Assembly (NCBI GenBank): GCA_038891035.1
Contig: JAWAEW010000002.1
Span: 22,476-86,475 of the forward strand
Origin: Candidatus Anstonellaceae archaeon
GTDB taxonomy: Archaea > Micrarchaeota > Micrarchaeia > Anstonellales > Anstonellaceae
DNA length: 64,000 bases
Direction of reading: 5' to 3'
Part shown: positions 1 to 64,000 of the stretch, one piece after another
How positions within the stretch are numbered: the first letter of the stretch is position 1
Layout: each line of letters starts with the position of its first letter
Notes under the pieces: generated by a model
What the model was told of the DNA's origin: nothing
The model's database searches: none
Seen by the model: only the letters and a program-made list of their open reading frames with translations
Made by a program: the position numbers and the translations under genes

Positions 1-1173
1 TTCTATTATAATGTCCCTTGCTTCGTCATGAATTGAGTTCTTTTCAGCAGCCTTCAGCACAAAATCAACCAGTTTCTTGATTGTAGGCAAGTATTGTTCA
101 TTCCCTTTTTTATTGGCTAGCTTATCATGAAGCTTCTGAAGTTGCGGCAAGTAATGCCAAGAAACACTGTCGTCGTGTTCCAAAGTTTCCTTTACACCCG
201 CTAAAAGCCTTTTCATCTTAGCTTCCACGACTTTTTCCAGTCTTTTGTTAGTGGTTTCTATATAAAATTCCACGACTTCGAAGATAAGGAAAGGCTCGTT
301 AAGGTCAATATACTTCTTCAATGCCAGTTCCTTTAGCTTATCATCGCCTGTCATCAGAATTTTGAATACATTCAGACTTTCTCCTGAATCTGAACTCTTT
401 TTGAATAATGCAGCAATTGCATTTTCCAGCGTTTTTGGAGATATTTCCTTTGCAGTAACAATGAATTCTGCTGCTGCTTCGTAGTTATTGTCTACTTCGC
501 ATGAAAGTTCTATCGTCTCGGGCAGCTTTTCCAAAGCAGCTTTCTTAATAGATTGCTTCACCCAGTTAGCTTTTATAATATCACCAAGCAAGTTGTAATC
601 TCCGCTTCCAGCAAAAACATCCTCAAGCAAATAGTTATTTACTGCATCACTGAATTCTTTTGAGGGCTTTATTCCAATTTCTTTCATCATGCCAACTATT
701 TTCTCAAGTGTGTAGAAGTAAGCGTCGATTTCGCCTTTGTCGAACATCTCTTTTATCAGTGCTCCTTGTACAATAGCAGTCATAAGTGCCGCAATCTCTT
801 CTTTGTGTTTGAGCTGTTTTGTTTCATTTAGCAGAAAATCAATAGCCTTCTCCTCAGGCCAATGATGTCGAAGGACTTCCACCAGCTTATCGTAAGCTTT
901 CTGCTTGAGCAATTCTGGAAGCATCTTCTTTACCAATTTCTCCTGCCTGTTTCTATAAAGCTTTAACTTTTTGTATTCATAAAACCTGTCCAACGCATCC
1001 TCTTTTTCTTTGAATGCCCCTGCCATAAGCTCCAATTGCTCTAAAAGAGGCAATTTCTTAAACTCGCTGAAAGAAAGCCCGTCCAGTCTCCCGAGAATCC
1101 CTGCCCTTCGCATTTCTACGGGAACGGGCCTACCTACAGCTCTTTCATCTCTGTTTTTCCCGACAACTGCCAT
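1..1173 (-). CDS. hypothetical alpha-helical protein, 3' end beyond window edge
   Basis: Minus-strand frame opens at ATG 1173 (GGAGGA 6 nt upstream) and stays open to position 1. No track entry because it has no in-window stop. My own translation MAVVGKNRDERAVGRPVPVEM... shows no recognisable motifs. Confidence 0.45.
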   Translation of the reverse strand, partial: MAVVGKNRDERAVGRPVPVEMRRAGILGRLDGLSFSEFKKLPLLEQLELMAGAFKEKEDALDRFYEYKKLKLYRNRQEKLVKKMLPELLKQKAYDKLVEVLRHHWPEEKAIDFLLNETKQLKHKEEIAALMTAIVQGALIKEMFDKGEIDAYFYTLEKIVGMMKEIGIKPSKEFSDAVNNYLLEDVFAGSGDYNLLGDIIKANWVKQSIKKAALEKLPETIELSCEVDNNYEAAAEFIVTAKEISPKTLENAIAALFKKSSDSGESLNVFKILMTGDDKLKELALKKYIDLNEPFLIFEVVEFYIETTNKRLEKVVEAKMKRLLAGVKETLEHDDSVSWHYLPQLQKLHDKLANKKGNEQYLPTIKKLVDFVLKAAEKNSIHDEARDIIIE

Positions 1174-1371
1174 CAGATCCTCCTCCCAACTACTGGCTTA
1201 ATATTTAAATGTTATTTTTTATGTCAAATTATGTTATGTTGTAAAATTTTATAAAACGTATAGTTAAACCGTCGAGAAAGATTAATTTTATTGGAAGAAG
1301 CAAAGCTTCGGTGTTGCGACTGATTTAAAGCGAAACGGTGCTTCAAGCCGCAAGCCGCGAAAAAAATGAGC

Positions 1372-1474
1372 GCCGACGAGGAGATTTGAACTCCTAAGCC
1401 CAAAAGGGCACTAGATTCCTCGCAGAATCTGAAGATCTCGAGTCTAGCGCATTACCAGATTCTGCCACGTCGGC
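1372..1474 (-). tRNA. tRNA-Ser (anticodon CGA) with ~20-nt intron at canonical 37/38 position
   Basis: Hand-folded from reverse complement: acceptor GCCGACG/CGTCGGC, 3-bp D-stem with 11-nt D-loop, anticodon stem CTAGA/TCTAG, loop CTCGAG[intron]A, long variable arm GCCC-TTTT-GGGC, T-arm AGGAG-TTCAAAT-CTCCT. No encoded CCA. Confidence 0.7.
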
Positions 1475-1520
1475 ACAAAGATAGTTTTAGGGCAATTCTT
1501 TAATAATATTTAGAGCTGAA

Positions 1521-2201
1521 ATGAAGAAGGGAAAAGACATGAAACCTATCATTGCGTTGAACCTTAAAGCTTACAAAGAATCGGTTGGGATGGGGGCAGA
1601 AACATTCTGCCAGATAGCCGCAGAAGTATCTCTTTTGTATGACGTAAGGATAATAGTTGCGCCACAGCATGTCGATTTAAGGAGGGCAGCAGAGATACAT
1701 TCTGATATTTTTGCACAGCATATGGATCCAGTTTTGTCAGGGCCATTTACAGGCAAGATAAGCATAGAAGCTCTCAAAGATGCGAAAGTAAAGGGCTCTC
1801 TTTTGAATCATTCTGAGTACAGACTTTCAGAAGAAGCTATTGCCAAATCTGTAGAATTGCTCAAAAATGCGGGCTTGCAAAGCATTGTTTGTAGCAAAGA
1901 TGCAGCTGAATCAGCCAGTCTTGCAAAATATTTGCCAGACTATATTGCAGTAGAGCCCCCAGAGCTTATTGGAAGCGGAATATCTGTTTCTACCGCAAAG
2001 CCCGAAGTAATAACTCAGACGATTGATGCAGTTAAGGAAGTTGCAGATATACCTGTCTTGTGCGGGGCAGGAATAAGCAACGGCAGAGATGTGAAAAGAG
2101 CCATTGAGCTTGGAGCATCGGGTGTGCTTCTTGCATCTGCTTTTGTCAAAGCAGGCAATCCAAAAGAATTACTTATTGAGATGGTTGAAGCGCTAATGTA
2201 G
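1521..2201 (+). CDS. tpiA: triosephosphate isomerase (archaeal short form)
   Basis: 226 aa, the size of archaeal TIM. Motifs IIALNLKAY, AVEPPELIGSG and CGAGISNG match the TIM barrel signature. Alternative start ATG at 1539. Confidence 0.85.
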   Translation: MKKGKDMKPIIALNLKAYKESVGMGAETFCQIAAEVSLLYDVRIIVAPQHVDLRRAAEIHSDIFAQHMDPVLSGPFTGKISIEALKDAKVKGSLLNHSEYRLSEEAIAKSVELLKNAGLQSIVCSKDAAESASLAKYLPDYIAVEPPELIGSGISVSTAKPEVITQTIDAVKEVADIPVLCGAGISNGRDVKRAIELGASGVLLASAFVKAGNPKELLIEMVEALM

Positions 2202-2204
2202 CAA

Positions 2205-3548
2205 ATGAAACACAGGCCTTTTAAATTGGGCAAAAAGAAAGTGAAACGAAGAGGGATTTGGATGAGTGATGAAGCAGAAGGTGAAAAAATCGAGATTGAT
2301 AGCAAGCCCAACAAAAAGGTTGTTTTGGCATATTCTGGCGGATTGGATACTTCATGCATTTTGAAATGGCTTATCGATAAAGGGTATGAAGTAATCTGTT
2401 ATATGGCTGATATTGGGCAAAGAGAAGACTTTAAAGCGGCCAAGGAAAAGGCTATAAAGATCGGCGCTTCCAAGGTTATAATAAAGGATGTAAAAAAAGA
2501 ATTTGTTACAGACTTTATTTTTCCTGCAATAAGGGCAAACGCGATATATGAAGGCCGCTATCTTTTAGGAACTTCACTTGCGCGACCCTTGATTGCAAAA
2601 TACCAAATAGAGATTGCAAAGAAAGAGAAAGCAGCTTATGTGGCGCACGGTGCAACAGGAAAAGGAAATGACCAGGTTAGATTTGAGCTGAGCTATTATG
2701 CCTTGAAGCCAGACATAAAGATAATTGCACCATGGAAAATGCCTGAATTTCTCGAGCAATTCAGCGGTAGAGATGATTTGATAGCGTATGCAAAAAAGAA
2801 TGGTATCTCTGTAAGCGCAACCACCCAAAAGCCCTACTCAGAGGATGAAAATCTCATGCACATTTCTCACGAAGCAGGGATATTGGAGGACCCTGCTCAT
2901 ATACCAAGTGAGGAAGTCTATTCGCGCACGCGTTCACCCCAAAAAGCACCCGACAAAACAACAACCATAGAAGTGCACTTTAAGGACGGGACCCCTATAA
3001 AGATAGTGAACAGAGATGATGGGACAATAAAAACTGATCCGCTTGAGCTTTTTATGTATGCAAATGAGCTTGGAGCTGCAAATGGGATAGGAAGAGTAGA
3101 TATGGTTGAAAACCGTTTTGTAGGAATTAAATCTCGAGGTCTTTATGAGACGCCCGGGGGCACTATATTGATGGTTGCGCATCGCGATATAGAATCTATA
3201 GCAATGGATAGGGAAGTTATGCGTTTAAGGGACATGCTTTCGCCAATATATGCACAGCTTGTATATTATGGCTTCTGGTTTTCGCCAGAGATGGAATTTC
3301 TTACTGCTGCCATAAATAAGAGCCAAGAATATGTGGATGGGAAAGTAGTACTCAAACTATACAAAGGGAATGTGATGCCTGTAGCCCGATCTTCGCCTAC
3401 CTCGCTTTATGATGAAAATCTTGGTTCTATGCATAAAGCTGGCGGTTTTGACCAGAAAGACTCTGCAGGTTTCATAAAGATAAATGCGATTAGACTAATG
3501 GCGCATCGGACAATCTTGGAAAAGATAAAAAAAATGAAGAGGAACTAA
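2205..3548 (+). CDS. argG: argininosuccinate synthase
   Basis: PP-loop [12 protein letters not shown] and full-length ArgG-like body. The more likely start is ATG 2262, preceded by GAGGGA. Confidence 0.9.
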
Positions 3549-4480
3549 GATTTTTTTCTGCCAAAAATGGCAACTGCACCATACAGCAGCAAAAGAAGTA
3601 TGGCGCAGCAAATTAGATAGAGCCAGACAGACATGGCAGTTTGGAAATCAAAAAAAAGCGAAGAGGACTGAAAAATACTTATTAGGCCCCAGCCCCAAAT
3701 ACTGTTTTGACCAAGCAGCTCGAAAAATCCAAATTTTACATCAAAAATATCGCACAGCAGCACCAGCAAAGTGAGAATAAAAATAGAGACAGAAAGAGAG
3801 AAGGCCAGAAAAGAAGGCGATAAGCTTGTGCGATCAATTGGCCAAAGCAAAGAAAAGAAAAATGAAATAAACGCAAGGGCAAGGAGTGAATACGAAAGCT
3901 TTTTGACTGATTCAAAATTAGAAGTTGATGACGGAAAAGCAAATCCAGAAATGACAAATCCTACTAAATAGATGATTGCAAAATAAGCAAACCCAAGTTC
4001 GCCTCCAAGCATTCTGAAGGAATAGGAAAGGGGAATTGATGGAAACAAAAGCCACAGCAGAAGTAAAGAAATGGACAATATTGCAGCAACGATGTAAATT
4101 CCAAAAAATCCAAAAGACCAAAATATGTTAATTGAAATGAGGCCCAATAAAGCAATTATTGTTACTTCATCTGGAAACACTAAAAAAAGCTTTACGCCAG
4201 CAAAGAAAATCCCAATCAATAAAAGATTGAGATATTTCTTTTCTGCAGTTACTAGGCGCCCATTGCTTTGTTTAAGTTTGTGAAGGTAAAGCCAAAGAGA
4301 AGCTCCGCTAGAAAATAAAAAGACCGGGAAGATTAAATCTCCTGGCTGAAATTTTTGAGGGATAAGATGGAAAAATAAAGAATAAGATGGGTCTGGGGTG
4401 CAGAGTGAATGCCATAGAGAAAAAATTATGGCCAAACAGATGAAGATGCCGCGGAGATGATCGATTGCTGAAATCCTCAT
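3545..4480 (-). CDS. multi-pass membrane protein, acyltransferase-3/DUF1624-like
   Basis: About 10 predicted TM helices. N-terminal [13 protein letters not shown] resembles the R-x-x-D-x-LRG motif of acyltransferase_3/DUF1624. Start placed at the internal M so that it abuts the thrS stop. Confidence 0.4.
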
Positions 4481-4481
4481 T

Positions 4482-6380
4482 CTAAAGCCTTTGGATGATT
4501 TGGGTTTTGACACGATTGATGAAATCGTCAATTAAAACATCGTTTTCTATTTTGCCATCTCTGTGGCGTATTGCAAGCTTGCCTGAATCGAGCTCTTTTT
4601 GCCCTATTACAAGCATATATGGAATTTTTTCAAGCTGAGCCGCTCGGATTTTAGCACCTATAGTCTCTTGCTTGCAATTAGCCTCTGCCCTAATCCCTTG
4701 GGACTTCATTTTTTCTGCTAAAGTAAGTGCAAAATCATTGAATCTGTCTGAAACAGGCAAAAGAGCTACTTGGACTGGAGAAAGCCAAACTGGGAACTTG
4801 CCTGCATAGTGCTCAACCATCACACCTAGAAATCTTTCAATGCTGCCAAGTATTGCTCTGTGTAAAAGGACGCAAGTGTGCATTTTTCCATCTGGGCCTT
4901 CATATTCACACTTGAACCGCGCAGGCATTTGGAAGTCAACCTGAATAGTGGAAAGTTGCCAGCTTCTGCCTATTGCATCTTTGAAGCGAAAGTCTATCTT
5001 GGGTCCGTAAAATGCACCATCCCCAGGATTTATTTCGTATGGGATATTATTCTTTTTTAGGGCAGTTTCGAGGTGTCTCTCTGCTGCGTCCCATTGCTCA
5101 AGAGTTCCCATATATTTTTCTGGCCTGGTTGAAAGATAAGCTTTGTATTCGACTTTAAACGTGTCATTATAAACAAACTTGACGAAATCTAGCATTCCAT
5201 CTATTTCCTGGCCGATTTGTTCAGGTGTACAAAATATATGAGCATCGTCCATGCAAAGCTTTCGTACACGGGTCATCCCTCCTAAAGCCCCTCGCACCTC
5301 ATTTCTGTGAAGCATGCAAAAATCTGCAATTCTTAGGGGAAGGTCGCGGTAAGAATGTGCTTCCATGTTGTAAATTAAACAGTGCGAAGGGCAGTTCATT
5401 GGCTTGAGCGAGAATTCTTGGCCATCCACTTCAAGCAAGAACATATTCTCTTTATAGTAATCCCAATGACCAGATTTGATCCAAAGCTCCTTATTGAAAA
5501 GTTGAGGGGTTATAACCTCTTTGTATCCTCTTTTTATGTATTGTTCTCTCAAAAAGGCAAACAGTTCATTTGCAATAATTGTGCCTTTTGGCAGAAAAAA
5601 TGCGCTTCCAGGACTCCATTCATGAAAAGTGAATAGCTTAAGCTCTTGGCCAAGGCGCCGGTGGTCCCTTTTTTCTGCTTCCTCAAGCATTTTTAGATAC
5701 TCTTCCAATTGGCTCTTTTGAGGGAAGGAAATGCCGTATATTCTTTGAAGTGACTCGCGCGAAGCATCTCCCCTCCAGTATGACGATGAGACCTTTGTAA
5801 GCTTAAAAGCCTTAATTAAGCCTGTTGAAGGGAGATGTGGGCCTCGGCACAAATCATACCACTTGCCAGAGTAATACACACTATGCTGCCCATCCGGAAT
5901 CTCTTCGATAAGCTCTAACTTAAATTTGTTGTCTGCAAAGAGCCTTTTTGCCTCATCTTTTGAAAGCTCTCGGCGCACAAATTTTTGATTTTCATTAACA
6001 ATTCGTTCCATTTCCTTTTCTATCTTCGCCAAATCTTCAATACCAATTGGAGGCAAATCGGCAAAATCATAATAAAAGCCATCCTCTATAGGCGGACCTA
6101 TAGTTGGCTTTGCATTTGGATAAAGGCTAACGACTGCCTGCGCAAGGACGTGTGCTGATGAGTGCCAAAAAACTTCTTTTCCTTCTTTGGAGTCGAATGT
6201 GATTGCCTTAAAGGCGCATTCTTGTGGCAAAAGGGCAGAAAGGTCTACCAGCTTCCCATCAATTTGCGCTGCAACACTTGCCTTAAGCAAGCTCTTGCTT
6301 ATTTCAGCAATAGCATCTGCCGCCGTGGAACCTTCAGGCACTTCAATTGAAGAACCGTCTGGAAGGCGAAGTTTCGGCAT
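4482..6380 (-). CDS. thrS: threonyl-tRNA synthetase, bacterial-type architecture (TGS + SAD + class II core + anticodon-binding)
   Basis: 632 aa. N-terminal TGS-like MPKLRLPDGS, HSSAHVLAQA (the HxxxH of the second additional domain), RDHRRLGQELKLF, and class II motifs. Confidence 0.9.
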   Translation of the reverse strand: MPKLRLPDGSSIEVPEGSTAADAIAEISKSLLKASVAAQIDGKLVDLSALLPQECAFKAITFDSKEGKEVFWHSSAHVLAQAVVSLYPNAKPTIGPPIEDGFYYDFADLPPIGIEDLAKIEKEMERIVNENQKFVRRELSKDEAKRLFADNKFKLELIEEIPDGQHSVYYSGKWYDLCRGPHLPSTGLIKAFKLTKVSSSYWRGDASRESLQRIYGISFPQKSQLEEYLKMLEEAEKRDHRRLGQELKLFTFHEWSPGSAFFLPKGTIIANELFAFLREQYIKRGYKEVITPQLFNKELWIKSGHWDYYKENMFLLEVDGQEFSLKPMNCPSHCLIYNMEAHSYRDLPLRIADFCMLHRNEVRGALGGMTRVRKLCMDDAHIFCTPEQIGQEIDGMLDFVKFVYNDTFKVEYKAYLSTRPEKYMGTLEQWDAAERHLETALKKNNIPYEINPGDGAFYGPKIDFRFKDAIGRSWQLSTIQVDFQMPARFKCEYEGPDGKMHTCVLLHRAILGSIERFLGVMVEHYAGKFPVWLSPVQVALLPVSDRFNDFALTLAEKMKSQGIRAEANCKQETIGAKIRAAQLEKIPYMLVIGQKELDSGKLAIRHRDGKIENDVLIDDFINRVKTQIIQRL

Positions 6381-6447
6381 TCACATCACACTGGAATTTC
6401 ATTAATGAAAAGTTAAAAAACGCTATGTAAATAAAAAGCGTCAAAAT

Positions 6448-7485
6448 TTATGCAAGCGCCCCGACAAAACCACCTATAACTGTTTTACAGATATAGAAGA
6501 TGAAAAGAGCAGCAAGTGCAAGTGGTGGAAAATATTTTAGTCCAAAAAGTAATTTCCCCTCCGCAATTACTCCTACTAAAATAGAAGTCAATATTGCTGT
6601 TCCTACAATGATCACTATGGTAAGATCATCGATAAATTTGATGTCAAGCTTAACCTTTGGCGTGGAAAAGCCACCTATCATGCTTTGGCTGGCACCAGTG
6701 CCGATATTAGACTGTATTTTGGTGAAAACTGCAAGAAATTGAGAAGAAATTGCAAGAAGCAGTGGCAATCCAAAAACCAATATGAAAACTATAAAAATTG
6801 CATAAGTCTTGGTATTGACAATCATTTGCTTTCGCAGTTCTTCTGTTTCTCTAATTTCTTCTGCCGAAGTCTCAAGTAGATAGGCCAGCTTTCCACCTGA
6901 GCGCAAGCCGTTCTCAAAAAACAAAATTGTCCGCCGCAGGATTGAACTGTCGATTGTAGCTGTTAGTTGGCGCAATGCATCTGCAAATGATTCGCTTCCT
7001 AAAGATAAGGATGAAACATAAAGGATTTCTGACTGCAGGGGTCCAAATTCAGGCCTTGCCGCGGCTTGAAATGCAGCAAAAGGGGTCATGCCAGAGCGCA
7101 TGTTTGCTGCCACCATCAAAAGAAAATCCGGAAGGACGGCGTCCACTCTTTGAGTTCTTTCAGTTATAAGATAATAAAGGTGCATATAGATCAAGATTGC
7201 AGCAGCCAAAGCAAAGAGAATGCCCAGCCCAAAGCTTATGACAAGTTTCCCAGCCAAGGTCGGCGGATTAAGGATGGGGTATGCAGATAGGTCAAAAAAA
7301 CGGAAAATGCTGACTGGAAGAAGAGCACCAACAATTCCAAATAAGATAACTATAAGAAGACGGGAGCCAAGCCAAAGTTCTGGATTTGTTTCTATGCCAG
7401 CATAAGCAAGAAGCTGCGAGATTTTGTCTTTTGGGCGTGGCTTGAAAAATGTTGAAAATCGTTTTTCAACTAAATATTTTTTCAT
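6448..7485 (-). CDS. type II secretion/type IV pilus platform protein, TadC/FlaJ-like (T2SSF domain)
   Basis: 345 aa polytopic membrane protein with a cytoplasmic T2SSF-like segment (LPDFLLMVAANMRSGMTPFAAFQAA...). Confidence 0.6.
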   Translation of the reverse strand: MKKYLVEKRFSTFFKPRPKDKISQLLAYAGIETNPELWLGSRLLIVILFGIVGALLPVSIFRFFDLSAYPILNPPTLAGKLVISFGLGILFALAAAILIYMHLYYLITERTQRVDAVLPDFLLMVAANMRSGMTPFAAFQAAARPEFGPLQSEILYVSSLSLGSESFADALRQLTATIDSSILRRTILFFENGLRSGGKLAYLLETSAEEIRETEELRKQMIVNTKTYAIFIVFILVFGLPLLLAISSQFLAVFTKIQSNIGTGASQSMIGGFSTPKVKLDIKFIDDLTIVIIVGTAILTSILVGVIAEGKLLFGLKYFPPLALAALFIFYICKTVIGGFVGALA

Positions 7486-7492
7486 AGAACCA

Positions 7493-8407
7493 CTAATCGC
7501 TAAACAGGCTTGGTCTTTTCATTTTGACGTAAGCAATGATGGCCATCTGACCTAAAAATCCAATTCCAACAACAGCTGAAAGAACTTCTGGTGTAACACC
7601 AAGCATCCCAAATACTGAAAAAATTACGAGGACGGTTGTTCCTATAGTAGGGAGTACGGCTGCAACCATCAGATATATCAGAATTATGAAGTTGAGTTCT
7701 GCATTGAATGATTTGAAAAGCGAAAACTGGTAGTCTACCAGCAATTTGACTATGCTTCGAAGGGTAGAGGACAGATTAGCGCCTGCTCTAATTGCAGTAA
7801 CGAGTTGCCATGAGACCTTTTTGAGATAGACCGACTGAGTCTTAATGGCCATATTTTCCAGTTCTTCTAAAAGAGGACTTCCTCCCCTAACGTTATTTGC
7901 AACTTCTTTAAATGCCGGCCCTACGTACTTGTAGTTTGAGTTTCCGATGTTTTCTATCGCATTGAAAAGCGGTATTCCAGAATTCACCTGTATTAGCATA
8001 TCACGCATGACAAAAATAAGCTCATGGTCTATCTTTGCTGCAATGCTCCTTGCAATAAGGCGAGGGAAAGCCAAATGAAGCAGAAGGAAAAAAAGAAAAC
8101 TGATTGCAAAAGAAAGGAATATTATAAGACCTTTAACAGGTGAAGGAAGAGTAGGGCTCAGCGTTGCAATTACGCCCACGACAATAGATATAAGTGCGGA
8201 CCAAATTGCGGCTGAAACTGCCGCAACTCCACAATAATATTCTGCCGGAAATTCAAGACCTATAGATCTTAGGTCATATCTTATTGATGGGTAAAATGCA
8301 AGGACTTTTAAGCCGATACCTTTCAGTCGCGCTCCTAAAGTGGGGACTGATGAGATTGGTAAAAGCATGACCGGAATGCGAACCGGCTGAGTTGTCATAA
8401 GAATCAC
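7493..8407 (-). CDS. type IV pilus platform protein, TadB/FlaJ-like (T2SSF domain)
   Basis: 304 aa membrane protein with a T2SSF-like segment (IFVMRDMLIQVNSGIPLFNAIENIG...). Separate gene, 8 nt from the downstream paralog. Confidence 0.6.
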   Translation of the reverse strand: MILMTTQPVRIPVMLLPISSVPTLGARLKGIGLKVLAFYPSIRYDLRSIGLEFPAEYYCGVAAVSAAIWSALISIVVGVIATLSPTLPSPVKGLIIFLSFAISFLFFLLLHLAFPRLIARSIAAKIDHELIFVMRDMLIQVNSGIPLFNAIENIGNSNYKYVGPAFKEVANNVRGGSPLLEELENMAIKTQSVYLKKVSWQLVTAIRAGANLSSTLRSIVKLLVDYQFSLFKSFNAELNFIILIYLMVAAVLPTIGTTVLVIFSVFGMLGVTPEVLSAVVGIGFLGQMAIIAYVKMKRPSLFSD

Positions 8408-8409
8408 GG

Positions 8410-10140
8410 CTATTTTTTACTTCCAATAGCTCGCTTGGCTATTTCTAAGATTTCATTTGGCTTGCTGTAATAAAGAGACATTATTCGGCCTACTGACTCC
8501 ATATCAGAAAGCTTGTTCTCAATCATCCATCTTATAATAGTGGCCCTGTTCTTTATATCTTGGTATATTTCCTCTTTGGTCATGCCTGTATGAAGGTTAA
8601 TTTCCTTGAGGTATTTGTTTGGCTCGCCTACCATTTCAAATGTATCAGTGCGTGGGCGCCATCTGTAAATTACATTGGTTGTTATTTCCTCGTCTTTGGC
8701 ACCTGGAACTATTTCGCAAATTTCCAAGGTTCTCCTAACATTCTTCCTCCTATCACGATATTGGACTACAATAAGGTTGACTGCTTCGAGGTCAGATGGA
8801 GGAAGGCTGATTGGGGGGCTAGTAAGCCTTCTTATAGCCTGCATCCCCGTATCAGCGTGCAAAGTTGCTGCAACAGAGTGGCCTGTGTGCATAGCCTCGA
8901 ACAATACTTCAGCTTCTCTTTGCCTTCTCATTTCACCAAGCAAGATTCTATCTGGCCGCATACGAAGCGAGGTAACCATCAAATCAAGCATTGTAACTTC
9001 ACCTAAGCCTTCTGCATTTGGATTTCGAGTTAAAAGAGGTACCCAGTTCCACTGGTAATGTGGCAGCATAAGCTCTCTGGTATCCTCTATTGTGACAATA
9101 CGCTGATTTGGAGGAATAAATGATGCCAGTGCGTTCAAAGCTGTAGTTTTTCCGGATGCTGTGCCGCCTGCAACTAAGATGTTCATTTCATAATGTATTG
9201 CCTGCCACAGCATTCCTGCCATTTCCGGTGTCATGGAGTAGCCTGGTTCACCCACAAGATTTACAATTGTCCATGGATTTCTTGCAAAGCGCCTAATTGT
9301 AATTGTGTTCCCATGTGCAGAAATCGGTGCAAGAGTAGAGCAAACTCTATCTCCGGTTTCAAGCCTAGCATCCAGTATTGGTGTTAAGTTTGCAATTTGT
9401 CTCCCAACTCGGCGTGCAATTTGGGAAGAATAATTGAAGATAGATTCTTCGTCTGGCATGTAAATATTTGACTTAAGCCAGCCAAACTTGCGATGATATA
9501 CTCCAATTGGGGTTTTTGAATTGTTAATAATAATTTCCTCAAGCCAGTCATCGTGGTTGATAATCTCTATCTCTCCTAACCCAAACAACTTATGCAAAAG
9601 CATTCCAACCAGAACTTCATCAACCTCCTTTCCGAGGTGGAACTGCCGAATATAATTGGTTATCGTAAGCTTGAATTCCTCGCGTGCTTTGGCTGCTTTT
9701 TCAATATCTGAAACATCAGACTGTGCACCGGCAGGTATTGCCCGCAAAAGTTCGTCTTTTATGAGGTCCAGAAAAATCTTGGTTGCAGTACCAAACTCAA
9801 CTAAGGTCAGGATATAGTGCTTTTCTCTTTCAGTATCTAATATCATTACACTTGCTGGCACTCCATCTGCTGAAAACATATAGCTGGCCAACACCTTTCC
9901 CTTTGTTGCACCGACTTCGGGCTTTGGTGGCTCAGCCGGCAGGATCCTGAAAGATACTGTTGGCTTTTCAGTTATGCTTAATGGGTAATGCAAATCTAAG
10001 ACCCCGCCCTTTTCAAGCACTGCACAGATAAGCTCAACGGTTTCTACCGGCATGTGTAGATATTTTGAGAGAATTTCAACACTGATATTTTTTTTGCGCT
10101 GTGCAAGTGAAACAAGCTGGTCTATCTTTGTCTCAAACAT
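8410..10140 (-). CDS. type IV pilus/archaellum-family assembly ATPase (FlaI/TadA/VirB11 superfamily)
   Basis: Walker A VAGGTASGKTT, Asp box IVTIEDTRE, His box, and an N-terminal extension, as in archaeal FlaI-like ATPases. Confidence 0.85.
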   Translation of the reverse strand: MFETKIDQLVSLAQRKKNISVEILSKYLHMPVETVELICAVLEKGGVLDLHYPLSITEKPTVSFRILPAEPPKPEVGATKGKVLASYMFSADGVPASVMILDTEREKHYILTLVEFGTATKIFLDLIKDELLRAIPAGAQSDVSDIEKAAKAREEFKLTITNYIRQFHLGKEVDEVLVGMLLHKLFGLGEIEIINHDDWLEEIIINNSKTPIGVYHRKFGWLKSNIYMPDEESIFNYSSQIARRVGRQIANLTPILDARLETGDRVCSTLAPISAHGNTITIRRFARNPWTIVNLVGEPGYSMTPEMAGMLWQAIHYEMNILVAGGTASGKTTALNALASFIPPNQRIVTIEDTRELMLPHYQWNWVPLLTRNPNAEGLGEVTMLDLMVTSLRMRPDRILLGEMRRQREAEVLFEAMHTGHSVAATLHADTGMQAIRRLTSPPISLPPSDLEAVNLIVVQYRDRRKNVRRTLEICEIVPGAKDEEITTNVIYRWRPRTDTFEMVGEPNKYLKEINLHTGMTKEEIYQDIKNRATIIRWMIENKLSDMESVGRIMSLYYSKPNEILEIAKRAIGSKK

Positions 10141-10436
10141 GAAGCAAAATCGCTTTTGAATTTATTAAACTTTCTTTCCTAGCAAAAATGAGGATACTTG
10201 ATGTTGCAGTGTTCTACGGGTGAAGTCGATTTTTGCGCAAAAGCAAAAAGAGCAGTGGTTGATTGAAAACTAGGCGCCGAGCTCGTATTTGCGCTTGTAA
10301 AGCTTAGCTCGCCGATAGTTTATGATTTTCATAACAGGAAATTACCTTTGCTTCATTTCAGAGGCGATTTGCAGCATACACTCAAAAGGCTTGAAAGCGA
10401 TATAGATTTAAGATAATCGGTGCAGATATAAACATC

Positions 10437-11696
10437 ATGAGAATGACTGCAAAAGCTACATTAGCTGGGATTGCAATTGCGGCATTAATTTCATTTCCTT
10501 CATCAAAATTGAACTCGCAAATAAATGAGAATCAGATAAAAAAGAAGTTAGCAGACAAAGTTCTTGTTGAAAATTCTTCAGCTTATACTACAGAAAAATA
10601 CAAAATCTACAAAGAAGGTGTAAATTTCGTACTTTTTCCACCAGATGTAAAAGTTGAAAAAATAGAACTAAAGGAAAGAAAAGATGAAAACAAAATAACT
10701 GCCTCCGACAATACAACTGGTGGAATGAGAATTATTTATGGGGATGCTTTTTGTCAAGCATTCGTACAAAAGATTATAGAAGATTCTTTAACTGGAGGAG
10801 GGGTAGGATGGATTTCGAAAATATACCCCCTTGATTCTTTTCCTTCACACAGAAACGGAATAAACCTATTTCCTCAAGGAAGGATCATAAAAAAGACCTA
10901 TCCAAGAATTCTAATGCCCCCAAATACGGATGGCCACTATATAGCTACTCGGACTTACTATATCGAAAATATCTGGCCTCCATACCATGACAGTGTAAAT
11001 GCATATTATCAGCAAATAGCATTAAACTTGATCTTTCAGCACGGGGATAGGCCAAGTGTTTTCTTCTTTGCAGGAGATAGGGATACTACTAAGAAGGCTA
11101 CTAAAATGATTATAATAAGTATAACGCAATTTGACTCTAATGGTGTTCAGATTGTGCCGCCGGATCCAAGAGTAAGAGGCCCCCCTGTAGCGGCTGCAGA
11201 AGTAGTAAGAGATGATCACATAAATGGAACGGGAGATTTTCGGGAGATAATAATGGCTATGGGGACACTGACAGATATGCAGATTTTGGCCGATGGTAAA
11301 ATTCTCGAAGAACAGGAATTTCAAATGTTTGGAGGGATGAATGAAGATACTCTCAATTCTTTTTTTGTTCGTCCTCCGATCAAAGCAAAAGAATTCGTGA
11401 TGGGAGTAGAGGAGAAATTTGAGCTGGTGAAAGAATATAGGCTTTCACAAAACTATCCAAATCCATTCAATTCACAGACAACAATTGAGTTTTCTTTACT
11501 CAGACCAGGACGCGTAGTGATTAGAGTGTATGATATGATTGGGAGGAGAATAGCAGAGATTGTTAATGAAGAATTAAAAGATGGGACTTATCGCGTCAAC
11601 TGGAAACCACAAGCAAGTATTTCAAGTGGTACGTACATCTATGAATTGAGCAGTGATGGCTATATCGACAGGAGAAAAATGATATATATAAAATAA
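10437..11696 (+). CDS. secreted protein with C-terminal T9SS-type (Por secretion tail) sorting domain
   Basis: N-terminal signal peptide. The C-terminal 80 aa, LSQNYPNPFNSQTTIEFSL...RVYDMIGRRIAEIVNEELKDGTYRVNWK...SGTYIYEL, matches the TIGR04183/Por_Secre_tail consensus closely. Confidence 0.6.
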   Translation: MRMTAKATLAGIAIAALISFPSSKLNSQINENQIKKKLADKVLVENSSAYTTEKYKIYKEGVNFVLFPPDVKVEKIELKERKDENKITASDNTTGGMRIIYGDAFCQAFVQKIIEDSLTGGGVGWISKIYPLDSFPSHRNGINLFPQGRIIKKTYPRILMPPNTDGHYIATRTYYIENIWPPYHDSVNAYYQQIALNLIFQHGDRPSVFFFAGDRDTTKKATKMIIISITQFDSNGVQIVPPDPRVRGPPVAAAEVVRDDHINGTGDFREIIMAMGTLTDMQILADGKILEEQEFQMFGGMNEDTLNSFFVRPPIKAKEFVMGVEEKFELVKEYRLSQNYPNPFNSQTTIEFSLLRPGRVVIRVYDMIGRRIAEIVNEELKDGTYRVNWKPQASISSGTYIYELSSDGYIDRRKMIYIK

Positions 11697-11709
11697 ATTT
11701 TTTCTTTAT

Positions 11710-14700
11710 TTAGGAGTTCAGTGTTGTAATGCTAACAGTAAAACCTTGGTTGTACAATGCACGTATTTCATCTTCTGAGAGTGCTCTTTTGAATATTTGG
11801 ACTTCATCGATTATGCCTTCATAAGGCTTATTGAGTGAAGGAGAATTTCCTATAATTAGTCTTGGGTAAGTCTGGCCCAGATCTCCTGAAACATCACCAG
11901 TTGCATAAAGTACTCCGTTAATGTAAATAAAGCCGACCCCATCTTTTCTGCTTACTGTGATATGGGTCCACTCGTCTGTGGCTAATTCGATGGGCGATGA
12001 TATTACTTTATTTGCTGCAATAAAGTTCAGATAACCATCTGACAACTCAAGGGCGAAGCCAGAATTCTGAATTTGGTTACTTATGATTTGGCTGGAGATT
12101 ACTGATTTGGGCTTAACCCATAAAGAAACTGTGAAATCATCTCTGCCCTGGAGCACAGGCGATGGGACCGAAAGATGGGAGAATAGAGATGTGAAGTTGT
12201 ATGCTCCACCTATTTTACCAAATGGAGTCCAGTTTGCTGAAACATTTGCATGAAGCAGAAGAGGAGAGTAATCAACCGATATTCCTTCTACTTCTCTATA
12301 ATCGAATGGCAATGAAAGTAGCGCATCAGGAAGCTGCCTTTTTAGGCGAAGCTTGGCATTATAATTTGCAGTAATATTGCTAAATGAAGCGGATGGCTTA
12401 TAAAAGACATCAAGGTCAAGGCTGCACTTGTCTTGATATAAGCCTTTGTAGTGATTTTCGATTTCCCGTTCAGATAGAGCTCTCTTATAGAACCTTATTT
12501 CATCAATCAGTCCTCTGAAACCGTTGCTTCCTGAACTATCAGATGCACCTATAAAGAATGGGGACGATGAGTTTATCCTCAAAAGGCTGAACTGACCTGA
12601 TGCAACCGATTTATCATCAAGATAGATGTTGTATTCGCCTAATCTTCTAACAGAAACTGACACCATATGCCAATTCCCATCTGATAAATCGAGTAGATGA
12701 CTTATCTGTGAAGACTGGCCACTTCCATTTGCACTATAAAATGAGATGTTGAGGAAATTAGCAGGATTCAAAAACCAATCAATCCCCTGTGCTGCCCCAA
12801 ATTCCTGTCCTAGCTGATAAAATAGCCTTGCAAAGCTTCCTTGGCCGGTATAAGGCCTTATCCATACAGACATAGTAAAATCATTGATCTCTGTAACTGA
12901 AACATCGTCTAGATAGACTACTTGGTTGTTTAGAGGTGTATAAAACCGAAGTTCAATGACTGCATTTTGAAGTGTAGAAAATGGTTGTGTGATCCTTTCA
13001 AAAGTAGTGCTTAGCTGCTTTGTGATAAATATGTCTGCACCGGGATTCAATGAATTCCACTGCCCGGAAGGCGCCAAGTACATTTGGTTTTGCACATCAA
13101 CAATTGCATATCTAATCGCATCATTTTGAAGCTCGCCTCTCGCCCAAAACTCAAGCAAATAATTCCTGTTTCCTTTCAGTGCTGAATAAAGAGCTGAACT
13201 GTAAATATACGACGAGGGATCGCTAGAGTAGATTTTAACTGAAGTCGAGCCTGACTTTACTATGTTGTGCTCTGGCTCAAATATGCCATTTCCTTGCTTT
13301 ATCCAATTGTTGAAAAGGAAGGATTGGCTGCCTACACCTGGAGGGATAATGCAGTACTTTACAGATCCGCTTGTTCTTGTTACATTGCACACTGCATTTG
13401 GATCACAGCAGGGATGAACATCGTCACAGCGAGAATTGGTTGGGAAGCAGGTTGTGCATCGCCCATAATCTTGTATTCCCTCAAAAAAGAAGGGAAGTTT
13501 TTTTATCTTGAAAAAGTAGTCGCGAGAATAGGTTTGCTGCTCTTGTTGTGCAACTGTATTTACAAGGTCACAGAAAAGCCCCTCGCAGCATTGCGTGTCA
13601 TTAGTGCAGAGGGCACCTTGCTGACCGCATGTAGGAAGAGGAGGCGCACATCTGAAGGTTTGTTCCCCGTCAAAAAGACACCTGTTTGAGCAGCATTCTG
13701 AGTGATTCCTACAGGTATGGTTGAGAGGAAGGCAGTCCACACACTTTGAGAAATTAGCAGAGGTGCTCAGTAGATCGCAAAGCCCGGAGCAACATTGACT
13801 GTTTTCAGTGCAATTGGTGGTGCTGTTCGTTTGAATGCAAACTGAGCATATCTTTTGGGATGAGCCTGCGGGTGCTGCACAAATACTGCATGTCTGCGGG
13901 CAGTCTGAAGAAATGGTGCAGCTCTGGTTGCATCCTATTCCGCATCGTGGTTGGCTTTCTTCATCTATAAAGCATCTACCACTGCAACATTCGTTGCTGG
14001 TTCCATCTTGGCAAGAGGCAAGTAACTGCCCATTTTGAAGGCAACAGATTCCGTTTAAACAGATTGAGGGGGGGCAACAAGGGATTTTGTTGTCTCCTGA
14101 ACACGGCTGGGAAGCATTTGCGCAATTTAGGTTTGTTAATTCAGCTACATTAGTAGGATTAGAACGATCAGACTTGGCAACAAGATTAGGATTGTTTTTG
14201 GCTTCTGCTTGTATGTATAATTGAACGCTTGTACCATTTTCAAACGTCGAAGTGTTCAATGGTTCTTGCTTACGATACAAAAACAAAATTGGTATTATGT
14301 TGCCCGGCCTCTGCGCAACAAAGACATATGAAATATTAATATATGGTGTGCTGTCAGGACAATTTTGTATGCAGTATACGTTGGACCCTCGAATAACAGT
14401 TGGTGTGGGTGAAATAATTGGAGTGGGTGGTTTTTTAGGTTTGCAAACTCCATTCTCGCATCTTAATCCTATCGTTTTATCGCTATCACAGCAATCAGAA
14501 TCCTTAGTACATTGTTGCCCTCCTTGTGAGCATGCAGAACACCTTCCATTAATGCAAACTGAATTCGAACAGCAATCAGAATCTCTGAGACAGCCATAAG
14601 TCCCACGTGGCCAGCAAGGAACACACTTGCCATCTCTCATCATATAGAACTTAACTGAGCTTGAAGACGGGATTGCAGACCATGGTTGGCGCTCCTCTTC

Positions 14701-15468
14701 ACCTAAAAGGCATTTGCCGGAACAGCATTCAGAATGATAAGAACAGTTTTGCCCATTAGGAATGCATGAACATATGCCATTTATGCACATGGAACTTATA
14801 CAGCAATCAGCATCTGAGCTGCAAGGCCCGTATCCTCTTGGCCAGCATGAAACACATGTACCATTGAGGGGAGTTTCGACGAGCTTTGCAAGCCCAGAAA
14901 AAAGATTTTCTGATGATAAAAACGCCCCACCATCATTGTTGGTGCGTATAAGACATTTGGAAGAGCAGCAATCATTATTTGATTGACAGACTGCACCTTG
15001 TCCTTTGCATGTGGATGTGCTATCCCAGTGACAACCCACTGCTACACATACAGTTTCGTTATAAATGGAAGTGCATGGTAGAGATGGCCCACTGCTTACA
15101 TCATCACATGGAAATGCTGTAAAAGCATTAAATCTGCAATACCCTCCTGCAATATTGCATGCACCAGCCGGATTGTGACTTTTAGAGGCACAGTCGGCTT
15201 CATTTAGAGAAGAACAGAGAGTTGGAGCTGTACCGCTTGCACATGTACAATTGTTTGTCACTAGCTCATATCTCAGATTGCAATATCCTCGCAATTCAAA
15301 TTCGTAGCAAACCGAGGGATAATCGATCGGACCGCATCCGTCGGATGTACACCATGGGTGATTTAGGGAAGTACAGCTTACGTTAGGAGAATTTTGGTTT
15401 TGCGGCACGCAGCCAGCAAAAATGGCTGAAGAAAGCAATCCAAACAGCAACAAAGACAACATTCTCAT
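11710..15468 (-). CDS. 1252-aa surface protein: lipobox signal, repeated knottin-like 6-Cys modules, Pro/Thr linker, two C-terminal LamG_3 (ConA-like lectin) domains
   Basis: MRMLSLLLFGLLSSAIFAGC lipobox. At least 6 repeats with the pattern C-x6-C-x5-CC-x4-C-x4-C (e.g. CWPRGTYGCLRDSDCCSNSVCINGRC). Two LamG_3 signature motifs (IDEIRFYKRALSEREI and IDEVQIFKRALSEDEI). Confidence 0.7.
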   Translation of the reverse strand: MRMLSLLLFGLLSSAIFAGCVPQNQNSPNVSCTSLNHPWCTSDGCGPIDYPSVCYEFELRGYCNLRYELVTNNCTCASGTAPTLCSSLNEADCASKSHNPAGACNIAGGYCRFNAFTAFPCDDVSSGPSLPCTSIYNETVCVAVGCHWDSTSTCKGQGAVCQSNNDCCSSKCLIRTNNDGGAFLSSENLFSGLAKLVETPLNGTCVSCWPRGYGPCSSDADCCISSMCINGICSCIPNGQNCSYHSECCSGKCLLGEEERQPWSAIPSSSSVKFYMMRDGKCVPCWPRGTYGCLRDSDCCSNSVCINGRCSACSQGGQQCTKDSDCCDSDKTIGLRCENGVCKPKKPPTPIISPTPTVIRGSNVYCIQNCPDSTPYINISYVFVAQRPGNIIPILFLYRKQEPLNTSTFENGTSVQLYIQAEAKNNPNLVAKSDRSNPTNVAELTNLNCANASQPCSGDNKIPCCPPSICLNGICCLQNGQLLASCQDGTSNECCSGRCFIDEESQPRCGIGCNQSCTISSDCPQTCSICAAPAGSSQKICSVCIQTNSTTNCTENSQCCSGLCDLLSTSANFSKCVDCLPLNHTCRNHSECCSNRCLFDGEQTFRCAPPLPTCGQQGALCTNDTQCCEGLFCDLVNTVAQQEQQTYSRDYFFKIKKLPFFFEGIQDYGRCTTCFPTNSRCDDVHPCCDPNAVCNVTRTSGSVKYCIIPPGVGSQSFLFNNWIKQGNGIFEPEHNIVKSGSTSVKIYSSDPSSYIYSSALYSALKGNRNYLLEFWARGELQNDAIRYAIVDVQNQMYLAPSGQWNSLNPGADIFITKQLSTTFERITQPFSTLQNAVIELRFYTPLNNQVVYLDDVSVTEINDFTMSVWIRPYTGQGSFARLFYQLGQEFGAAQGIDWFLNPANFLNISFYSANGSGQSSQISHLLDLSDGNWHMVSVSVRRLGEYNIYLDDKSVASGQFSLLRINSSSPFFIGASDSSGSNGFRGLIDEIRFYKRALSEREIENHYKGLYQDKCSLDLDVFYKPSASFSNITANYNAKLRLKRQLPDALLSLPFDYREVEGISVDYSPLLLHANVSANWTPFGKIGGAYNFTSLFSHLSVPSPVLQGRDDFTVSLWVKPKSVISSQIISNQIQNSGFALELSDGYLNFIAANKVISSPIELATDEWTHITVSRKDGVGFIYINGVLYATGDVSGDLGQTYPRLIIGNSPSLNKPYEGIIDEVQIFKRALSEDEIRALYNQGFTVSITTLNS

Positions 15469-15497
15469 ATAGATTCCTCTATAAAACTTCCCTTTAT

Positions 15498-16991
15498 CTA
15501 TCCGCTAGAGCCACCCACACTATAATATTGTTCAAACCCGCCGTTTAATCCTGAAGATTGCTTAAGTGAAACGGCATCATAAATCACGTCGCCGCTTTCT
15601 GCTGCAAAAAACTTCAAAGTAACTTCAGATGATCCAAGTGGAAGCAGGAATTCTTTAGTGATTCGGATAAAGTCAGAGTTGACACCTGTCTCGAATAGAT
15701 GTTCTGATGAATCCCAACTTCCGTCTGCTTGAAGGTATTTTCCCTTGCTTCTGTCAAAGATAGAGTATTTGCCGTTTTGGCCTTGCGAAAGAAACTGGAG
15801 TGTATAAAATGAGTTTTCGGATAAGTAAACATTTTGATAGATATAAAAATCAACACTTGCATAGCCTTGTGGATTGGAGATCTCTGCTGCCCAATTGTTT
15901 TGTATCAAAGCAGGGCCGATGTAAACATCTTCTGGGTAGTTGTTTTCAACCACCCATGAAGGCCAAATGTTTGGAGGAATTCCATTTCTATCTTCAAAAT
16001 CTCCGTTTGAAACAAGCTCTGAGCCTTGCGGAAAGATTATTTCTGTTTCGGTGAGTGAGAAGTTATTTCGGTACATGTATTGATTTCCTGTAAATTCCAT
16101 GCAGCCTTGGCTTTTGCAGGAAAGTTTGAAGAGGGGCGTGTTCTGTCCGCCTCCTACTGTAAAATCAAGGCCATAAAGAGAATAATCACGTACTTTCATA
16201 TTTGAAGCAGGCGAATCAAGCGGAAGTACAAGAGCTCCAGATGGGCTTTTCGTATAAGATATGGAAGTATAATTTCTTGAAAGCAATCCTGAGAAATTAG
16301 AAACAAACAGAAGAATTGTGCCATCAGGATATGAAATTTGCAAGGTTGCAATATGGTTTGACACCGGTGTATTGGTGAATCTTGTTTTTGTGCCGATATT
16401 ATCTACATATTTGAGATTATAATAGAGGTTGTCAGAACCTGCCTGACCACCAGAAACAGAAAAGGCACCGATGTTGGTTGCACTTTTTGAGCAGTTTACG
16501 GTGGCGTATATTGAGATGGGCTGCCAACCCAGAGGATGGTAATAAATTATCACATCGTTTGGGCCATCGTTGCTATAAAACAGACCTCCTGACTCTGAAA
16601 TATTCATAATAAATGCATTGCTTCCGTTTATCCAAGAAACCAAAATAGCTTCAACTCCGCTATTTCTCAGATTTTCAGGTAAGGTGGCTGCATACTCATA
16701 GAGATTTGCAATTGGATGGCCTTCTTTTTTGAATGGGAGGGTAGATGAAACTGTTAAATGTATAGAAGATTGGGTTTTTCTAATATCTGCCTTTGTCCCA
16801 AGTACAGCAGCAAGGTCAGAAGATACTTGTTCTTCTATCCTTGCAATTTCAGATGGCAAGAGTTCAGTAAATGCGGTTCTTTGGCTTTTTCGCCACTCCT
16901 GCGAAAATAGAGCCATTCCGATAAGCGTAATTGACAGAATTAGTATTGATATGGTAAAAGTGAAACCTTTCGGAAGCTTTCTTTTGGTCAT
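15498..16991 (-). CDS. pilin-like protein with class III-type signal peptide and CBM4_9-like carbohydrate-binding module
   Basis: N-terminus KRKLPKG|FTFTISILILSITLIGMALF fits the [KR]G-hydrophobic prepilin pattern. NGDFE and NGGFE motifs with an aromatic-rich beta region resemble CBM_4_9. Confidence 0.45.
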   Translation of the reverse strand: MTKRKLPKGFTFTISILILSITLIGMALFSQEWRKSQRTAFTELLPSEIARIEEQVSSDLAAVLGTKADIRKTQSSIHLTVSSTLPFKKEGHPIANLYEYAATLPENLRNSGVEAILVSWINGSNAFIMNISESGGLFYSNDGPNDVIIYYHPLGWQPISIYATVNCSKSATNIGAFSVSGGQAGSDNLYYNLKYVDNIGTKTRFTNTPVSNHIATLQISYPDGTILLFVSNFSGLLSRNYTSISYTKSPSGALVLPLDSPASNMKVRDYSLYGLDFTVGGGQNTPLFKLSCKSQGCMEFTGNQYMYRNNFSLTETEIIFPQGSELVSNGDFEDRNGIPPNIWPSWVVENNYPEDVYIGPALIQNNWAAEISNPQGYASVDFYIYQNVYLSENSFYTLQFLSQGQNGKYSIFDRSKGKYLQADGSWDSSEHLFETGVNSDFIRITKEFLLPLGSSEVTLKFFAAESGDVIYDAVSLKQSSGLNGGFEQYYSVGGSSG

Positions 16992-17049
16992 TGAACCTCA
17001 ACCCTTAAGATCGCAAAAAAAGCTTAATAAATTTCCTATGAATGCCATT

Positions 17050-18090
17050 TTATTTTCCACGATACCAGCCACGAATGATAACAAAACCATAATCATTTTG
17101 AAGCTGATTGGTATTTTTTGCAAATGGGACAGTTAGAGATTGGATCTCTCCACCTCCATACAGGCATCCAGGTCTGTTGACCATGTATAAAATATTTTCA
17201 GGATTGCTGTAAAGAAGCTGCACTTCTTGATGAGAAAGAACACGGTCGTAAAGGCGCACTTCATCCAAAATGCTGTCGCTGTTGAATCCTATTTGGAGAG
17301 GGTTGTTATTACTATTTGGTGCCATGGCAAAATCATCAGTGTCTGCCGCAGTTCCATCTACATAAAGAGTAGCCACTCCTTCTATATCAAAAGTTGCAAC
17401 GATGTGATGCCAGTTGCCATCAGCAATATATGGTCCCTCCAACCATGATTCATCAGATGAAAATATGTGGAAAAAGACGTTTCCTTCTTCAGTAATGCCA
17501 ACAGAATATTTTTCCTCAAATGAAAATAATAATTGTTGATTGCCAATATTTTGACTTTTAACCCATAGAGAGACTGAAAAACTTTCTTGCTCAAAAAGAG
17601 GAGAAAACTGAACTGTTCCGTATGTTGTAGAAGAGAAATGAATGGCCCCGCCCGCTTTCCCATTTTGGACAAATATAGGGGATCCGATTAAAATCCCAAA
17701 AAGTCTGTTTGGAGTGGAGTCATAGATGATCGAACCTGCCACTTCATCAAGCTTCCAATATCCTACAAGACCATCCGCAAGCTGATTGCTAAAACCAACC
17801 ACCTCTATGCAAATTGAAGGAGAAGTCGCACTTAACACCTCTCTTATGGAAGCCGTGGTCTGTGTTAGGTCTTGTGGAGGAGAGAGTAGGCCCTTTTTTG
17901 AAAGCACTGTTGCAACATCTTGTAAGTAAGTTCTCAAAAGCTGGGTTTTAAAGTCTGAATCTTGAGTGTTGCCATAGAAAGTAAAGGCAATAAAGGTGGC
18001 CAGTATAATCATGAATATTGAGATTGCTGCATCAAGACTGAGGAATACTCCCCTTAGCCTCGAGTTAGAGATTTTCATTTTTTCTTCCAT
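17050..18090 (-). CDS. pilin-like protein with C-terminal LamG_3 lectin domain
   Basis: N-terminus SRLRG|VFLSLDAAISIFMIILATF is pilin-like. C-terminal motif ILDEVRLYDRVLSHQEVQLLY is the LamG_3 signature. Confidence 0.55.
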   Translation of the reverse strand: MEEKMKISNSRLRGVFLSLDAAISIFMIILATFIAFTFYGNTQDSDFKTQLLRTYLQDVATVLSKKGLLSPPQDLTQTTASIREVLSATSPSICIEVVGFSNQLADGLVGYWKLDEVAGSIIYDSTPNRLFGILIGSPIFVQNGKAGGAIHFSSTTYGTVQFSPLFEQESFSVSLWVKSQNIGNQQLLFSFEEKYSVGITEEGNVFFHIFSSDESWLEGPYIADGNWHHIVATFDIEGVATLYVDGTAADTDDFAMAPNSNNNPLQIGFNSDSILDEVRLYDRVLSHQEVQLLYSNPENILYMVNRPGCLYGGGEIQSLTVPFAKNTNQLQNDYGFVIIRGWYRGK

Positions 18091-18596
18091 ATCTGAACCC
18101 GAACTCTGACAATCTTATCATCCAAAATTGCAAGCCTTTCAGCACTGGATATCTTGGAATTAGTATAATCAGGTTCTAACCCGAAAGAATAAAGCAAGCT
18201 GCCCGAATCTGCATCGATTACACTCAGATAAATATCGAATGGCCCTGCACCCATCTTTTCCTTTACCAAATCATAATATCCGTTCATGGGCGACAGTGCG
18301 GAAAGTTTAGATGGCGAAAGAACATTTCGTGATGAAGCAAAACCGAAAGCATTGGCTTTGAGAAAATCGTCATTTTCCCAATCAGAAGGAACTCCCGAAG
18401 AAAGCACAAACATATCTGATATCCCTACCAAAATAGTTTGCATATCATGCATCGATTGCTCTTCATAATATGAATTTGAAACTAAATTCCATGAAAAAAG
18501 AAAAATTGCAAGAGCTGCAACAAATATTGCAGACGATATTACAAGCTCTGTAGAAAGCATTTGGCCAAGTGTTGAAGAAAATTTGGATTTACCCAT
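18075..18596 (-). CDS. minor pilin-like protein
   Basis: 173 aa. N-terminus LGQMLSTELVISSAIFVAALAIF has G-Q-x-x-S-x-E followed by a hydrophobic helix. Confidence 0.4.
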   Translation of the reverse strand: MGKSKFSSTLGQMLSTELVISSAIFVAALAIFLFSWNLVSNSYYEEQSMHDMQTILVGISDMFVLSSGVPSDWENDDFLKANAFGFASSRNVLSPSKLSALSPMNGYYDLVKEKMGAGPFDIYLSVIDADSGSLLYSFGLEPDYTNSKISSAERLAILDDKIVRVRVQIWKKK

Positions 18597-18601
18597 ACTG
18601 C

Positions 18602-18994
18602 TTACGCCTCGTATATGTAAATGACATTATCCCTATTTTCTATTATTATTTGGGTGTTGAGTGGAACAGAAGAGGACTGAGTCATGTTTGTAGTCAGTGG
18701 AACGGAATAAAGGCCATTTGCTGAATATCGAACAGTTACAAATTGTCCTTTAACCGAAATATCAACTATATTTTCACTCGCTGTAGTTGAAAGGAAAATC
18801 TTTGTAGAATTTCCTCCGGCCGCAGCGCGGTTTATCGCAAGCGCCAATTTGTTTGCCACTGACCCAGCCTCGAGCAATTGCTTTTGTCTTTCCCATAAGG
18901 CCTGCAGATTCTGGTTTGCAATATAGATAATAAAAAGGATAAACGCCATTACTGCTGCAATCACAACCAATTCAACTGAAAGCTGTCCTTTCAT
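18602..18994 (-). CDS. archaeal type IV pilin (class III signal peptide)
   Basis: MKGQLSVELVVIAAVMAFILFIIY is the canonical KG|Q-x-S-x-E prepilin motif. 130 aa. Confidence 0.6.
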   Translation of the reverse strand: MKGQLSVELVVIAAVMAFILFIIYIANQNLQALWERQKQLLEAGSVANKLALAINRAAAGGNSTKIFLSTTASENIVDISVKGQFVTVRYSANGLYSVPLTTNMTQSSSVPLNTQIIIENRDNVIYIYEA

Positions 18995-18998
18995 ATTT

Positions 18999-19784
18999 TC
19001 AACCTATTTCAAAGCTTACAGGAACAATAAAAAACTCCTCCCTGCATTCTTGCACGCATGATGGATGGCGTAGTGAAGTATTTATTAATAGATTCCAATT
19101 ATAGACGCCTCCCGCATCAACTGAAGGTTGGAAGATGATACTAACGATTGCTCTGCTTCCAGCAGTTTGAAAAGATGAAGGAAAAATTGCAAGAGGAACT
19201 TTTTGATATTCATTGAAAGCTTGGATATTAATCTCCAAGTTATCAGAAGATGAAGGGATTATTTCCAGCGAAGCTGAAGAAGGTTGCCCTTTTTTGCCTT
19301 TATGATAAATTATGGAAGGCTGGATTTCAACCAGGCTTGCCCCAATAGATACATAAGAACCAAAGGAAATAACTTTGATTTGATAAGTTCCAGGCGAAGA
19401 AGGGAATACTCCAGAAAGAGGTGCTAGAGTGCTTGCAGAATAGTCTGAGCCAGCTACATGAAGGTTGATAATATTGTTTGAAAGCACCGAAAAATCTAGC
19501 GGTTTTCCAATATAGCTTTTTTTGAGAGAAAGATTCGCAGAAGGAGGGATTGTAATACTGACAATTTTAGTAGCTCCTTTTCCTTCTGCGTAAACACTAT
19601 CTGCCGCATTGGCAAGTGTTTGCACTGTCTCTTTTGCCAACTTGGCATCTTTCTGGACGCTAACATCAAACAAAAGATTCGAAGATAGGACCGTAAAAGT
19701 CAAAAGAATGAGAAGAAGAATGCCAAGAACCGAGATCAGCTCTGCAGACGCTTGGGCAGAGAGGACTTGGAAAAATCTATGCAT
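18999..19784 (-). CDS. pilin-like beta-rich protein, paralog of 19821-20576
   Basis: N-terminus LSAQASAELISVLGILLLIL is pilin-like. The body aligns with the neighbour (VYAEGKGATKIVSITIPP...KSYIGKP vs VYAQGAGASVIVEIFLPP...KTYIGKP). Confidence 0.45.
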   Translation of the reverse strand: MHRFFQVLSAQASAELISVLGILLLILLTFTVLSSNLLFDVSVQKDAKLAKETVQTLANAADSVYAEGKGATKIVSITIPPSANLSLKKSYIGKPLDFSVLSNNIINLHVAGSDYSASTLAPLSGVFPSSPGTYQIKVISFGSYVSIGASLVEIQPSIIYHKGKKGQPSSASLEIIPSSSDNLEINIQAFNEYQKVPLAIFPSSFQTAGSRAIVSIIFQPSVDAGGVYNWNLLINTSLRHPSCVQECREEFFIVPVSFEIG

Positions 19785-19820
19785 AGAGTAAGAATACAGA
19801 TTTTATTTTAAATTCTTTCA

Positions 19821-20576
19821 TTAGCGCACTTCTACAGTAACTGGAACCGTAAATGATTGGTTTCCTATTTCTGAGCTCACAAAAATTTCCATATTCAAAT
19901 TATAAATTCCCTCTGCGTTATTATTTGCGGCTATTGACACCAAAAACTGAGTGGGTTCGACCTGAAGCTCGCTGGAAGAGGGAGAAACGTTGATGGATAT
20001 ATCTGAGGGCACCCACGGTAAGTAAATAGATGCAAATGCTAAAGAAGAAATCTTCTTTTCCAGAACTATTGATTCGTTCCTGATTTCTCCCTTTGCCATG
20101 CTAACAAATACTGATGGTCTGCTGATAGAGGCGATATATGGCACAATGAACACTTGCCCTCCTTTTGAAAACAAGTACATTTTGTGGGAGCCGCTTTTAG
20201 TCGGAAAAGAACCGGCCAGATTTGCCTGTGTAGATGCAAAGATATCGCTTTGTCCTACTCGCATATTAATGGTCTTTGGGAGTATGAAGGATGAGACATT
20301 TGCAGGCTTGCCTATATATGTTTTGTTAGGATTAAAATCGATTGTCGGAGGTAGAAAAATTTCAACTATTACTGATGCTCCAGCTCCTTGCGCATAAACC
20401 GTATCTGCTGCAATTGCAAGTCTTCTTACTGAATCATAGGCAAGTTTTTCGTTCTTTTCAATTGAAGCTTCGGATAAAAATGAAAGAGAAAGAGACATGA
20501 ATATGAGAACAACTAAAAGTGAAATTCCCATTATAGTGATAAGTTCTGTTGCTACTTGGCCTATTTTGCTATGCAT
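19821..20576 (-). CDS. pilin-like beta-rich protein, paralog of 18999-19784; first gene of the pilus operon
   Basis: N-terminus KIGQVATELITIMGISLLVV is G-Q-x-x-T-E plus a hydrophobic helix. Paralogy as described for the neighbour. Confidence 0.45.
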   Translation of the reverse strand: MHSKIGQVATELITIMGISLLVVLIFMSLSLSFLSEASIEKNEKLAYDSVRRLAIAADTVYAQGAGASVIVEIFLPPTIDFNPNKTYIGKPANVSSFILPKTINMRVGQSDIFASTQANLAGSFPTKSGSHKMYLFSKGGQVFIVPYIASISRPSVFVSMAKGEIRNESIVLEKKISSLAFASIYLPWVPSDISINVSPSSSELQVEPTQFLVSIAANNNAEGIYNLNMEIFVSSEIGNQSFTVPVTVEVR

Positions 20577-20627
20577 GAGGTATTAGCGAAGCTGTCCTTT
20601 AAATAAATTGTAGCATATTTTAACTTC
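20577..20627. promoter_or_regulatory. 51-bp AT-rich divergent promoter region (TATA-like TTTAAATAAATT) between pilus operon and DNA ligase
   Basis: TTTAAATA lies about 25 nt upstream of the lig ATG, which implies a leaderless transcript. Its reverse complement supplies a TATA-like element about 30 nt upstream of the pilin ATG. Confidence 0.35.
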
Positions 20628-22370
20628 ATGTTATTTTCGCAAGTTGCAGAAATTTTTTCAGAAATCGAACGCGAGCCTTCAAGGCTTGAGATGTCTGCAA
20701 AGATAGCAAATCTTCTTGCAAAGTGCGAGCAAGATGAAATAAGACCACTCATATATATTATGGAGGGGAGTATAGCTCCCCCATACGAAGGATTGGATAT
20801 TGGCATAGGTGAAAAATTTGCCATTCGAGCTATATCTCAAGTAAGTGGGCAGGACCAAAAGATTGTGGAAGGATATTTCAAAAAACTTGGGGACGTGGGC
20901 AGTGCAGCAGAAGAAGTGCTAAAGAGAAAAAAACAAACAAGCTTAGGATTCACACCGAATACTATCCAGAAGGTCTACCAATCCTTTCTGAAAATTGCCA
21001 GGCTTTTTGGACCAGGGTCGCAGGAAGCAAAAATCTCAGTTCTTTCTGAGCTGCTAAATGGGGCTACGCCACTTGAGGCCCGCTACCTTGTCAGGTTTTG
21101 CCTTGGAAAATTGCGGCTTGGAATTGGGGATCCGACAATAATTGATGCCCTTTCGATGCTGAAAAAAGGCAGCAAAGAAGACAAGGATATGATTGAACGT
21201 GCATTCAATTTATGCTCGGATATGGGAGAGGTAGCCCAAGCTTATTTGGCAGGAAAAGATTTGTCAAAATTTACTCCTACCCCTGGCAAACCCATCAGAC
21301 CTGCACTTGCTGAAAGACTCTCTTCGGCTGAGGAGATATTAGAAAAAATGGGTGGGAAATGTGCAGTTGAAGCAAAGTATGATGGGTTGAGAATGCAGGT
21401 CCACGTATATGACAAGAAAGTTGAAATTTTTTCCCGCAGACTCGAAAAAATGACTGAGATGTTCCCTGAGATTACAGAGGCTGCAAAGGATCTGAAAATC
21501 CAACAAATAATATTTGAAGGTGAGGCTCTTGCATACAGCAAAAAGGAAAAAAGGTACATGTCATTTCAAGAGACAATTCAGCGGAAGAGAAAATACGGCG
21601 TAGATATGATGGCTAAAGAATTCCCTTTGCAACTTTTTGTTTTTGATGTTTTATATATAGATGGAAAGGACATGACACTTCAACCGTATAAGGAAAGAAG
21701 GATGAAGCTGGAGCGAATCTTTTCAAAATCAACGGTTTTGGTTCCTGCCCAGCAAATAATAGTTGAAAGCAAAAAGCAGCTGGAAGAATATTTCCAAAAA
21801 TGCGTGCTTGAAGGACTAGAGGGGGTCATAGCAAAGGATCTGGAGCAACCGTATATTGCAGGTGCCAGAAAATTTGCTTGGATAAAGCTCAAGAAGTCTT
21901 ATGGTGAGATGGTAGATACTATTGATGCAATAATAGTTGGCTATTACTTAGGCAAAGGGCAGAGGAAGGAATTCGAATTTGGTGGGCTGCTGGCAGCTGT
22001 ATTGAATGCTGAAAGCGGCAATCTTGAAACTATAGCAAAAATTGGAAGCGGATTTTCAGAGGAAGAAATGAAAAACTTGGAGAGCATGCTTAGCAAGATC
22101 AGAATAAAACAAAAGCCACCAGAAGTTATTTCAGAACTGGAGCCAGATTTCTGGGTTGAACCCAAATATGTGGTGACAGTTGCCGCAGATGAGATAACTC
22201 TTTCTCCTGTACACACATGCGGAAAAGAAGAAAATCCAGAGGCAAAAGGATATGCACTCAGATTCCCAAGAATGATAAGCATTAGGCAAGACAAAGGGCC
22301 TGATGAAGCAACTACTACCCAAGAAATTCTAAGAATGTATAAGATGCAGAAAAAAAGGGACCTTAATTAG
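20628..22370 (+). CDS. lig: ATP-dependent DNA ligase
   Basis: 580 aa with the KYDG adenylation motif (EAKYDGLRMQVH) and OB-fold C-terminus. Archaeal Lig size. Confidence 0.9.
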   Translation: MLFSQVAEIFSEIEREPSRLEMSAKIANLLAKCEQDEIRPLIYIMEGSIAPPYEGLDIGIGEKFAIRAISQVSGQDQKIVEGYFKKLGDVGSAAEEVLKRKKQTSLGFTPNTIQKVYQSFLKIARLFGPGSQEAKISVLSELLNGATPLEARYLVRFCLGKLRLGIGDPTIIDALSMLKKGSKEDKDMIERAFNLCSDMGEVAQAYLAGKDLSKFTPTPGKPIRPALAERLSSAEEILEKMGGKCAVEAKYDGLRMQVHVYDKKVEIFSRRLEKMTEMFPEITEAAKDLKIQQIIFEGEALAYSKKEKRYMSFQETIQRKRKYGVDMMAKEFPLQLFVFDVLYIDGKDMTLQPYKERRMKLERIFSKSTVLVPAQQIIVESKKQLEEYFQKCVLEGLEGVIAKDLEQPYIAGARKFAWIKLKKSYGEMVDTIDAIIVGYYLGKGQRKEFEFGGLLAAVLNAESGNLETIAKIGSGFSEEEMKNLESMLSKIRIKQKPPEVISELEPDFWVEPKYVVTVAADEITLSPVHTCGKEENPEAKGYALRFPRMISIRQDKGPDEATTTQEILRMYKMQKKRDLN

Positions 22371-23008
22371 TTAAGATGGGCAAACATATATGGAAATATT
22401 TTGAAGGTCCTGTGAAGGATATAAAATGGAAACTACCATCGATTATTCATAAACTCAATTTTACTGTTAAATTATACCTAACGCCTTATTTCCAATGTCC
22501 CAAAGCACTCAAAGTTATTATTTGGTGCATATTTGGAAATGGCCATCGATAGTCGACTCTACGGTATAATAGACTTTCAATTGATTCTGTCATTCTACTA
22601 AATGACAAATATAAACAATTGCCCGATAAACCGTTCCGAAAAGAATGACATTTTTATTTCCCCACTAAGCCTTCTATCCTCGTAACTCGATATAATATGG
22701 AAGTTTGGCAGACAAAAAGCGAAGCATATGAATTTAAGTTAGGCCAGATTACTCAAATCCTTTCAATACTTCAACAATTATTGAATTTTCACTTCCGAAG
22801 GAATCAGTGGCAACTATATTCTTGCTGATGCATTTGCCAAGAAAGTTGAAACGATTGTTGACTAAGATTTGCAAGAAGGAAGATACAAAACCGAAACCAA
22901 GGGATATATTTCTACAAATTGAAAGCCAGAACCTGTAGGAATAAAGTATTCAGCAAAAATCTCTACGTAGTGCAAATAATTTAAGGATAGTAGAAAAAAG
23001 ATACAAAT

Positions 23009-23851
23009 ATGGTTCAAATATTCGTAAAAAAAGCAGATGGGACAAGAGAGCTTCTTGACTACAACAAAATAAGGAATGCGCTCAGAAAGGCAGGAGCAAA
23101 CAACCAACTTGCTGACGAAATAGTAGATGCAATTATCCCTAGAATAAAAAATAACATGTCAACTGGTGAGATATACAAGATGGCTTATGAGGAACTTGCA
23201 CAGGTTAGACCAGGTGCTGCGGCCAGGTTTGGGTTAAGAAACGCCCTGCTGAAACTTGGTCCGGACGGCTATCCTTTTGAGACTTTTATAGGTGCACTTT
23301 TGAAAGGAAGAGGGTATCAAACTCAATTGAGGCAGGTTCTTGCTGGTAAATGCATCCAGCATGAAATTGACGTAATTGCTACACGCGGAGAATATGAAGG
23401 CCATCCTCCTACAAAATGTATAATTGAATGCAAATTTCATAATTCTATACACTATGAATGCCACATCCAAGCTGCGCTCTATACTTGGGCACGGTATTTG
23501 GATGTGAAGGAGAACAATCCCGACATAAAAAATTGCTGGCTTGTAACCAATACTAAATTTTCTATGGATGTAATAACATATGCAAACTGTGTAGGGTTGA
23601 AGCTTCTGGGATGGAGCTTTCCAAAAGATGAAAGCTTACAGATCAGAATAGAAGAAAATAAGCTTTATCCCATCACGCTTATGCCCAGCTTAAGCCGGCA
23701 CACGTTTACTATTTTGCACAATGCAGGGATAATAACGATAAAAGAATTCTTGGCAAAAGATGATGAATTCCTCCGCGAATTGAGCTTGAGTGGGAAAGAG
23801 ATCATGAAATTGCGGCACGAAGCAAAGATGATTATGTCGTCGAGAGGCTGA
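23009..23851 (+). CDS. ATP-cone domain fused to Mrr-like PD-(D/E)xK restriction-endonuclease domain
   Basis: The N-terminus MVQIFVKKADGTRELLDYNKIRNALRKAG is an ATP-cone of the kind in NrdR and ribonucleotide reductase. The middle has FETFIGALLKGRGY...HEIDVIATRG...KCIIECKF, which is the Mrr_cat pattern (D...E-x-K). Confidence 0.55.
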   Translation: MVQIFVKKADGTRELLDYNKIRNALRKAGANNQLADEIVDAIIPRIKNNMSTGEIYKMAYEELAQVRPGAAARFGLRNALLKLGPDGYPFETFIGALLKGRGYQTQLRQVLAGKCIQHEIDVIATRGEYEGHPPTKCIIECKFHNSIHYECHIQAALYTWARYLDVKENNPDIKNCWLVTNTKFSMDVITYANCVGLKLLGWSFPKDESLQIRIEENKLYPITLMPSLSRHTFTILHNAGIITIKEFLAKDDEFLRELSLSGKEIMKLRHEAKMIMSSRG

Positions 23852-23856
23852 GAAAA

Positions 23857-24372
23857 ATGCCACTAAAAAAGATCATAGATAAAAAAATTCACTTTTTGTC
23901 CACACAAAAAGCAGTGCTTATGTCGAAAATAAAAATACATACTGAAGGGTATGCAAAAAGAGGAGAAAAACTTTTTTTGGAAATCGAATTAAATCTTCCT
24001 CAGCCATTAAAAGCAAGAAAGTTGGAAGTGACCCTCAACTGTATTCAAATAAAGAAAAGCAAAACTATGACTGAGATGCATGTGTTTGATCGTATGGAGG
24101 AAAAAGAGTTGGGGATTCCTCATCAGACGCACATGAGAGAGAGGACTTCCATAATTGAGAAAGTGGCTTATAAGCAAACCAAAAAGCTAGATGGCGAACG
24201 TTTATACGAAAGTGCAAAATATAGCGTAGATTTTGATATCCCGAATAATTCGCTGCCCACCATCAAACATTTTGATGCACATGGGCGCAAGGTTGGTTGG
24301 TTTGTAGTGGCAAAGCTGGACGTGCCTCTTGCTTTGGACATTGTCGCAAAAAAAGAGATAATTGTTGAATGA
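23857..24372 (+). CDS. hypothetical protein (co-operonic with ATP-cone/Mrr gene)
   Basis: ORF 5 nt downstream on the same strand. No recognisable motifs. Confidence 0.3.
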   Translation: MPLKKIIDKKIHFLSTQKAVLMSKIKIHTEGYAKRGEKLFLEIELNLPQPLKARKLEVTLNCIQIKKSKTMTEMHVFDRMEEKELGIPHQTHMRERTSIIEKVAYKQTKKLDGERLYESAKYSVDFDIPNNSLPTIKHFDAHGRKVGWFVVAKLDVPLALDIVAKKEIIVE

Positions 24373-24615
24373 AACGAGATACTCTTTTAGTTATCATTTT
24401 TTGTTTTTGATGCAGAAGTAAGCAAGGTATGGCAGAAGGATAAAGCACCTCCAACGATGCGATATGATTGAATAATACTATGCTGGTTGATGTGATGAAA
24501 CAAGGATATCTTAACAAATGGAGTTTTTCAAAATGGTTCTGACACATAAATCGCTGGTTGGCATCCCTGACTGGAAGGTAAAATAATTTAAAAGATTAGG
24601 CAGCAAAGCCAACAT

Positions 24616-26007
24616 ATGGTTTCATCTGATGCGTCAAATGCAAAAAAAGGGATCGTCTATATTGTTGCTTTGCTTGTTTCATCTTTGATTCTTAATGTAG
24701 GGCTGGGTTTGAACATCAAGCAGACCATAGCAACTGCACTTGTGCTTGGGCTTGTGCTTGGCACTGTGCTCTTTTGGGATATAAGGCTTGCTTTTGCACT
24801 AATTGGATCTTTTGTACTGATAAGCTTTGGTCTGCTTGGAATTGAAAAATTCATAGAGTTTTCTTCTTTGAATATTATTCTTTTTCTTGCAGGCATGATG
24901 CTTTTTATTGGATATTTGGAAAAGAGAGCTTTCTTTGAATATTTGATCTTCAGAGTTATGAAATATATAGGTGGCGGGGGTTTGCGCCTTGTATTTGTAA
25001 TTCTGTTTTTTTCTGCATTTTTTGCTGCAATAGTTGATGAGGTAACCTCAATACTTTTCATGCTGTCAATTGTACTTTCCCTGTGTGCAAGATTGAGAGT
25101 CAATCCGATACCTTTTGTGATGATGACTGTTTTTGCAACGAATATTGGAAGCAGTGCAACCGCAATAGGAAATCCAGTGGGAGTCATGATTGCGTTGAGT
25201 GCAAAGCTTTCATTCATAGATTTTTTGGAGCATGCAACAATAATTGCATTATTTGCTTTTATTGTGATGTTTATCACTGTTTTTTTCATTTTCCGCAAAG
25301 AGATTCTCGAATTTGCAGAACGCTCGCGTGAGATTGCGATAGGTGACATCTTCGAAGGCCATGCATTTGGAAACAAGATTATAACCGGCTTATTCTTCTT
25401 GGTGGTGTTTGGGGCCTTGGTGCTCCATACCCAGCTGGAAAATGCATTAGGGCTTGAAAAGAATGCTATGCTTCTTGGTGTTGCACTTGGTGCAGGAGGC
25501 GTAGCGTTGCTTGCTGAAAGGAGGGAAGCGCGCCACTTTGTTGAAACAAAGATAGATTGGTGGACACTATTTTTCTTTATGCTTCTTTTTGCTTCGGTTG
25601 GTGCATTGGAGCAGTCCGGAGTAATGGAGATTGCCGCAAAAGCATTCTCATCTATATTTGGAGGAGAGAAAGGCCTTGCCTCTGCGGCAATAATGATAAT
25701 TTCTGGTTTGCTTTCTGCTGCGCTTGACAATGTGCTTGCGGTTGCTGTTTTTATACCACTGGTACATGATTTGCAGACTACTCATATCGGAGGAACATAT
25801 TTGTGGTGGTCACTTCTCTTCGGCGCAACTTTGTTTGGCAATCTTACTATGATCGGAAGTACTGCAAATATAATTGCGCTTGGGATTTTAGAAAAGAGAG
25901 GATTGCCTAGAGTCTCATTTTTTGAATGGCTTAATGCAGGAATAAAAGTAACAGTTCCAACAGTAATAGTTGCTTTTGTTATGATATATCTGCAATATTT
26001 GATATGA
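24616..26007 (+). CDS. ArsB/NhaD-superfamily (CitMHS-like) anion/cation permease
   Basis: About 12 TM helices. Duplicated motifs TNIGSSATAIGNPVGVMIAL and GSTANIIALGIL are typical of ArsB_NhaD permeases. Confidence 0.55.
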   Translation: MVSSDASNAKKGIVYIVALLVSSLILNVGLGLNIKQTIATALVLGLVLGTVLFWDIRLAFALIGSFVLISFGLLGIEKFIEFSSLNIILFLAGMMLFIGYLEKRAFFEYLIFRVMKYIGGGGLRLVFVILFFSAFFAAIVDEVTSILFMLSIVLSLCARLRVNPIPFVMMTVFATNIGSSATAIGNPVGVMIALSAKLSFIDFLEHATIIALFAFIVMFITVFFIFRKEILEFAERSREIAIGDIFEGHAFGNKIITGLFFLVVFGALVLHTQLENALGLEKNAMLLGVALGAGGVALLAERREARHFVETKIDWWTLFFFMLLFASVGALEQSGVMEIAAKAFSSIFGGEKGLASAAIMIISGLLSAALDNVLAVAVFIPLVHDLQTTHIGGTYLWWSLLFGATLFGNLTMIGSTANIIALGILEKRGLPRVSFFEWLNAGIKVTVPTVIVAFVMIYLQYLI

Positions 26008-26017
26008 GGTAGAGGGT

Positions 26018-26473
26018 ATGAAAGTAATCAAAAGGGATGGGAGATTACAGGATTTTGATATGAAAAAAATAGAAAGTGCTTTATCAAGAAGTGGTGAAAA
26101 AAAGCATGCAAAAAGAATTGCGCAGATAGTTGCCAAAAAGCTAAAAGGAAAAGAGCAAGTTCCTAGTGCATTGATTAGAGAGCTTGTAATTGCTGAGCTC
26201 CAAGCATGCAAGGAATGCAAAGCTGAGAACTTCATTAATTTCAGAAAAGCAGTCAGAAAACTGTCAAGTCAAGATGAATATTTGGAAAATAGGGTACGCG
26301 ATTTGGTAGGAAAGAATGGGAATGTAGAAGGAGTGTATGGCGGATTCAGGATAACTGTGACCGACCCTGATGAATTTGATTTCTGTGGGGTTTTTCTTGA
26401 ACTTCTCAAAACCTCAAAGTTTAGCATAAGTGTAGAGATGCAGGATGAAAAAATAGTAATTATTGCCAGATGA
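26018..26473 (+). CDS. stand-alone ATP-cone domain protein with uncharacterised C-terminal domain
   Basis: MKVIKRDGRLQDFDMKKIESALSRSGEKKHAKRIAQIV is an ATP-cone. No Zn ribbon, unlike NrdR. Confidence 0.5.
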   Translation: MKVIKRDGRLQDFDMKKIESALSRSGEKKHAKRIAQIVAKKLKGKEQVPSALIRELVIAELQACKECKAENFINFRKAVRKLSSQDEYLENRVRDLVGKNGNVEGVYGGFRITVTDPDEFDFCGVFLELLKTSKFSISVEMQDEKIVIIAR

Positions 26474-26501
26474 AGTACGCTCTTCAAAACAAAATCTCCA
26501 A

Positions 26502-27464
26502 TTACAGGACTTCACGAAGCTGCAAAGTAAATATTGTGAAAAGGTAAAGAAAGTAAAGCATTACCATTATCAAACCACGATTTCTTGAAAATACTCTATT
26601 TGAAAGAGAAAAGTAAAGAAAGATGAAATTGGCAACTATTGCAAAAATCAAAGCAACAATAAAAATGCTCAATTGAACTGTAACAGGGAATACAACTGCT
26701 GCAGCACCAAGCGCAAGGGTCATAGTAGACATGTTAGCTCCGATTGCATCACCTATCGCAAGCCCATATTGCTTGCGTTTTATTGCCTGCAAGCCGATAG
26801 AAATTTCCGGAAGAGAAGTACCTACGGCAATAATTGTTGCACCTACAAAGCTTTTTGCCAATCCTGCCACATCTGCCAAACGTACCGCAGAATCTACTAC
26901 CAGATTGGAACTTATCAAAACTGCAAGGATGCCTATGCTAAAAAAGATGAATGCCTTCAGTCCTTCCTGGCGGCTCATCCTCGGGTTTACATGATGAGAG
27001 AGGAATTTCTTTTGCTTAAGCATTCTATTTGCATACCACAAAAAGACCAAAATCAGCAAGACTCCTTCCAGAAAACCTAAAGCAGTGCCGCTTATTTCAG
27101 AATGCAAAAGGATGTATGCTGAAATAATTGTGGTAGTCAGCAGGACAAGAGCAATATCCTGCATGTTTTCTTTTGGAACCTGAAAGCCGTAAAGAAATGC
27201 CGCAATGCCAAGAAGAAGTAGTATGTTCGTAATGTTCGAACCGAACACGTTGCCTGCAGCAATTGAACTTTCCTTTGCACTGGAGGATGCAACTGAAACT
27301 GCAAGCTCAGGAAGCGAGGTTGAAACCGCAACCAGAAGCATTCCAATTGTAAGGGTGCTTATGCCAAAAAATACCGAGAGCTTTTCTGCATTTTCAACGA
27401 CAATGCTTGCGGATTTGGAAAGCAGTGCTAAAAAGAGTATGAGTAGCAAAAGCTCTGAAAACAT
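26502..27464 (-). CDS. Ca2+/Na+ antiporter (CaCA/YrbG family)
   Basis: Two alpha-repeat motifs, GNVFGSNITNILLLLG and GDAIGANMSTMTLALG. 320 aa, 10 TM. Confidence 0.75.
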   Translation of the reverse strand: MFSELLLLILFLALLSKSASIVVENAEKLSVFFGISTLTIGMLLVAVSTSLPELAVSVASSSAKESSIAAGNVFGSNITNILLLLGIAAFLYGFQVPKENMQDIALVLLTTTIISAYILLHSEISGTALGFLEGVLLILVFLWYANRMLKQKKFLSHHVNPRMSRQEGLKAFIFFSIGILAVLISSNLVVDSAVRLADVAGLAKSFVGATIIAVGTSLPEISIGLQAIKRKQYGLAIGDAIGANMSTMTLALGAAAVVFPVTVQLSIFIVALIFAIVANFIFLYFSLSNRVFSRNRGLIMVMLYFLYLFTIFTLQLREVL

Positions 27465-27578
27465 GAGGGCATTAAACTCTCAAAGAATATTTAATACTTG
27501 CAGAAATTTGAATGCTGCCTTTGTGCTTTCTGGAAACATTTAAATACTTGTAAGCTGAATTTTGTTGCGGCGATCAGT

Positions 27579-28640
27579 ATGGACAGCCTTGTGAAGTCCG
27601 TGCTAGGAGAGCAAGAGCCAGCTCCGACAGAAAATTTTGGCTCAGACCAGATTAAGATTGTGACAGTTGGAGTAGGCGGCGGCGGAAACAACACTATAAA
27701 CCGCCTTATTCGCTCGGGAGTCAAGGGGTGCGAGCTAATTGCGGTGAATACCGACAGGCAGCACCTCAATATGATTCACGAGAAAGCCAAGAAAATCCTT
27801 ATCGGTAAGACTATTACCAAAGGACTTGGCGCAGGCGGATACCCAGAAACCGGTGCAAAGGCCGCAGAAATTGACAGACCACTGATAGAAAAGGAGCTTG
27901 AAGGGGCCCACTTGTGCTTTATTTGCGCAGGTATGGGCGGAGGCACAGGCACTGGAGCAGCACCTGTCATTGCAGAGATTGCAAAGGAGCAAGGTGCTAT
28001 CGTAGTTGCCATGGTGACCTATCCGTTCAACCTCGAGCGCGCAAGGCGGGCAAAGGCAGACGAAGGTATTGCAAAGCTTCGCAAGCACGTCGATTCTGTA
28101 ATAGTGCTTGACAATAACAGGCTGGTGAAACTTGTTCCAAATCTGCCGATGAATGAGGCTTTTGCAGTAGCAGACGAGATTCTTGCAAAGGCAGTCGGTG
28201 GATTAGTCTGGACAATTACACAGCCATCATTGATTAACATTGATTTTGCAGATGTCCGCTCTATTGTGCAGGGTGGAGGAGTCGGCTTCATTGCAGTAGG
28301 AGAAGGGAAAGGCACTGACAAAGTCCGCGGAGCAGCAGAAGGTGTGCTTAAGAACAAGCTGCTGGACGTGGACTATGAAGGAGCAAACGGCGCGCTGATT
28401 CACATCTCAGGCGGAGCAGATCTCACACTTGGGGATGCCATTAAAGCAGGTGAAATAATCACCGAAAAGATGGATCCGCAAGCAAATGTCAAGTGGGGTG
28501 CAAGACTCATACCTGGCTATGACGGCAAGCTTGAAATAGTCGCCATAGTGACTGGGGTGAAAGGCGCAAATGTTTTTGGTGCATCTTCAGATGAACCAAG
28601 AAAAGAAGTCTCCTACTCTGACATAGAGATAATTGGATAG
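27579..28640 (+). CDS. ftsZ: cell division GTPase FtsZ (paralog 1)
   Basis: GGGGNN tubulin signature, GGGTGTG T4 loop, NLE. Start set at MDSLVKS (ATG 27579) rather than the upstream alternative start used by the track. Confidence 0.9.
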   Translation: MDSLVKSVLGEQEPAPTENFGSDQIKIVTVGVGGGGNNTINRLIRSGVKGCELIAVNTDRQHLNMIHEKAKKILIGKTITKGLGAGGYPETGAKAAEIDRPLIEKELEGAHLCFICAGMGGGTGTGAAPVIAEIAKEQGAIVVAMVTYPFNLERARRAKADEGIAKLRKHVDSVIVLDNNRLVKLVPNLPMNEAFAVADEILAKAVGGLVWTITQPSLINIDFADVRSIVQGGGVGFIAVGEGKGTDKVRGAAEGVLKNKLLDVDYEGANGALIHISGGADLTLGDAIKAGEIITEKMDPQANVKWGARLIPGYDGKLEIVAIVTGVKGANVFGASSDEPRKEVSYSDIEIIG

Positions 28641-28659
28641 ACGGCTTTTTTAACTCGGA

Positions 28660-28710
28660 GGCGCAAGGCATGTTTCCAACCCCGCTGCTTTGCGCCTTTT
28701 GTATTTTTTA
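28660..28710 (+). terminator. hairpin (7-bp GC stem GGCGCAA/TTGCGCC) followed by T-tract downstream of ftsZ1
   Basis: Seen directly at 28660-28696. TTTTGTATTTTTT follows at 28697-28709. Confidence 0.35.
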
Positions 28711-28856
28711 GAACGCGAGCGTTTTGAAATTCGTAATCTATTTAAATCTAATCAGCGTATGATGAGTAGGCGACCAGGATGTGCAGCGAATTATCGAGGA
28801 AGAATATGATAAAAACTTCTAGCGTAAGCTGCACAGAATGGAAGTAAAGAAAGTTT

Positions 28857-29909
28857 ATGGGGGTTGGAAATATGTTTGAAAATGCGGCAGGTTCTCGGAA
28901 CGATGAATTAATTTCAAACGAGAATATTCGTATTGCAGTCGTAGGTGTTGGGGGAGGCGGTTGCAATACTGTTGACCGCATGACAAGAAACGGCATACGC
29001 TCTGCACAAACGATTGCAATAAACACAGATCAGCTCCACCTGAAAATAGTGCAAGCCCACAAGAGAGTCTTAATTGGATCTACAATTACTAAGGGACTTG
29101 GAGCTGGAGGTTTCCCTGAAGTCGCAGAAAAATGTGCAGAAGTTTCGAAAGAAAAGCTGAGAGAAGTGCTTTCGGAGAAAGAGCTCGTCTTCGTGTGTGC
29201 AGGTATGGGCGGAGGCACAGGCACTGGCGCATCACCTGTAATTGCGCAAATTGCAAAAGAGCAAGGAGCGATCGTTGTATCTGTTGTAACGATGCCATTC
29301 AGACTTGAAAGAGCAAGGATGCAGAAGGCTTTGTGGGGACTGCAGCGCCTTGCAGCTCACTCTGATACCGTGATTGCAATTGAGAATGACCGCCTTGCAA
29401 AATATGTTCCTAATTTGCCAATCAATGAGGCATTCAACCTGGCGGATGCAATAACAAGCAAGGCAATAACAGGAATTGCGGACACCATCATGCTTCCTTC
29501 TCTTATGAACATTGATTTTGCAGACGTAAAATCTGTAATGGAAAACGGAGGCTTTGCACTCCTTTCGATGGGGGAAGGAAGAGGCCCCGACAGGATCGAC
29601 CAAGTAGTAAGAAACACTCTCGAGCAGCCTTTGCTTGACATCTCAACAGAAGGCGCAAAGGGAGCACTTTTGCACATAAGCGGAGGGCCACAGCTTACAC
29701 TTGGAGAAGGCATCCAAATTGGAGAAAAAATTTCCGAGAGCTTTGACTTGAACGCAGACGTCAAAATAGGAGCCAGGCTAGATCCATCATTAGGCGACAC
29801 GATAACCTGCGCTGCAATTATTACCGGCCTGAAGAATCCGTACGTTCAGCCGAGGCCGCCAGAAGAAGAAAAGAAAGTGATAGAGCTGGATGCAATTTCA
29901 TATCTTTAG
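28857..29909 (+). CDS. ftsZ: cell division GTPase FtsZ (paralog 2)
   Basis: GVGGGGCNTV and GGGTGTGASPVIAQIAKEQGAIVV. Distinct C-terminal region from paralog 1. Confidence 0.9.
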   Translation: MGVGNMFENAAGSRNDELISNENIRIAVVGVGGGGCNTVDRMTRNGIRSAQTIAINTDQLHLKIVQAHKRVLIGSTITKGLGAGGFPEVAEKCAEVSKEKLREVLSEKELVFVCAGMGGGTGTGASPVIAQIAKEQGAIVVSVVTMPFRLERARMQKALWGLQRLAAHSDTVIAIENDRLAKYVPNLPINEAFNLADAITSKAITGIADTIMLPSLMNIDFADVKSVMENGGFALLSMGEGRGPDRIDQVVRNTLEQPLLDISTEGAKGALLHISGGPQLTLGEGIQIGEKISESFDLNADVKIGARLDPSLGDTITCAAIITGLKNPYVQPRPPEEEKKVIELDAISYL

Positions 29910-29981
29910 TGGACGAGAGGGGATTCGAACCCCTGGCCTCGTCGTTGCGAACGACGCGCTCTACCGCTGAGCTACACGCCC
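29910..29981 (-). tRNA. tRNA-Ala (anticodon CGC)
   Basis: D-arm GCTC-AGCGGTAG-AGC, anticodon arm CGTCG-TTCGCAA-CGACG, T-arm AGGGG-TTCGAAT-CCCCT. G3:U70 wobble pair, the Ala identity element, is present. One U-U mismatch in the acceptor stem. Confidence 0.8.
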
Positions 29982-30036
29982 ACAAAATGCAGAATTTACT
30001 TTAAGTGTTTAAAAAGTAACTTGCTCTTAAAGAAAT

Positions 30037-30681
30037 ATGAAGGTTGCAGTCCTTTTTTCTGGGGGCAAAGATTCTGTTTTTGCAGCATTCTTATGCCAGC
30101 AGCTGGGGTTTGAAGTTGAGCTTTTATCTGTTATTCCTGCAGAGTACTCGACTATGTTCCATTTTCCAAATATTAAATGGTGTAAGCTTCAGGCCAAAAG
30201 GATGGGCATGAAAATCACTTTTGTCCAGCCAGAAGAAAAGACAGAAGAAAGTGAGCTTGGTTGTATGAAGAAGGCCCTTGCAAAGCTGAAAGCCGATGCC
30301 GTTGCCTGTGGAGCAATTGAGTCAGAGTACCAAAAAGAGAGGATAGACAGGATCGCACATGAACTTAGGATACCATGTTTTGCTCCTTTGTGGAGAAAAG
30401 GGGCGAAGCTCTTGGATGAACAGTGTAGGTATTTTGAGACATACATTGTGGCTGTAGCTGCAGAAGGGTTGGATGAAAAATGGTTGGGAAAAAAGTTTGA
30501 TGCGAAATTTTTAGAATATGCAAAGGAGTTGCGACTGAAAATAAATCCTCATTTAGAAGGAGGAGAAGGGGAGACTTTTGTTACAGACGCACCATTTTTC
30601 AGCAGACCAATTAAAATAAAAAGAATGCAAAAAAAGTTTGACGGAAGTTTTGGAGTTGCAAAGATTGTAGTTGCAAAATAG
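30037..30681 (+). CDS. PP-loop ATPase, MJ0570/Dph6-like (diphthine--ammonia ligase family, COG2102)
   Basis: MKVAVLFSGGKDS PP-loop at the N-terminus. 214 aa with family-typical length and layout. Confidence 0.6.
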   Translation: MKVAVLFSGGKDSVFAAFLCQQLGFEVELLSVIPAEYSTMFHFPNIKWCKLQAKRMGMKITFVQPEEKTEESELGCMKKALAKLKADAVACGAIESEYQKERIDRIAHELRIPCFAPLWRKGAKLLDEQCRYFETYIVAVAAEGLDEKWLGKKFDAKFLEYAKELRLKINPHLEGGEGETFVTDAPFFSRPIKIKRMQKKFDGSFGVAKIVVAK

Positions 30682-30682
30682 G

Positions 30683-31345
30683 CTATTTCTTTGCGAGCGC
30701 TTCTAGTCTATCTATTATGTTGTTGAGGTCTTGGCCATAGGCGGCTCTCACCCTTATTTCAGAAGACCACACTGCTTCCATGGGCAGTTCCTTGTTCAAG
30801 GTTATATTGTGTCCGGCAAAAGCCTTGGAGCCGTTGATTTGGACCTTTGTTTTGATAGGGACGGATTCTTCCACCCTAAATACGATCGGATGACCGGCAG
30901 GGCTTACACCTACAAGTTGTGTATTGATTGGAATAGTGAATTCAAGCGGCACTTCAAAGGTTTCTGGAAACATATCTCGAATAGGATAGGTTTTGTTGAT
31001 TCTCACAGAAGTTTGCATTGGTGCAGTCATTCTAATCTCGCGGTTTTGAAGTGAACGCAAATCGTCTGCAATTCCAAGCAATTGCTGCTTTTGGTATTCT
31101 GAAAGGGGCCTTTCTACAAAGAAAGAAAGATAAAGGCTGGCCAAGGAAAGGAGAAGGGCAACCCCTGCTACCATTAATGCGAATCCAGAATTATCTTGCT
31201 TTTGCGAAGGAGAAGCTTCATTTTCACCTGAAGCAGTGTAAATCTTTTGCGAAGGCGGAGTGTATGAGCCACTTCCACCGCGCAAAAAGCTGCTTGGCAA
31301 ATTAGATGCCATGAAGATCACCACTATGAAAACGGAAAAAACCAT
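30683..31345 (-). CDS. hypothetical membrane-anchored protein
   Basis: Single TM (ALMVAGVALLLSLASLYLSFF) followed by a beta-rich domain. No recognisable motifs. Confidence 0.3.
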   Translation of the reverse strand: MVFSVFIVVIFMASNLPSSFLRGGSGSYTPPSQKIYTASGENEASPSQKQDNSGFALMVAGVALLLSLASLYLSFFVERPLSEYQKQQLLGIADDLRSLQNREIRMTAPMQTSVRINKTYPIRDMFPETFEVPLEFTIPINTQLVGVSPAGHPIVFRVEESVPIKTKVQINGSKAFAGHNITLNKELPMEAVWSSEIRVRAAYGQDLNNIIDRLEALAKK

Positions 31346-31426
31346 TTATAATATTTGGTGGTTGCCAAAAATCAGCGAGTAATTTAAACTTTATCAGACG
31401 AATAAGAACAAGGCGGGTGATTTTAT

Positions 31427-31705
31427 ATGGCAAAAGTAACTTTTAAGTCAGACAACATACAAGTTGAAGTTCCACCAGGAACACCATTAGTCCAGATTGC
31501 AGAGGACAATGGAGCAAGCATTGCATTTTCATGCAAAGCAGGAGTCTGTGTCTCCTGCCTTATAAATGTGAATAAGGGGATGGAAAATCTTTCAGAAAAA
31601 ACCGATAACGAAAAGGCGACTCTGGAAGGCTTTGGGGCGAAGCCAAATCAGAGGCTTGCATGTCAAGTAATTGTAAATGGCGATGTGGAAATTGAAAATC
31701 CTTAA
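31427..31705 (+). CDS. 2Fe-2S ferredoxin-like protein
   Basis: 92 aa with Cys pattern C-x4-C-x2-C...C (SCKAGVCVSCL...RLACQV), typical of the fer2 fold. Confidence 0.5.
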   Translation: MAKVTFKSDNIQVEVPPGTPLVQIAEDNGASIAFSCKAGVCVSCLINVNKGMENLSEKTDNEKATLEGFGAKPNQRLACQVIVNGDVEIENP

Positions 31706-31793
31706 CTGCTTTCTTCTTTATTCTAAAAGACGCCTTCTAACTAATTTTTTCTCTTTAACTTCTTACTTTCAGCTTTTTGCCATATAAGATAAG

Positions 31794-31894
31794 CGCCGAC
31801 GAGGAGATTTGAACTCCTAAGCCCGAAAAGGGCACCAGATTTCCTGCTTTCGCAGTCTCAAGTCTGGCGCATTACCAGGTTCTGCCACGTCGGC
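31794..31894 (-). tRNA. tRNA-Ser (anticodon UGA) with ~16-nt intron at 37/38
   Basis: Same architecture as the tRNA at 1372-1474. Anticodon stem CCAGA/TCTGG, loop CTTGAG[intron]A, long variable arm GCCC-TTTTC-GGGC, T-arm AGGAG-TTCAAAT-CTCCT. Confidence 0.7.
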
Positions 31895-31957
31895 ACTGCC
31901 TTAAATAAAAGAAAGAAGAATTAAAAAAAGAATTCTTGAGTCAAGCCAAAAAAAGAA

Positions 31958-32674
31958 TCAGCTAGCCAAAATATCTATCGGATCGAATTTCTTTGTTTTT
32001 TCAGCAAATTTGTTAAGATCAATATTTCTTGCGTGTAATTCTTTTTTGTATTCTATGAAACTTGAGACAAAGATGCCTGCACTTTCAAGCACGTATGAAG
32101 GAGACAGGCTTGGCTCCAATTTGACAAGATGAGCTGCAAGCGGCTCTAGTTCCTGCACTGGAACATAAACTTTGTCTGTAATGAAATAGAATGGACTTAG
32201 TGGAACCATCTTAGGAAGTAATGGAGTAACTCTTTGGCGAAACGCTAAGATAACCCCACCTTCATCATTTGATTGGTCTTTGAATGGATTTTTGCTTGCA
32301 ATATGAACTGCCAAATATGCTTTTATGTCGGATTTTATTACTTCTGCTTCCCAGCTGGTGATAAGGAGAGGAAGAAAATATTGCGATTTTGACATATCAA
32401 CGAATCCCGTTGTAGCTGAAATTTTGAAATTGTAGGCTTCAAGGAACATTTTGTCTTCCTTTGAAAACTCCGGCAGTATAAATAGTAACGGAAAATACGG
32501 TACATCCGCGTCTTTCAGAATTTTGATGGATAGGGAAATTGAATCTGCAATTGCTCTTGCTTTTTCTGCATTTATTGGGTCCTCCTTAAGAACTTCTTTC
32601 CTTTTGAATATCTGTAGAACATTGGGTATCTTTTTGGAGAATGTCTTGTTTTGTTTGTTTTGCATTTCAACCAT
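31958..32674 (-). CDS. hypothetical protein
   Basis: 238-aa ORF with no recognisable motifs. Confidence 0.3.
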   Translation of the reverse strand: MVEMQNKQNKTFSKKIPNVLQIFKRKEVLKEDPINAEKARAIADSISLSIKILKDADVPYFPLLFILPEFSKEDKMFLEAYNFKISATTGFVDMSKSQYFLPLLITSWEAEVIKSDIKAYLAVHIASKNPFKDQSNDEGGVILAFRQRVTPLLPKMVPLSPFYFITDKVYVPVQELEPLAAHLVKLEPSLSPSYVLESAGIFVSSFIEYKKELHARNIDLNKFAEKTKKFDPIDILAS

Positions 32675-32742
32675 AGTACCACCTGGTAAAATAAAGATGC
32701 GAAATATTTAAAAAGTGGTATATAATAAAAAAACGTGTGCTT

Positions 32743-33048
32743 CTATTCTAATGAAATTTTGACTTGCACATTTTCTGGGACTCGCACCCTCATTATTTGC
32801 CTTAATGTGCGCTCGTCCCCAGCAACGTCAATAATTCTCTTATGAATCCGCATTTCCCAATGTTCGTAAGTATCAGACCCGTCACCGCAAGGGCTTCTTC
32901 GTGTCACAACCACCAGTCTGCGGGTTGGGAGAGGCACAGGGCCACGTATCTCTACTCCTGTTTGCTTGGCAATTTCGATTATTTGCTTGCAGACCTCATC
33001 CAGGTCTTTTGGGGTTTTGCCTATCAGCTTGATCCTTGCCTTTCCCAT
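32743..33048 (-). CDS. rps10: 30S ribosomal protein S10 (uS10)
   Basis: [11 protein letters not shown] and [14 protein letters not shown]. Canonical position after tuf. Confidence 0.9.
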
Positions 33049-33111
33049 CTATTCACCTTTCGGCTCCGGTTCGTTTGAACCGGATGCCGACCTCAAAAAA
33101 AACAAAACAAT

Positions 33112-34380
33112 TCAGGACTTTGGAACCACATCAAGCACCACTCCTGCCGCAACAGTTTGCCCCATGTCACGGATAGCAAACCTACCAAGCGGCGGAAAAT
33201 CTTGGAACTTCTCAATCACAACGGGTTTAAGCGGCTTGACTTTAACAACCGCTACATCACCCGATTTTATAAAGTCTGGGTTCTTTTGGATTATCTGTCC
33301 GGTCTTCGGGTCTTTCTTTTCGAGAATGTCTGTAATAGTGCATGCAACCTGTGCTGTGTGAACATGGAAAACAGGAGTGTATCCCTTGCCAATTGCAGTT
33401 GGATGATCCAACACCACAATTTGAGCTGTGAATTCTGCGGCGACTTTTGGTGGGTTGTTGACGGGTCCGACCACTTCGCCACGCCTAATGTCCTTCTTAT
33501 CTACGTTTTTGACATTGAAACCGATATTGTCACCGGGTATTGCCTGCTGGAGAGGCTGGTGATGCATTTCAATGCTTTTTACCTCGCCTTTTGCGCCAGA
33601 AGGCATGAAAATCACTGTGTCATTCACTTTAAGAACACCTGTCTCTACTCTTCCCACTGGAACGGTTCCATGGCCTGTAATCGAGAAGACATCCTGAATC
33701 GGCAGTCTGAGTGGCTTGTCAATCGGCTTTGGTGGAGGAACTAGTTTGTCAAAGCACTCAAGCAAAGTTGGTCCAGAATACCAAGGCATTTCTTTGCTTC
33801 TCTCCTTTATGTTTGCACCCGCATAGCCAGAAATTGGGACAAACGGAATTGACTCGATTTTGTAGCCGATATTCTTCAAGAGGTTTGAGAGAGCCATTTT
33901 CGTTTCATCAAACTTGACATGGTCATAATTTACTGCATCCATCTTGTTTATTGCGACTATAAGCTGATTGACTCCGAGCACCTTTGCCAAGAAGGCGTGC
34001 TCCTTGGTTTGCGCCTGAACTCCTTCCTTTGCAGAACAGACTAGGACTGCAGCGTCTGCCTGCGAAGCACCAGTAATCATGTTTTTGACGAAGTCGCGGT
34101 GGCCAGGAGCATCAATAATGGTGAAATAGTACTTTTGAGTTTGGAACTCCTTGTGCGAAAGATCTATGGTAACTCCCCTTTCCCTTTCTTCTTTAAGAGT
34201 GTCCATCGTAAAGGCAAATTCAAATGTAGCCTTTCCCAGCTTCTCTGCTTCTTCCTTAAGCTTGCGCAACTGCTGTTCGGAGAGGGCACCAGTCTCATAA
34301 AGGATGCGCCCCACGGTAGTGGATTTGCCGTGGTCGACGTGCCCTATGAAAATCAAATTCAAATGTTCCTTTTCCGCCAT
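33112..34380 (-). CDS. tuf: translation elongation factor 1-alpha (aEF-1A)
   Basis: [21 protein letters not shown]. 422 aa. Confidence 0.95.
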
Positions 34381-34489
34381 TGCAATTCACCTCTGTTTGC
34401 CGACTGACACGACGTCAGCCAAACTCAAGCCGAAGCGGAGTTATTATATTAGATTATTTTATAAAGGTTTCTCAGAGCCAACGCCAAGA

Positions 34490-34942
34490 TTAAGACTTTT
34501 TTCCAAAATTACCTTTTGGTTTTGGAATTTTAAGCTCCGGATAGACTTCTTGCAGGGTCTCTGGATCGAGGTTGGTTTTGAATCCTAGCATGTCCAGCAC
34601 TGTCTTGACAAGATAGTTTTCGGCAATCTGCAAGTGTTTTTCTGTTGGGCAAGAAGAAAGCAGCTGCTCCTTGAATTCAGATGGTCTAAGAGAAGAAAAA
34701 ACTTCTGCAAGGGAGGCAAAGCTTTTGCGTTTGCCTTTGACAAGCTTGGCTGCAAGAGCTTCAATCTGCTCTTGCTTTATGCCTGAAAATTGATAGCTTT
34801 TTCTTGAGAGCGTAGCTTCGATTGAGGCAAGTATTGCAGCAACTTCTTCAGGCTTGGTTTTGGAATCTATAGACATTTTTTTGATTACAATCCAGTCTTT
34901 GTATTTTGCAGTAAATACTATCTCGCCTTTTTCATCTTCCAT
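34490..34942 (-). CDS. hypothetical protein
   Basis: 150-aa ORF with no recognisable motifs. Confidence 0.3.
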   Translation of the reverse strand: MEDEKGEIVFTAKYKDWIVIKKMSIDSKTKPEEVAAILASIEATLSRKSYQFSGIKQEQIEALAAKLVKGKRKSFASLAEVFSSLRPSEFKEQLLSSCPTEKHLQIAENYLVKTVLDMLGFKTNLDPETLQEVYPELKIPKPKGNFGKKS

Positions 34943-34949
34943 AGCATCA

Positions 34950-35102
34950 CTACTTCTTAACTCGGATTTCTTTCCTCTTAGGTCTCAAATAGACAGAACC
35001 GCATTTTCTACATTTTTCAACATTTCTCTTGTTCCTTGCTTTGCACTTGCGGCAAATGAAAATATTTGAAATGACCACATCTGCTTCTGGAAATTTACCC
35101 AT
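34950..35102 (-). CDS. rpl40e: 50S ribosomal protein L40e
   Basis: 50 aa from the internal ATG. KFPEADVVISNIFICRKCKARNKRNVEKCRKCGSVYLRPKRK matches the L40e zinc-ribbon pattern. The upstream part of the track ORF overlaps tRNA-Thr and is not coding. Confidence 0.7.
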   Translation of the reverse strand: MGKFPEADVVISNIFICRKCKARNKRNVEKCRKCGSVYLRPKRKEIRVKK

Positions 35103-35183
35103 TGGATTCACCTTGCTAAGCGTTCCTTGCCAAGCATTCTTTCGATTAAGGTTTAAAACAATATGCCCGACAAGAAAATATAA

Positions 35184-35269
35184 GCCCCTGTAGCTCATCG
35201 GTAGAGCGGTTGTCTTGTATCCATTCGCAAGAAAACAACAGGTAGCGAGTTCAATTCTCGCCGGGGGCT
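35184..35269 (+). tRNA. tRNA-Thr (anticodon UGU) with ~14-nt intron at 37/38
   Basis: Acceptor GCCCCTG/CGGGGGC, D-arm GCTC-ATCGGTAG-AGC, anticodon stem GTTGT/ACAAC, loop CTTGTA[intron]A, T-arm GCGAG-TTCAATT-CTCGC. Confidence 0.7.
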
Positions 35270-35297
35270 TTCTTTTTGTTGGCTTGATGGCAAAGAA

Positions 35298-37022
35298 TCA
35301 GAAGATGGCTTTTTGCTTTCCTAAAGCAATTGCATTTTGAAGAAGATCCCAGACAAGAATCAGAGCAAAAAGGATTGCTATGTCGTCAGCAACCCCAAAT
35401 ATTGACGGAAGACCGATGCCTGCGACTACTTGACTTATCAAGGCTGCCAAAGCAAGGAGAAAAATAATAGCTGCTAAATCACGCAAAATTTTACTTTCGA
35501 GGGTAGCGTTCTTTTTGTGCCGTGCAATCGTTGATGAGAGCAAATCAAGTAATGGTTTCAAGTCACGGAATATCCCATAAGCAAGATATGAAAGAAAGAT
35601 CAACCCCAAAACGAGGAATATCGACCTCAACAAGATCGCTTCTTGCGCATATCCTTCCTGAAGAAGAGAAGTTGTTGCAGACCTCAAAACTACCATCAAA
35701 AATATCATCAACGCTATCCACCCTACTCTGTTTCTGATGCAGCTCCAGCAAGTCTGTGCAGAACGCCAAAAGATCCCGTGAGGTGAAAAATCTCGAATAA
35801 GGCCTGAAAGATATCTTGATATGGAAACTGAAGATTTCTGGAGGAAAAACGGCATATTTTTTAGACCAAATTGCAAGATTTCTTTTTGCCGATCAAGAAG
35901 TATTGAAGAAATGATTGCCGTTGAGATTACTCCAAATGAACCAACTGCAATCAGCACAGGACGGGAATATTCGGGGGCGATTGATGCAATTATAAGTGAA
36001 AATTCACCAAGCACTAGCATTGCGCTTGCGCCAAAAAGCGAACTTTTTGAGCTGGACCCTGTTGCAAAAAGAAGCCAAAGAACTGAAAAGAAGCAAACGA
36101 TTACAAAAGCTGCGACAAATACCATAGCTAAAGTAAGATTTTCAAGTATAAGAATAGGATTAACTTGCATGCCTAATGAAAGGAAGAAAAGGGTGGCAAA
36201 AGTTAGAAGCAACGGCTTTATTGACTTTTCTATTCTGTGCGAATGTGGTACAGATGAAACTATGCTGCCTGCCAAAAATGCACCTACCGATGCTGAAAGC
36301 CCAAAAAGTTGGGCAAGAAGGGCCATACCCATACAAAGTGAAAATGAAAGAAAGATCATAAGCTCCATATTGAACGATTGAGTAAGCCTTGTGATTGCAT
36401 TAGCTGCAGGCTTTCTAAATACTATGTAAAATGCACCAAGCAAGCCAAAAGAAACTAGAACGGAAAAAATTTTGTCTTCTATAGTAGGAACTTCTCCTCC
36501 AAATGAAAGAGAAGAAAAGAATGTAAGGGCTGCAACTGCCACAAAATCTTCAACAATCAGCATTGAGAAAAGAAGTGGCATAAGCTTATTTTTTGACAAT
36601 CCTTTTTCGCTGGTTATTTTGTAAAACAAAGCAGTGCTTGTGATTGAAATCATTGCGCCTAAAAAGAGCGCAGAAGTGAAATCCAATCCGAAATATAATG
36701 CAATTTCATATCCGGCCGCAAAAAGAAAGGCCATTTTGAATAAAGTTACGAATGACGCTCTAAGGCCTGACTTAAAAATGCGTGAAACCGAAAACTCTAT
36801 CCCAACTGTAAAAAGAAGAAGGATTGCACCGAGTTCTGAAAAAAGAGAAATAATGGTCTCATCTTTTACCAAACCAAGCACGTGTGGACCGGCAATAGAG
36901 CCAAGAATCAAAAGCCCAACTACATAAGGTTGCCTGAATCTTTCTGAAAAAATTGTTCCAAGTAGAGCCAGCACAATGAAAAAGGAAAGCTGTATTATCA
37001 AATTGTCTGAGCCAGTCAACAT
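35298..37022 (-). CDS. monovalent cation:proton antiporter (CPA2/Kef-type), no TrkA domain
   Basis: Na_H_exchanger core (ILGSIAGPHVLGL...LLLFTVGIEFS) with extra C-terminal TM helices. Confidence 0.7.
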   Translation of the reverse strand: MLTGSDNLIIQLSFFIVLALLGTIFSERFRQPYVVGLLILGSIAGPHVLGLVKDETIISLFSELGAILLLFTVGIEFSVSRIFKSGLRASFVTLFKMAFLFAAGYEIALYFGLDFTSALFLGAMISITSTALFYKITSEKGLSKNKLMPLLFSMLIVEDFVAVAALTFFSSLSFGGEVPTIEDKIFSVLVSFGLLGAFYIVFRKPAANAITRLTQSFNMELMIFLSFSLCMGMALLAQLFGLSASVGAFLAGSIVSSVPHSHRIEKSIKPLLLTFATLFFLSLGMQVNPILILENLTLAMVFVAAFVIVCFFSVLWLLFATGSSSKSSLFGASAMLVLGEFSLIIASIAPEYSRPVLIAVGSFGVISTAIISSILLDRQKEILQFGLKNMPFFLQKSSVSISRYLSGLIRDFSPHGIFWRSAQTCWSCIRNRVGWIALMIFLMVVLRSATTSLLQEGYAQEAILLRSIFLVLGLIFLSYLAYGIFRDLKPLLDLLSSTIARHKKNATLESKILRDLAAIIFLLALAALISQVVAGIGLPSIFGVADDIAILFALILVWDLLQNAIALGKQKAIF

Positions 37023-37026
37023 AAAA

Positions 37027-38016
37027 TTACCTGAAAAGTTTTGCTAAAGATACCAGCTTTATCAGCTTGCCAAAGGGCAGGCTGGAAAGCCTGGATGAGG
37101 CTGATGAACAGAAAGCCAGCCATTTTTGGAGCTGGCGCTTGAGCGCGGCTTTCCGCAGCTTCTTTTGGCCATGGATTAGCTCAAGGGAAAGCAGAGGGGG
37201 CAGGTGCTTTTGCAGGATTTGCTTCAATCGCTCTTGATCCTCTTCTTTTGTTTTTTCAATCATCTTGATGGTTTGCTGTATTTGGTTTTCAGTAACTTTA
37301 AGCTGCTGTAAAATTTCTTCCTTGTGCTTGAGCACTATTTGCTCTGGATCACTTTCTTTTTGCCCTTTAATTTCAAGCTGCTGAGCCTGCGTGAAAAGCA
37401 GCCTGGCAAGCTCTTCCCTCTTATTGGCTTCAGCAGTTGCCTCCTGAGCTGCGCAATACAAAATAAGTGGGGTAAGCGAGTTTTGCATGATCCCATTTGC
37501 AATTGCTTGGTGGCTGTCTTGAGGCATGGTAATTTGCTGCTTCATTTTTTCTTTTTCAGTAAATGATTGGGAACGGGAGGTTTCTACTTGGGTTTCTTTC
37601 ATATCCTCATTGTAAAAGCTCCAAATTATCGGGGAGATATCCACTTCCTTTTCTTGCGAAGCCTGTTTTTGTATATTTTCAAGCACTGCTTTGCTTTTTT
37701 CTTCTATGCTTTGTGCGTTTTGGACTTCGCTCAATTTCATTGCACCTCTTACGTAGCGAGCGGCATTTTCATATCCCCATGCAAATGATGCTGCATAAAT
37801 TGCATTTTGAGCACCTGGAGTTAAAGTGGTGATAAAATCAGCTATGCCGTGCTTGCGGAAAGATTTCTCGATAACAGAAAGTGAGCCTTCAAAGTCTTTT
37901 GAATCCGAAAAAATTGGCGCCTGCTCAAGAAAAGAAGATTGGAGAAATTGCCTCTGCATTGCAGTCTGCTCTTCGTTTTCTTTCTTTTTATGCGCTTGGA
38001 GCTGGAAAACGAACAT
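37027..38016 (-). CDS. hypothetical coiled-coil protein
   Basis: 329 aa, Q/E/K-rich predicted coiled coils. No recognisable motifs. Confidence 0.3.
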   Translation of the reverse strand: MFVFQLQAHKKKENEEQTAMQRQFLQSSFLEQAPIFSDSKDFEGSLSVIEKSFRKHGIADFITTLTPGAQNAIYAASFAWGYENAARYVRGAMKLSEVQNAQSIEEKSKAVLENIQKQASQEKEVDISPIIWSFYNEDMKETQVETSRSQSFTEKEKMKQQITMPQDSHQAIANGIMQNSLTPLILYCAAQEATAEANKREELARLLFTQAQQLEIKGQKESDPEQIVLKHKEEILQQLKVTENQIQQTIKMIEKTKEEDQERLKQILQKHLPPLLSLELIHGQKKLRKAALKRQLQKWLAFCSSASSRLSSLPFGKLIKLVSLAKLFR

Positions 38017-38156
38017 AGTAATCAGGTGAATTTCACCAAATGAAATAATAAAAGTTCCGCTTGGAAAATGTTGGTTATGAAAAGAGATATTTTTGAGTTT
38101 TTACTTATGAGGATGTCTGATGCTGTAACAATACTGCCGAATATTTTTTAAAAAAG

Positions 38157-38256
38157 TGCGGAGAGGAGGATTTGTTCTGCTATAATTGAACCCCCGCAGC
38201 CACTAGGGCACAGGGTCCTAAGCCCTGCGCATTTGACCAGGCTCTGCCATCTCCGC
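38157..38256 (-). tRNA. tRNA-Leu (anticodon UAG) with ~14-nt non-canonical intron in the T-loop
   Basis: Acceptor GCGGAGA/TCTCCGC, anticodon arm CAGGG-CTTAGGA-CCCTG, long variable arm. T-stem GGGGG...CCTCC encloses 21 nt (TTCAATT plus a 14-nt insert) instead of a 7-nt loop. The upstream half is closely similar to the intron-less tRNA-Leu at 42253. Confidence 0.55.
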
Positions 38257-38305
38257 AAAAATAATCTGAAGGGAATACATTAAAAACAATGCATTCTAAT
38301 CCTCT

Positions 38306-39475
38306 TTGGTGAGAAAGATGAAGGATATCATTCTGCTGGTAGTCCTTTTCCTTGCTTTTGGCTGCGTGCAACAACAGACCCAGCTGCAAGTAAGCGAACA
38401 GCCACAGATAATGCCTGCTAACGAGACAAAAATCCAAAATCAGACAAAGGTAGAAGAGATATGCACAGGCAATATTGTGCAGAAGGACGGCTGTTACCTT
38501 GAACTTGCCGCAAAAGAGAAAAATCCAGAGTGGTGCAAGCAAATATATTCTGTAGACAAGACCGATGTTTGCTATAGTATGTTTGCAAACGAGAGTATGC
38601 AGTACTGTGAAAAAGTACTTCAAAAAGAGCTCAGAGAAATTTGCCTGACAGAGAACGCCAAAAAACTAAAAGATGAAAAGATCTGCTTGAGGATAGAAGA
38701 CGCCAAAAAGAGGGCCTCATGCCTTGAGCAGATTTTGCCTCATTGTATGCTGCTTAATGTGGAGGAAAGACCTCTCTGCTTTGCGCTTGAAAAGAAAGAT
38801 TATATGGAATGTCAAGGAGATTTTGCCTGCCTTCTGGCATATGCAAGGAACACCTCTGACCAGGCCGCCTGCTATGCGATGAAGGAGGAGAGAGAAAGGT
38901 ACTTCTGCCTTGCAGTCATCAAGCAAGACCCCTCTGTTTGCACACAGGCAAGCTTGGCGGCAATAAAGGATTGGTGCGTACAAAAATCAGCAGAGGAGCT
39001 TGACAGAATTGAAGCTTGCGACCTCATAACTGCGGGAACCATTTACATGGATGGCTGCTACTTTTATTTTGCTGCAAAAAAGAAGGACAGCACAATATGC
39101 ATGAAGGCTTCCCGTGAGGAAAAGAGGGATGAATGCCTGATAAATTATGCCATAAGCACAAGCGATAGCTCAGTGTGCAAAAATGTAATTGAATCTACTG
39201 CAAGGATATCATGCTATTACAAATCCGCAAAGGAAAATAGGATGCCATCGCTTTGCAACCCGCTTTCTACTGGCCAGCTGAAAAGGGAATGCTATTCACT
39301 CAGCATATTTTCAGAGTATGGTCCACTGGCTTCTGATTGCTATTTTGTAGAAAACCAAGAATGGAAAGATAAGTGCTTTAGGGAAGCTGCAATAAAGAGT
39401 TCAAATGCGAGTCTGTGTGATATGATAAGCCCTGGCTCGGATAAAGATTATTGCGAGGACATATTAGGAGGCTAG
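38306..39475 (+). CDS. cysteine-rich repeat lipoprotein (novel ~35-aa repeat)
   Basis: Signal peptide with lipobox LAFGC. About 9 degenerate repeats of the form DGCY-x-E/F-AAK-x6-C-x-Q/I...D-x-C. Confidence 0.5.
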   Translation: MVRKMKDIILLVVLFLAFGCVQQQTQLQVSEQPQIMPANETKIQNQTKVEEICTGNIVQKDGCYLELAAKEKNPEWCKQIYSVDKTDVCYSMFANESMQYCEKVLQKELREICLTENAKKLKDEKICLRIEDAKKRASCLEQILPHCMLLNVEERPLCFALEKKDYMECQGDFACLLAYARNTSDQAACYAMKEERERYFCLAVIKQDPSVCTQASLAAIKDWCVQKSAEELDRIEACDLITAGTIYMDGCYFYFAAKKKDSTICMKASREEKRDECLINYAISTSDSSVCKNVIESTARISCYYKSAKENRMPSLCNPLSTGQLKRECYSLSIFSEYGPLASDCYFVENQEWKDKCFREAAIKSSNASLCDMISPGSDKDYCEDILGG

Positions 39476-40200
39476 CTTTTCTTTTTTGCTTTTTTTGGCT
39501 TTTTTTGTTCTTCTTCAGCTTGAGCCATGGTTTGCTGCTGCACTTCAGTTTGCGCTTCCGGCTGGTTGGGAGCTTCTTGCGGCTCTTGTAGGGAAGATTC
39601 TTTTTGCTTTTCTGACTCAAATGCAGAAAGCGGAGTGGTAAATTCATCATAAGAGCCGATCTTGTTTTTTGCCATCAAGTACTCCCGAGCCAAAAGATAG
39701 AAGATAAGGGCTAGCGAACGCCGCCCCTTATTGTTGCATGGAACGACCCAGTCGATAAACATAGTCACATTGTCAGTATCGCAAAGACCGATTATGGGGA
39801 TGCCGACTTTGCCTGCCTCGATTACTGCTTGTTTTTCACCTTTCGGGTCGCACACTAAAAGCAATTTCGGCTCAACAAAGTCCTCTCTTGCAACATTGGT
39901 GAACAGACCAGGTATAAACCTACCTTGAAACACCTTTATTCCCGTAAGGGCAGAGAATACAGAGGCGGCATTACCAGAGTAAGTTCTTGAGGCAACGACT
40001 AGTATCTCTTCGGGCTCATATCTACCAAGCATTTTGGCTGCAAGTCGCAACCTTTCGTCAATTTTGCGCAAATCAAGCACATAAAGGCCGTCGTTTCTCA
40101 TTTTGTATATGAATTGCCTCATATCTACAGTCTTAAGTTTGGTTCCGATATGTATTCCAGCCTCAAGATAGGCTTCTTGCTTTATCAGCAAACTATCCAT
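39472..40200 (-). CDS. rps2: 30S ribosomal protein S2 (uS2) with ~45-aa acidic/Q-rich C-terminal tail
   Basis: LLIKQEAYLEAGIHIGTK and VLDLRKIDERLRLAAK in the conserved core. C-terminal tail ...QEPQEAPNQPEAQTEVQQQTMAQAEEEQKKPKKAKKKS. Confidence 0.9.
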   Translation of the reverse strand: MDSLLIKQEAYLEAGIHIGTKLKTVDMRQFIYKMRNDGLYVLDLRKIDERLRLAAKMLGRYEPEEILVVASRTYSGNAASVFSALTGIKVFQGRFIPGLFTNVAREDFVEPKLLLVCDPKGEKQAVIEAGKVGIPIIGLCDTDNVTMFIDWVVPCNNKGRRSLALIFYLLAREYLMAKNKIGSYDEFTTPLSAFESEKQKESSLQEPQEAPNQPEAQTEVQQQTMAQAEEEQKKPKKAKKKS

Positions 40201-40269
40201 ATTTTCACCTTTTTGCGGATGGCTGCAGGCACTTTCACACCACTCTCAGCACAACCGCTTGCGCATAAA

Positions 40270-40374
40270 TGGGGCCATCGAGATTTGAATTTTCGGAATC
40301 CGGCAAAATGCCAAGACCCACTCGAATCACCAGCACCCCAAGCTGGCAGGATAGCCAGGTTACCCCATGGCCCC
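40270..40374 (-). tRNA. tRNA-Pro (anticodon GGG) with ~31-nt intron inside the T-arm
   Basis: Acceptor GGGGCCA/TGGCCCC (7 bp), anticodon arm CCAGC-TTGGGGT-GCTGG. T-stem TCGAG...CTCGA is interrupted by a 31-nt insertion before the loop TTCAAAT. The D-arm is imperfect (3 bp plus a U-U mismatch). Confidence 0.45.
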
Positions 40375-40525
40375 TTATTTGTCGAAAGGCAATTAAAAAT
40401 CTTCCACCTTCCAAAGTGCGCCGGCAAAAGCTTCCAAAGCCTTGCCGGGCTTCAAGCAACCAACGTATGCAAAAAGATATATAAAAGATGAAGATGGGGA
40501 TAATGCAGAAAAAACTGGAATTAGC

Positions 40526-40741
40526 TTATCTTTTGCTTTTAACTGATTTGATTGTCATGAGGCGTTTTCTGCCACAGTTTTTGCATTCGATTTGGATGAT
40601 CTTTGTGATTTTTAGTTCTGGAGAAAGGCATTTATGGCAATAGGCATGTTCCAGTTCTTCTTCGAGGTTTGTTTTCGTCAGCTTTTCGGCGCCGTATGGC
40701 TTGTCATCGCAATCAATCAGGTGGGCCTGGGTTGCTTTCAT
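40526..40741 (-). CDS. small zinc-ribbon protein (CxxC...CxxC), possibly RpoP/Zn-ribbon r-protein-like
   Basis: 71 aa with YCHKC and ECKNCG separated by 15 aa. Sits between RpoN and S2, where RpoK and enolase sit in most archaea. Confidence 0.3.
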   Translation of the reverse strand: MKATQAHLIDCDDKPYGAEKLTKTNLEEELEHAYCHKCLSPELKITKIIQIECKNCGRKRLMTIKSVKSKR

Positions 40742-40783
40742 GCTAGAAACAGGCCAGCAAAATTTTTACAACTTTTGCAGGTC

Positions 40784-40981
40784 TCAGTAGCGCTTGTAGC
40801 GTGCAATCTTTTCCATTGCGTCAACGTGCGAAAGGAACATCCTGCGACAACAGTAGCGCTCAATGCCAAGCCAATCCAAAGTTTTTGCAGGATCCTCCCC
40901 GTTTTTTACCTTTTCAGAGTATTTCTCATAAAGATGACCGATCACTGCGCCACAGCTGAAGCATCTGACTGGGAAATACAT
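40784..40981 (-). CDS. rpoN: DNA-directed RNA polymerase subunit N (Rpo10)
   Basis: PVRCFSCGAVIG and RYCCRRM, the conserved Rpb10/RpoN zinc bundle. Confidence 0.8.
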   Translation of the reverse strand: MYFPVRCFSCGAVIGHLYEKYSEKVKNGEDPAKTLDWLGIERYCCRRMFLSHVDAMEKIARYKRY

Positions 40982-40991
40982 CTAATACACC

Positions 40992-41429
40992 TCACCTGTA
41001 TGACTTTTGGAATCGTGCGCGAGCCTTTGGGCCTTTGTACTTTTTAGGCTCAATTCTCCTTGAATCCTCTGCAAGCAAAAACCGATCGTATTCAAGCATT
41101 TTTGCCTTAAGCTCGGCGTCTCCTGAAAAACCACAAAGCGCACGTGCAATTGCAACGCGGCAAGCCTGCGCTTGCCCCATCTGGCCCCCTCCAAACACAT
41201 TCACTGAAATATCTACTTTTGAAGCAAGTTGTGGGGCAAACCTGAGAGGCTCTGAAATGATTGCCTGCACATATTTGTTGTCAATTGCATTCAGGTTTAT
41301 GCTATTGATCCTAACAACCCCTCTCCCTGGCTTGATAGATGCCCTTGCAATGCTTTCTTTTCTTTTACCTCTGTAAACTTGAGGCTTTTCTTCTTTTTTT
41401 GCTTTCTTTTTCTTTTTTGCAACTGCCAT
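40992..41429 (-). CDS. rps9: 30S ribosomal protein S9 (uS9)
   Basis: C-terminal GPKARARFQKSYR and GGGQMGQAQACRVAIARAL. Confidence 0.9.
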   Translation of the reverse strand: MAVAKKKKKAKKEEKPQVYRGKRKESIARASIKPGRGVVRINSINLNAIDNKYVQAIISEPLRFAPQLASKVDISVNVFGGGQMGQAQACRVAIARALCGFSGDAELKAKMLEYDRFLLAEDSRRIEPKKYKGPKARARFQKSYR

Positions 41430-41441
41430 AAAGAACCACCA

Positions 41442-41873
41442 TTAAAGATTTCTTCTTCCTTGATAACCAAGATGCCTGCACAAAGTCTCAAGAGTGAAAG
41501 TCCCTTGTTTGTCTGGCGAAATTGTCTGAGGAATCTTTTGGGCAGAGCCCTTCAGATTTTCTGGTGTTGAAGAGACTACTTTGAGTCTTTTGTAGGCTTC
41601 TCTTCCTCTTTTTGAATCCCAAGGAAGCATACCTCGGATTATGCGTCGCAGAAGAAGGTGTGGAACCCGTGGCCAGACAGGTGAATGTTCTGGTTTTCGC
41701 TTGTCCTTTTGGCTTCTGCGCGAGAGATATTTTTCCTTTGCTACAAGAAGGGAGCCTTTCATCAACGCTTTCTCTGCATTCACAATAGTAACCTCTTTGC
41801 CTGCAAGCAACATTTTGCTTACTGCTGCGCCAAGCCGCCCCACGATTGCATCCTGCGCATCAACAACAACCAT
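41442..41873 (-). CDS. rpl13: 50S ribosomal protein L13 (uL13)
   Basis: VVVDAQDAIVGRLGAAVSKMLLAGKEVTIVNAEKAL. Confidence 0.9.
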   Translation of the reverse strand: MVVVDAQDAIVGRLGAAVSKMLLAGKEVTIVNAEKALMKGSLLVAKEKYLSRRSQKDKRKPEHSPVWPRVPHLLLRRIIRGMLPWDSKRGREAYKRLKVVSSTPENLKGSAQKIPQTISPDKQGTFTLETLCRHLGYQGRRNL

Positions 41874-41882
41874 CTTTTCACC

Positions 41883-42236
41883 CTATTTGATTATTACGTG
41901 GTCCTTTCCAGAAGGACTCTGTTTTGCAGCTTGAGCAATTGAAAGAATTTTCCCTCCTGCCTCCTCGATTGCCTTTTTTGCAGAGGCTGAAAATGAAGCT
42001 GCTGCAATCGCAATTTTTTTGGTTAGCCTTCCTGTTCCCAAAACCTTGTCAGGTACAACTACCACTGAACCTTCTTTTGCATATTCAGAAATTTTGCTTA
42101 AATTGACTCCTTTTTTTGAGCGTGAAGGAGAAGAAAGCAGATTGAGCACCCTCTTCCAGAACTTGGCTTTGCGCGCCTCGGCAGGCATCTCAGCAACAAT
42201 CTTCAAGTTTTTCTCTGAAAATTTTGGTCTTCTCAT
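41883..42236 (-). CDS. rpl18e: 50S ribosomal protein L18e
   Basis: From the internal ATG: KISEYAKEGSVVVVPDKVLGTGRLTKKIAIAAASFSASAKKAIEEAGG. The track ORF's first 34 codons read through tRNA-Leu. Confidence 0.8.
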   Translation of the reverse strand: MRRPKFSEKNLKIVAEMPAEARKAKFWKRVLNLLSSPSRSKKGVNLSKISEYAKEGSVVVVPDKVLGTGRLTKKIAIAAASFSASAKKAIEEAGGKILSIAQAAKQSPSGKDHVIIK

Positions 42237-42252
42237 AGCCAACACCACAGAA

Positions 42253-42338
42253 TGTGGGGGAAGGGATTTGAACCCTCGCAGCCCTAAAGGCACCAGCCCC
42301 TCAAGCTGGCGCATTTGACCAGGCTCTGCCACCCCCAC
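42253..42338 (-). tRNA. tRNA-Leu (anticodon GAG), intron-less, type II
   Basis: Acceptor GTGGGGG/CCCCCAC, anticodon arm CCAGC-TTGAGGG-GCTGG, 15-nt variable arm, T-arm GAGGG-TTCAAAT-CCCTT. Confidence 0.8.
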
Positions 42339-42341
42339 ATA

Positions 42342-42929
42342 TTACTTTTCTTTTACAGACTTCACCTCTTCAAGCTTCTTTTCCAACTCATCACATTTTT
42401 GGATGATTAAATCTGCAGTCCTTGCAAGTAATTCTCTTGGTTCCAGCTGAAAGAATGATTCCACTTTAAAGCGAAATTTATCTGGAGCAAGAATCTCGTA
42501 TGAAAGCAGGCCAGGCTGGAATTTTGCATGCTTCTTGCCGCAGCCCATCCTGGCTTTTGCTTCTAACCTTATGCTTTGGCCGTCAAGCAGCTTCACAAGC
42601 GGGATGTCGCCAATTGCAACCTTCACTTTTGAATCTGTGCTTTTCAGTTCCTTAGAATACACTGTTGTAGGTCCAGATGCTTCAAGCGTAAAACCTATTT
42701 CATCATTTTCTTTGCCTGAATCAGAAAGAATCGGAATCTGCCCTATGCGGTGTGCAATATACTCGTCAAACAGCGCAGAGCTATTTTCGTAGAAAGTAAC
42801 TGTGTCTATTGCAAAGACTTTCACTTGGCTTATTCCAAAGCGCCTGATTAGGTTGGCAAAATGCACCGAACTTCCTGAAAGAATAAAGTTGATTCTGTTA
42901 TCTTTTTCTAATTCTATTTCGATCATCAT
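42342..42929 (-). CDS. rpoD: DNA-directed RNA polymerase subunit D (Rpo3), short form
   Basis: RINFILSGSSVHFANLIRR and DEYIAHRIGQIPIL. Only 195 aa and without the Cys cluster of the 4Fe-4S insertion domain. Confidence 0.8.
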   Translation of the reverse strand: MMIEIELEKDNRINFILSGSSVHFANLIRRFGISQVKVFAIDTVTFYENSSALFDEYIAHRIGQIPILSDSGKENDEIGFTLEASGPTTVYSKELKSTDSKVKVAIGDIPLVKLLDGQSIRLEAKARMGCGKKHAKFQPGLLSYEILAPDKFRFKVESFFQLEPRELLARTADLIIQKCDELEKKLEEVKSVKEK

Positions 42930-42940
42930 ACGACCACCGA

Positions 42941-43474
42941 TTATACGCGCCTTCCTCTTCTGCCACCGGGCCTTTTTGTGGTGTCTGTTGGTATAGGTGT
43001 AACATCTTCGATTTTTCCAATTTTAAGGCCCATCCTTGCAAGCGAACGCACCACTGCCTGGGCTCCTGCACCAGGGGTCTTGGATTTGTGCCCGCCTGGC
43101 GCTCGGATTCTGATGTGCAAGCCTGTAATGCCGCGATTTTTGATCTCATTTGCAACTTTTGCTGCTGCCTGCATTGCTGCATATGGTTTGCCTTCTTCCC
43201 TATCGGCCTTAACCATCATCCCGCCTGAAGCCTTGGCGATGGTCTCGGCACCGGACAAGTCAGTAACTGTAATGATGGTGTCATTCTTGGAGGAATAAAC
43301 ATGGCAGATTGCCCACCTTTGCTGGCGATGTGATTGTTGCTGTTGCGGTGGTTGTTGTTGCTGTGCTGCCGCTTCTTTTTGCTGCCCGGATGCAGATGAT
43401 TGACTTTCTTCAGCCGGCGATCTATTTTCTGTCTTTTTCCTTTCCTGCTCTTCATTTGCCACATGAATCACCAT
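42941..43474 (-). CDS. rps11: 30S ribosomal protein S11 (uS11) with ~50-aa Q/A/E-rich N-terminal extension
   Basis: Conserved core [10 protein letters not shown]...[22 protein letters not shown]. The ATG overlaps the S4 stop by 1 nt (TAATG) with GAGG upstream, so the extension is translated. Confidence 0.9.
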
Positions 43475-43992
43475 TATGCAGCCTCAGCTTTTGGCTGCTT
43501 GTTTTCTGGGACAGAAAGGTCAATAGGCTTGTAGTAGCCTATTTGCTTTTCTTCAGCAGAAGAAACCATATAGGACGGCACAGTTACTTTCTTTCCATTA
43601 ATTGCAATAAAGCCATGTGTAATCAGTTGGCGAGCCTGTTTTATAGTGCGAGCCAAGCCCTTCTTGAAAACAATTGTTTGGAGCCGTCGGTCAAGGAAGT
43701 TTTCAACTGAAAGCGAAAGGATATCATCCAGCTTCGCATTTTCTGAAACTATTCCAAGCTTTGCCAACTTCTTTATCAGCGAGGATGCTTTTTTCTCGCC
43801 TTCCTCACCTAAAGACAGATACTTCATAGCATTCCTTCTTGCCCTTTTGAGAAGGTGAAGGGTTACCCAAACTTCGCGGCTATTTTTCAATCCGTAGATA
43901 CGCTTTAGCCTGCTTTCAGTGCGTATCCTTTGGGCGTCCCAAATTTTCTTTGGGCTTTCGTACTTATTTTTGAACTTGCGAGGGTCTCCCAT
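43474..43992 (-). CDS. rps4: 30S ribosomal protein S4 (uS4)
   Basis: From internal [20 protein letters not shown]4 domain [37 protein letters not shown]. Confidence 0.9.
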
Positions 43993-43996
43993 ACTA

Positions 43997-44668
43997 TCAC
44001 TTCTTTGCTGCTTCTTGTTTCTTTGCAGGCGAAGGCTTGGCTGCGCTCTTCTCTTGGGCAGCCGCACCTGTTTGAGCTGCCGCTGCGCTGCCTGCTTTTG
44101 CAAGAGTTGATTTGCGAATCACTCCAACAGTCATGCCAGTCCTTCCCGTGCTGCGGGTGTGCTGGCCTCTGACTTTTTGACCATATGTATGCCTGAAACC
44201 TCTCCAAGTATATGCTTCCTTTTCATGGTCTATATCCTGCTTGACTGCATAAACCAGGTCAGCTCCAACTACGTGCATATCTTTCCCAGTCATAATGTCT
44301 TTTCTTCTATTAAGCATCCAAGAGGGGATTCCGTATTCGAGTGGATTGTGAATGATATGCTCAAGCTTAGATACTTGCTCTTCTGAAAGCTCACCTACTA
44401 ATGTATTTTCGTTTATGCCCAAAACTCCATAAGCCTTGGAAGATATAACTTGACTTAGGTTTATTCCGATGCCTTTGATGGATGTAAGAGCACGCCATAG
44501 TGGAAGATTCCCTTTTACATCTTTTCCTGCGATCCGGACCACGCCTTTTATTTCTTTTCCGGAAGGAGAAACCATCGGCTTTTGCTGCGGCTTTCCTGGC
44601 TGAGGCTGGCCTCTTCGAGTATCAGCTTGGCCCTCTGGCCGCTCTCTTTTTCCTTGCTTATCTTTCAT
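43997..44668 (-). CDS. rps13: 30S ribosomal protein S13 (uS13) with N- and C-terminal low-complexity extensions
   Basis: Core VRIAGKDVKGNLPLWRALTSIKGIG...RGFRHTYGQKVRGQHTRSTGRTG. C-terminal tail A/K/Q-rich. Confidence 0.9.
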   Translation of the reverse strand: MKDKQGKRERPEGQADTRRGQPQPGKPQQKPMVSPSGKEIKGVVRIAGKDVKGNLPLWRALTSIKGIGINLSQVISSKAYGVLGINENTLVGELSEEQVSKLEHIIHNPLEYGIPSWMLNRRKDIMTGKDMHVVGADLVYAVKQDIDHEKEAYTWRGFRHTYGQKVRGQHTRSTGRTGMTVGVIRKSTLAKAGSAAAAQTGAAAQEKSAAKPSPAKKQEAAKK

Positions 44669-44686
44669 ATTTCTTCACCTTTAAAG

Positions 44687-44813
44687 CGCCGGGAATGGGA
44701 TTTTTTGGCGGCGCTGCTTGGATTCAAAAAACTCCAAGCACAGCCTGAACCCATACGGCCTTTCGACCACACGCTCTCCAGGCGTGCGCACTACCAGGTT
44801 ATGCGATCCCGGC
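44687..44813 (-). tRNA. tRNA-Ser (anticodon GGA) with ~42-nt intron in the T-loop
   Basis: Acceptor GCCGGGA/TCCCGGC (7 bp), 3-bp D-stem with D-loop TAACCTGGTAG (as in the other Ser tRNAs here), anticodon arm CACGC-CTGGAGA-GCGTG, variable arm GGTC-GAAA-GGCC. T-stem ATGGG...CCCAT encloses TTCA[42 nt, itself two hairpins]AAT. Confidence 0.5.
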
Positions 44814-44822
44814 AATTTCAAA

Positions 44823-45740
44823 TCACCAACCTTTTGGGTAAACCCCCCTTTGCATGAAAATCCTTTTAGGGACAGCCGCAACGCCAGTTTTGGTGACTGT
44901 AAGCTCTGAGGAAGACATCTGGGCACAGGCCACGCCGACAAGTTCCCCTTTTTTGCTTATCAGTGCGACCAGCGAGCCGCGCGTGAAACTCACGTCGTGC
45001 CCCTCGACCCCAGGCGCATACAACGGCGCCCCGGCGCAGACTGCCTCAATGGCAGAGTCCCTAAGGACTATTCTCGGAAGCGCAAGCGCTTCGTCCGCAG
45101 GGATGAGCATGCTGCGGATCCTGCTCTCATCATGCTTTTCTTTTGCCAGCCAAGCTGCATCAGAAAGATCATGAAGGGTGTGGGCAGAGGCTTCTGTTAT
45201 AGAGCCTACGCAGGTCCTTCGAAGCTCAAGCATCTTTGCCCCGCCGAAATACGGGGCAAAATCCTCTACCAGCACACGAATATATGTGCCTGCTTGGCAG
45301 CGCACTTCGAAAAGCACGTCGCTGGAGCGTATTTGGAGAGGCTTAATATAATAAACCTTGCGTTTGCGCGGCTTTTTTGCAACTGCAGATTCTTTCGGAG
45401 GAGTTTGCACTATCTCTCCTACAAACCTTTCAAATACACTGCGAACTTCCTTTTCAGTTGGCTTTGTGCCTGTGCGCATTAGGCAAACATAGGTTTTATC
45501 TTTGCCTGTCATATAGGAAAGGAGTTTGGTTGCTTTTCCAAGGGCGACTGGCAAAACCCCTGAAACTTGAGGGTCCAGCGTTCCGCTGTGACCGCTTTTG
45601 TTTATTCCCAAGATCTTTCTGACCCACGCCGAAACCTCATGGCTGGAAGGGCCCCTCGGCTTGTCTATAATTACAAATGAACAGTCCAAAAGTTGTCTGA
45701 GGCTGCATGACTCTCTGGTAGGAGAAGATATGAATGCCAT
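44823..45740 (-). CDS. cbf5: tRNA/rRNA pseudouridine synthase Cbf5 (H/ACA RNP catalytic subunit) with PUA domain
   Basis: TruB motifs IIDKPRGPSSHEV and HSGTLDPQVSGVLPV. C-terminal PUA. Confidence 0.85.
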   Translation of the reverse strand: MAFISSPTRESCSLRQLLDCSFVIIDKPRGPSSHEVSAWVRKILGINKSGHSGTLDPQVSGVLPVALGKATKLLSYMTGKDKTYVCLMRTGTKPTEKEVRSVFERFVGEIVQTPPKESAVAKKPRKRKVYYIKPLQIRSSDVLFEVRCQAGTYIRVLVEDFAPYFGGAKMLELRRTCVGSITEASAHTLHDLSDAAWLAKEKHDESRIRSMLIPADEALALPRIVLRDSAIEAVCAGAPLYAPGVEGHDVSFTRGSLVALISKKGELVGVACAQMSSSELTVTKTGVAAVPKRIFMQRGVYPKGW

Positions 45741-45747
45741 AAAAATA

Positions 45748-45948
45748 TTAGTTTATGCTGACGATTGTTTCGGTAGGCTCAAGGTGGAGGACCGAACATT
45801 TTCTCTCTGGCTTTTTCTTGCGTGCCTGCGAACGTATCATCACAAAATTTTTATCTATTATTTTTGTGACCACTACCTTTTGACCAGCGTCCCTTCCTTT
45901 TGTCTTAATGCAAACTCTTCCAACTTGAATTGCTGCCATAAAAATCAC
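45748..45948 (-). CDS. rpl14e: 50S ribosomal protein L14e
   Basis: KOW-like VGRVCIKTKGRDAGQKVVV. 66 aa. Confidence 0.7.
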   Translation of the reverse strand: MIFMAAIQVGRVCIKTKGRDAGQKVVVTKIIDKNFVMIRSQARKKKPERKCSVLHLEPTETIVSIN

Positions 45949-46490
45949 CGCTTCTTTTGCTTAGATGCGCCTTTTTTAAATCCCTTTGCCTTTGCAGCAC
46001 AGCAGATTATCTCTGCTGATTGCTTCGGGTGGAATTTTTCTGTGTTAATCACCAAATCGAAACCAGAATGATCGTAAATATCTATTCCGTATATTCTCAG
46101 GTATCTTTGCCTGTTGCTTTCATCTCTTTGACTTATATGCTGCTGTGCCTCTTCAGAAGTCATGCCGTCCCTTTGTGCTATTCTTTGCGCTCTTGCAGCT
46201 GCTGATGCATTTAGCCAGATTTTCAAGTCTGCATCTTTTATCATCCATGGACCAAGCCAGGTGGTAACTACGCAGTTTCCTTTTGCCTGCTTTATTAAAG
46301 CTTTGTCAAAATTTTTGTCTATACTACTGTTTTGCTCTGCTTTTTTGTGAAATTCCATAAGGCTGATTTTTGATTTTTTTGCAAGGGTTTTGAAAGTAGG
46401 ATTGATAAGTTTCATGCCGAGCTTTTTGGCCACCAGCAATCCTATGGAGTTCTTTCCGCTTCCTGAAAGGCCAGAGATGCAGATCTTCAT
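45945..46490 (-). CDS. cmk: cytidylate kinase, archaeal type
   Basis: P-loop ISGLSGSGKNS. 181 aa. Canonical position between L14e and the DUF106/adk genes. Confidence 0.8.
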   Translation of the reverse strand: MKICISGLSGSGKNSIGLLVAKKLGMKLINPTFKTLAKKSKISLMEFHKKAEQNSSIDKNFDKALIKQAKGNCVVTTWLGPWMIKDADLKIWLNASAAARAQRIAQRDGMTSEEAQQHISQRDESNRQRYLRIYGIDIYDHSGFDLVINTEKFHPKQSAEIICCAAKAKGFKKGASKQKKR

Positions 46491-46519
46491 TTATACCACT
46501 GTGATGCACTGCATATACT

Positions 46520-46846
46520 TTACTGCCTCACATAAGGCAAAAGCCTTACCTCGATTTCTTCTAGCTTGATCGCACCTTCTTTCAGGCGGTTGCGCAGCAC
46601 AAGCACTCTACTTGAACACGCACTGCAAAGCTGCCCCCCGAATTTCCTGTTTGGGGCTCTACTAGATGGAGTAAGGGAAGGGTCAGAAGATACTGCCTGA
46701 AGAGCACTGTTACAGATTGCACAATGGTGGTTCTTGAATTTTTTGCGTCTCTTGTAGTGTATTACTACTCCTCTTTTTGGAGTGCGCCTGAAAATTTTTC
46801 TTACCGACCTAGAGCGATTTTTTGGGACTGGCATAACACACCTCAT
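46520..46846 (-). CDS. rpl34e: 50S ribosomal protein L34e
   Basis: RSRSVRKIFRRTPKRGVVIHYKRRK and CAICNSAL...CSAC zinc ribbon. Confidence 0.75.
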   Translation of the reverse strand: MRCVMPVPKNRSRSVRKIFRRTPKRGVVIHYKRRKKFKNHHCAICNSALQAVSSDPSLTPSSRAPNRKFGGQLCSACSSRVLVLRNRLKEGAIKLEEIEVRLLPYVRQ

Positions 46847-47715
46847 TTATGAATTTTTTTGCTTGCCCACGTGTAAAAGGCCTTCCCTAAACTTAAAGAG
46901 AGGCCAAGCACAAAGGCAAAGAATATGAAAACTCCTGTTGAGCCGATTATGCGGCGGATGTTTAATAAAGGTAATGGAGCAGGCAAATCGATATAAAAGA
47001 AAGTCCCACTGTTGAACACTGCTTCAAGACGAGCATCCTTAGGTGGATTCGGCACAACGGTTGCATAAACTTTAACTTGCTGGCCGGAGGAATACTCCTT
47101 GCTATTCGTAGTTATGTTTATAGCGTATGCAGTTTTACCGAGAAGAGCGTCAAGCACTCCAGACTGAGAAGTGTTGTGCAACCAAATATCCTTCATGCTG
47201 CCGCCCTCATAAAATATGGGATGCTGGAACCTTGCAAGAGATTCGTTTTGAGCTGATTTCAATATTACATCTATCACCCATGCGCCTCTTTTTGCATTTT
47301 CAGAGAGGACAATGCAACCAGAGTAAATTCCGTCGTTTGCTGCTTGGTCGCAACTCTCGGCAGAGCCATCATCAGAAAGTTGAATGTAAATGTCATCATC
47401 TCCAGTTGGCTCAATGGCAGGAAAAACAAAGGATATAAGAAAGAAAAAAGGGATGAGAATTACGATGGCAAGTTTCAGCTGTATTTTGAAAAGCTCCATG
47501 GTCTGCTCGAGGTACTTTGATGAAAGCTCCTGGTATTCTTTTTCTCTTCTGGCTTTGCTTGCCTCAATCATTTTCTTTTGTGTCTCTTGCATCTCCTTTT
47601 GGAGAGAAAAAAGCCTTCCTTTACCGCCAACATTTTGCTGGGCAAAATTGTTGAATACTACATACCCAAAGGCCAGCAGAAGAAGAAAAAGCCAGTAATT
47701 TGAAAAATCAAACAT
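46843..47715 (-). CDS. DUF106-family (YidC/Oxa1/EMC3-like) membrane insertase candidate with ~150-aa C-terminal extracellular extension
   Basis: TM1, then coiled-coil LQKEMQETQKKMIEASKARREKEYQ, then TM2. Sits in the conserved archaeal slot between cmk and adk. Confidence 0.4.
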   Translation of the reverse strand: MFDFSNYWLFLLLLAFGYVVFNNFAQQNVGGKGRLFSLQKEMQETQKKMIEASKARREKEYQELSSKYLEQTMELFKIQLKLAIVILIPFFFLISFVFPAIEPTGDDDIYIQLSDDGSAESCDQAANDGIYSGCIVLSENAKRGAWVIDVILKSAQNESLARFQHPIFYEGGSMKDIWLHNTSQSGVLDALLGKTAYAINITTNSKEYSSGQQVKVYATVVPNPPKDARLEAVFNSGTFFYIDLPAPLPLLNIRRIIGSTGVFIFFAFVLGLSLSLGKAFYTWASKKIHK

Positions 47716-47727
47716 TGTACGCGCACC

Positions 47728-48267
47728 TTATTCAAGCAGCAAGAGAAACTTTTGCTGCGCTTCTTCAAGCTTGCCTTGCCTGTTTGAAATGATGGCACAG
47801 GGGGCTCCTGTTAGGCATGAATATGCTGCTAGCAAGGCTCGGTTGACAGAATCGTGCTCTGCAAGAGAATCAACTGTCTGTGAATCGCGAGTGCGACTTG
47901 CGTCTGCTTGCCTCCTTATAATTATCTCTTCAAATGGGGCTGTAATCAGGATCAAAAGCTCAACTTTCAGCTTTGAAAGGAGCCTGAAAGGCAAGCCTGG
48001 AAGGTAGCCTTTAGGGGTTGCTATTGAACAGTGAGTATCAAGAATGATTTTACCTTTCATTTTGGCAAGCTTTTTGCCAACTAATGATTGTATGACTGCT
48101 TGTTTTTTTGGATCAAGCTTGCGGATTTGGTCACGGTCTGAAACCATGTATCTTTTTTGCGCTATTTCAAACATTAAATCGCCGTAATTGATGATTTTGT
48201 AATCCTTTGGCGTGGCTGAAAGAACTGTGGATTTTCCTGCTCCAGGCAAGCCCATTACAACTATCAT
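47728..48267 (-). CDS. adkA: adenylate kinase, archaeal type
   Basis: MIVVMGLPGAGKSTV P-loop. 179 aa. Confidence 0.8.
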   Translation of the reverse strand: MIVVMGLPGAGKSTVLSATPKDYKIINYGDLMFEIAQKRYMVSDRDQIRKLDPKKQAVIQSLVGKKLAKMKGKIILDTHCSIATPKGYLPGLPFRLLSKLKVELLILITAPFEEIIIRRQADASRTRDSQTVDSLAEHDSVNRALLAAYSCLTGAPCAIISNRQGKLEEAQQKFLLLLE

Positions 48268-48271
48268 GTTC

Positions 48272-49798
48272 TCACCCCTTTCCTAGCAGATTGCTCAGAG
48301 TAGCATATGATTCAAAAAGGCGCTGGCGTTCAAGGTCTTGGTAAAGCCTGTAAAGTATTCCCACAGTAAGTAGTATTCCTGTGCCGGTTCCAAGTGCGCC
48401 CGTCAGGTCTGCAAGAGCAGCAAGCAGGCCGACAAAAGCCGAGCCAAGCACCACCACATAAGGAATATAGTTGTCTAATACTTTTTCTATTATGCGAGGG
48501 TCTCTTCTGAAGCCAGGAATTTGCAAGCCATACTTATCAAGTTGTTCTGCGACCTCTCTTGAACTCATGCCCGGAGTTGCTTCTACCCAAAATTGGCCAA
48601 AGATGATGCACAAAAACATCATAAACAAAATGTAAACAATTACATGCACCCATTCTGGAATTCCAAAAACTGGTGTAGTGCTATTGAGGATATGGCCAAA
48701 ATATGCTGCATAATTGCCCTGATAAGGCCGATAAATTGGAGAGATGAAATAAAGCAGGCCATCATGCAATTGGTTGTCAGTGCCCACAAAACCAATAATC
48801 TGCACCAGATCAATTCCTTCTTTGCATTTGTTGAAGGACGGACTTTCTGGGTCAAACTCCCCACCTATACACCAGTGCTTGCCTGCCAATCCGACTGCAA
48901 AAAACTGAAGGTTCAGAAGCAGCGCTGATGCAAGAATTACTGGGATATTGGAGACATACAAGAATTTTATTGCGTGCCTGCTTCCAACTTTTGCCTTGTC
49001 AAAAGCAAGCGGAATTTCAATTTTGATTCCCTCTGCATAGGAAACTATAAGTATCACTAAAATAGTGAAAAACAGAGGCAAGAGAGTAGTGATTGCTGCT
49101 GGCAGCGCCTCTGCGCTTCCAGAAGCAAGATGGGCGATGACACCTGCTGAAGGATCGGTCAGCAAAGCTAAAGACCCGCCAACAATTGCCTGCGAAACAC
49201 CTGCTGCAATGAAAAGAGAAATACCACTACCAATACCATGCTTTGAAACTACTTCGTCAAGATAAAGAAGCACAAGCGAGCCCAGCGCAATTTGCAATAT
49301 AACAAGCACTGTAGTGTATGGAGCATACACTATTTCTTTTCCTTCCTGAACCACTACACCTTCTCCAAAAGCTGGAAATAGTGGAACTAGCACCATTCTT
49401 GCAAAAATTACAAAGATTGCCGCCTCGACAAAACACAAGATGATTGCCAAAAGCTTTTGTGCGCCTTGAAAGGTCTTTTTTTGATCTGGGTCAGACAGAT
49501 CCACCTGAATTATTTTAGCTCCTGCAAAAAGCTGCAAAAATATGCTTGCAAGCACAATAGGGCCTATCCCAACCGTAATAAGTGAGCCTATCTTTGAAGC
49601 TGTAATCACCTGGAGGAAATCTGAATGGGAAGCAGAATGCCTAACTCCCAAAGCAACCACATGATACATCACAAAAAACAAGATTAGAGCAATCCCGCTC
49701 CACATCAGCCTTTCTGAAAGCGTGGGCGGCTTCGTTGGAGCCTCCACTTCCGGCAAGATGCGCAAAATTGGCTTGAGGAAATCAAGTGAACTGCCCAT
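48272..49798 (-). CDS. secY: preprotein translocase subunit SecY
   Basis: 508 aa, 10 TM, conserved SecY plug and TM2/7 regions. Confidence 0.9.
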   Translation of the reverse strand: MGSSLDFLKPILRILPEVEAPTKPPTLSERLMWSGIALILFFVMYHVVALGVRHSASHSDFLQVITASKIGSLITVGIGPIVLASIFLQLFAGAKIIQVDLSDPDQKKTFQGAQKLLAIILCFVEAAIFVIFARMVLVPLFPAFGEGVVVQEGKEIVYAPYTTVLVILQIALGSLVLLYLDEVVSKHGIGSGISLFIAAGVSQAIVGGSLALLTDPSAGVIAHLASGSAEALPAAITTLLPLFFTILVILIVSYAEGIKIEIPLAFDKAKVGSRHAIKFLYVSNIPVILASALLLNLQFFAVGLAGKHWCIGGEFDPESPSFNKCKEGIDLVQIIGFVGTDNQLHDGLLYFISPIYRPYQGNYAAYFGHILNSTTPVFGIPEWVHVIVYILFMMFLCIIFGQFWVEATPGMSSREVAEQLDKYGLQIPGFRRDPRIIEKVLDNYIPYVVVLGSAFVGLLAALADLTGALGTGTGILLTVGILYRLYQDLERQRLFESYATLSNLLGKG

Positions 49799-50026
49799 GA
49801 AACCAACTTATGCAAGTGGCTATCTTCTGTGCAGTATATTTAAATATGTAATGCCACTTTGCCTTTGGTGAAGCGAAATGCAGATTTTCAGGAAAATCTT
49901 ATGCGCAATTGGATTTCATCAGTGGGGCAAGGCAACGTATCTGGATAACCCAAGCTCGAACATAAAGGAGTTTAGGCAGAGGTGCAATTGCTGCGGAAAG
50001 ATAAAAACTTGGGTAGAGGCAAAAAG

Positions 50027-50461
50027 CTACTGAGCTGATGGCTGCCGAGGCTCGACAACTCCACCTGCTTTTTTTATCTTTTCGCTTGCAAGGCGTGAAA
50101 ACGCAACCGCCTTCACATGCACAGGAACCGAGATTGCGCCTGTTCCAAGTATTTTGCCCTCGAACTCAAAGTAGAGCTTATCGTCCTTTTTTTGAAGCTG
50201 GCCTTTTTGGGCAAGCTGGTCGATTTCGTAAAGATTTATAGTAGGAAGCTTTGGAGAGGGGTTGTGATTTACAAATCCGAACCGGCTGCCGTGCTCCATC
50301 CAGTCCCTTTCATATACAGTAACATAGGAAAACCTGTGCTTGTGCATGCCTGCTCTTCCCCATCCGCCTTTATTGCCCTTTCCTCGCTTGTTTTTAGCAT
50401 TGCCTTTGCCATGGCTTCTTGAACCCAAAAACTTTCTGCTTCTCTTCCTTTGGCGCACCAT
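50027..50461 (-). CDS. rpl15: 50S ribosomal protein L15 (uL15)
   Basis: Gly/Lys-rich N-terminus GKGNKGGWGRAGMHKH. Confidence 0.9.
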   Translation of the reverse strand: MVRQRKRSRKFLGSRSHGKGNAKNKRGKGNKGGWGRAGMHKHRFSYVTVYERDWMEHGSRFGFVNHNPSPKLPTINLYEIDQLAQKGQLQKKDDKLYFEFEGKILGTGAISVPVHVKAVAFSRLASEKIKKAGGVVEPRQPSAQ

Positions 50462-50890
50462 TTAAACCATCCTTCTGATAATCTCAGAAATATTTTCATT
50501 CTTTCCAACAGGCCCGAACGGGGAGGGCTTTTTGCGCGAATCAAACCCGCCCTTTGGTGGTGACAATCTAACAAAAGGCCGAATTCCAAGTGCAGAGAGG
50601 CTTTTTCCACCCTCAAGCTGAAGTGCAACTTCCTGAGCCTCTTTTTGCGAGATTTGAGATCCGTCCTGCTTTAGGCCTCTTTTTGACAGAACTTCGGCAA
50701 CGGTCTCTTTTTCTACTTTGCCAAATGAAACAAAATCCTTGCAGACTGCAAGCATTCCTCTGTAGCTTTGAGTGTCTGGGATGAAAGTGCAACAATAAAG
50801 CCTCGGCAGATTTAGGCTTTTGAGAGTTTCTTTTACCTTAGGGGAAAGCGAAAATTTGCCTTTCAGCCGCAACACTGCTAAGATCCCCAT
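50462..50890 (-). CDS. rpl30: 50S ribosomal protein L30 (uL30)
   Basis: AVLRLKGKFSLSPKVKETLKSLNLPR...YRGMLAVCKDFVSFG. Confidence 0.85.
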   Translation of the reverse strand: MGILAVLRLKGKFSLSPKVKETLKSLNLPRLYCCTFIPDTQSYRGMLAVCKDFVSFGKVEKETVAEVLSKRGLKQDGSQISQKEAQEVALQLEGGKSLSALGIRPFVRLSPPKGGFDSRKKPSPFGPVGKNENISEIIRRMV

Positions 50891-50900
50891 TTAAAGCACC

Positions 50901-51575
50901 CTAGTTATTCTTTTTTTCAAATCCTTCCTTTAAGCGCATGCTATTTAGCTGGTCGAGAGCAGATGCTGTTGCCATAGCCATATTATAAACATTTCTCGTT
51001 CTCCCTCTAGAAAAGCTCCATATATCCTTTACGCCTGCTGCTGCAAGCACTTTTTTGACCACTTCATTTGCAGCCAAACCAAGCCCGCGCGGAGCTGGTT
51101 TGAGCACTACCTCAACGCTTCCGGTTTTCCCGATCACTTTTATCGGAATGGAATGCTTTTGGCCGCAGCCGCATTCCCATGATCCGCAACCAAGGTTGAC
51201 AAATGTGAAATTCCTCTTTGCATTTTTGAGGGCAGCTTCAATTGCAGGTTTGACCTCTTCAGATTTTCCTGCACCTATCCCAAAATGACCGTTTCTATCT
51301 CCAATAAGCACCACTGCCCTAAATTGGGATTTCCTGCCATTGTCAGTCATTCTTTGGGTGCTTGAAACCTCGAGCGTCTCCTCGATCAAGTTAGGATAAA
51401 GATAGTCGATAATTTGGTGCTCCAGAATCCTTTTGCCCATCGCAAAGATTTGCTCTACTGAGGTAATTTGCCCTGCTTTAACCATTTTTCCAACTTCAGT
51501 TTTTGGAATCCATTCCTGAGCAGGTTCTTCAGAGCCGCTTGGCTTTTCAATCAAACCATCTTTTTTGAGTGCCAT
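50901..51575 (-). CDS. rps5: 30S ribosomal protein S5 (uS5)
   Basis: RAVVLIGDRNGHFGIGAGKSEE. Confidence 0.9.
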   Translation of the reverse strand: MALKKDGLIEKPSGSEEPAQEWIPKTEVGKMVKAGQITSVEQIFAMGKRILEHQIIDYLYPNLIEETLEVSSTQRMTDNGRKSQFRAVVLIGDRNGHFGIGAGKSEEVKPAIEAALKNAKRNFTFVNLGCGSWECGCGQKHSIPIKVIGKTGSVEVVLKPAPRGLGLAANEVVKKVLAAAGVKDIWSFSRGRTRNVYNMAMATASALDQLNSMRLKEGFEKKNN

Positions 51576-51579
51576 TTTT

Positions 51580-52179
51580 TCACCACTGTAAGTTTTCTAT
51601 CTTGCCTTTTACTATCTCAAAGATTGAAACAATATTTTCGGGTTGGAAGTTGCTTTTCAGATATGAAGAAAAAATGCTTGTGTATTTTTGCGGATTTTCG
51701 GTTTTGAGCTTTTTTGCATATTCAGCAATTTGTTCTCCTTTTATTCGTGCATCATCAATCATCTTTTCAGGGTAATTTGTAGAAAGACCTGCGTCCAGTG
51801 CGCCCTGCAATGCCGCAAAAACAACTGCTCCTTTTGACGGAGTTTGCATGCCTATGTCCAAATTGAAATTCTCCACTCCTGCCTTTTTGGCGCGCTTGCC
51901 GGCAAGCAATCCGACTAGATAGGCTGTCGGAGAGTTGCAGTGCGGCACCCATCCGAATTCCAAAAGTTCCCTGCCTTCTGCGCTGCAAATTACTTTGTCA
52001 CCTTGTGGGGAAAAATCAATGAACTGTACAGTCACGTTGCGGCTGCTTTTTCTCACTACCATCCGTGGGCGGCCTCCTTTGATTAAAGCAAGCCTTTTTG
52101 CATAATTTGTCAAATTAAGCCTTCTGCGCCTAAACGCAACTTTGTATTTTGGTCCTGTTGCTTTGCCCACATTCATCAC
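51580..52179 (-). CDS. rpl18: 50S ribosomal protein L18 (uL18)
   Basis: Archaeal L18p/L5e fold. YKVAFRRRRLNLTNYAKRLALI. Confidence 0.85.
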   Translation of the reverse strand: MMNVGKATGPKYKVAFRRRRLNLTNYAKRLALIKGGRPRMVVRKSSRNVTVQFIDFSPQGDKVICSAEGRELLEFGWVPHCNSPTAYLVGLLAGKRAKKAGVENFNLDIGMQTPSKGAVVFAALQGALDAGLSTNYPEKMIDDARIKGEQIAEYAKKLKTENPQKYTSIFSSYLKSNFQPENIVSIFEIVKGKIENLQW

Positions 52180-52634
52180 GTCTCTTTCAACAGTTTGTTA
52201 TCTTTAAGATATGCTTCCATGGCCTTTACTCCACGGAATGCATTCCCTTTTATCATAAGATAAATCTTGCGCATTACCGATTTTTCAATTCGCCCTGAAT
52301 CAGCAAGCTGGTGCAAATACTTTCTTTGTGCCCGAACCTTGGCAATCCAGGCCTTTTTGGTGCCTTGGCGAGCACCCATACTTCCTTTTCTGCTTCCGGG
52401 TCCGCGGCGCCTGCCTTTCTTTTGCGCCTGATGGTGCAACCTGCCCCTTACCCTTGAAACCCCACGCTTTTTGAGTGCGTAAATTGCTCCTTCCGAAATT
52501 AAGCTTCGTACATCTTCGCGAGTGAGGGCTTCCTTTATCTTTTGGTACGCCTCTGGCTTGAAACGCACTTTATTTTCTCCTACACGCAAAATCTCTGCAG
52601 CTATCCTTCGCACAGTGCTGGACATAAATATCAC
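52176..52634 (-). CDS. rpl19e: 50S ribosomal protein L19e
   Basis: VRRIAAEILRVGENKVRF. Confidence 0.85.
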   Translation of the reverse strand: MIFMSSTVRRIAAEILRVGENKVRFKPEAYQKIKEALTREDVRSLISEGAIYALKKRGVSRVRGRLHHQAQKKGRRRGPGSRKGSMGARQGTKKAWIAKVRAQRKYLHQLADSGRIEKSVMRKIYLMIKGNAFRGVKAMEAYLKDNKLLKET

Positions 52635-53005
52635 TTAGTTTTTTCTTTTATTACCTTTGGGTTGAGAACTTTTAGCCCAAGCTGCTGAGCCATCTTTTGG
52701 ATTGCTGCTCTCTTGAGAGCACCCACGCCTGATGCAATCCGCACTGCAACACCTGAAAGGCCGGCAAGTTCTGCCGGGGATTGCACTCGAATTTCTGGAA
52801 GGCCACAGGGGTGTCTATGTTTGAGCTGCTTGGGTTGTCCATATCCAATCGAAGGCGATGCGCCCATATAGGCAAGCTTTTGCCTCTTTTTATTGTCAAT
52901 TCCTCTTGGCCTTCTCCAAGAGAGAGGCACACGGCTCCTTTTGGTGCGGCCGTAGTTTGGCCTCAAAAACTTTGGATGCTTCCTTTTTGACACCATAAAA
53001 ATCAC
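52631..53005 (-). CDS. rpl32e: 50S ribosomal protein L32e
   Basis: KFLRPNYGRTKRSRVPLSWRRPRGIDNKKR. Confidence 0.85.
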   Translation of the reverse strand: MIFMVSKRKHPKFLRPNYGRTKRSRVPLSWRRPRGIDNKKRQKLAYMGASPSIGYGQPKQLKHRHPCGLPEIRVQSPAELAGLSGVAVRIASGVGALKRAAIQKMAQQLGLKVLNPKVIKEKTK

Positions 53006-53511
53006 TCAACTACATAAAATCCATCTTGGAAGATTCTTGAATCTCTATCCCTTATTTTTGTTGCCGCTCGCAGATTCGCGATTGTTTGCCCCACCTCTTC
53101 TTTAGAGGGACCTGAAACGGTCAATTCTTGACCCTTTGCCTCCACCTTTGTGGAGCCAACGATTCGCGCTTTGCGGGGTTGTTTTTCTCCCATGAAATTT
53201 TTTATCAGTATCTCTTTGCCTTTCACTTCAACCGAAATTGGAAAATGGGCATATATTGCCTTGAGCTTTTTGGTATACCCTTCAGTAACTCCCTTTGCCA
53301 TATTTAAAAGATGGGTTTCCACTGTCTTTTGCATAGTCTTGTCTGCGCTTACCAATATCTTGCCATCTTTAAGCTCTATCTTCACAGATGGGTGGAGGAA
53401 AACTTTCTCCACAGTCCCTTTTGGGCCGCTGAATGTCACCTTTTGCCCTTCTATGCTGACTTTTACGCCTTGCGGAATCTCCATCTTATCTACCCTAGTA
53501 AATATATGCAA
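53002..53511 (-). CDS. rpl6: 50S ribosomal protein L6 (uL6)
   Basis: GVKVSIEGQKVTFSGPKGTVEKVF. Confidence 0.9.
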   Translation of the reverse strand: MHIFTRVDKMEIPQGVKVSIEGQKVTFSGPKGTVEKVFLHPSVKIELKDGKILVSADKTMQKTVETHLLNMAKGVTEGYTKKLKAIYAHFPISVEVKGKEILIKNFMGEKQPRKARIVGSTKVEAKGQELTVSGPSKEEVGQTIANLRAATKIRDRDSRIFQDGFYVVE

Positions 53512-53881
53512 TCAGCCTTCCTCCTATCCCTCTCTTTTTTGCTTCCGCATTTGTCATCAGACCTTGTGGGGTGGAAACAATGAAAAGCCCAAAATTTGCG
53601 CCAGGCAAGTATTTTTGCTCCCATTCTGGCCATTCGGTCTTTTTTACTGCAAATCTTGGCTTTACTGCACCGCATTGGTTGATTCTCCCCAACAGCTTTA
53701 TCTTGAAATAACCGCTTCTTCCGTCATCTACAAACTCAAAATCTCCAATAAAGCCTTCTTTTTGGAGTATCTTGAGCGTCTCGCGCACCAGCTTGCTTGG
53801 CTTGACCTCGCAGAATTGTTTTCCTGCCATTTCATGCGTCTTTATGCTGTTGAGGGCGTCAGCCAAAGGATCGTTTGCCAT
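53495..53881 (-). CDS. rps8: 30S ribosomal protein S8 (uS8)
   Basis: MANDPLADALNSIKTHEMAGK. Confidence 0.9.
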   Translation of the reverse strand: MANDPLADALNSIKTHEMAGKQFCEVKPSKLVRETLKILQKEGFIGDFEFVDDGRSGYFKIKLLGRINQCGAVKPRFAVKKTEWPEWEQKYLPGANFGLFIVSTPQGLMTNAEAKKRGIGGRLIAYIY

Positions 53882-53893
53882 AAAATTACCTCT

Positions 53894-54085
53894 TTAATAT
53901 TTCCTAAATCCTATTTCCTCACCTACTTCACGGAAACAGCGCCTGCATATGCGAAGCCCGTATGAGCGTATCAAGGCTCTTGCAGAACCGCAAAACCTGC
54001 ATTTGCGCAATCCCTTACCTTGAAATCTGAACTCTATTGGGATTTCCTTCTTCTTTTTACCCATATCCTTCCTCCTATTGAACAT
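53894..54085 (-). CDS. rps14: 30S ribosomal protein S14 type Z (uS14/S29e)
   Basis: [22 protein letters not shown] zinc ribbon. 63 aa. Confidence 0.85.
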
Positions 54086-54608
54086 TTATCCCAAAGGCTT
54101 TTTTGGCAAATTCTATCCCTTCCTCTTTGCTTATTCGGTGCTTTTTGCCTATTTTAGCAGAGCCTCTTCTTCTTTTGTTTACTCTAAATCCTCTTCTTTT
54201 GAGTGTGACGCAAACATCAAAACCCATTATCCCTATTTGCGGGTCATACTTTGCTCCAGGAAAATCGATGTATTCTGCAATTCCAAATGAGAAATTGCCT
54301 TCCTTGTCAAAGCATCTTTTTGGAAGCGTCATTGCCTTTGCTTTGAGTGCCTTTTTGAGAAAATCAATTGCTTTTTGACCGCGCAAGGTTGTTTTTGTCC
54401 CTATCAGATCGCCTTTTTTTATCCTGAAGACCGGATTTCTGACTTTGGCCTTCGTTGGCACTGCCTTTGAGCCTGTTAGGCGTTCAAGCAACACTTTTGC
54501 ATTTTCCAGTTCCTGCCCTCCTCTGCCTACCCCTATGTTGAGAGTAACTTTGTCAACCATGATTTCTTTCATTGGGTTCATTTTTTCACCATCAGAATTT
54601 ATCATCAA
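54075..54608 (-). CDS. rpl5: 50S ribosomal protein L5 (uL5)
   Basis: [22 protein letters not shown]. Confidence 0.9.
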
Positions 54609-55290
54609 TGACGAACAAATATTTCATCAGCGTAACAAATGGGCCGCTTTCTGATGAAAGCATTGCCTCTGTTTCATGCGAGCCTGGCCTTTGGATCTCT
54701 TTTTCCAGAGTAGCAATTTGGCCTTTGTGCCTGCCATGAGTGATAAGGCAACGGGCACCTGACTGCAATTTAATGTGCGAAATCAGCTTAAAGTCTGGAA
54801 CCGAAAGGACGCACGTGTCACCTCTCTTTATGTTGTTGTCTCCTAAGAAAGTCCTGCCGTCATGAAGAGCAATTTGTACCTTGCCTTTCTTTATTATAGT
54901 TTTTCCTACTACTTTGAAATACTTTCTTGAAGCCTCTTGTGCAGTTATTTCCTTTGGGAATAGGTACTTTCCTGAAAGTGACATTCTGTAATATTTGTTT
55001 TCTGATGGGACAAAAAGAATGTCCATCAACCCGACTGAAAACTTTATGTCTTTGACTTTTTTGCCATCTACCAGCAAACCGCCCGAATTCAAAATCTTTT
55101 TGGCTTCTTTGGTGTTTGAGGCCAGCCCAAGCACTTCCTTCAAAAGTGTTCCTGCTGCGATGCTTTCGCTTTTTTTATGCTTTCCAGGATTTGGGGTAAT
55201 TACCCACTTGAATTTTTTCCTACTTTTGACACCTACCTCTTTTGGAGCGCAGATGCGCACAAGGTGGTGAGAACCTCCTTTTTTGCTCAT
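54592..55290 (-). CDS. rps4e: 30S ribosomal protein S4e
   Basis: KKGGSHHLVRICAPK and a KOW region. Confidence 0.9.
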   Translation of the reverse strand: MSKKGGSHHLVRICAPKEVGVKSRKKFKWVITPNPGKHKKSESIAAGTLLKEVLGLASNTKEAKKILNSGGLLVDGKKVKDIKFSVGLMDILFVPSENKYYRMSLSGKYLFPKEITAQEASRKYFKVVGKTIIKKGKVQIALHDGRTFLGDNNIKRGDTCVLSVPDFKLISHIKLQSGARCLITHGRHKGQIATLEKEIQRPGSHETEAMLSSESGPFVTLMKYLFVIDDKF

Positions 55291-55294
55291 ACTA

Positions 55295-55669
55295 TCACTT
55301 CTTTGCAGACCTCTGTATCATTTCCAGCCTATCTTTTGTGAACTCCCCGTCTAAGATAAGCAAATTTGATGGATCGACTGGGAAGGGCTTTTCTACTCCT
55401 TTTGAATTTTTTCGAGTTGCTCCTTCTACATATACCTTGAGTCTGGACAACTCCACACGTAGCACTTTTCCAATATGACCCTTTTTCTCTCCCCTCATAA
55501 TCTTAACTTTGTCACCTTTATGCACAGGGGCACTTCTTCTTGCAGTGCCAAGCTTTTGCCTCAGCTCTTTGCTTAAGTGTGCAGCAACCATTTTCTTTCT
55601 GAGGTGAAGTGGCGCACGCATGCGGAATTTGCGCTGCTTTCTTGGCTGCTTGGATACCATCAAAACCAC
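55295..55669 (-). CDS. rpl24: 50S ribosomal protein L24 (uL24)
   Basis: KOW motif KGDKVKIMRGEKKGHIGKV. Confidence 0.9.
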   Translation of the reverse strand: MVLMVSKQPRKQRKFRMRAPLHLRKKMVAAHLSKELRQKLGTARRSAPVHKGDKVKIMRGEKKGHIGKVLRVELSRLKVYVEGATRKNSKGVEKPFPVDPSNLLILDGEFTKDRLEMIQRSAKK

Positions 55670-55672
55670 TCC

Positions 55673-56071
55673 TTAAACTAAAGCCGCAGCTATTGCGGCA
55701 ACTTTTGGGAACCTGGAGGCAACTTCTCTTGCAATCACTCCTTTTATTTCTGTCCCGACAGGAAGCCCTTGGTCATCTATTATAACACAGGCGTTGTCCT
55801 CAAATGAAATCCGAAGCCCGTTTGGCCGTCTGAAAGGTTGCTTTTGTCTGACTATTACTGCCTTGAGAACTTTCTTTTTCATGGATGATGTGCCTTTTTT
55901 AACAGCAACTACTACAACGTCACCGACGCCCACTTTAGGATATCTTGCACGCTTTGCCTTTGCACCTTTCACACCTATTATTTCAACTATCTTTGCTCCA
56001 GAATTATCGGTGCAGACTAGCTGTGAGCCGGTCTGCAATGCTTTTGTAATTTTGCTTCCCAGACCCTTCAT
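55673..56071 (-). CDS. rpl14: 50S ribosomal protein L14 (uL14)
   Basis: LVCTDNSGAKIVEIIGVKG. Confidence 0.9.
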   Translation of the reverse strand: MKGLGSKITKALQTGSQLVCTDNSGAKIVEIIGVKGAKAKRARYPKVGVGDVVVVAVKKGTSSMKKKVLKAVIVRQKQPFRRPNGLRISFEDNACVIIDDQGLPVGTEIKGVIAREVASRFPKVAAIAAALV

Positions 56072-56463
56072 TGTACCACTTCTTTATTAGGAAGCTCTTC
56101 GCGCTTTACCTCTGCTTTTCTTAGCCTTTCTGCTTCCTCTTCTAGTGCTTTCCCGCCTTTCTTCTCGATTACGACCTCGCCCTCTGCCTTTTTGATGATC
56201 TTTGTAACAATCCATGCCTTTGTTTTGGAAATCTTGCGGCATTCCGCAATTTCAACTATGTCTCCTAGTTTAGCTCCGATTGAATCTGGATTGTGCGCGG
56301 GTATCCTTGATTTGGAGCGAGCATATCTTTTGTATTTTGGAAAGTACTCTAAAGTGTCCATCTCCACGATTACCGTCTTTTTTGCCCTATCTGAAACTAC
56401 TTTGCCTACTTTTATGTGACCTCTTGCAACGATAGGACCTTTCCTATTTGAATCGATTGCCAT
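56068..56463 (-). CDS. rps17: 30S ribosomal protein S17 (uS17) with K/E-rich C-terminal extension
   Basis: GKVVSDRAKKTVIVEM OB-fold. About 40-aa KKAEGEVVIEKKGGKALEEEAERLRK tail. Confidence 0.85.
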   Translation of the reverse strand: MAIDSNRKGPIVARGHIKVGKVVSDRAKKTVIVEMDTLEYFPKYKRYARSKSRIPAHNPDSIGAKLGDIVEIAECRKISKTKAWIVTKIIKKAEGEVVIEKKGGKALEEEAERLRKAEVKREELPNKEVVQ

Positions 56464-56472
56464 ATATACACC

Positions 56473-56760
56473 TTATCTTGCTTTCTTTGGCCTGTCATAA
56501 GGCCGAAATGCAATCCTTTCTCCCTCCAAAATGGCAGATCCGCCATCAGGCAAGCTGAACATGAATTTGCAGCCTTTTTTTGGAACCATCTTTTCTTTTC
56601 CCTCTTTGCTTTTCAGCACCAGCATGTTCTTTGTTTCATCTACCACCAGCCCTTCCAGACCGCAGAATGGCTCAGAAATGCTGGATACTACTTTTGCTTT
56701 GAGACCTATCAACTCATGTAACGCAATATTTTGCGCTGTAATCGGCAAATAACCACCCAT
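56473..56760 (-). CDS. rnp1: RNase P protein component Rpp29/Pop4 (Rnp1)
   Basis: Sm-like fold LIGLKAKVVSSISEPFCGLEGLVVDETKNMLVL. Conserved archaeal position between SUI1/L29 and S17. Confidence 0.65.
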   Translation of the reverse strand: MGGYLPITAQNIALHELIGLKAKVVSSISEPFCGLEGLVVDETKNMLVLKSKEGKEKMVPKKGCKFMFSLPDGGSAILEGERIAFRPYDRPKKAR

Positions 56761-57077
56761 TACTGCAATCCTTCAAGGACTGTAATGCTCTCTTCGGGGT
56801 AACCACTTTCCACCAGCAATTTTTTGATTTGCTTGGTGTGATCCCCTTGCAATATTATCATGCCATCCTTGACGGTCCCACCGCATGCGCGCTTTTGCTT
56901 GAGTTCTCGGCCGGTCTGTTCAAGTTTTGAAGGGTCAATCCCTTCAATTATGGTAACCAGCTTTTTGAATTTCTTTTTCGTAGCATACACGCGTATGCGC
57001 TGTGTGCCTTCTTTTTCCAAGATGTCACACGAGCATATTTCCTTTATCAGACCGCATTTTTGGCATATATCAGGCAA
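56760..57077 (-). CDS. sui1: translation initiation factor SUI1 (aSUI1/eIF1-like)
   Basis: QRIRVYATKKKFKKLVTIIEGI and RACGGTVKDGMIILQGDH. Confidence 0.85.
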   Translation of the reverse strand: MPDICQKCGLIKEICSCDILEKEGTQRIRVYATKKKFKKLVTIIEGIDPSKLEQTGRELKQKRACGGTVKDGMIILQGDHTKQIKKLLVESGYPEESITVLEGLQ

Positions 57078-57327
57078 CCGTTTTCACCTCTTTTTGCTCC
57101 GCAGTAGCTTCTGCGGGCTTTTTTAATCCAAGCTTTCTTTCGTGCAATATTGTCAAAATCCTTGCTATGGCAAGCTTCAACTGGCGCACTTTGCCGGGAT
57201 TTGATGATCTGCCTCCAGCAGCAATCACCCCGCGCTCTGCATTCAGCTCTTTTCGAAACTGGAAAAGCTTCTGGGAAAGCTCTGCATCAGACAATGTACG
57301 CAAGTTCGATTTGCGGATGATTGCCAT
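57070..57327 (-). CDS. rpl29: 50S ribosomal protein L29 (uL29)
   Basis: LSDAELSQKLFQFRKELNAERGV. Confidence 0.8.
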   Translation of the reverse strand: MAIIRKSNLRTLSDAELSQKLFQFRKELNAERGVIAAGGRSSNPGKVRQLKLAIARILTILHERKLGLKKPAEATAEQKEVKTVA

Positions 57328-57329
57328 AG

Positions 57330-58079
57330 TTATTTCCTCCTTATTCTTTTTCTGTCAGGCTCATCTTGGTCATCAACCGGCTCGTTTGGTGTGGAAGCAG
57401 TGATGTCCTCTGCTGATTCTATCACTTTTGCTATTTGAATCTTTGCTGATGGATCTTTGTCTGGGAAGACTGTGCCCGGAGGCACTATCCTTACTAAAAC
57501 TCCAATTGCTCCGGATTTAGGATAGGCAGTGACATGGGCTTCTCTGACTTGCCTTGAAGGCTCGCCTGCTTTTGGAATATAGCCTGCCATTACACGGAAA
57601 GATTTGCTTCTGCCCCCTTTTGCTGCAATCTTGCCTGAGGCTACAATTTCTGCACCAAGTGCGCCTGCTCTCATTATATCACGCAATCCAGCGTGCAAAA
57701 TTGCTCGGATTTTCTTGCCCATTTCAATATATCTGCAGATTTTCTTTGCCACCAGCCTTGGCTCTAAGTTTTGGTTTGCGGATTCCAGCACAGAAATTTG
57801 CGGGTTGTCAATATCGAATTCTTTTTGGATAGTTTCGGTCAGATCCTGAATAGACCTTCCTTTCTTCCCTATTACTCTGCCCGGATTAGTGACCTCCACT
57901 GCAATTCGGGTCACCATTGGAGTGCGCTGAATTGCTACCCGTGAAAACCCTGCTCGGTCTAGTTCTGCCTCTAGGAACTTAGAGACTCGGTAGCGTGTAA
58001 TTGCATCCTCAATAAATTTTTCTTCTGCTTTGATTTTCTCTGCCATAAATTCACGCCTTTGCCTGCTTGGCTTGCTCAT
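57330..58079 (-). CDS. rps3: 30S ribosomal protein S3 (uS3)
   Basis: KH domain VTNPGRVIGKKGRSIQDL. Acidic C-terminal tail. Confidence 0.9.
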   Translation of the reverse strand: MSKPSRQRREFMAEKIKAEEKFIEDAITRYRVSKFLEAELDRAGFSRVAIQRTPMVTRIAVEVTNPGRVIGKKGRSIQDLTETIQKEFDIDNPQISVLESANQNLEPRLVAKKICRYIEMGKKIRAILHAGLRDIMRAGALGAEIVASGKIAAKGGRSKSFRVMAGYIPKAGEPSRQVREAHVTAYPKSGAIGVLVRIVPPGTVFPDKDPSAKIQIAKVIESAEDITASTPNEPVDDQDEPDRKRIRRK

Positions 58080-58572
58080 TCTGGTGCGCCTTCTGCTCAG
58101 CGGCTGGCTGGTTTGCCAAGGACTGTGGTGGCTGCTGGATTTCTTCCAGCACTACCTCGACAAATGCAGTCTCGTAGTCTTGGCGTATTCGCCTGCCCTT
58201 TGGAGAAAGGCGCGGATAAATATGCTGTTTGTTTGCCATGATATGAGCAATCTTGGTTGCCCCAAGTCCAAGCTTAGAAGCATTGGCAGCTGCATTTTGG
58301 ACCACCTGAAGCACTAGCCTTGCAGACTTTATTGGCCAGCCTCCTTTCCTGCCTCCAAGCTCCTTTCGGTGACCTTTTCCATGATTGAATTTTGGATATG
58401 GAACTGCAACTTGCCCTGCGGCCGCAAGCTCTAGAAACTCAAGTGCATCTTCTGTTGGGAGGCCGCGCACGCTGCTGCATACGTTACACAAATCCTTATA
58501 TGAGGCATTAAGATTTCTGGCAACAGCACGGGCAAATCGGACATTTTCTTTTGGACAGTATGCATAAGCCAT
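58051..58572 (-). CDS. rpl22: 50S ribosomal protein L22 (uL22) with Q/A-rich C-terminal tail
   Basis: ARAVARNLNASYKDLCNV...IKSARLVLQVVQNA. Overlaps the S3 start by 29 nt. Confidence 0.9.
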   Translation of the reverse strand: MAYAYCPKENVRFARAVARNLNASYKDLCNVCSSVRGLPTEDALEFLELAAAGQVAVPYPKFNHGKGHRKELGGRKGGWPIKSARLVLQVVQNAAANASKLGLGATKIAHIMANKQHIYPRLSPKGRRIRQDYETAFVEVVLEEIQQPPQSLANQPAAEQKAHQNEQAKQAKA

Positions 58573-58576
58573 ATTC

Positions 58577-58984
58577 TCACTTTAGGGGGATGAACTTGGA
58601 ACCTCTGGTTGCGCCTACTCCTGGACCGGAGTGGATAACTCTGCCTGTTGTGTGAGAAAAATCACCCAGCCTATAGCCAATCTTGTCAATAGTGATATGT
58701 ACATTTTTCCATTCCTTTCCATTGTGCACTGCAAATGTGAGACCAAGCCACTGAGGAATAATGACTGCTTCGCGGATATGTGTCCTTATGATTTTGGAAG
58801 GATTCTTTGCTTTTATTTCTTCGACCTTCTTCATGAACTTGCGTAAGATGAAATTTCTGTTTTCCATTGCACGCTTAACTGCCCTTCTTGCTCTGGAAGT
58901 AAGCAGGGGCAAAAATTCCTCTAAGCTCATGGAAGAAAGCTCGTCCTTTTCCTTTCCCCGGTATTTATTTACTCTCGGCATCAT
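58577..58984 (-). CDS. rps19: 30S ribosomal protein S19 (uS19)
   Basis: GKEWKNVHITIDKIGYRLGDFSHTTGR. Confidence 0.9.
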   Translation of the reverse strand: MMPRVNKYRGKEKDELSSMSLEEFLPLLTSRARRAVKRAMENRNFILRKFMKKVEEIKAKNPSKIIRTHIREAVIIPQWLGLTFAVHNGKEWKNVHITIDKIGYRLGDFSHTTGRVIHSGPGVGATRGSKFIPLK

Positions 58985-59748
58985 GATCCCTCTTTGGTAT
59001 CATCCATCTTTTGCTCTTCAATATGGGCCTTCTTGCGCCCAACGCTTCTTGCGGCGATATGTCCAACTTTCCTACCAGGAGGTGCATTTCTTGAAGTCAT
59101 ACTGCTTCTTCCTTTATGGTGCTGCTTGCCACCGAACGGATGATTGTAAGCAGCCATATGCACTCCGCGGTTGACTGGCCATCTTCTATTTTGAGCATGC
59201 TTTTTGTAGAAGTTTGCGCCCGCTTTCATAAGAGGCTTTTCAAGTTTCCCGCCGCCGCAAATTACTCCTATCTGTGCCCTGCATGCGCCGTTTAGTGCAA
59301 TGGTGTGTCTGCTTGGAAGCTTGACATATACGGTATCTTTTTCTTTTGAGACCACTGTTGCATATGAGCCTGGGGTTCGCACTAGTTTTCCTCCATCCCC
59401 TGGAACCATCTCAAGGTTGAAAATCGGGGCTCCTTCAGGAATGCGCAAGAGTGGCAAGCAATTTCCAAGCCCTATCTTTGCCTCTGCGCCGCTTAAAATT
59501 TCCTGCCCAACAAATGCCCCCTCTGGCGCAAGCATGTGCAAAACAATTCCATCTTCAAATTCTACTTCCATCAAAAGAGCTCCTCGTGCAGGGTCATCCA
59601 CAAACTGCCTCACCTGCCCACGCACAAATGCTGTTTTCTCTTTTTCATCATACTTTCTGAACTGAAGGTCTGTCTTGTAGCGATGAGAAGGCGCTCGATA
59701 TGCCACCGAGCCTTTGCCCCTCCTTTGCTGCTTTAGCAATTTGCCCAT
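58981..59748 (-). CDS. rpl2: 50S ribosomal protein L2 (uL2)
   Basis: NPFGGKQHHKGRSS and GGGKLEKPLMKAGANF. Confidence 0.95.
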   Translation of the reverse strand: MGKLLKQQRRGKGSVAYRAPSHRYKTDLQFRKYDEKEKTAFVRGQVRQFVDDPARGALLMEVEFEDGIVLHMLAPEGAFVGQEILSGAEAKIGLGNCLPLLRIPEGAPIFNLEMVPGDGGKLVRTPGSYATVVSKEKDTVYVKLPSRHTIALNGACRAQIGVICGGGKLEKPLMKAGANFYKKHAQNRRWPVNRGVHMAAYNHPFGGKQHHKGRSSMTSRNAPPGRKVGHIAARSVGRKKAHIEEQKMDDTKEGS

Positions 59749-59757
59749 TTTTGCACC

Positions 59758-60018
59758 TCAAACAATCTTCAGCTTTGCGGCAATATCATCTGCCTTGTAT
59801 TCCTTTGCAAGCTTTACATAAGCTCTCTTTTTGCCAACCGGCGTGATTAGAGTGCGCACTGATGCCACTTTCACCTCGAACATTTCTTCAACATCCTTTT
59901 TTATCTGCTGTTTGGTTGCATTCTTTTCTACCACAAAGGTAAGTGTATTTTGGAATTCTATTAAGCCAACGGCCTTTTCATTTGTTATCGGATAAAGTAT
60001 GCAACTCATAACCATCAC
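59758..60018 (-). CDS. rpl23: 50S ribosomal protein L23 (uL23)
   Basis: [28 protein letters not shown]. Confidence 0.85.
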
Positions 60019-60815
60019 AATCCCGAGATTTCTTTAAGTGCGCTTTGAGTATAGATTGCAAGCCTTCCTGGCTTTGCACCAGGAGCAAGCAATTCAACTT
60101 TAAGCCCGGAAGCTGCAACCACATCAATTCCAGGTATATTCCTTGCCGCCAACACTACCGGAGAGTCTGCTTTCGAAACTGCAATTATTGCAGATTTTGG
60201 ATAGGTCTTTCCCCCTTTTCTTGCTCGCACTCCAACACGCTGGCGTGGTGCTTTTGCCCTTTCAAGGTCTTGTGGAATAATCGAAGACAAAAACTTTTGC
60301 ACTTCAGAAGTCTTGGAAATAGCCTCAAACGAATCCTCCACTATGATTGGAAGATGGACAAGAGAATCTGGAAGACGATGCCCGCGAGCCACAACAAGCT
60401 GGCGCTTTGCTGTAGCAGCAATCGCACTTCGAAGGGCAGCTTTATACTCCTTTTTGTTGATTTTTTCTACGATTTTTTCTTCTACTCGTGGTGGATGCGC
60501 TCTGCGCCCTTTGACTGCAGAAGGAATTCGTTTTACTCTTCCAAGTCGTCCTTTTGGAAGTACCTCACGCGGCCTGATTGCAATTCCCCGGTTTTTGCCA
60601 GAGCCAAAGTCGCCTTTCCTTCCGCGGTATCTTGCAGATGTCTCCATCCCTGCCCATTTGTAGTTCCCTTTTGGCTGATAGCGCTTGGTCTGATCAGAAA
60701 TTGCAGCTCTGGAGATTAGCTCGAAATTTACCTCTGTAGAAAAGACTTCTGGAAGCTCCACTTCTCCAGCAATCTTCCCGTCAATCGAATAAAGATTTGA
60801 CCTCATAAACATCAC
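60015..60815 (-). CDS. rpl4: 50S ribosomal protein L4 (uL4)
   Basis: 266 aa in the conserved L3-L4-L23-L2 order. Lys/Arg-rich loop. Confidence 0.9.
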
Positions 60816-61756
60816 TGCTTAGATGCAAGCGAAATGAATGTGATCTGGGGCTGTTTTAGATGAACCGGTGCCCTCACTGCCTTTCTAAATCTTATAAGCC
60901 TTTTTTGAGGGCCGGCTAAGCTTCCCTTAATCAGCATATATTCAGTCTTAATTACGCCGTAGTGTGGAAAACCACCTGCAACGGCCATCTCTGAGCCTGG
61001 TCCGATCTTCATTATGCGTTTGTTAAGCTCTGTCCTTTTATGATAACCCATTTGGCCAGGCATTGGAACAGTATATTGAACATAGGCAGGATGCCAGGGG
61101 CCTAAAGTTCCGATGTGCCTGCGCTTGCCTGTTGCCTTGCGCCTCTGTTGTGCTGTCCCAAACCTCTTGATAGTTCCTTGCCAGCCTTTGCCTTTGGTGA
61201 TTGCAATAGCATCCAAAAATTCTCCGGGTTTGAACACTTCTGAAACCTTTACTTCTTTGCCAAGTAAAGAAAGCGCATATTCTAGCTTTTCTGCGCAGTC
61301 TTTTCCTCCAACTGCAATTTCCATTCTTTCAGGGGTTTTTTTCCCTATTCCTGTAAGGAATGGGCGAGTATATGCCAAAACAAACACATGATCAACATCA
61401 GAAGCAGAAAATTGGTTGTCTTTTTTCTTCTTAATTCCAAGAGGTTTGAGCACCTTTTCATCAGAACAGAGTATATCTCCAATTGGTTGCCCATTTTTAT
61501 ATCCTCGAACTCCATAAATTGTCATAGGTGGGCATTCCACCACAGTGGCAGATGCAAAGACTTCATTCCCCTTGTTTGGAGATTCTGAGTCATCTATAAA
61601 TAGAACATGAGTCATTCCTGCCTTGTAGCCTGCAAATCCAAGCAGCCTCTTTTCTTGCGAGGCAGGCCAGAAATTAACTGATGGAACCTGACTGTCAGCA
61701 CGCTTGCGCGGCCTGAATGCAATCGAACCTTTTTTGTGACCTGAGCGCTTTCCCAT
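60812..61756 (-). CDS. rpl3: 50S ribosomal protein L3 (uL3)
   Basis: From the internal ATG MGKRSGHKKGSIAFRPRKRA, with AGGGG 6 nt upstream. The track start at 61840 adds 28 non-conserved codons. Confidence 0.9.
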   Translation of the reverse strand: MGKRSGHKKGSIAFRPRKRADSQVPSVNFWPASQEKRLLGFAGYKAGMTHVLFIDDSESPNKGNEVFASATVVECPPMTIYGVRGYKNGQPIGDILCSDEKVLKPLGIKKKKDNQFSASDVDHVFVLAYTRPFLTGIGKKTPERMEIAVGGKDCAEKLEYALSLLGKEVKVSEVFKPGEFLDAIAITKGKGWQGTIKRFGTAQQRRKATGKRRHIGTLGPWHPAYVQYTVPMPGQMGYHKRTELNKRIMKIGPGSEMAVAGGFPHYGVIKTEYMLIKGSLAGPQKRLIRFRKAVRAPVHLKQPQITFISLASKQ

Positions 61757-61770
61757 TAAAACCCCTAAAC

Positions 61771-61787
61771 TTGCGCATACTGCGCAA
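61771..61787 (-). promoter_or_regulatory. 7-bp inverted repeat (TTGCGCA-TAC-TGCGCAA) in leader of ribosomal operon
   Basis: Seen directly. Lies 15-30 nt upstream of the proposed L3 start. Confidence 0.3.
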
Positions 61788-61840
61788 ATGATTCGCAACG
61801 CTTCTTTCCCTCTCAATGGAGGGGTGGTTGCGAGTGTCAT

Positions 61841-61893
61841 CTTACATTATATGTAAGAAGTGCGGTTGATATATGAGACAAGTATTTATAAAC
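61841..61893 (-). promoter_or_regulatory. candidate promoter of the ribosomal-protein operon: 17-bp perfect palindrome CTTACATTATATGTAAG plus TATA-like TTTATAAA
   Basis: Palindrome at 61841-61857. TTTATAAA at 61885-61892, about 130 nt upstream of the L3 ATG, in the divergent intergenic region. Confidence 0.3.
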
Positions 61894-61948
61894 ATTCCGC
61901 TTTTGACTCAAGCCCAACCTTTTTATTTTATCAACAAGAAAGGACTTT

Positions 61949-62407
61949 ATGCGCCCATATATATTTGCATTTGGTTTACTACTTTGTGCATGCTTGACAT
62001 TTGGCCAACACGAATCACTAGAATGGAACGCAGAGGAAATGCTTACATACTATCAGGTAAACATCGACTACAAAGTGCCAAAAAGTGCTAAGATGCTTAT
62101 TGGAAGTGAGCGCATAAACGTATATGTAAAAGGATATATTATTGGCATACAGACTAAAAGAGGCGAGATCCAACATTTTGGCTTTGGGGCGCTTGAAAAT
62201 CCCACCATTGTGGTTTTTATAAGCGATAGAGCTTACGAAGATATCAAAAACCGAAAAATAGGGGTGCTGAAAGCCATAGATTTAGGGGAAATAAGAATAG
62301 AGGGCAAGACCTTGCTTTCTTCACTGAAGATAGAGGCAGCAAAAAGAATATACGCTGCTGCTGGCGGTGATGCACTTTTTTTGGGCAAAAAAGCAACGCC
62401 AAGCTGA
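61949..62407 (+). CDS. secreted SCP2 (sterol-carrier-protein-2)-like domain protein
   Basis: Signal peptide MRPYIFAFGLLLCACLTFG. C-terminal segment TIVVFISDRAYEDIKNRKIGVLKAIDLGEIRIEGKTLLSSLKIEAAKRI resembles the SCP2 motif (tl.msd.df..l..GKL.p..A...GklKi.Gn..la.kl). Confidence 0.35.
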   Translation: MRPYIFAFGLLLCACLTFGQHESLEWNAEEMLTYYQVNIDYKVPKSAKMLIGSERINVYVKGYIIGIQTKRGEIQHFGFGALENPTIVVFISDRAYEDIKNRKIGVLKAIDLGEIRIEGKTLLSSLKIEAAKRIYAAAGGDALFLGKKATPS

Positions 62408-62458
62408 CAAGCTGAGGAATCGTTCCGGCAGGCCTGATGGAGGCCAAAAAGTGAGTGG

Positions 62459-64000
62459 CTAAAGATCAAGGAAGTCGTTTGGAGATGGCGGTTCTGGCTT
62501 TTCGCCCTTTCTTGTGCGTATTTGCTTAACTACTTTTGCTACAAGCTCTTTCGGCAGAGGCTCGTAGCCTGCGTATTCTTGATATGGAATTCCTCGCCCT
62601 TGGGTTGCAGAGCGCAAATCATTGCCGAAGCCGAACATTTCAGCAACTGGCAGCTTTACTATAATTATCGAGGTTTCTCCTTCTTGCTGCATGTCAAGCA
62701 GCTGCCCGCGTCTTCCTTGGATGAGGTTGATAACGTTGCCTACATATTCGTGTGGGCAAAGTATTGTTACCTTTTGCTTTGGTTCTTGAAGCGTCACCCC
62801 TGCATAAAGCATTGCGGCGTAGATGGGTCTTTTTGTTGCAGGAATTATTTGAGCAGGACCTCGGTGGACAGGATCTTCGTGAATCAGAGCGTCTTGAAGT
62901 CTCACTTTTACACCGACTACCTTCTCTTTTGCAAGAGGACCGCAATCCATAGCTTCTTCGAAGCCTTGAATTAGAAGTTCCATTATTTCATTGAGATACT
63001 GAATTCCTCGTGTGTCATTTATCAGCACATTTTTGTTGTGGATGTCTATAACTGATTTTGCATCTTCACGTGGCATACCGCACTCAACTAGAGTTTCAAC
63101 GATCGCTTTGCCTTTAGGCCTTCCGTCTGGTATTTTGCCTTCGATCATTGCTTCGTAGACACTTTTTTCAAGAGGCTCCACCATAAATTTCAGCTTAGTG
63201 TGTTTGTTGGGCGACTTCCCCTCCACCAGATCCGATTTGCCAGTAATCATCTCTCTGTAAACAACGATCGGCGGCGAGGTTACAATTGGAATGCCCTTTT
63301 CTTTTGCTATTTTGTATTCAATTATCTCAAGGTGCAGCTCCCCCATTCCAGAAATCAGATGCTCACCGGTCTCGTGATTTATCTCTACTTTCAGAGTCGG
63401 ATCTTCTTTGCTTATTTGGCGCAAGGCCAAAATAAGCTTTGATAAGTCTTTGCTATCTTTTGCTTCGATACTTTTTGTAACCACAGGCTCGGAATAATGC
63501 TTTATTTGCTCAAATGGAGTTATAGGGCCTGCTGAAACAGTTTCACCTACATATATGTCTCTGAGTCCTACCAAACCGACAATTGAGCCTGCAATTGCAC
63601 CATCTACCATAACTCGGTCAGGTCCCATATAAATTGCACACTGCTGCACTTTTTCATTAGTCATTCTGGATGCAAGATAAAGCATGTCTCCTTTTTTGAC
63701 TGCACCGGAGAATAGGCGCACCACTGCAACTTCTCCTGCATGCTCGTCGTTTACCACGCCAAAACAGACGCCGATTGTCTTTGCTTTTGGATCGCATGAA
63801 AGCATTGCTTTTCCATCTTCTGAGTCCAAATCGCCTTTCCAAATGACCGGAATTCTGTACTTTTGTGCTTCTTTTGGATTTGGCAGATGATCCACCACCA
63901 TTTGCAAAAGGACTTCATCTAAGGGCGATTTTTCAACCAAAATTTTGTGTTCGCCTGCGCGGCAGTGGTTATAAATATCCGGGAATTTTATTGAAAATTT
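62459..64000 (-). CDS. fusA: translation elongation factor 2 (aEF-2), N-terminal G-domain beyond window
   Basis: EF-2 domains III-V (VEKSPLDEVLLQMVVDHLPNP...). The frame stays open to position 64000; the track start is an internal TTG. Confidence 0.85.
   Translation of the reverse strand, partial: KFSIKFPDIYNHCRAGEHKILVEKSPLDEVLLQMVVDHLPNPKEAQKYRIPVIWKGDLDSEDGKAMLSCDPKAKTIGVCFGVVNDEHAGEVAVVRLFSGAVKKGDMLYLASRMTNEKVQQCAIYMGPDRVMVDGAIAGSIVGLVGLRDIYVGETVSAGPITPFEQIKHYSEPVVTKSIEAKDSKDLSKLILALRQISKEDPTLKVEINHETGEHLISGMGELHLEIIEYKIAKEKGIPIVTSPPIVVYREMITGKSDLVEGKSPNKHTKLKFMVEPLEKSVYEAMIEGKIPDGRPKGKAIVETLVECGMPREDAKSVIDIHNKNVLINDTRGIQYLNEIMELLIQGFEEAMDCGPLAKEKVVGVKVRLQDALIHEDPVHRGPAQIIPATKRPIYAAMLYAGVTLQEPKQKVTILCPHEYVGNVINLIQGRRGQLLDMQQEGETSIIIVKLPVAEMFGFGNDLRSATQGRGIPYQEYAGYEPLPKELVAKVVKQIRTRKGEKPEPPSPNDFLDL

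Follow-up and report, generated by a model that had tools for sequence, protein, structure and literature searches.

We report a tandem repeat of 26 residues with two cysteines that makes up most of a 385-residue protein predicted to lie at the surface of a Candidatus Anstonellaceae archaeon. As judged from searches of Pfam, NCBIfam and PDB sequence profiles, it is a new repeat family within the known class of disulfide-stapled α-solenoid surface proteins. Taken as a whole, the protein reads as a surface protein of Micrarchaeota, a tethered and disulfide-stapled solenoid that would act as a structural scaffold or spacer of the envelope; we lean towards this reading with a confidence only a little above even. 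The gene lies in the window, i.e. the 64-kb stretch of DNA that was analysed, as follows.

38318–39475, + strand: gene for the 385-residue Cys-repeat surface protein (predicted), with an ATG start and a TAG stop at 39473–39475
38308–38313, + strand: GGTGAG, a Shine–Dalgarno-like site read from the sequence, 4 nt 5′ of the ATG at 38318

The list of open reading frames contains, as the preliminary description had it, a frame spanning 38306–39475 on the + strand. That description started the protein at 38306, which is an upstream in-frame TTG; translation likely starts at 38318, the first in-frame ATG, from which all residues are numbered here. We prefer this ATG because of the GGTGAG site at 38308–38313 and because a 100% identical NCBI protein (QXN37_00925, from a Ca. 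Anstonellaceae MAG) is called as 385 residues with the N-terminus MKDII. The gene adjoins archaeal genes, namely those for the ribosomal proteins S2, S9, L13 and L18e, RpoN, EF-1α and two FtsZ paralogs, and no further copy of it was found within the 64-kb window. The Anstonellaceae belong to the class Micrarchaeia of the DPANN archaea.

The protein contains 29 cysteines (7.5% of its residues): Cys16, and 28 more between residues 49 and 379. Past the cysteine of the lipobox, the spacings between successive cysteines mostly alternate between 14 and 12, which gives a period of about 26 residues with two cysteines each. This repeat is far above chance level. Indeed, 12 pairs of cysteines are found at lag 26, whereas 2000 shuffles gave 1.9 on average and never more than 9. 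The length of about 35 residues first proposed for the repeat is thus to be revised, as a single pair of cysteines is found at lag 35, and so is its number: we count about 13 periods (14 pairs of cysteines) in place of about nine, of which eight are canonical (C-x13-C; x3-C-x13-C-x8) and the other five shortened or degenerate. The recurring cysteine motif itself was well read, although the motif string as first written covers one period plus the first cysteine of the next. A profile of the 26-residue unit, made from 286 units that all come from other multi-repeat proteins, recognizes 13 segments in the Cys-repeat protein, nine of them with i-E < 0.01, for a total of 101 bits (mean 1.3 and maximum 6.2 bits in 200 shuffles). 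The consensus of the unit across the family is [KR]-D-x-C-[YLIF]-x2-[VIL]-A-x4-[DN]-x-S-[LI]-C-[ED]-K-I-x-D-x3. The two examples quoted when the repeat was first noticed are the two most canonical units.

38483–38560, + strand: canonical unit 1, KDGCYLELAAKEKNPEWCKQIYSVDK, residues 56–81 (unit HMM i-E 2.3e-8)
39047–39124, + strand: canonical unit 9, MDGCYFYFAAKKKDSTICMKASREEK, residues 244–269 (unit HMM i-E 6.1e-8)

The repeat had initially been assigned to no recognized family, and searches of Pfam, NCBIfam and PDB sequence profiles indeed did not find it there. In Pfam, the Cys-repeat protein has no match at E ≤ 10, 54 of its relatives yield scattered chance matches with no consistent family, and 10 long repeat proteins have no repeat-family match at E ≤ 0.01. 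NCBIfam returns nothing real for the protein or its relatives, and the PDB sequence profiles give no match at E ≤ 10, with either the full-length profile or a three-unit profile. Literature searches turned up nothing specific on the repeat in either DPANN or Micrarchaeota. An InterPro entry that is part of neither Pfam nor NCBIfam may cover the repeat, which may also be a remote relative of helical repeats of short period, e.g. PBS-HEAT or LRV.

Several families were considered by name. The Sel1-like repeat (PF08238) has a period of about 36–44 residues, compared with 26 here, and gives no match at E ≤ 10 to the protein or to the 54 relatives. The PDB profile search, which covers HcpB and HcpC, gave no match at E ≤ 10, so the sequence does not place the protein among the Hcp proteins, nor does it place it among the TPR proteins, the repeat of which has 34 residues. 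S-layer proteins (for example PF05123) are large and contain few sulfur-containing residues, whereas this protein has no Pfam match and contains 7.5% cysteine. The known S-layer protein of Micrarchaeota, SLP_Mh, is also different: it is a Cys-poor protein of 101 kDa, the membrane anchor of which was left open (bioRxiv 10.1101/2021.04.28.441871). The preliminary description had allowed for a Sel1- or TPR-like repeat with incidental cysteines; no such mapping is found by sequence, and the cysteines are not incidental since they are nearly invariant across 121 relatives.

The repeats are predicted to fold into a long, regular solenoid.

38462–39472, + strand: α-solenoid ectodomain, residues 49–385, with 28 cysteines and about 13 periods, each of about 26 residues, as supported by cysteine spacing, the unit HMM and AlphaFold2

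The AlphaFold2 model, obtained with an 18-sequence alignment, has a mean pLDDT of 87, with values of 85–98 over residues 50–385. It is all-α and very regular, with 14 long helices alternating with 13 short ones. The long helices of the canonical periods have about 15 residues and those of the shortened periods 9–13, the cysteine being the seventh residue in most of the long helices; the short helices have 4–6 residues, the cysteine usually being the fourth. The same architecture, preceded by a transmembrane (TM) helix and a disordered linker, is predicted for P0040, a TM-anchored ortholog modelled with a 36-sequence alignment (pLDDT 88.5). Comparison of the fold using Foldseek gave weak matches, with a best E of 0.012 and a TM score of about 0.2 in the PDB, and a best E of 3e-3 among viral models, in which the matches are Sel1 or TPR proteins of giant viruses with TM scores of at most 0.3. 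Periplasmic TPR scaffolds (BamD, PilF, LpoP, YbgF and BepA) are among the weak fold matches. As structure matches are only weak, we assign the protein to the ordinary α/α solenoids, with no close solved relative; any new fold class that the first account of the repeat might imply is not borne out by the predicted fold.

Relatives are numerous. A word-indexed protein search at E ≤ 0.001 retrieved 18 proteins, the query and 17 full-length orthologs of 382–413 residues (27–55% identity), and those with organism names are all labelled Micrarchaeota or Anstonellaceae; in the alignment of the 18 sequences, the repeat cysteines are all invariant or nearly so. A search of metagenomes for the repeat had been suggested at the outset, and the repeat does occur in thousands of uncharacterized proteins: over 1.84 billion cluster representatives, an exhaustive HMM search returned 5,662 matches at E ≤ 1e-3, of which 1,791 reach E ≤ 1e-10 and 189 reach E ≤ 1e-30. 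A word-indexed search with a profile of three units (78 residues) retrieved a single protein, a limit set by the word index. The best 150 of the 5,662 matches are of two kinds, namely single-stretch proteins of about 380–450 residues, which are orthologs of near-constant length, and multi-stretch proteins of 500–970 residues, in which the cysteine spacings 14 and 12 again dominate (457 and 385 counts, respectively). The TM-type orthologs that carry names are from Micrarchaeota too.

Across 121 relatives, conservation is almost restricted to the repeat consensus (the cysteines, the Asp at −2, the Tyr at +1, the Ala at +5 and the Ile of the short helix), and the conserved residues specific to a given unit are Tyr243, Pro310 and Trp349. 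Among the close lipobox-type orthologs, the longest conserved motif outside the repeat consensus is the following.

39236–39265, + strand: NRMPSLCNPL, residues 307–316

Pro310 and Cys313 are invariant in the close-ortholog alignment, Asn307, Ser311, Leu312 and Asn314 are at least 90% conserved, and Pro310 is kept in 88% of the 121 relatives. A scan of one genome per species using the NRMPSLCNPL pattern (9-sequence alignment) found 13 loci, all of them in Micrarchaeota. In every locus that extends far enough, and with both anchor types, the gene and rpsB, the first gene of the rpoN–S9–L13–L18e cluster, are convergent. The sequence diverges faster than those of its ribosomal neighbours, with 41–50% identity compared with 63–78% for the same genome pairs; such a divergence would also suit a partner-specific or host-specific binder.

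The N-terminus carries the elements of an exported and anchored protein.

38318–38365, + strand: signal peptide MKDIILLVVLFLAFG-C, residues 1–16, from the sequence; the G-C is kept in 17 of 18 orthologs
38351–38365, + strand: lipobox L-A-F-G-C, Cys16 being the predicted lipidated residue 1 of the mature protein
38366–38461, + strand: flexible tether, residues 17–48, rich in Gln, Pro, Glu and Thr, with two N-x-T sequons (Asn35 and Asn41)

The segment ahead of Cys16, MK-DIILLVVLFLAF, combines a basic n-region with a hydrophobic h-region, a layout common to 17 of 18 close orthologs, and the signal peptide does end in the L-A-F-G-C first noticed. The lipoprotein-type N-terminus described at the same time is likewise upheld by the conservation of G-C in 17 of the 18 close orthologs, lipidation itself being a prediction. 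The orthologs read LFGC, LLGC, FSGC, FAGC or SFGC at this position, and the lipobox of the Cys-repeat protein presumably satisfies a looser, PROSITE-style rule. Compared with the strict consensus, it matches at −1 (Gly) and +1 (Cys), both of which are conserved, and deviates at −3 (Ala) and −2 (Phe); lipidation of Cys16 is a prediction for this reason. The strict consensus used here is [L/V/I]−3 [A/S/T/V/I]−2 [G/A/S]−1 C+1, as given in PMC12462473, which predicts a high prevalence of lipoproteins in DPANN and reports AliA (arCOG02177), a candidate lipidation enzyme, in this group ‘with some gaps’.

Two types of anchor are found among the relatives: by a heuristic classification, 71 of 121 (about 60%) have a lipobox and 50 have a TM helix. 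In lipobox-type orthologs the signal peptide is short and its end reads [GAS]-C, and TM-type orthologs have a cytoplasmic tail of 10–100 residues followed by a TM helix, with no lipobox cysteine. The former contain exactly one cysteine more than the latter (typically 29 compared with 28). Behind the anchor, residues 14–43 have a pLDDT below 50 in the AlphaFold2 model and are predicted to be disordered; in the relatives, this linker has a median length of 33–34 residues, is rich in Pro, Thr, Gln, Glu and Asn, and contains at least one N-x-S/T sequon in 93 of 117 cases. The signal peptide with its lipobox or TM anchor, the disordered linker and the sequons point to an exported, membrane-tethered ectodomain.

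The cysteines of this ectodomain are probably paired. The columns from Cys73 to Cys379 are 91–100% conserved in the 121 relatives; Cys59 is conserved in 81% of them and is missing only where Cys49 is missing too, the column of this partner being poorly aligned. The number of ectodomain cysteines is even in 107 of the 121 relatives, mostly 28 or 26, and those with 26 are devoid of both Cys49 and Cys59. Indeed, this pair is present in 92 relatives, absent in 23 and discordant in six, a co-loss signal that comes from one pair in phylogenetically related sequences, interior losses being too rare to be informative. Cys59 is missing while Cys73 is kept in 20 relatives. In 11 relatives Cys208 is substituted with both neighbouring cysteines kept, a count in which an alignment shift may play a part. 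The geometry of the helices, taken alone, does not distinguish this pairing from the alternative one, in which the two cysteines of a period would pair (59–73 and so on). The array opens with a cysteine of the short-helix type (Cys49) and closes with one of the long-helix type (Cys379), which gives 14 complete short-to-long modules. There is no CxxC motif in the protein, and only one histidine. The conservation of the cysteines, their even number, the lack of CxxC with a single His, the co-loss of Cys49 and Cys59 and the phase of the array together favour 14 sequential disulfides, which would probably each join a short helix and the long helix after it, as follows.

Putative disulfides 1–7: 49–59, 73–85, 97–109, 123–135, 143–154, 165–171, 185–197
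Putative disulfides 8–14: 208–220, 234–247, 261–273, 287–299, 313–325, 341–353, 367–379

No gene for a disulfide-forming oxidoreductase was seen among the approximately 30 ORFs of the window that were scanned.

The open reading frame, the repeat with its conservation, the synteny, the exchange of anchors and a confident prediction of helical repeats are established above; from these we infer a location outside the cell, lipidation, disulfides with the pairing given and, most tentatively, a scaffold function. The protein would be exported via its Sec-type signal peptide and retained on the outside of the membrane, by a lipid-modified Cys16 here and by a TM helix in sister lineages. A disordered tether of about 32 residues, which could be glycosylated, would separate the anchor from the folded domain. 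The latter would be a rigid α-solenoid in which a unit of 26 residues, made of a long and then a short helix, recurs about 13 times, with every short helix stapled covalently to the next long one by one of 14 sequential disulfides closing loops of 6–13 residues. Such a scaffold or spacer could offer its repeat surface for protein–protein contacts between the membrane and the S-layer, as TPR/Sel1 lipoproteins do in the bacterial periplasm. We favour a structural component of the envelope over an enzyme or a variable adhesin because conservation is concentrated in the structural consensus, the length is constant, no second copy was found in the window and the gene keeps its genomic position.

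The closest known systems are of four kinds. Helicobacter HcpB and HcpC (PDB entries 1KLX and 1OUV) are secreted or extracytoplasmic α/α solenoids, as is predicted here, with two conserved cysteines per repeat. In the Sel1-like Hcp proteins successive repeats are tied by a disulfide that runs from the end of the first to the start of the second (PMC3851747), a principle that agrees with the pairing suggested here by co-loss and array phase. The Cys-repeat protein differs from them in its shorter period of 26 residues, its alternation of a long and a short helix, its archaeal host and its lipobox or TM anchor. The periplasmic TPR-type scaffolds of bacteria, several of which are lipoproteins (BamD/YfiO, PilF, LpoP, YbgF/CpoB and the TPR domain of BepA), are near systems as well. 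In repeat length, the nearest are the PBS-lyase HEAT-like repeat and LRV, which have periods of about 24–30 residues with a long and a short helix; by their general descriptions, they are cytoplasmic and without a conserved pair of cysteines, and neither gives a Pfam match here. The modules of the middle repeat region of Helicobacter pylori CagY bear conserved cysteines. They also resemble our repeat as tandem α-helical modules on a surface structure (PMC2581425). On the other hand, the lengths and sequences of these modules are unrelated to those of the Cys-repeat protein, and CagY is part of a type IV secretion system of bacteria, the comparison being one of descriptions only.

The main rival to a scaffold role is that of a host-attachment adhesin, in which the solenoid would mediate the episymbiotic contact that is typical of DPANN by binding to a component of the host archaeon's surface. 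We regard it as rather unlikely, although the predicted location at the surface, the use of repeat solenoids as binding modules, and surface residues that vary in a protein diverging faster than its ribosomal neighbours would all suit it, as would the fact that Micrarchaeota are mostly host-associated (PMC12892359). The copy number and repeat number of adhesins usually vary, whereas here a single copy in the window, with a fixed length and cysteine skeleton, occupies the same genomic position in every locus examined, and the protein contains no lectin or Ig-like module. Moreover, the Anstonellales, which carry the gene, have an expanded biosynthetic capacity, which has been tied to a weaker dependence on hosts (PMC12892359).

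Two further alternatives bear on parts of the scaffold reading. That the G-C would be incidental, the hydrophobic segment serving as a signal anchor that stays uncleaved or as a plain signal peptide that is removed, appears improbable to us, more so than an adhesin. The deviations at −3 and −2 (Ala and Phe) from the strict consensus speak for it, as do the approximately 40% of relatives (50 of 121 by the heuristic classification) with a plain TM anchor without the cysteine and the lack of any known case of lipidation demonstrated in Micrarchaeota. Against it, G-C comes right after the h-region in 17 of 18 close orthologs, the one extra cysteine of the lipobox type (typically 29 compared with 28) is expected if that cysteine has a separate role, and many lipobox proteins are predicted in DPANN (PMC12462473). 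The least probable alternative by far is that the cysteines would be metal ligands or redox-active thiols of an extracellular metal-binding, Fe–S or thiol-buffer protein. A cysteine content of 7.5%, all conserved, might suggest this; these are hot-spring archaea, for which disulfides outside the cell would be harder to form if their habitats are low in oxygen, and the scanned part of the window showed no Dsb-like gene. Yet the protein has neither a CxxC nor a CxxCH motif, only one His, and no match to a metal-binding or Fe–S family of Pfam. The putative partners lie on neighbouring helices in every period, with no clusters of four as in metal sites, and the even counts, together with a terminal pair that is lost cleanly while its neighbours are kept, also speak against it.

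The preferred reading, that of a structural scaffold, overturns no existing concept. To our knowledge, almost no envelope protein of the DPANN archaea, which depend on their cell surfaces, has an assigned function. In all the Micrarchaeota loci examined, the Cys-repeat protein is conserved and its gene syntenic; its fold is predicted with confidence, and its covalent design is unusually clear if the 14 staples are as proposed. It is a concrete candidate for studies of the envelope, the S-layer or host contact in cultivated Micrarchaeota co-cultures, and could serve as a test substrate for the biogenesis of archaeal lipoproteins and extracellular disulfides. That it might be the stalk of SLP_Mh is an attractive but putative idea. 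Defining the repeat family should also improve the annotation of many ‘hypothetical’ surface proteins. A broader proposal is rather unlikely, namely that the 26-residue unit defines a large uncatalogued family of disulfide-stapled surface solenoids in which the ortholog of about 400 residues and 14 disulfides would be a core part of the Micrarchaeota envelope, for example an S-layer anchor or stalk or a host-contact scaffold. Finally, among the long repeat proteins, the neighbouring genes of P0087 and P0116 are ambiguous as to the organism of origin, and those of P0030, which include an archaeal-type NMN adenylyltransferase, suggest an archaeal origin.

The repeat gene ends in a TAG stop codon (window 39473-39475), and the stop codon of the convergent rpsB gene occupies 39472-39474 on the minus strand. 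Because the two stops overlap in a CTAG palindrome (window 39472-39475), no intergenic spacer separates the two genes. The other features of the window considered here are as follows.

6448-18090, type IV pilus-like cluster with two T2SSF membrane proteins and a T2SSE ATPase
10437-11696, 419-aa protein with a weak Por_Secre_tail match, alongside the pilus-like cluster
11710-15468, 1252-aa protein with many LamG/ConA-like domains, alongside the pilus-like cluster
17050-18090, 346-aa LamG protein, alongside the pilus-like cluster
27498-28640 and 28857-29909, plus strand, two FtsZ paralogs, each with Tubulin and FtsZ_C domains
35183-35270, plus strand, tRNA-Thr(UGU) (ARAGORN, 88 nt)
37027-38016, minus strand, 329-aa hypothetical protein, divergent from the repeat gene
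38157-38256, minus strand, tRNA, Leu(UAG) by its anticodon loop (Rfam RF00005, 43.7 bits, E 4e-8)

The 329-aa protein has neither a signal peptide nor a Pfam match. Orthologs at the same position (34-49% identity) are found in three Micrarchaeota loci with a lipobox-type repeat protein (L001, L003 and L004); none is present in L020, where the anchor is of the TM type. The tRNA matched by Rfam lies 62 nt upstream of the ATG of the repeat gene, in divergent orientation. ARAGORN overlooks this tRNA. Its anticodon loop, CUUAGGA, indicates a Leu(UAG) identity; the variable arm is long, and the T-loop region carries a 16-nt insertion that is probably a non-canonical intron. The tRNA-Thr(UGU) exceeds the standard tRNA length and may also contain an intron.

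Within the repeat protein, C208 (window nt 38939-38941) is replaced by serine, alanine or tyrosine in 11 of the 121 aligned relatives, with the neighbouring C197 and C220 retained. This pattern does not fit a simple pairwise loss of a disulfide. The column may reflect a shift of the cysteine by a few residues in the alignment, as in the relative P0018.

The 26-aa repeat array is also joined to other modules in two metagenomic relatives. In P0166 the array is accompanied, at the N-terminus, by a domain resembling archaeal signal peptidase I (TIGR02228, 1e-7). The C-terminal part of P0137 gives a weak CarboxypepD_reg/SdrD_B-like match that does not reach the Pfam cut-off. In locus L021, a DsbD_TM gene (1365-2075) lies 6 kb away from the gene for the 927-aa repeat protein P0030.

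The three surface proteins beside the pilus-like cluster (1252, 346 and 419 aa) may be likelier adhesins than the repeat protein. The two FtsZ paralogs are spaced by about 200 nt.

Follow-up and report, generated by a model that had tools for sequence, protein, structure and literature searches.

A probable bulge-helix-bulge intron at the non-canonical position 53/54 of a tRNA-Pro(GGG) gene in a Micrarchaeia archaeon

Interruption of a proline tRNA between the T-stem and the T-loop has been described in Candidatus Micrarchaeum acidiphilum ARMAN-2, where pre-tRNA-Pro(GGG) carries a strict hBHBh' intron at position 53/54 and a second intron at position 59/60 (Fujishima et al. 2011, NAR 39:9695, Fig. 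1C; PMC3239211). The three-unit epsilon2 endonuclease of this organism cuts canonical as well as non-canonical motifs in vitro, as reported for the non-canonical intron of another tRNA (PMC3239211). Position 53/54 is also among the archaeal intron positions listed in a review (Yoshihisa 2014, PMC4090602). The non-canonical bulge-helix-bulge (BHB) introns of the Crenarchaeota/Thermoproteales and of other archaea with (alpha-beta)2 endonucleases (PMC4090602) form a second group with which the locus described here can be compared. The likeness lies in being protein-spliced, in a position outside 37/38, in a motif built partly from exon sequence and in a mature arm that exists only after splicing. 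However, those hosts belong to the TACK archaea and have (alpha-beta)2 endonucleases, whereas the present host is a DPANN archaeon for which an epsilon2 enzyme would be expected from PMC3239211.

Here we report on a 64-kb stretch of DNA (hereafter the window) from a Candidatus Anstonellaceae archaeon, a member of the class Micrarchaeia (DPANN) and the order Anstonellales. It very probably contains a functional tRNA-Pro(GGG) gene that is split at the non-canonical position 53/54 by an archaeal BHB intron of 31 nt. Compared by published description, this gene shares with its ARMAN-2 counterpart the GGG isoacceptor, the class Micrarchaeia, the 53/54 intron and the strict hBHBh' type. It differs in that ARMAN-2 has the additional 59/60 intron, while the window gene and all 12 homologues have a single intron and a contiguous T-loop UUCAAAU. 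The host orders differ as well (Micrarchaeales for ARMAN-2, Anstonellales here). A split tRNA-Pro(GGG) of this kind was thus already described in 2011, and the value of the present case is one of annotation.

The gene lies in a series of minus-strand genes in the order S13, S4, S11, RpoD, tRNA-Leu(GAG), L18e, L13, S9, RpoN (40784-40981), a 71-aa ORF (40526-40741), tRNA-Pro and S2 (39472-40200). The S2 protein matches its counterpart in a Candidatus Anstonellaceae MAG (L001, JAWAKW010000003.1) at 100% identity and those in three other Micrarchaeia/Micrarchaeota MAGs at 73-77%. RpoN and the 71-aa ORF of L001 each differ from the window by one residue (~98.5% identity), so that the window would stem from a near-identical strain or a different assembly. 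In all four genomes the split tRNA-Pro is found just upstream of rpsB, and the order rpoN, tRNA-Pro, rpsB is conserved. The first-pass annotation had placed the tRNA in the slot between S2 and RpoN, where RpoK and enolase usually sit. This description fits the lineage, as the tRNA directly follows rpoN in the remaining three genomes (L002-L004), but direct adjacency to RpoN does not apply to the window itself, where the 71-aa ORF intervenes. The latter encodes a zinc-ribbon-like CxxC...CxxC pattern, is present in the window and L001 only (98.6% identity), is absent from L002-L004 and has no significant Pfam match. An assignment of this ORF as RpoK was considered and rejected, being unsupported by Pfam and involving an ORF that is missing from L002-L004. 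Neither RpoK nor enolase could be identified in the interval from RpoN to S2.

As read from the sequence, the pre-tRNA-Pro(GGG) is 105 nt long and occupies 40374..40270 on the minus strand, with G1 at 40374 and the discriminator A73 at 40270. These limits follow from the sequence, from ARAGORN after intron removal and from the homologous loci (L002-L004 and L010-L020). CCA is not encoded. With the intron in brackets, the precursor reads, from 5' to 3', GGGGCCA UG GGGU AACCUGGCUA UCCU G CCAGC UUGGGGU GCUGG UGAU UCGAG [UGGGUCUUGGCAUUUUGCCGGAUUCCGAAAA] UUCAAAU CUCGA UGGCCCC A. Exon 1 (40321..40374, minus strand) corresponds to tRNA positions 1-53 and comprises the 5' strand of the acceptor stem, the D-arm, the anticodon arm, the variable loop and the 5' strand of the T-stem, as defined by identity to relatives and by cloverleaf pairing. 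Exon 2 (40270..40289, minus strand) corresponds to positions 54-73, that is, the T-loop UUCAAAU, the 3' strands of the T-stem and the acceptor stem, and A73, as indicated by ARAGORN and the homologues. Between G53 and U54 lies the putative intron of 31 nt, UGGGUCUUGGCAUUUUGCCGGAUUCCGAAAA (40290..40320, minus strand). Its removal results in a canonical T-arm, and homologous inserts occupy the same site.

The cloverleaf elements that the first-pass annotation had listed were all recovered on the minus strand. The acceptor stem GGGGCCA/UGGCCCC has 7 bp and is followed by A73. The anticodon arm is CCAGC-UUGGGGU-GCUGG, with the proline anticodon GGG (40337..40339, minus strand) located between U33 and G37 in the ARAGORN drawing and invariant across all homologues, and the T-arm of the spliced molecule combines the stem UCGAG/CUCGA with the loop UUCAAAU. 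The D-arm, which had been noted for its 3 bp plus a U-U mismatch, indeed reads G10-U25, G11-C24, G12-C23 and U13-U22. In most relatives position 22 is a G, which gives a U-G pair with U13. A mismatch at 13:22 is frequent, and the weakness of this D-arm is harmless. Weak D-arms have also been described for the tRNA-Pro(CGG) and tRNA-Pro(UGG) of ARMAN-2 (Fujishima et al. 2011, PMC3239211).

When the 31 nt (40320..40290) were deleted in silico, ARAGORN called a 74-nt tRNA-Pro(GGG). Inspection by eye and of the ARAGORN drawing revealed that this product has U8, A14, G18G19, A21, U33, G37, G53, U54-U55-C56-A57-A58, C61 and A73, so that it agrees with the RF00005 cloverleaf at all conserved bases checked. 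Upstream of the gene, at -25 to -17, an A/T-rich box UUUUUAAUU (40391..40399, minus strand) is weakly indicated as a possible TATA-like promoter element by its likeness to the boxes of other tRNA genes in the window. Five other tRNA genes of the window are preceded by such A/T-rich boxes at a distance of 22-34 nt, and UUUUUAAUU sits closer to its gene. No conservation of this box was found in the homologues.

The uninterrupted product is recognized readily, but the gene as it stands in the genome is overlooked by standard tRNA finders. ARAGORN did not call the unspliced tRNA-Pro(GGG) when run on the 64-kb window, and the Rfam tRNA model did not match the unspliced region, either at the gathering threshold or locally at E<=10. 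Exon 1 alone, searched for a partial tRNA match, did not match a tRNA model either, and the Rfam matches that were returned for the region are noise (CRISPR-DR38, mir-7383 and MESTIT1_3, with E ~4-6). The lack of an RF00005 match for the genomic sequence is attributable to the model, which has no room for 31 additional nt where the T-stem meets the T-loop. The covariance-model scoring covered the genomic (unspliced) sequence, whole or as exon 1 only, and is uninformative rather than negative as to a tRNA-Pro. In a deletion scan with ARAGORN, 89 of the 3817 variants were called tRNA-Pro(GGG), and among the calls listed at least 60 start at precursor positions 51-71, with deletions that overlap the insert or lie within it. 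ARAGORN is too tolerant to define the exact junction, and it is the BHB geometry, together with the base that begins the intron in relatives, that places it at 53/54. A second, intact tRNA-Pro(GGG), which according to the first-pass annotation would refute its call in combination with a fold unsupported by covariance models, was detected nowhere within the 64-kb window by either ARAGORN or Rfam.

When folded locally, the T-region of the precursor adopts a 3-4-3 BHB, which is also the unconstrained MFE structure (-11.5 kcal/mol). Its central 4-bp helix is formed by the exon strand UUCG (40323..40326, minus strand) and the intron strand CGAA (40292..40295, minus strand), as seen in the local MFE fold and in the pairing of the homologues, where it is paired in 11 of 11 introns. 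At the 5' splice site, the bulge AG↓U (40320..40322, minus strand; the arrow marks the predicted cut) would be cleaved after G53 (40321), an assignment that is based on the fold, the homologues and the geometry of the tRNA-Thr(UGU) intron. At the 3' splice site, the bulge AA↓U (40289..40291, minus strand) would be cleaved before U54 (40289), in agreement with the fold and with an intron end AA or AC in all homologues. On the exon side, the local fold contains the helix h, in which the 3' strand UCA (40286..40288, minus strand; tRNA 55-57) pairs with UGA at 40327-40329 (tRNA 44-46) through three Watson-Crick pairs. On the intron side, the helix h' (40296..40319, minus strand) pairs GGGUCU (40314-40319) with GGAUUC (40296-40301) through G-C, U-A, C-G and three G-U pairs, and is capped by the hairpin GGCA-UUU-UGCC (40302-40312). 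If each bulge is cut behind its second base, G53 becomes joined to U54 and the intron at 53/54 is 31 nt long. Since a strict hBHBh' motif is defined by helices h and h' of at least 2 Watson-Crick pairs each (PMC7714728), the motif at position 53/54 of the window tRNA-Pro belongs to the strict type. The insertion of about 31 nt in the T-arm near 53/54, as originally proposed from the letters of the sequence, is thus exactly 31 nt long and is borne out by in silico splicing, by a strict BHB and by compensatory changes in relatives.

An internal control for the register of the cuts is provided by tRNA-Thr(UGU) (35184-35269, plus strand), which has a 14-nt canonical intron at 37/38 with the helix CUUG/CAAG and the bulges UA↓U and AA↓A. 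The two introns share a 3-4-3 geometry, and on either strand the cut would follow the second base of the bulge. They differ in their location, which is the anticodon loop in tRNA-Thr(UGU) and the T-stem/T-loop junction in tRNA-Pro(GGG), and in the fact that canonical introns are detected by the Rfam model and ARAGORN. For the full-length precursor, the calculated energies of the BHB conformer (-35.0 kcal/mol) and the T-arm conformer (-35.6 kcal/mol) are about equal, and the full-length MFE structure (-45 kcal/mol) differs from both the cloverleaf and the BHB conformer. An MFE fold other than the cloverleaf is common for tRNAs, but in the full precursor the energies by themselves do not single out the motif. 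Because the full-length MFE is non-cloverleaf, we gave whole-molecule thermodynamics no weight in either direction.

Interrupted tRNA genes are frequent in this genome segment. At least five of the seven tRNA genes in the 64 kb are interrupted, including those for tRNA-Pro(GGG) and tRNA-Leu(UAG), and this fraction is similarly high as in ARMAN-2, where 56% of the tRNA genes are interrupted (PMC3239211). tRNA-Leu(UAG) (38157-38256, minus strand) has an insert of ~14-16 nt within the T-loop (UUCAA[...]CCUCC), near positions 58-60. It resembles tRNA-Pro(GGG) in having an insert in the T-arm region, but the insert is inside the loop and the Rfam model still scores the gene at 43.7 bits. The presence of this T-loop insert would imply that the host genome processes T-arm introns. 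Two near-identical class-II tRNA genes with a long variable arm (1371-1474 and 31794-31894, minus strand) have anticodon-loop inserts of 19-23 nt.

Homologues of the split gene were collected from four Micrarchaeia genome assemblies (L001-L004) and from metagenome contigs. The copies in the genome assemblies were found by blastn-short, and the metagenome contigs were scanned with a pattern of 26 nt (25 of them specified) taken from the 3'-terminal part of exon 1. This pattern matches irrespective of whether an intron follows, and it yielded 11 further loci. Together these amount to 12 distinct precursors, in all of which the insert directly follows ...UUCGAG, with lengths of 22, 31, 33, 34, 35, 37 or 141 nt. 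An intronless copy was not encountered among the matches to the intron-neutral exon-1 pattern. Exon 1 is 92-96% identical in genomes where the S2 protein reaches no more than 73-77% identity, and exon 2 is conserved as well. Most of the insert has no detectable similarity among the four genomes, and over the 12 distinct inserts only the 3'-terminal CGRR plus AA or AC is conserved, 6 nt from which the BHB is built. Depending on the lineage, the intron begins with U, A or C. As this first base is A or C in relatives, a reading of the intron at 54/55 is excluded and the 53/54 reading is kept.

Covariation was assessed in two alignments. In the alignment of 6 distinct spliced sequences (A2), the cloverleaf is 97% paired, both sides change at 4:69, 7:66, 11:24 and 26:44, the observed covariation score is not attained in any of 500 shuffles, and sliding the register lowers the paired fraction to 37-53%; as in the second alignment, the sequences are related and were aligned in register by construction. 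The second alignment (A3) contains 11 distinct precursors, each represented by exon 1, the first 7 and the last 13 intron nt, and exon 2. Here all 11 keep the central BHB helix paired, and its only changes are from U-A to U-G. The first two h' pairs beside the bulge are kept in 9 and 11 of the 11 precursors, with the pair types GC/CG/UG and GC/GU/UA, respectively. Two of the three exon-side h pairs are kept in all 11 and the third in 4 of 11. Some relatives retain just 1-2 bp of h or h', which corresponds to a relaxed motif; in L012 and L019 this concerns the intron-side helix.

These data allow alternative explanations of the locus to be weighed. One is that it represents a decaying tRNA-Pro pseudogene that was disrupted by a random 31-nt insertion, for which the failure of standard detectors to call the locus and the U13-U22 mismatch in the D-stem of the window copy could be taken as signs. 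However, the exons are almost invariant in 12 distinct lineages while the insert diverges freely, compensatory double changes maintain the stems, and the helix and bulges for excision are always retained in the insert. This pattern is preserved even though the S2 proteins are only 73-77% identical, and we consider a pseudogene highly improbable. It could also be argued that a tRNA-like pattern arose by chance in an intergenic region or an overlapping ORF (e.g. 40114-40491, plus strand), since mechanical ORFs of 71-125 aa overlap the locus on both strands. Against such a coincidence, an acceptor stem of 7 bp, an anticodon stem of 5 bp and a T-stem of 5 bp occur together with the conserved positions and a strict BHB. 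Moreover, the conservation follows the exon/intron boundaries of the RNA rather than codons, and no reading frame would survive inserts of such variable length (22-141 nt). A chance resemblance is therefore effectively refuted, and its probability can be regarded as negligible.

A further question is whether the insert might be retained in the mature molecule, which would then be a tRNA-like RNA with an enlarged T-arm or another structured non-coding RNA. Splicing has been deduced here from sequence, and the insert does contain a stable hairpin, both of which would be compatible with retention. Yet a length of anywhere between 22 and 141 nt, combined with a lack of sequence conservation outside the 6 BHB nt, is the hallmark of a spliced intron rather than of a functional domain, and docking of the T-loop on the D-loop would be impossible with the insert in place. 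In addition, the ARMAN-2 counterpart was interpreted as an intron in the published work, and the ARMAN-2 endonuclease cut the non-canonical intron of another tRNA (PMC3239211). Retention of the insert thus appears very unlikely. The longest insert belongs to a tRNA-Pro(GGG) with a 141-nt intron, found in L013 (Ga0209541_10264873, ~1337-1100, minus strand) and also in L014. It resembles the 35-nt intron type of L016 with ~106 nt added near the 3' end, between two GGACC repeats, and the L013 intron folds into three long hairpins and has no Rfam match. Either intron nesting or the insertion of a small element could account for this 141-nt intron.

A functional tRNA-Pro(GGG) gene with a BHB intron is hence the reading that we favour. 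The sequence of the gene, its BHB motif, its conservation, the covariation and the in silico product are matters of direct observation. The expression of the gene, the cleavage and ligation of its transcript and the enzymes involved are inferred; by analogy with established archaeal tRNA splicing, maturation would proceed as follows. In the precursor, tRNA positions 44-51 (variable loop and 5' strand of the T-stem) would not form the T-arm but would be base-paired to the 3'-terminal part of the intron and to T-loop positions 55-57. The resulting hBHBh' would consist of UGA/UCA, the bulge AA↓U, the helix UUCG/CGAA, the bulge AG↓U and the intron helix GGGUCU/GGAUUC. An archaeal tRNA splicing endonuclease, presumably of the broad-specificity epsilon2 type in this lineage, would cut both bulges, and an RNA ligase such as RtcB would join G53 to U54. 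The predicted spliced junction connects ...UUCGAG directly to UUCAAAUC..., upon which the T-stem UCGAG/CUCGA and the T-loop UUCAAAU would form, yielding a 74-nt tRNA that reads CCY proline codons. The T-arm of the precursor cannot form until the intron is removed.

No splicing endonuclease domain was present among the scanned ORFs of 320-450 aa in the 64-kb window, which contain domains of other kinds or none, and the corresponding gene is expected elsewhere in the genome. An alpha4-type enzyme (~177 aa) would be a surprising candidate, as this type is reported to cleave canonical strict motifs only. A 389-aa ORF (38306-39475, plus strand), which has the same length as the ARMAN enzyme, was considered as an epsilon2 endonuclease and dismissed, as it has no Pfam or PDB match. 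This ORF has a TTG start and converges on rpsB. It is one of three ORFs of 328-389 aa without a Pfam match, the others being located at 37027-38016 (minus strand) and 3545-4531 (minus strand); for 38306-39475 and 37027-38016 this holds even at E<=10. The window also contains a tandem pair of FtsZ/tubulin-family genes (27498-28640 and 28857-29909, both on the plus strand).

For annotation, the consequence is that a genome bin of this lineage would seem to be without a G34 tRNA for the CCU/CCC proline codons, since both ARAGORN and the Rfam tRNA model overlook the gene. A tRNA-Pro that is missed in this way can distort completeness estimates and decoding inferences for DPANN archaea. At the level of the intron itself, the locus exemplifies a non-canonical intron of which the position is fixed while sequence and length (22-141 nt) drift in at least 12 Micrarchaeia lineages; no new mechanism is revealed by it.

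Taken together with the 2011 report on ARMAN-2, the 12 homologues suggest that the 53/54 intron predates the split of the two Micrarchaeia orders Micrarchaeales and Anstonellales. This bears on the debate whether archaeal tRNA introns were recently gained or have been retained. A tentative extension, to which we attach somewhat less than even weight, is that the tRNA-Pro(GGG) intron at 53/54 is of ancient origin, has been passed on vertically and is kept by selection across the whole class Micrarchaeia, with a role of its own that resides in the intron or in the obligatory refolding of the T-arm. If this is true, routine tRNA finders would systematically under-count tRNA-Pro in DPANN genome bins, and the 53/54 intron might serve, for example, as a maturation checkpoint or as a protection of the gene against integrating elements.

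Follow-up and report, generated by a model that had tools for sequence, protein, structure and literature searches.

A tRNA-Ser(GGA) gene with a predicted protein-spliced T-loop intron between cbf5 and the S13 gene of a Micrarchaeota archaeon

Does the spacer between the genes for Cbf5 and ribosomal protein S13 hold a tRNA-Ser(GGA) gene interrupted in its T-loop, and if so, where does the insert begin and end and how might it be removed? A preliminary description of the window (the whole 64,000-nt stretch of DNA analysed here) had proposed such a gene with an intron of about 42 nt. It placed the gene correctly, in a spacer that it gave as 150 bp and that measures 154 nt between these two neighbours:

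44823-45740, minus strand: Cbf5 (Pfam TruB_N, PUA and DKCLD)
43997-44668, minus strand: ribosomal protein S13 (open reading frame and Pfam), with S4 next after it

We read 44813→44687 on the minus strand as a tRNA-Ser(GGA) gene with a 43-nt intron of the bulge-helix-bulge (BHB) type between C56 and A57, which sequence comparison suggests is removed by protein splicing; we put the probability of this reading at about 0.9. The gene is divided as follows:

44687-44813, minus strand: tRNA-Ser(GGA), whole gene, a 127-nt precursor body with G1 at 44813 and G73 at 44687
44747-44813, minus strand: 5' exon, 67 nt
44704-44746, minus strand: putative intron, 43 nt at position 56/57, sequence AGGCUGUGCUUGGAGUUUUUUGAAUCCAAGCAGCGCCGCCAAA
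44687-44703, minus strand: 3' exon, 17 nt

The 5' exon carries the 5' strand of the acceptor stem, the D arm, the anticodon arm, the variable arm, the T-stem strand AUGGG and U54, U55 and C56; the 3' exon continues with A57-U60 (AAAU), CCCAU, the acceptor 3' strand UCCCGGC and the discriminator G73. The acceptor stem is GCCGGGA/TCCCGGC, and the D arm, GCAU-AACCUGGUA-GUGC, is followed by G26. In the anticodon arm, CACGC-CUGGAGA-GCGUG, the GGA anticodon lies at 44779-44777 (minus strand). The variable arm UGGUCGAAAGGCCGU has 15 nt with a 4-bp stem, GGUC/GGCC, and the T stem AUGGG/CCCAU encloses 50 nt. Read from 44813 to 44687 on the minus strand, with the intron in brackets, the order is GCCGGGA UC GCAU AACCUGGUA GUGC G CACGC CUGGAGA GCGUG UGGUCGAAAGGCCGU AUGGG UUC [AGGCUGUGCUUGGAGUUUUUUGAAUCCAAGCAGCGCCGCCAAA] AAAU CCCAU UCCCGGC G; the CCA end is not encoded at this locus. 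Joining the exons gives an 84-nt class II cloverleaf with the T-loop UUCAAAU. The long variable arm and G73 are identity elements of tRNA-Ser, and this layout is common to the window's Ser(CGA) and Ser(UGA) genes. The tRNA presumably reads UCC and UCU. All of the elements that had been listed at the outset (D arm, G26, anticodon arm, long variable arm, T stem) are present and the ends then given for the gene are exact. The intron was rightly placed in the T-loop but is 43 nt long, the 50 nt between the stem strands minus a 7-nt loop.

Standard tRNA finders miss this gene because the T-loop intron interrupts it. On the unspliced locus ARAGORN made no call, and the Rfam tRNA model (RF00005, gathering cut-off 29 bits) scored 23.4 bits (E 0.017 in a 500-nt search) with no T arm placed. 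When 41-45 nt were deleted at the T-loop, ARAGORN called tRNA-Ser(gga), and after the exact 43-nt deletion (44746-44704) the minimum-energy fold was a perfect cloverleaf at -37.4 kcal/mol. As a control, 28 intergenic gaps in the window went through the identical delete-and-scan procedure. With the gaps holding an Rfam tRNA set aside, it fired three times: at the Ser-GGA locus (8 hits), at 40200-40634 (28 tRNA-Pro hits) and at one spurious site.

Homologues define the exon-intron boundaries. Comparison of Cbf5 places the window in the Micrarchaeota (Anstonellaceae-like, DPANN), with 96% identity to one MAG annotated as Candidatus Anstonellaceae and 58-77% to 11 other Micrarchaeota/Micrarchaeia MAGs, and the same tRNA follows cbf5 in all 12. 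A 28-nt exon pattern retrieved 59 further metagenome loci. All 12 genome loci keep the order cbf5 - tRNA-Ser(GGA) - S13, as do the metagenome loci long enough to show neighbours, which makes more than 50 related loci in all. The relatives' exons always total 84 nt and are 92-100% identical to those of the window, a conservation partly inflated because the metagenome loci were fished out by an exon pattern; the T-loop inserts are 33-62 nt long and 45-81% identical. The insert sits at the same point in 43 of the 43 parsed loci of the clade, in lineages with Cbf5 about 56-77% identical. Ten more distant loci, which differ in their variable arm and whose Cbf5 is only 41-47% identical, have no insert. 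Their T arm is AUGGG-UUCAAAU-CCCAU, exactly the product predicted from precise removal of the window's insert, and five of them, tested against the Rfam tRNA model, scored 44-46 bits. The uninterrupted gene of this sister clade occupies the same syntenic locus. Comparison with related lineages, suggested in the preliminary description, thus finds the insert kept across the clade and absent from distant loci whose loop is TTCAAAT.

The joined exons also covary as a tRNA. Across 19 distinct spliced sequences, 98.9% of the cells of the cloverleaf alignment are paired, against 31-56% when the partners are slid, and 24 cells are doubly changed; shuffles give 6.3, and none of 500 attains 24. Compensatory pairs bridge the insert at 5:68 (G-C/A-U), 7:66 (A-U/G-C/U-A/G-U) and 49:65. 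The original call of a tRNA-Ser(GGA) with a T-loop intron is supported by the homologues' cloverleaf, by this covariation and by the TTCAAAT loop of the insert-free relatives.

To locate the splice sites we applied the archaeal cutting rule, under which the cut on each strand falls within a 3-nt bulge, two bases 3' from the 4-bp helix H. All insert-bearing loci have the layout ...GGG UUC N-(h' strand)...(h' strand)-GCC(C/U/A)-AA AAAU CCC..., which in the window gives the following elements:

44749-44752, minus strand: exon strand of helix H, G51 G52 G53 U54
44706-44709, minus strand: intron strand of helix H, GCCA (GCCC in most relatives)
44746-44748, minus strand: 5' bulge U55 C56↓A, with the 5' cut predicted at 44747/44746 by the BHB rule
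44703-44705, minus strand: 3' splice region A A↓A57, with the 3' cut predicted at 44704/44703; no outer helix
44743-44745, minus strand: 5' strand of helix h', GGC, in covarying pairs (GC, AU, GU and CG types)
44710-44712, minus strand: 3' strand of helix h', GCC
44715-44740, minus strand: intron-internal hairpin UGCUUGGA - GUUUUUUGAA - UCCAAGCA, 8 bp, with similar hairpins in relatives

Helix H of the window forms three of its four pairs, with a G51·A mismatch; among 26 distinct variants, H (GGGU with GCCC, GCCU or GCUC) is fully paired, 4/4, in 24, and 98% of its cells are paired. Helix h' follows directly after the 5' bulge and has 2-15 bp, in forms such as GGC/GCC, GGAG/CUUC, GGUGCU/AGCAUC and GAGAACC/GGUUCUU. 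Taken together over the 26 variants, H and h' have 90.6% of cells paired (at most 58% when slid) and 20 doubly changed cells against 5.6 in shuffles, a count that 0 of 500 shuffles reach. The terminal helix of the insert covaries while its interior drifts; the 3' end G-C-C-N-A-A and the G at intron position 2 are invariant or nearly so. The BHB motif, which had been proposed as a check, is present in part: H, the 3-nt 5' bulge and h' are found, but the strict hBHBh' form is absent, since after AA↓A only U50-A58 could pair and the 3' site lies in an open strand. With no outer exon-exon helix h, the motif is the relaxed HBh' form, a recognised subclass (PMC3239211).

Other registers were tried and rejected. 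The split first proposed, TTCA-(42 nt)-AAT, corresponds to register 57/58; as the window's intron starts with A, it yields the identical product there. The introns of most relatives start with U or C, so this split would leave them a pyrimidine at 57, and H would lose one pair. The insert-free homologues read TTCAAAT, and the split is accordingly refined to TTC-(43 nt)-AAAT, position 56/57. Taking the T stem as the outer helix of a strict BHB, with the 3' cut at 59/60, leaves H, UUCN/NAAA, with at most two pairs, and splicing would yield the loop UUCNGGU, without A58. An H of GUUC, as in the window's Leu-UAG gene, finds no GAAC partner here.

The insert might instead have disabled the gene, leaving a pseudogene while another locus supplies tRNA-Ser(GGA). 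Rejection of the locus by standard finders would fit, and the genome is seen here only in part, so that a second locus could lie elsewhere. Decay, however, does not predict an insert retained at the same point in every one of the 43 parsed clade loci, exons that show no deterioration, or synteny with the uninterrupted gene of the sister clade. The near-invariant bases of the splice motif and the covariation of h' point to selection on excision rather than decay, and we consider inactivation very unlikely.

With C56/A57 as the predicted boundary, the proposed splicing would run as follows. In the precursor, the intron's GCCA (GCCC in most relatives), just before its terminal AA, would pair with G51-U54 and displace the 3' strand of the T stem. 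U55, C56 and the first intron base would bulge out, and the intron ends would pair as h' (GGC/GCC), extended by the 8-bp hairpin. A broad-specificity splicing endonuclease would then cut at UC↓A and AA↓A, two bases 3' of H on each strand, and an RtcB-type ligase would join the exons into the 84-nt class II tRNA with the T-loop UUCAAAU. Sequence comparison shows the gene, its boundaries as set by the homologues, the covarying helices and the retention of the intron throughout the clade; the cleavage, the identity of the enzyme, the ligation and a role of the tRNA in translation are inferred. H can form only if the T stem opens. Computed energies are -50.4 kcal/mol for the splice-competent conformer, -52.4 for a conformer that keeps the T stem and -57.2 kcal/mol for the global minimum, so in this model the splice-competent state is accessible, not favoured. 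Folded as a whole, the precursor has a minimum-energy structure unlike a tRNA, which is usual for tRNA precursors and which we take as uninformative.

Were the insert instead retained, the mature tRNA would have a T-loop expanded to 50 nt. Nothing speaks directly for this, and only a 7-nt loop allows the T54-A58 and G18/G19-U55/C56 contacts. The insert ranges over 33-62 nt, with 130 nt in one relative, and what is conserved in it is an endonuclease site, not a structural domain. We regard retention as extremely unlikely.

The Micrarchaeota endonuclease in this scheme would be of the epsilon2 type. A Pfam scan of most window open reading frames of at least 90 aa contained no splicing endonuclease gene, and a tblastn search with M. 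jannaschii EndA as query returned nothing from the window and 450 kb of related loci. The enzyme type is accordingly assumed from ARMAN-2, as the gene was not found in the scanned DNA.

Of the two hairpins first assigned to the insert, one stands, the hairpin at 44740-44715 with arms TGCTTGGA/TCCAAGCA at 44740-44733 and 44722-44715 (minus strand). The other, GCGCCG...CGGCGC, is rejected as a functional intron hairpin: its 3' arm, at 44691-44686, lies outside the insert and consists of the acceptor 3' strand, G73 and one trailer base, so that the pairing competes with the tRNA fold. By eye, the intron contains no RUGAUGA or CUGA boxes of a C/D-box guide RNA. The loop of the standing hairpin holds a run of six U (44731-44726, minus strand), found in some homologous introns and not in all, which could cause some premature termination within the pre-tRNA or between cbf5 and the S13 operon.

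This hairpin and U-run raise the question of whether the element is simply a transcription stop or a structured spacer between cbf5 and S13, its likeness to a tRNA being incidental or a relic. Archaeal RNA polymerase can stop at oligo-T, and a consensus scan finds one terminator-like site on the minus strand, 44749→44733 followed by GTTTTTT, inside the intron. The scan total, however, is 2 sites against 1.3 +/- 1.2 in shuffles, which is no enrichment, and many homologous inserts (L007, L005 and L058 among them) have no T-run. Nor would a spacer keep 84-nt exons 92-100% identical, with compensatory pairs across the insert, where Cbf5 is only 56-77% identical. S13 has its own ribosome-binding site, GGTGA, just past the tRNA. 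As S13 lies downstream, the element cannot be its terminator, and the case that the preliminary description had set against its own proposal, hairpins acting as S13 terminators, is not supported. We judge a stop or spacer extremely unlikely.

The tRNA-Ser(GGA) gene is one of eight tRNA genes in the window, six of which are interrupted. The other seven are:

29981-29910, minus strand: tRNA-Ala(CGC), no intron
42338-42253, minus strand: tRNA-Leu(GAG), no intron
35184-35269, plus strand: tRNA-Thr(UGU), insert of about 14 nt in the anticodon loop (canonical position)
1474-1371, minus strand: tRNA-Ser(CGA), insert of about 20 nt in the anticodon loop (canonical position), missed by ARAGORN at default settings
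31894-31794, minus strand: tRNA-Ser(UGA), insert of about 16 nt in the anticodon loop (canonical position), missed by ARAGORN at default settings
38256-38157, minus strand: tRNA-Leu(UAG), 14-nt intron at 58/59 (38185-38172), H = GUUC/GAAC
40374-40270, minus strand: tRNA-Pro(GGG), 31-nt intron at 53/54 (40320-40290), missed by ARAGORN and Rfam

Three of the eight have introns in the T arm (Pro at 53/54, Ser at 56/57 and Leu at 58/59), in agreement with the number first proposed. The Pro-GGG intron has H = UUCG/CGAA and h' = GGGUC/GAUUC; the Leu-UAG intron is without h' (a bulge-helix-loop form), and its gene scores 43.7 bits with Rfam and is missed by ARAGORN. Both inserts obey the same cutting rule, and we count them in support of the Ser-GGA intron. 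In the related locus L026 the order Ser...Leu...Pro is kept and Pro-GGG is uninterrupted (8906-8979). ARAGORN alone found three of the eight window tRNAs, and Ser-GGA and Pro-GGG were missed by both ARAGORN and Rfam at standard thresholds.

Intron content varies among the relatives, from one to possibly three per tRNA-Ser(GGA) gene. Many of them (L004-L010, L012, L018 and others) have an added 37/38 intron of 12-142 nt, which the window copy is without. L035, with Cbf5 50% identical, has a 130-nt T-loop intron that by eye lies at 59/60, not 56/57; its strict hBHBh' motif uses the T stem for h, UUCA/UGAA for H and CCAUGGGG/CCCUUGG for h', and the bulges are AAA and AAU. At L007-L010, L012, L018, L022, L024, L027, L030, L031, L043, L048, L050, L066 and L068, the start of the gene is preceded, at a distance of 50-113 nt, by a second copy of the tRNA 5' end (GCCGGGGUCGC), after which come one or two hairpins. 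The two tandem copies, (GCG)CCGGGGUCGC, can pair into a bulge-helix-bulge with H = CCGG/CCGG and bulges GGU, the paired unit being (GCG)CCGG-GGU-CGC, an arrangement that would make a third intron, at 7/8. Several observations speak against it: the flanking helices span no more than 1-4 bp, a covarying hairpin (CGGC-X...X'-GCCG) would use these bases too, the upstream copy in L038 is degenerate, and in general the downstream copy by itself makes a complete gene. Birth of an intron through tandem duplication may have left the upstream copy as its trace. A wider reading, to which we give little credence, is that the tRNA-Ser(GGA) family records the origin and turnover of protein-spliced tRNA introns: the 56/57 intron may have been fixed once, in the ancestor of one Micrarchaeota clade; 37/38 introns may come and go, with L035 having a 59/60 intron instead; and the 7/8 intron may have been born by local duplication of the palindromic acceptor sequence. 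We also observed complementarity between tRNA leader and trailer in L004-L006 (GGGAAG...CUUCCC) and L007-L010 (GGGGCA...UGCCCC), co-changing between the groups, which hints at a leader-trailer processing stem in those relatives; it is not evident in the window copy.

The gene lies in a long minus-strand series, 39472-63940. The series begins with L3, L4, L2, S19, L22, S3 ... S4e, L5 ... L32e and L19e, continues with L18, S5, L30, L15, SecY, an adenylate-kinase-like P-loop kinase, L34e and cytidylate kinase (Cmk), and ends with a small KOW-domain protein, Cbf5, tRNA-Ser, S13, S4, S11, RpoD, tRNA-Leu, L18e, L13, S9, tRNA-Pro and S2. We take this order, from the window's Pfam hits and the relatives' neighbours, to be the classical archaeal ribosomal super-cluster. 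The conserved cluster around tRNA-Ser runs cbf5 - tRNA-Ser - S13 - S4 - S11 - RpoD - tRNA-Leu - L18e - L13 - S9, and the three embedded tRNAs (Ser, Leu, Pro) hold their places in relatives such as L026. A literature search on the tRNA-Ser - S13 operon order gave nothing relevant. S13 itself has 223 aa, of which the Pfam domain spans residues 45-177 only; the N- and C-terminal extensions are charged and of low complexity (K/Q/A/P-rich). Elsewhere in the window, two FtsZ paralogues stand side by side (27498-28640 and 28857-29909, plus strand), and tRNA-Ala(CGC) abuts the 3' end of the second on the opposite strand. At 6448-10140, 11710-15468 and 17050-18090 (all minus strand), a type IV pilus-like set (one T2SSE ATPase, two T2SSF proteins) adjoins proteins of 1252 and 346 aa with Laminin_G_3 or concanavalin-like domains, which in a DPANN cell might serve at the cell surface or in attachment to a host.

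Archaeal tRNA introns at non-canonical positions, including 53/54, 56/57 and 59/60, are known, and those at T-arm positions have been described mainly in Crenarchaeota/Thermoproteales and Nanoarchaeota (PMC4090602). The Ser-GGA intron resembles the published 56/57 introns (PMC4090602) in its insertion point, in the pairing of its 3' end with the exon upstream of the 5' cut, in the 3-nt bulge cut two bases 3' of a 4-bp helix, in its relaxed HBh' form and in the predicted return of a canonical 7-nt T-loop on excision. It differs in its host (from the Micrarchaeota, a DPANN lineage), in its isoacceptor, Ser(GGA), and in being inherited across a family-level clade rather than scattered. Another close published case is from the same phylum: according to PMC3239211, 56% of the tRNA genes of Ca. 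Micrarchaeum acidiphilum ARMAN-2 are disrupted, T-loop introns included, against 6 of 8 in the window, and both share a tRNA-Pro(GGG) intron at 53/54. The main text of the ARMAN-2 papers names 53/54 and 59/60, not 56/57 or tRNA-Ser(GGA). As described there, the three-unit epsilon2 endonuclease of ARMAN-2 cuts strict and relaxed motifs in vitro (Fujishima et al., PMC3239211; PMC12397907), and structures of the epsilon2 enzyme are reported (PMC3488258, PMC12397907). Compared with the canonical 37/38 archaeal intron (strict hBHBh'), the enzyme class and cutting geometry would be the same, whereas the window copy's sole intron lies in the T-loop, has no outer helix and would depend on opening of the T stem.

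Since 56/57 introns and T-loop introns of Micrarchaeota are already published, the Ser-GGA intron belongs to a known type, and the picture of how such introns work is unchanged by this case. In practice, tRNA finders at default settings report too few tRNAs for such genomes. Automatic annotation of such DPANN genomes would give an incomplete decoding set, and the hidden genes, read as "missing tRNAs", could be mistaken for genome reduction or host dependence. For the biology of the family, stable inheritance can maintain a T-loop intron among lineages whose Cbf5 is only about 56-60% identical, and the published ARMAN-2 picture of heavily interrupted tRNA genes and a permissive endonuclease extends to an Anstonellaceae-like branch of the Micrarchaeota.
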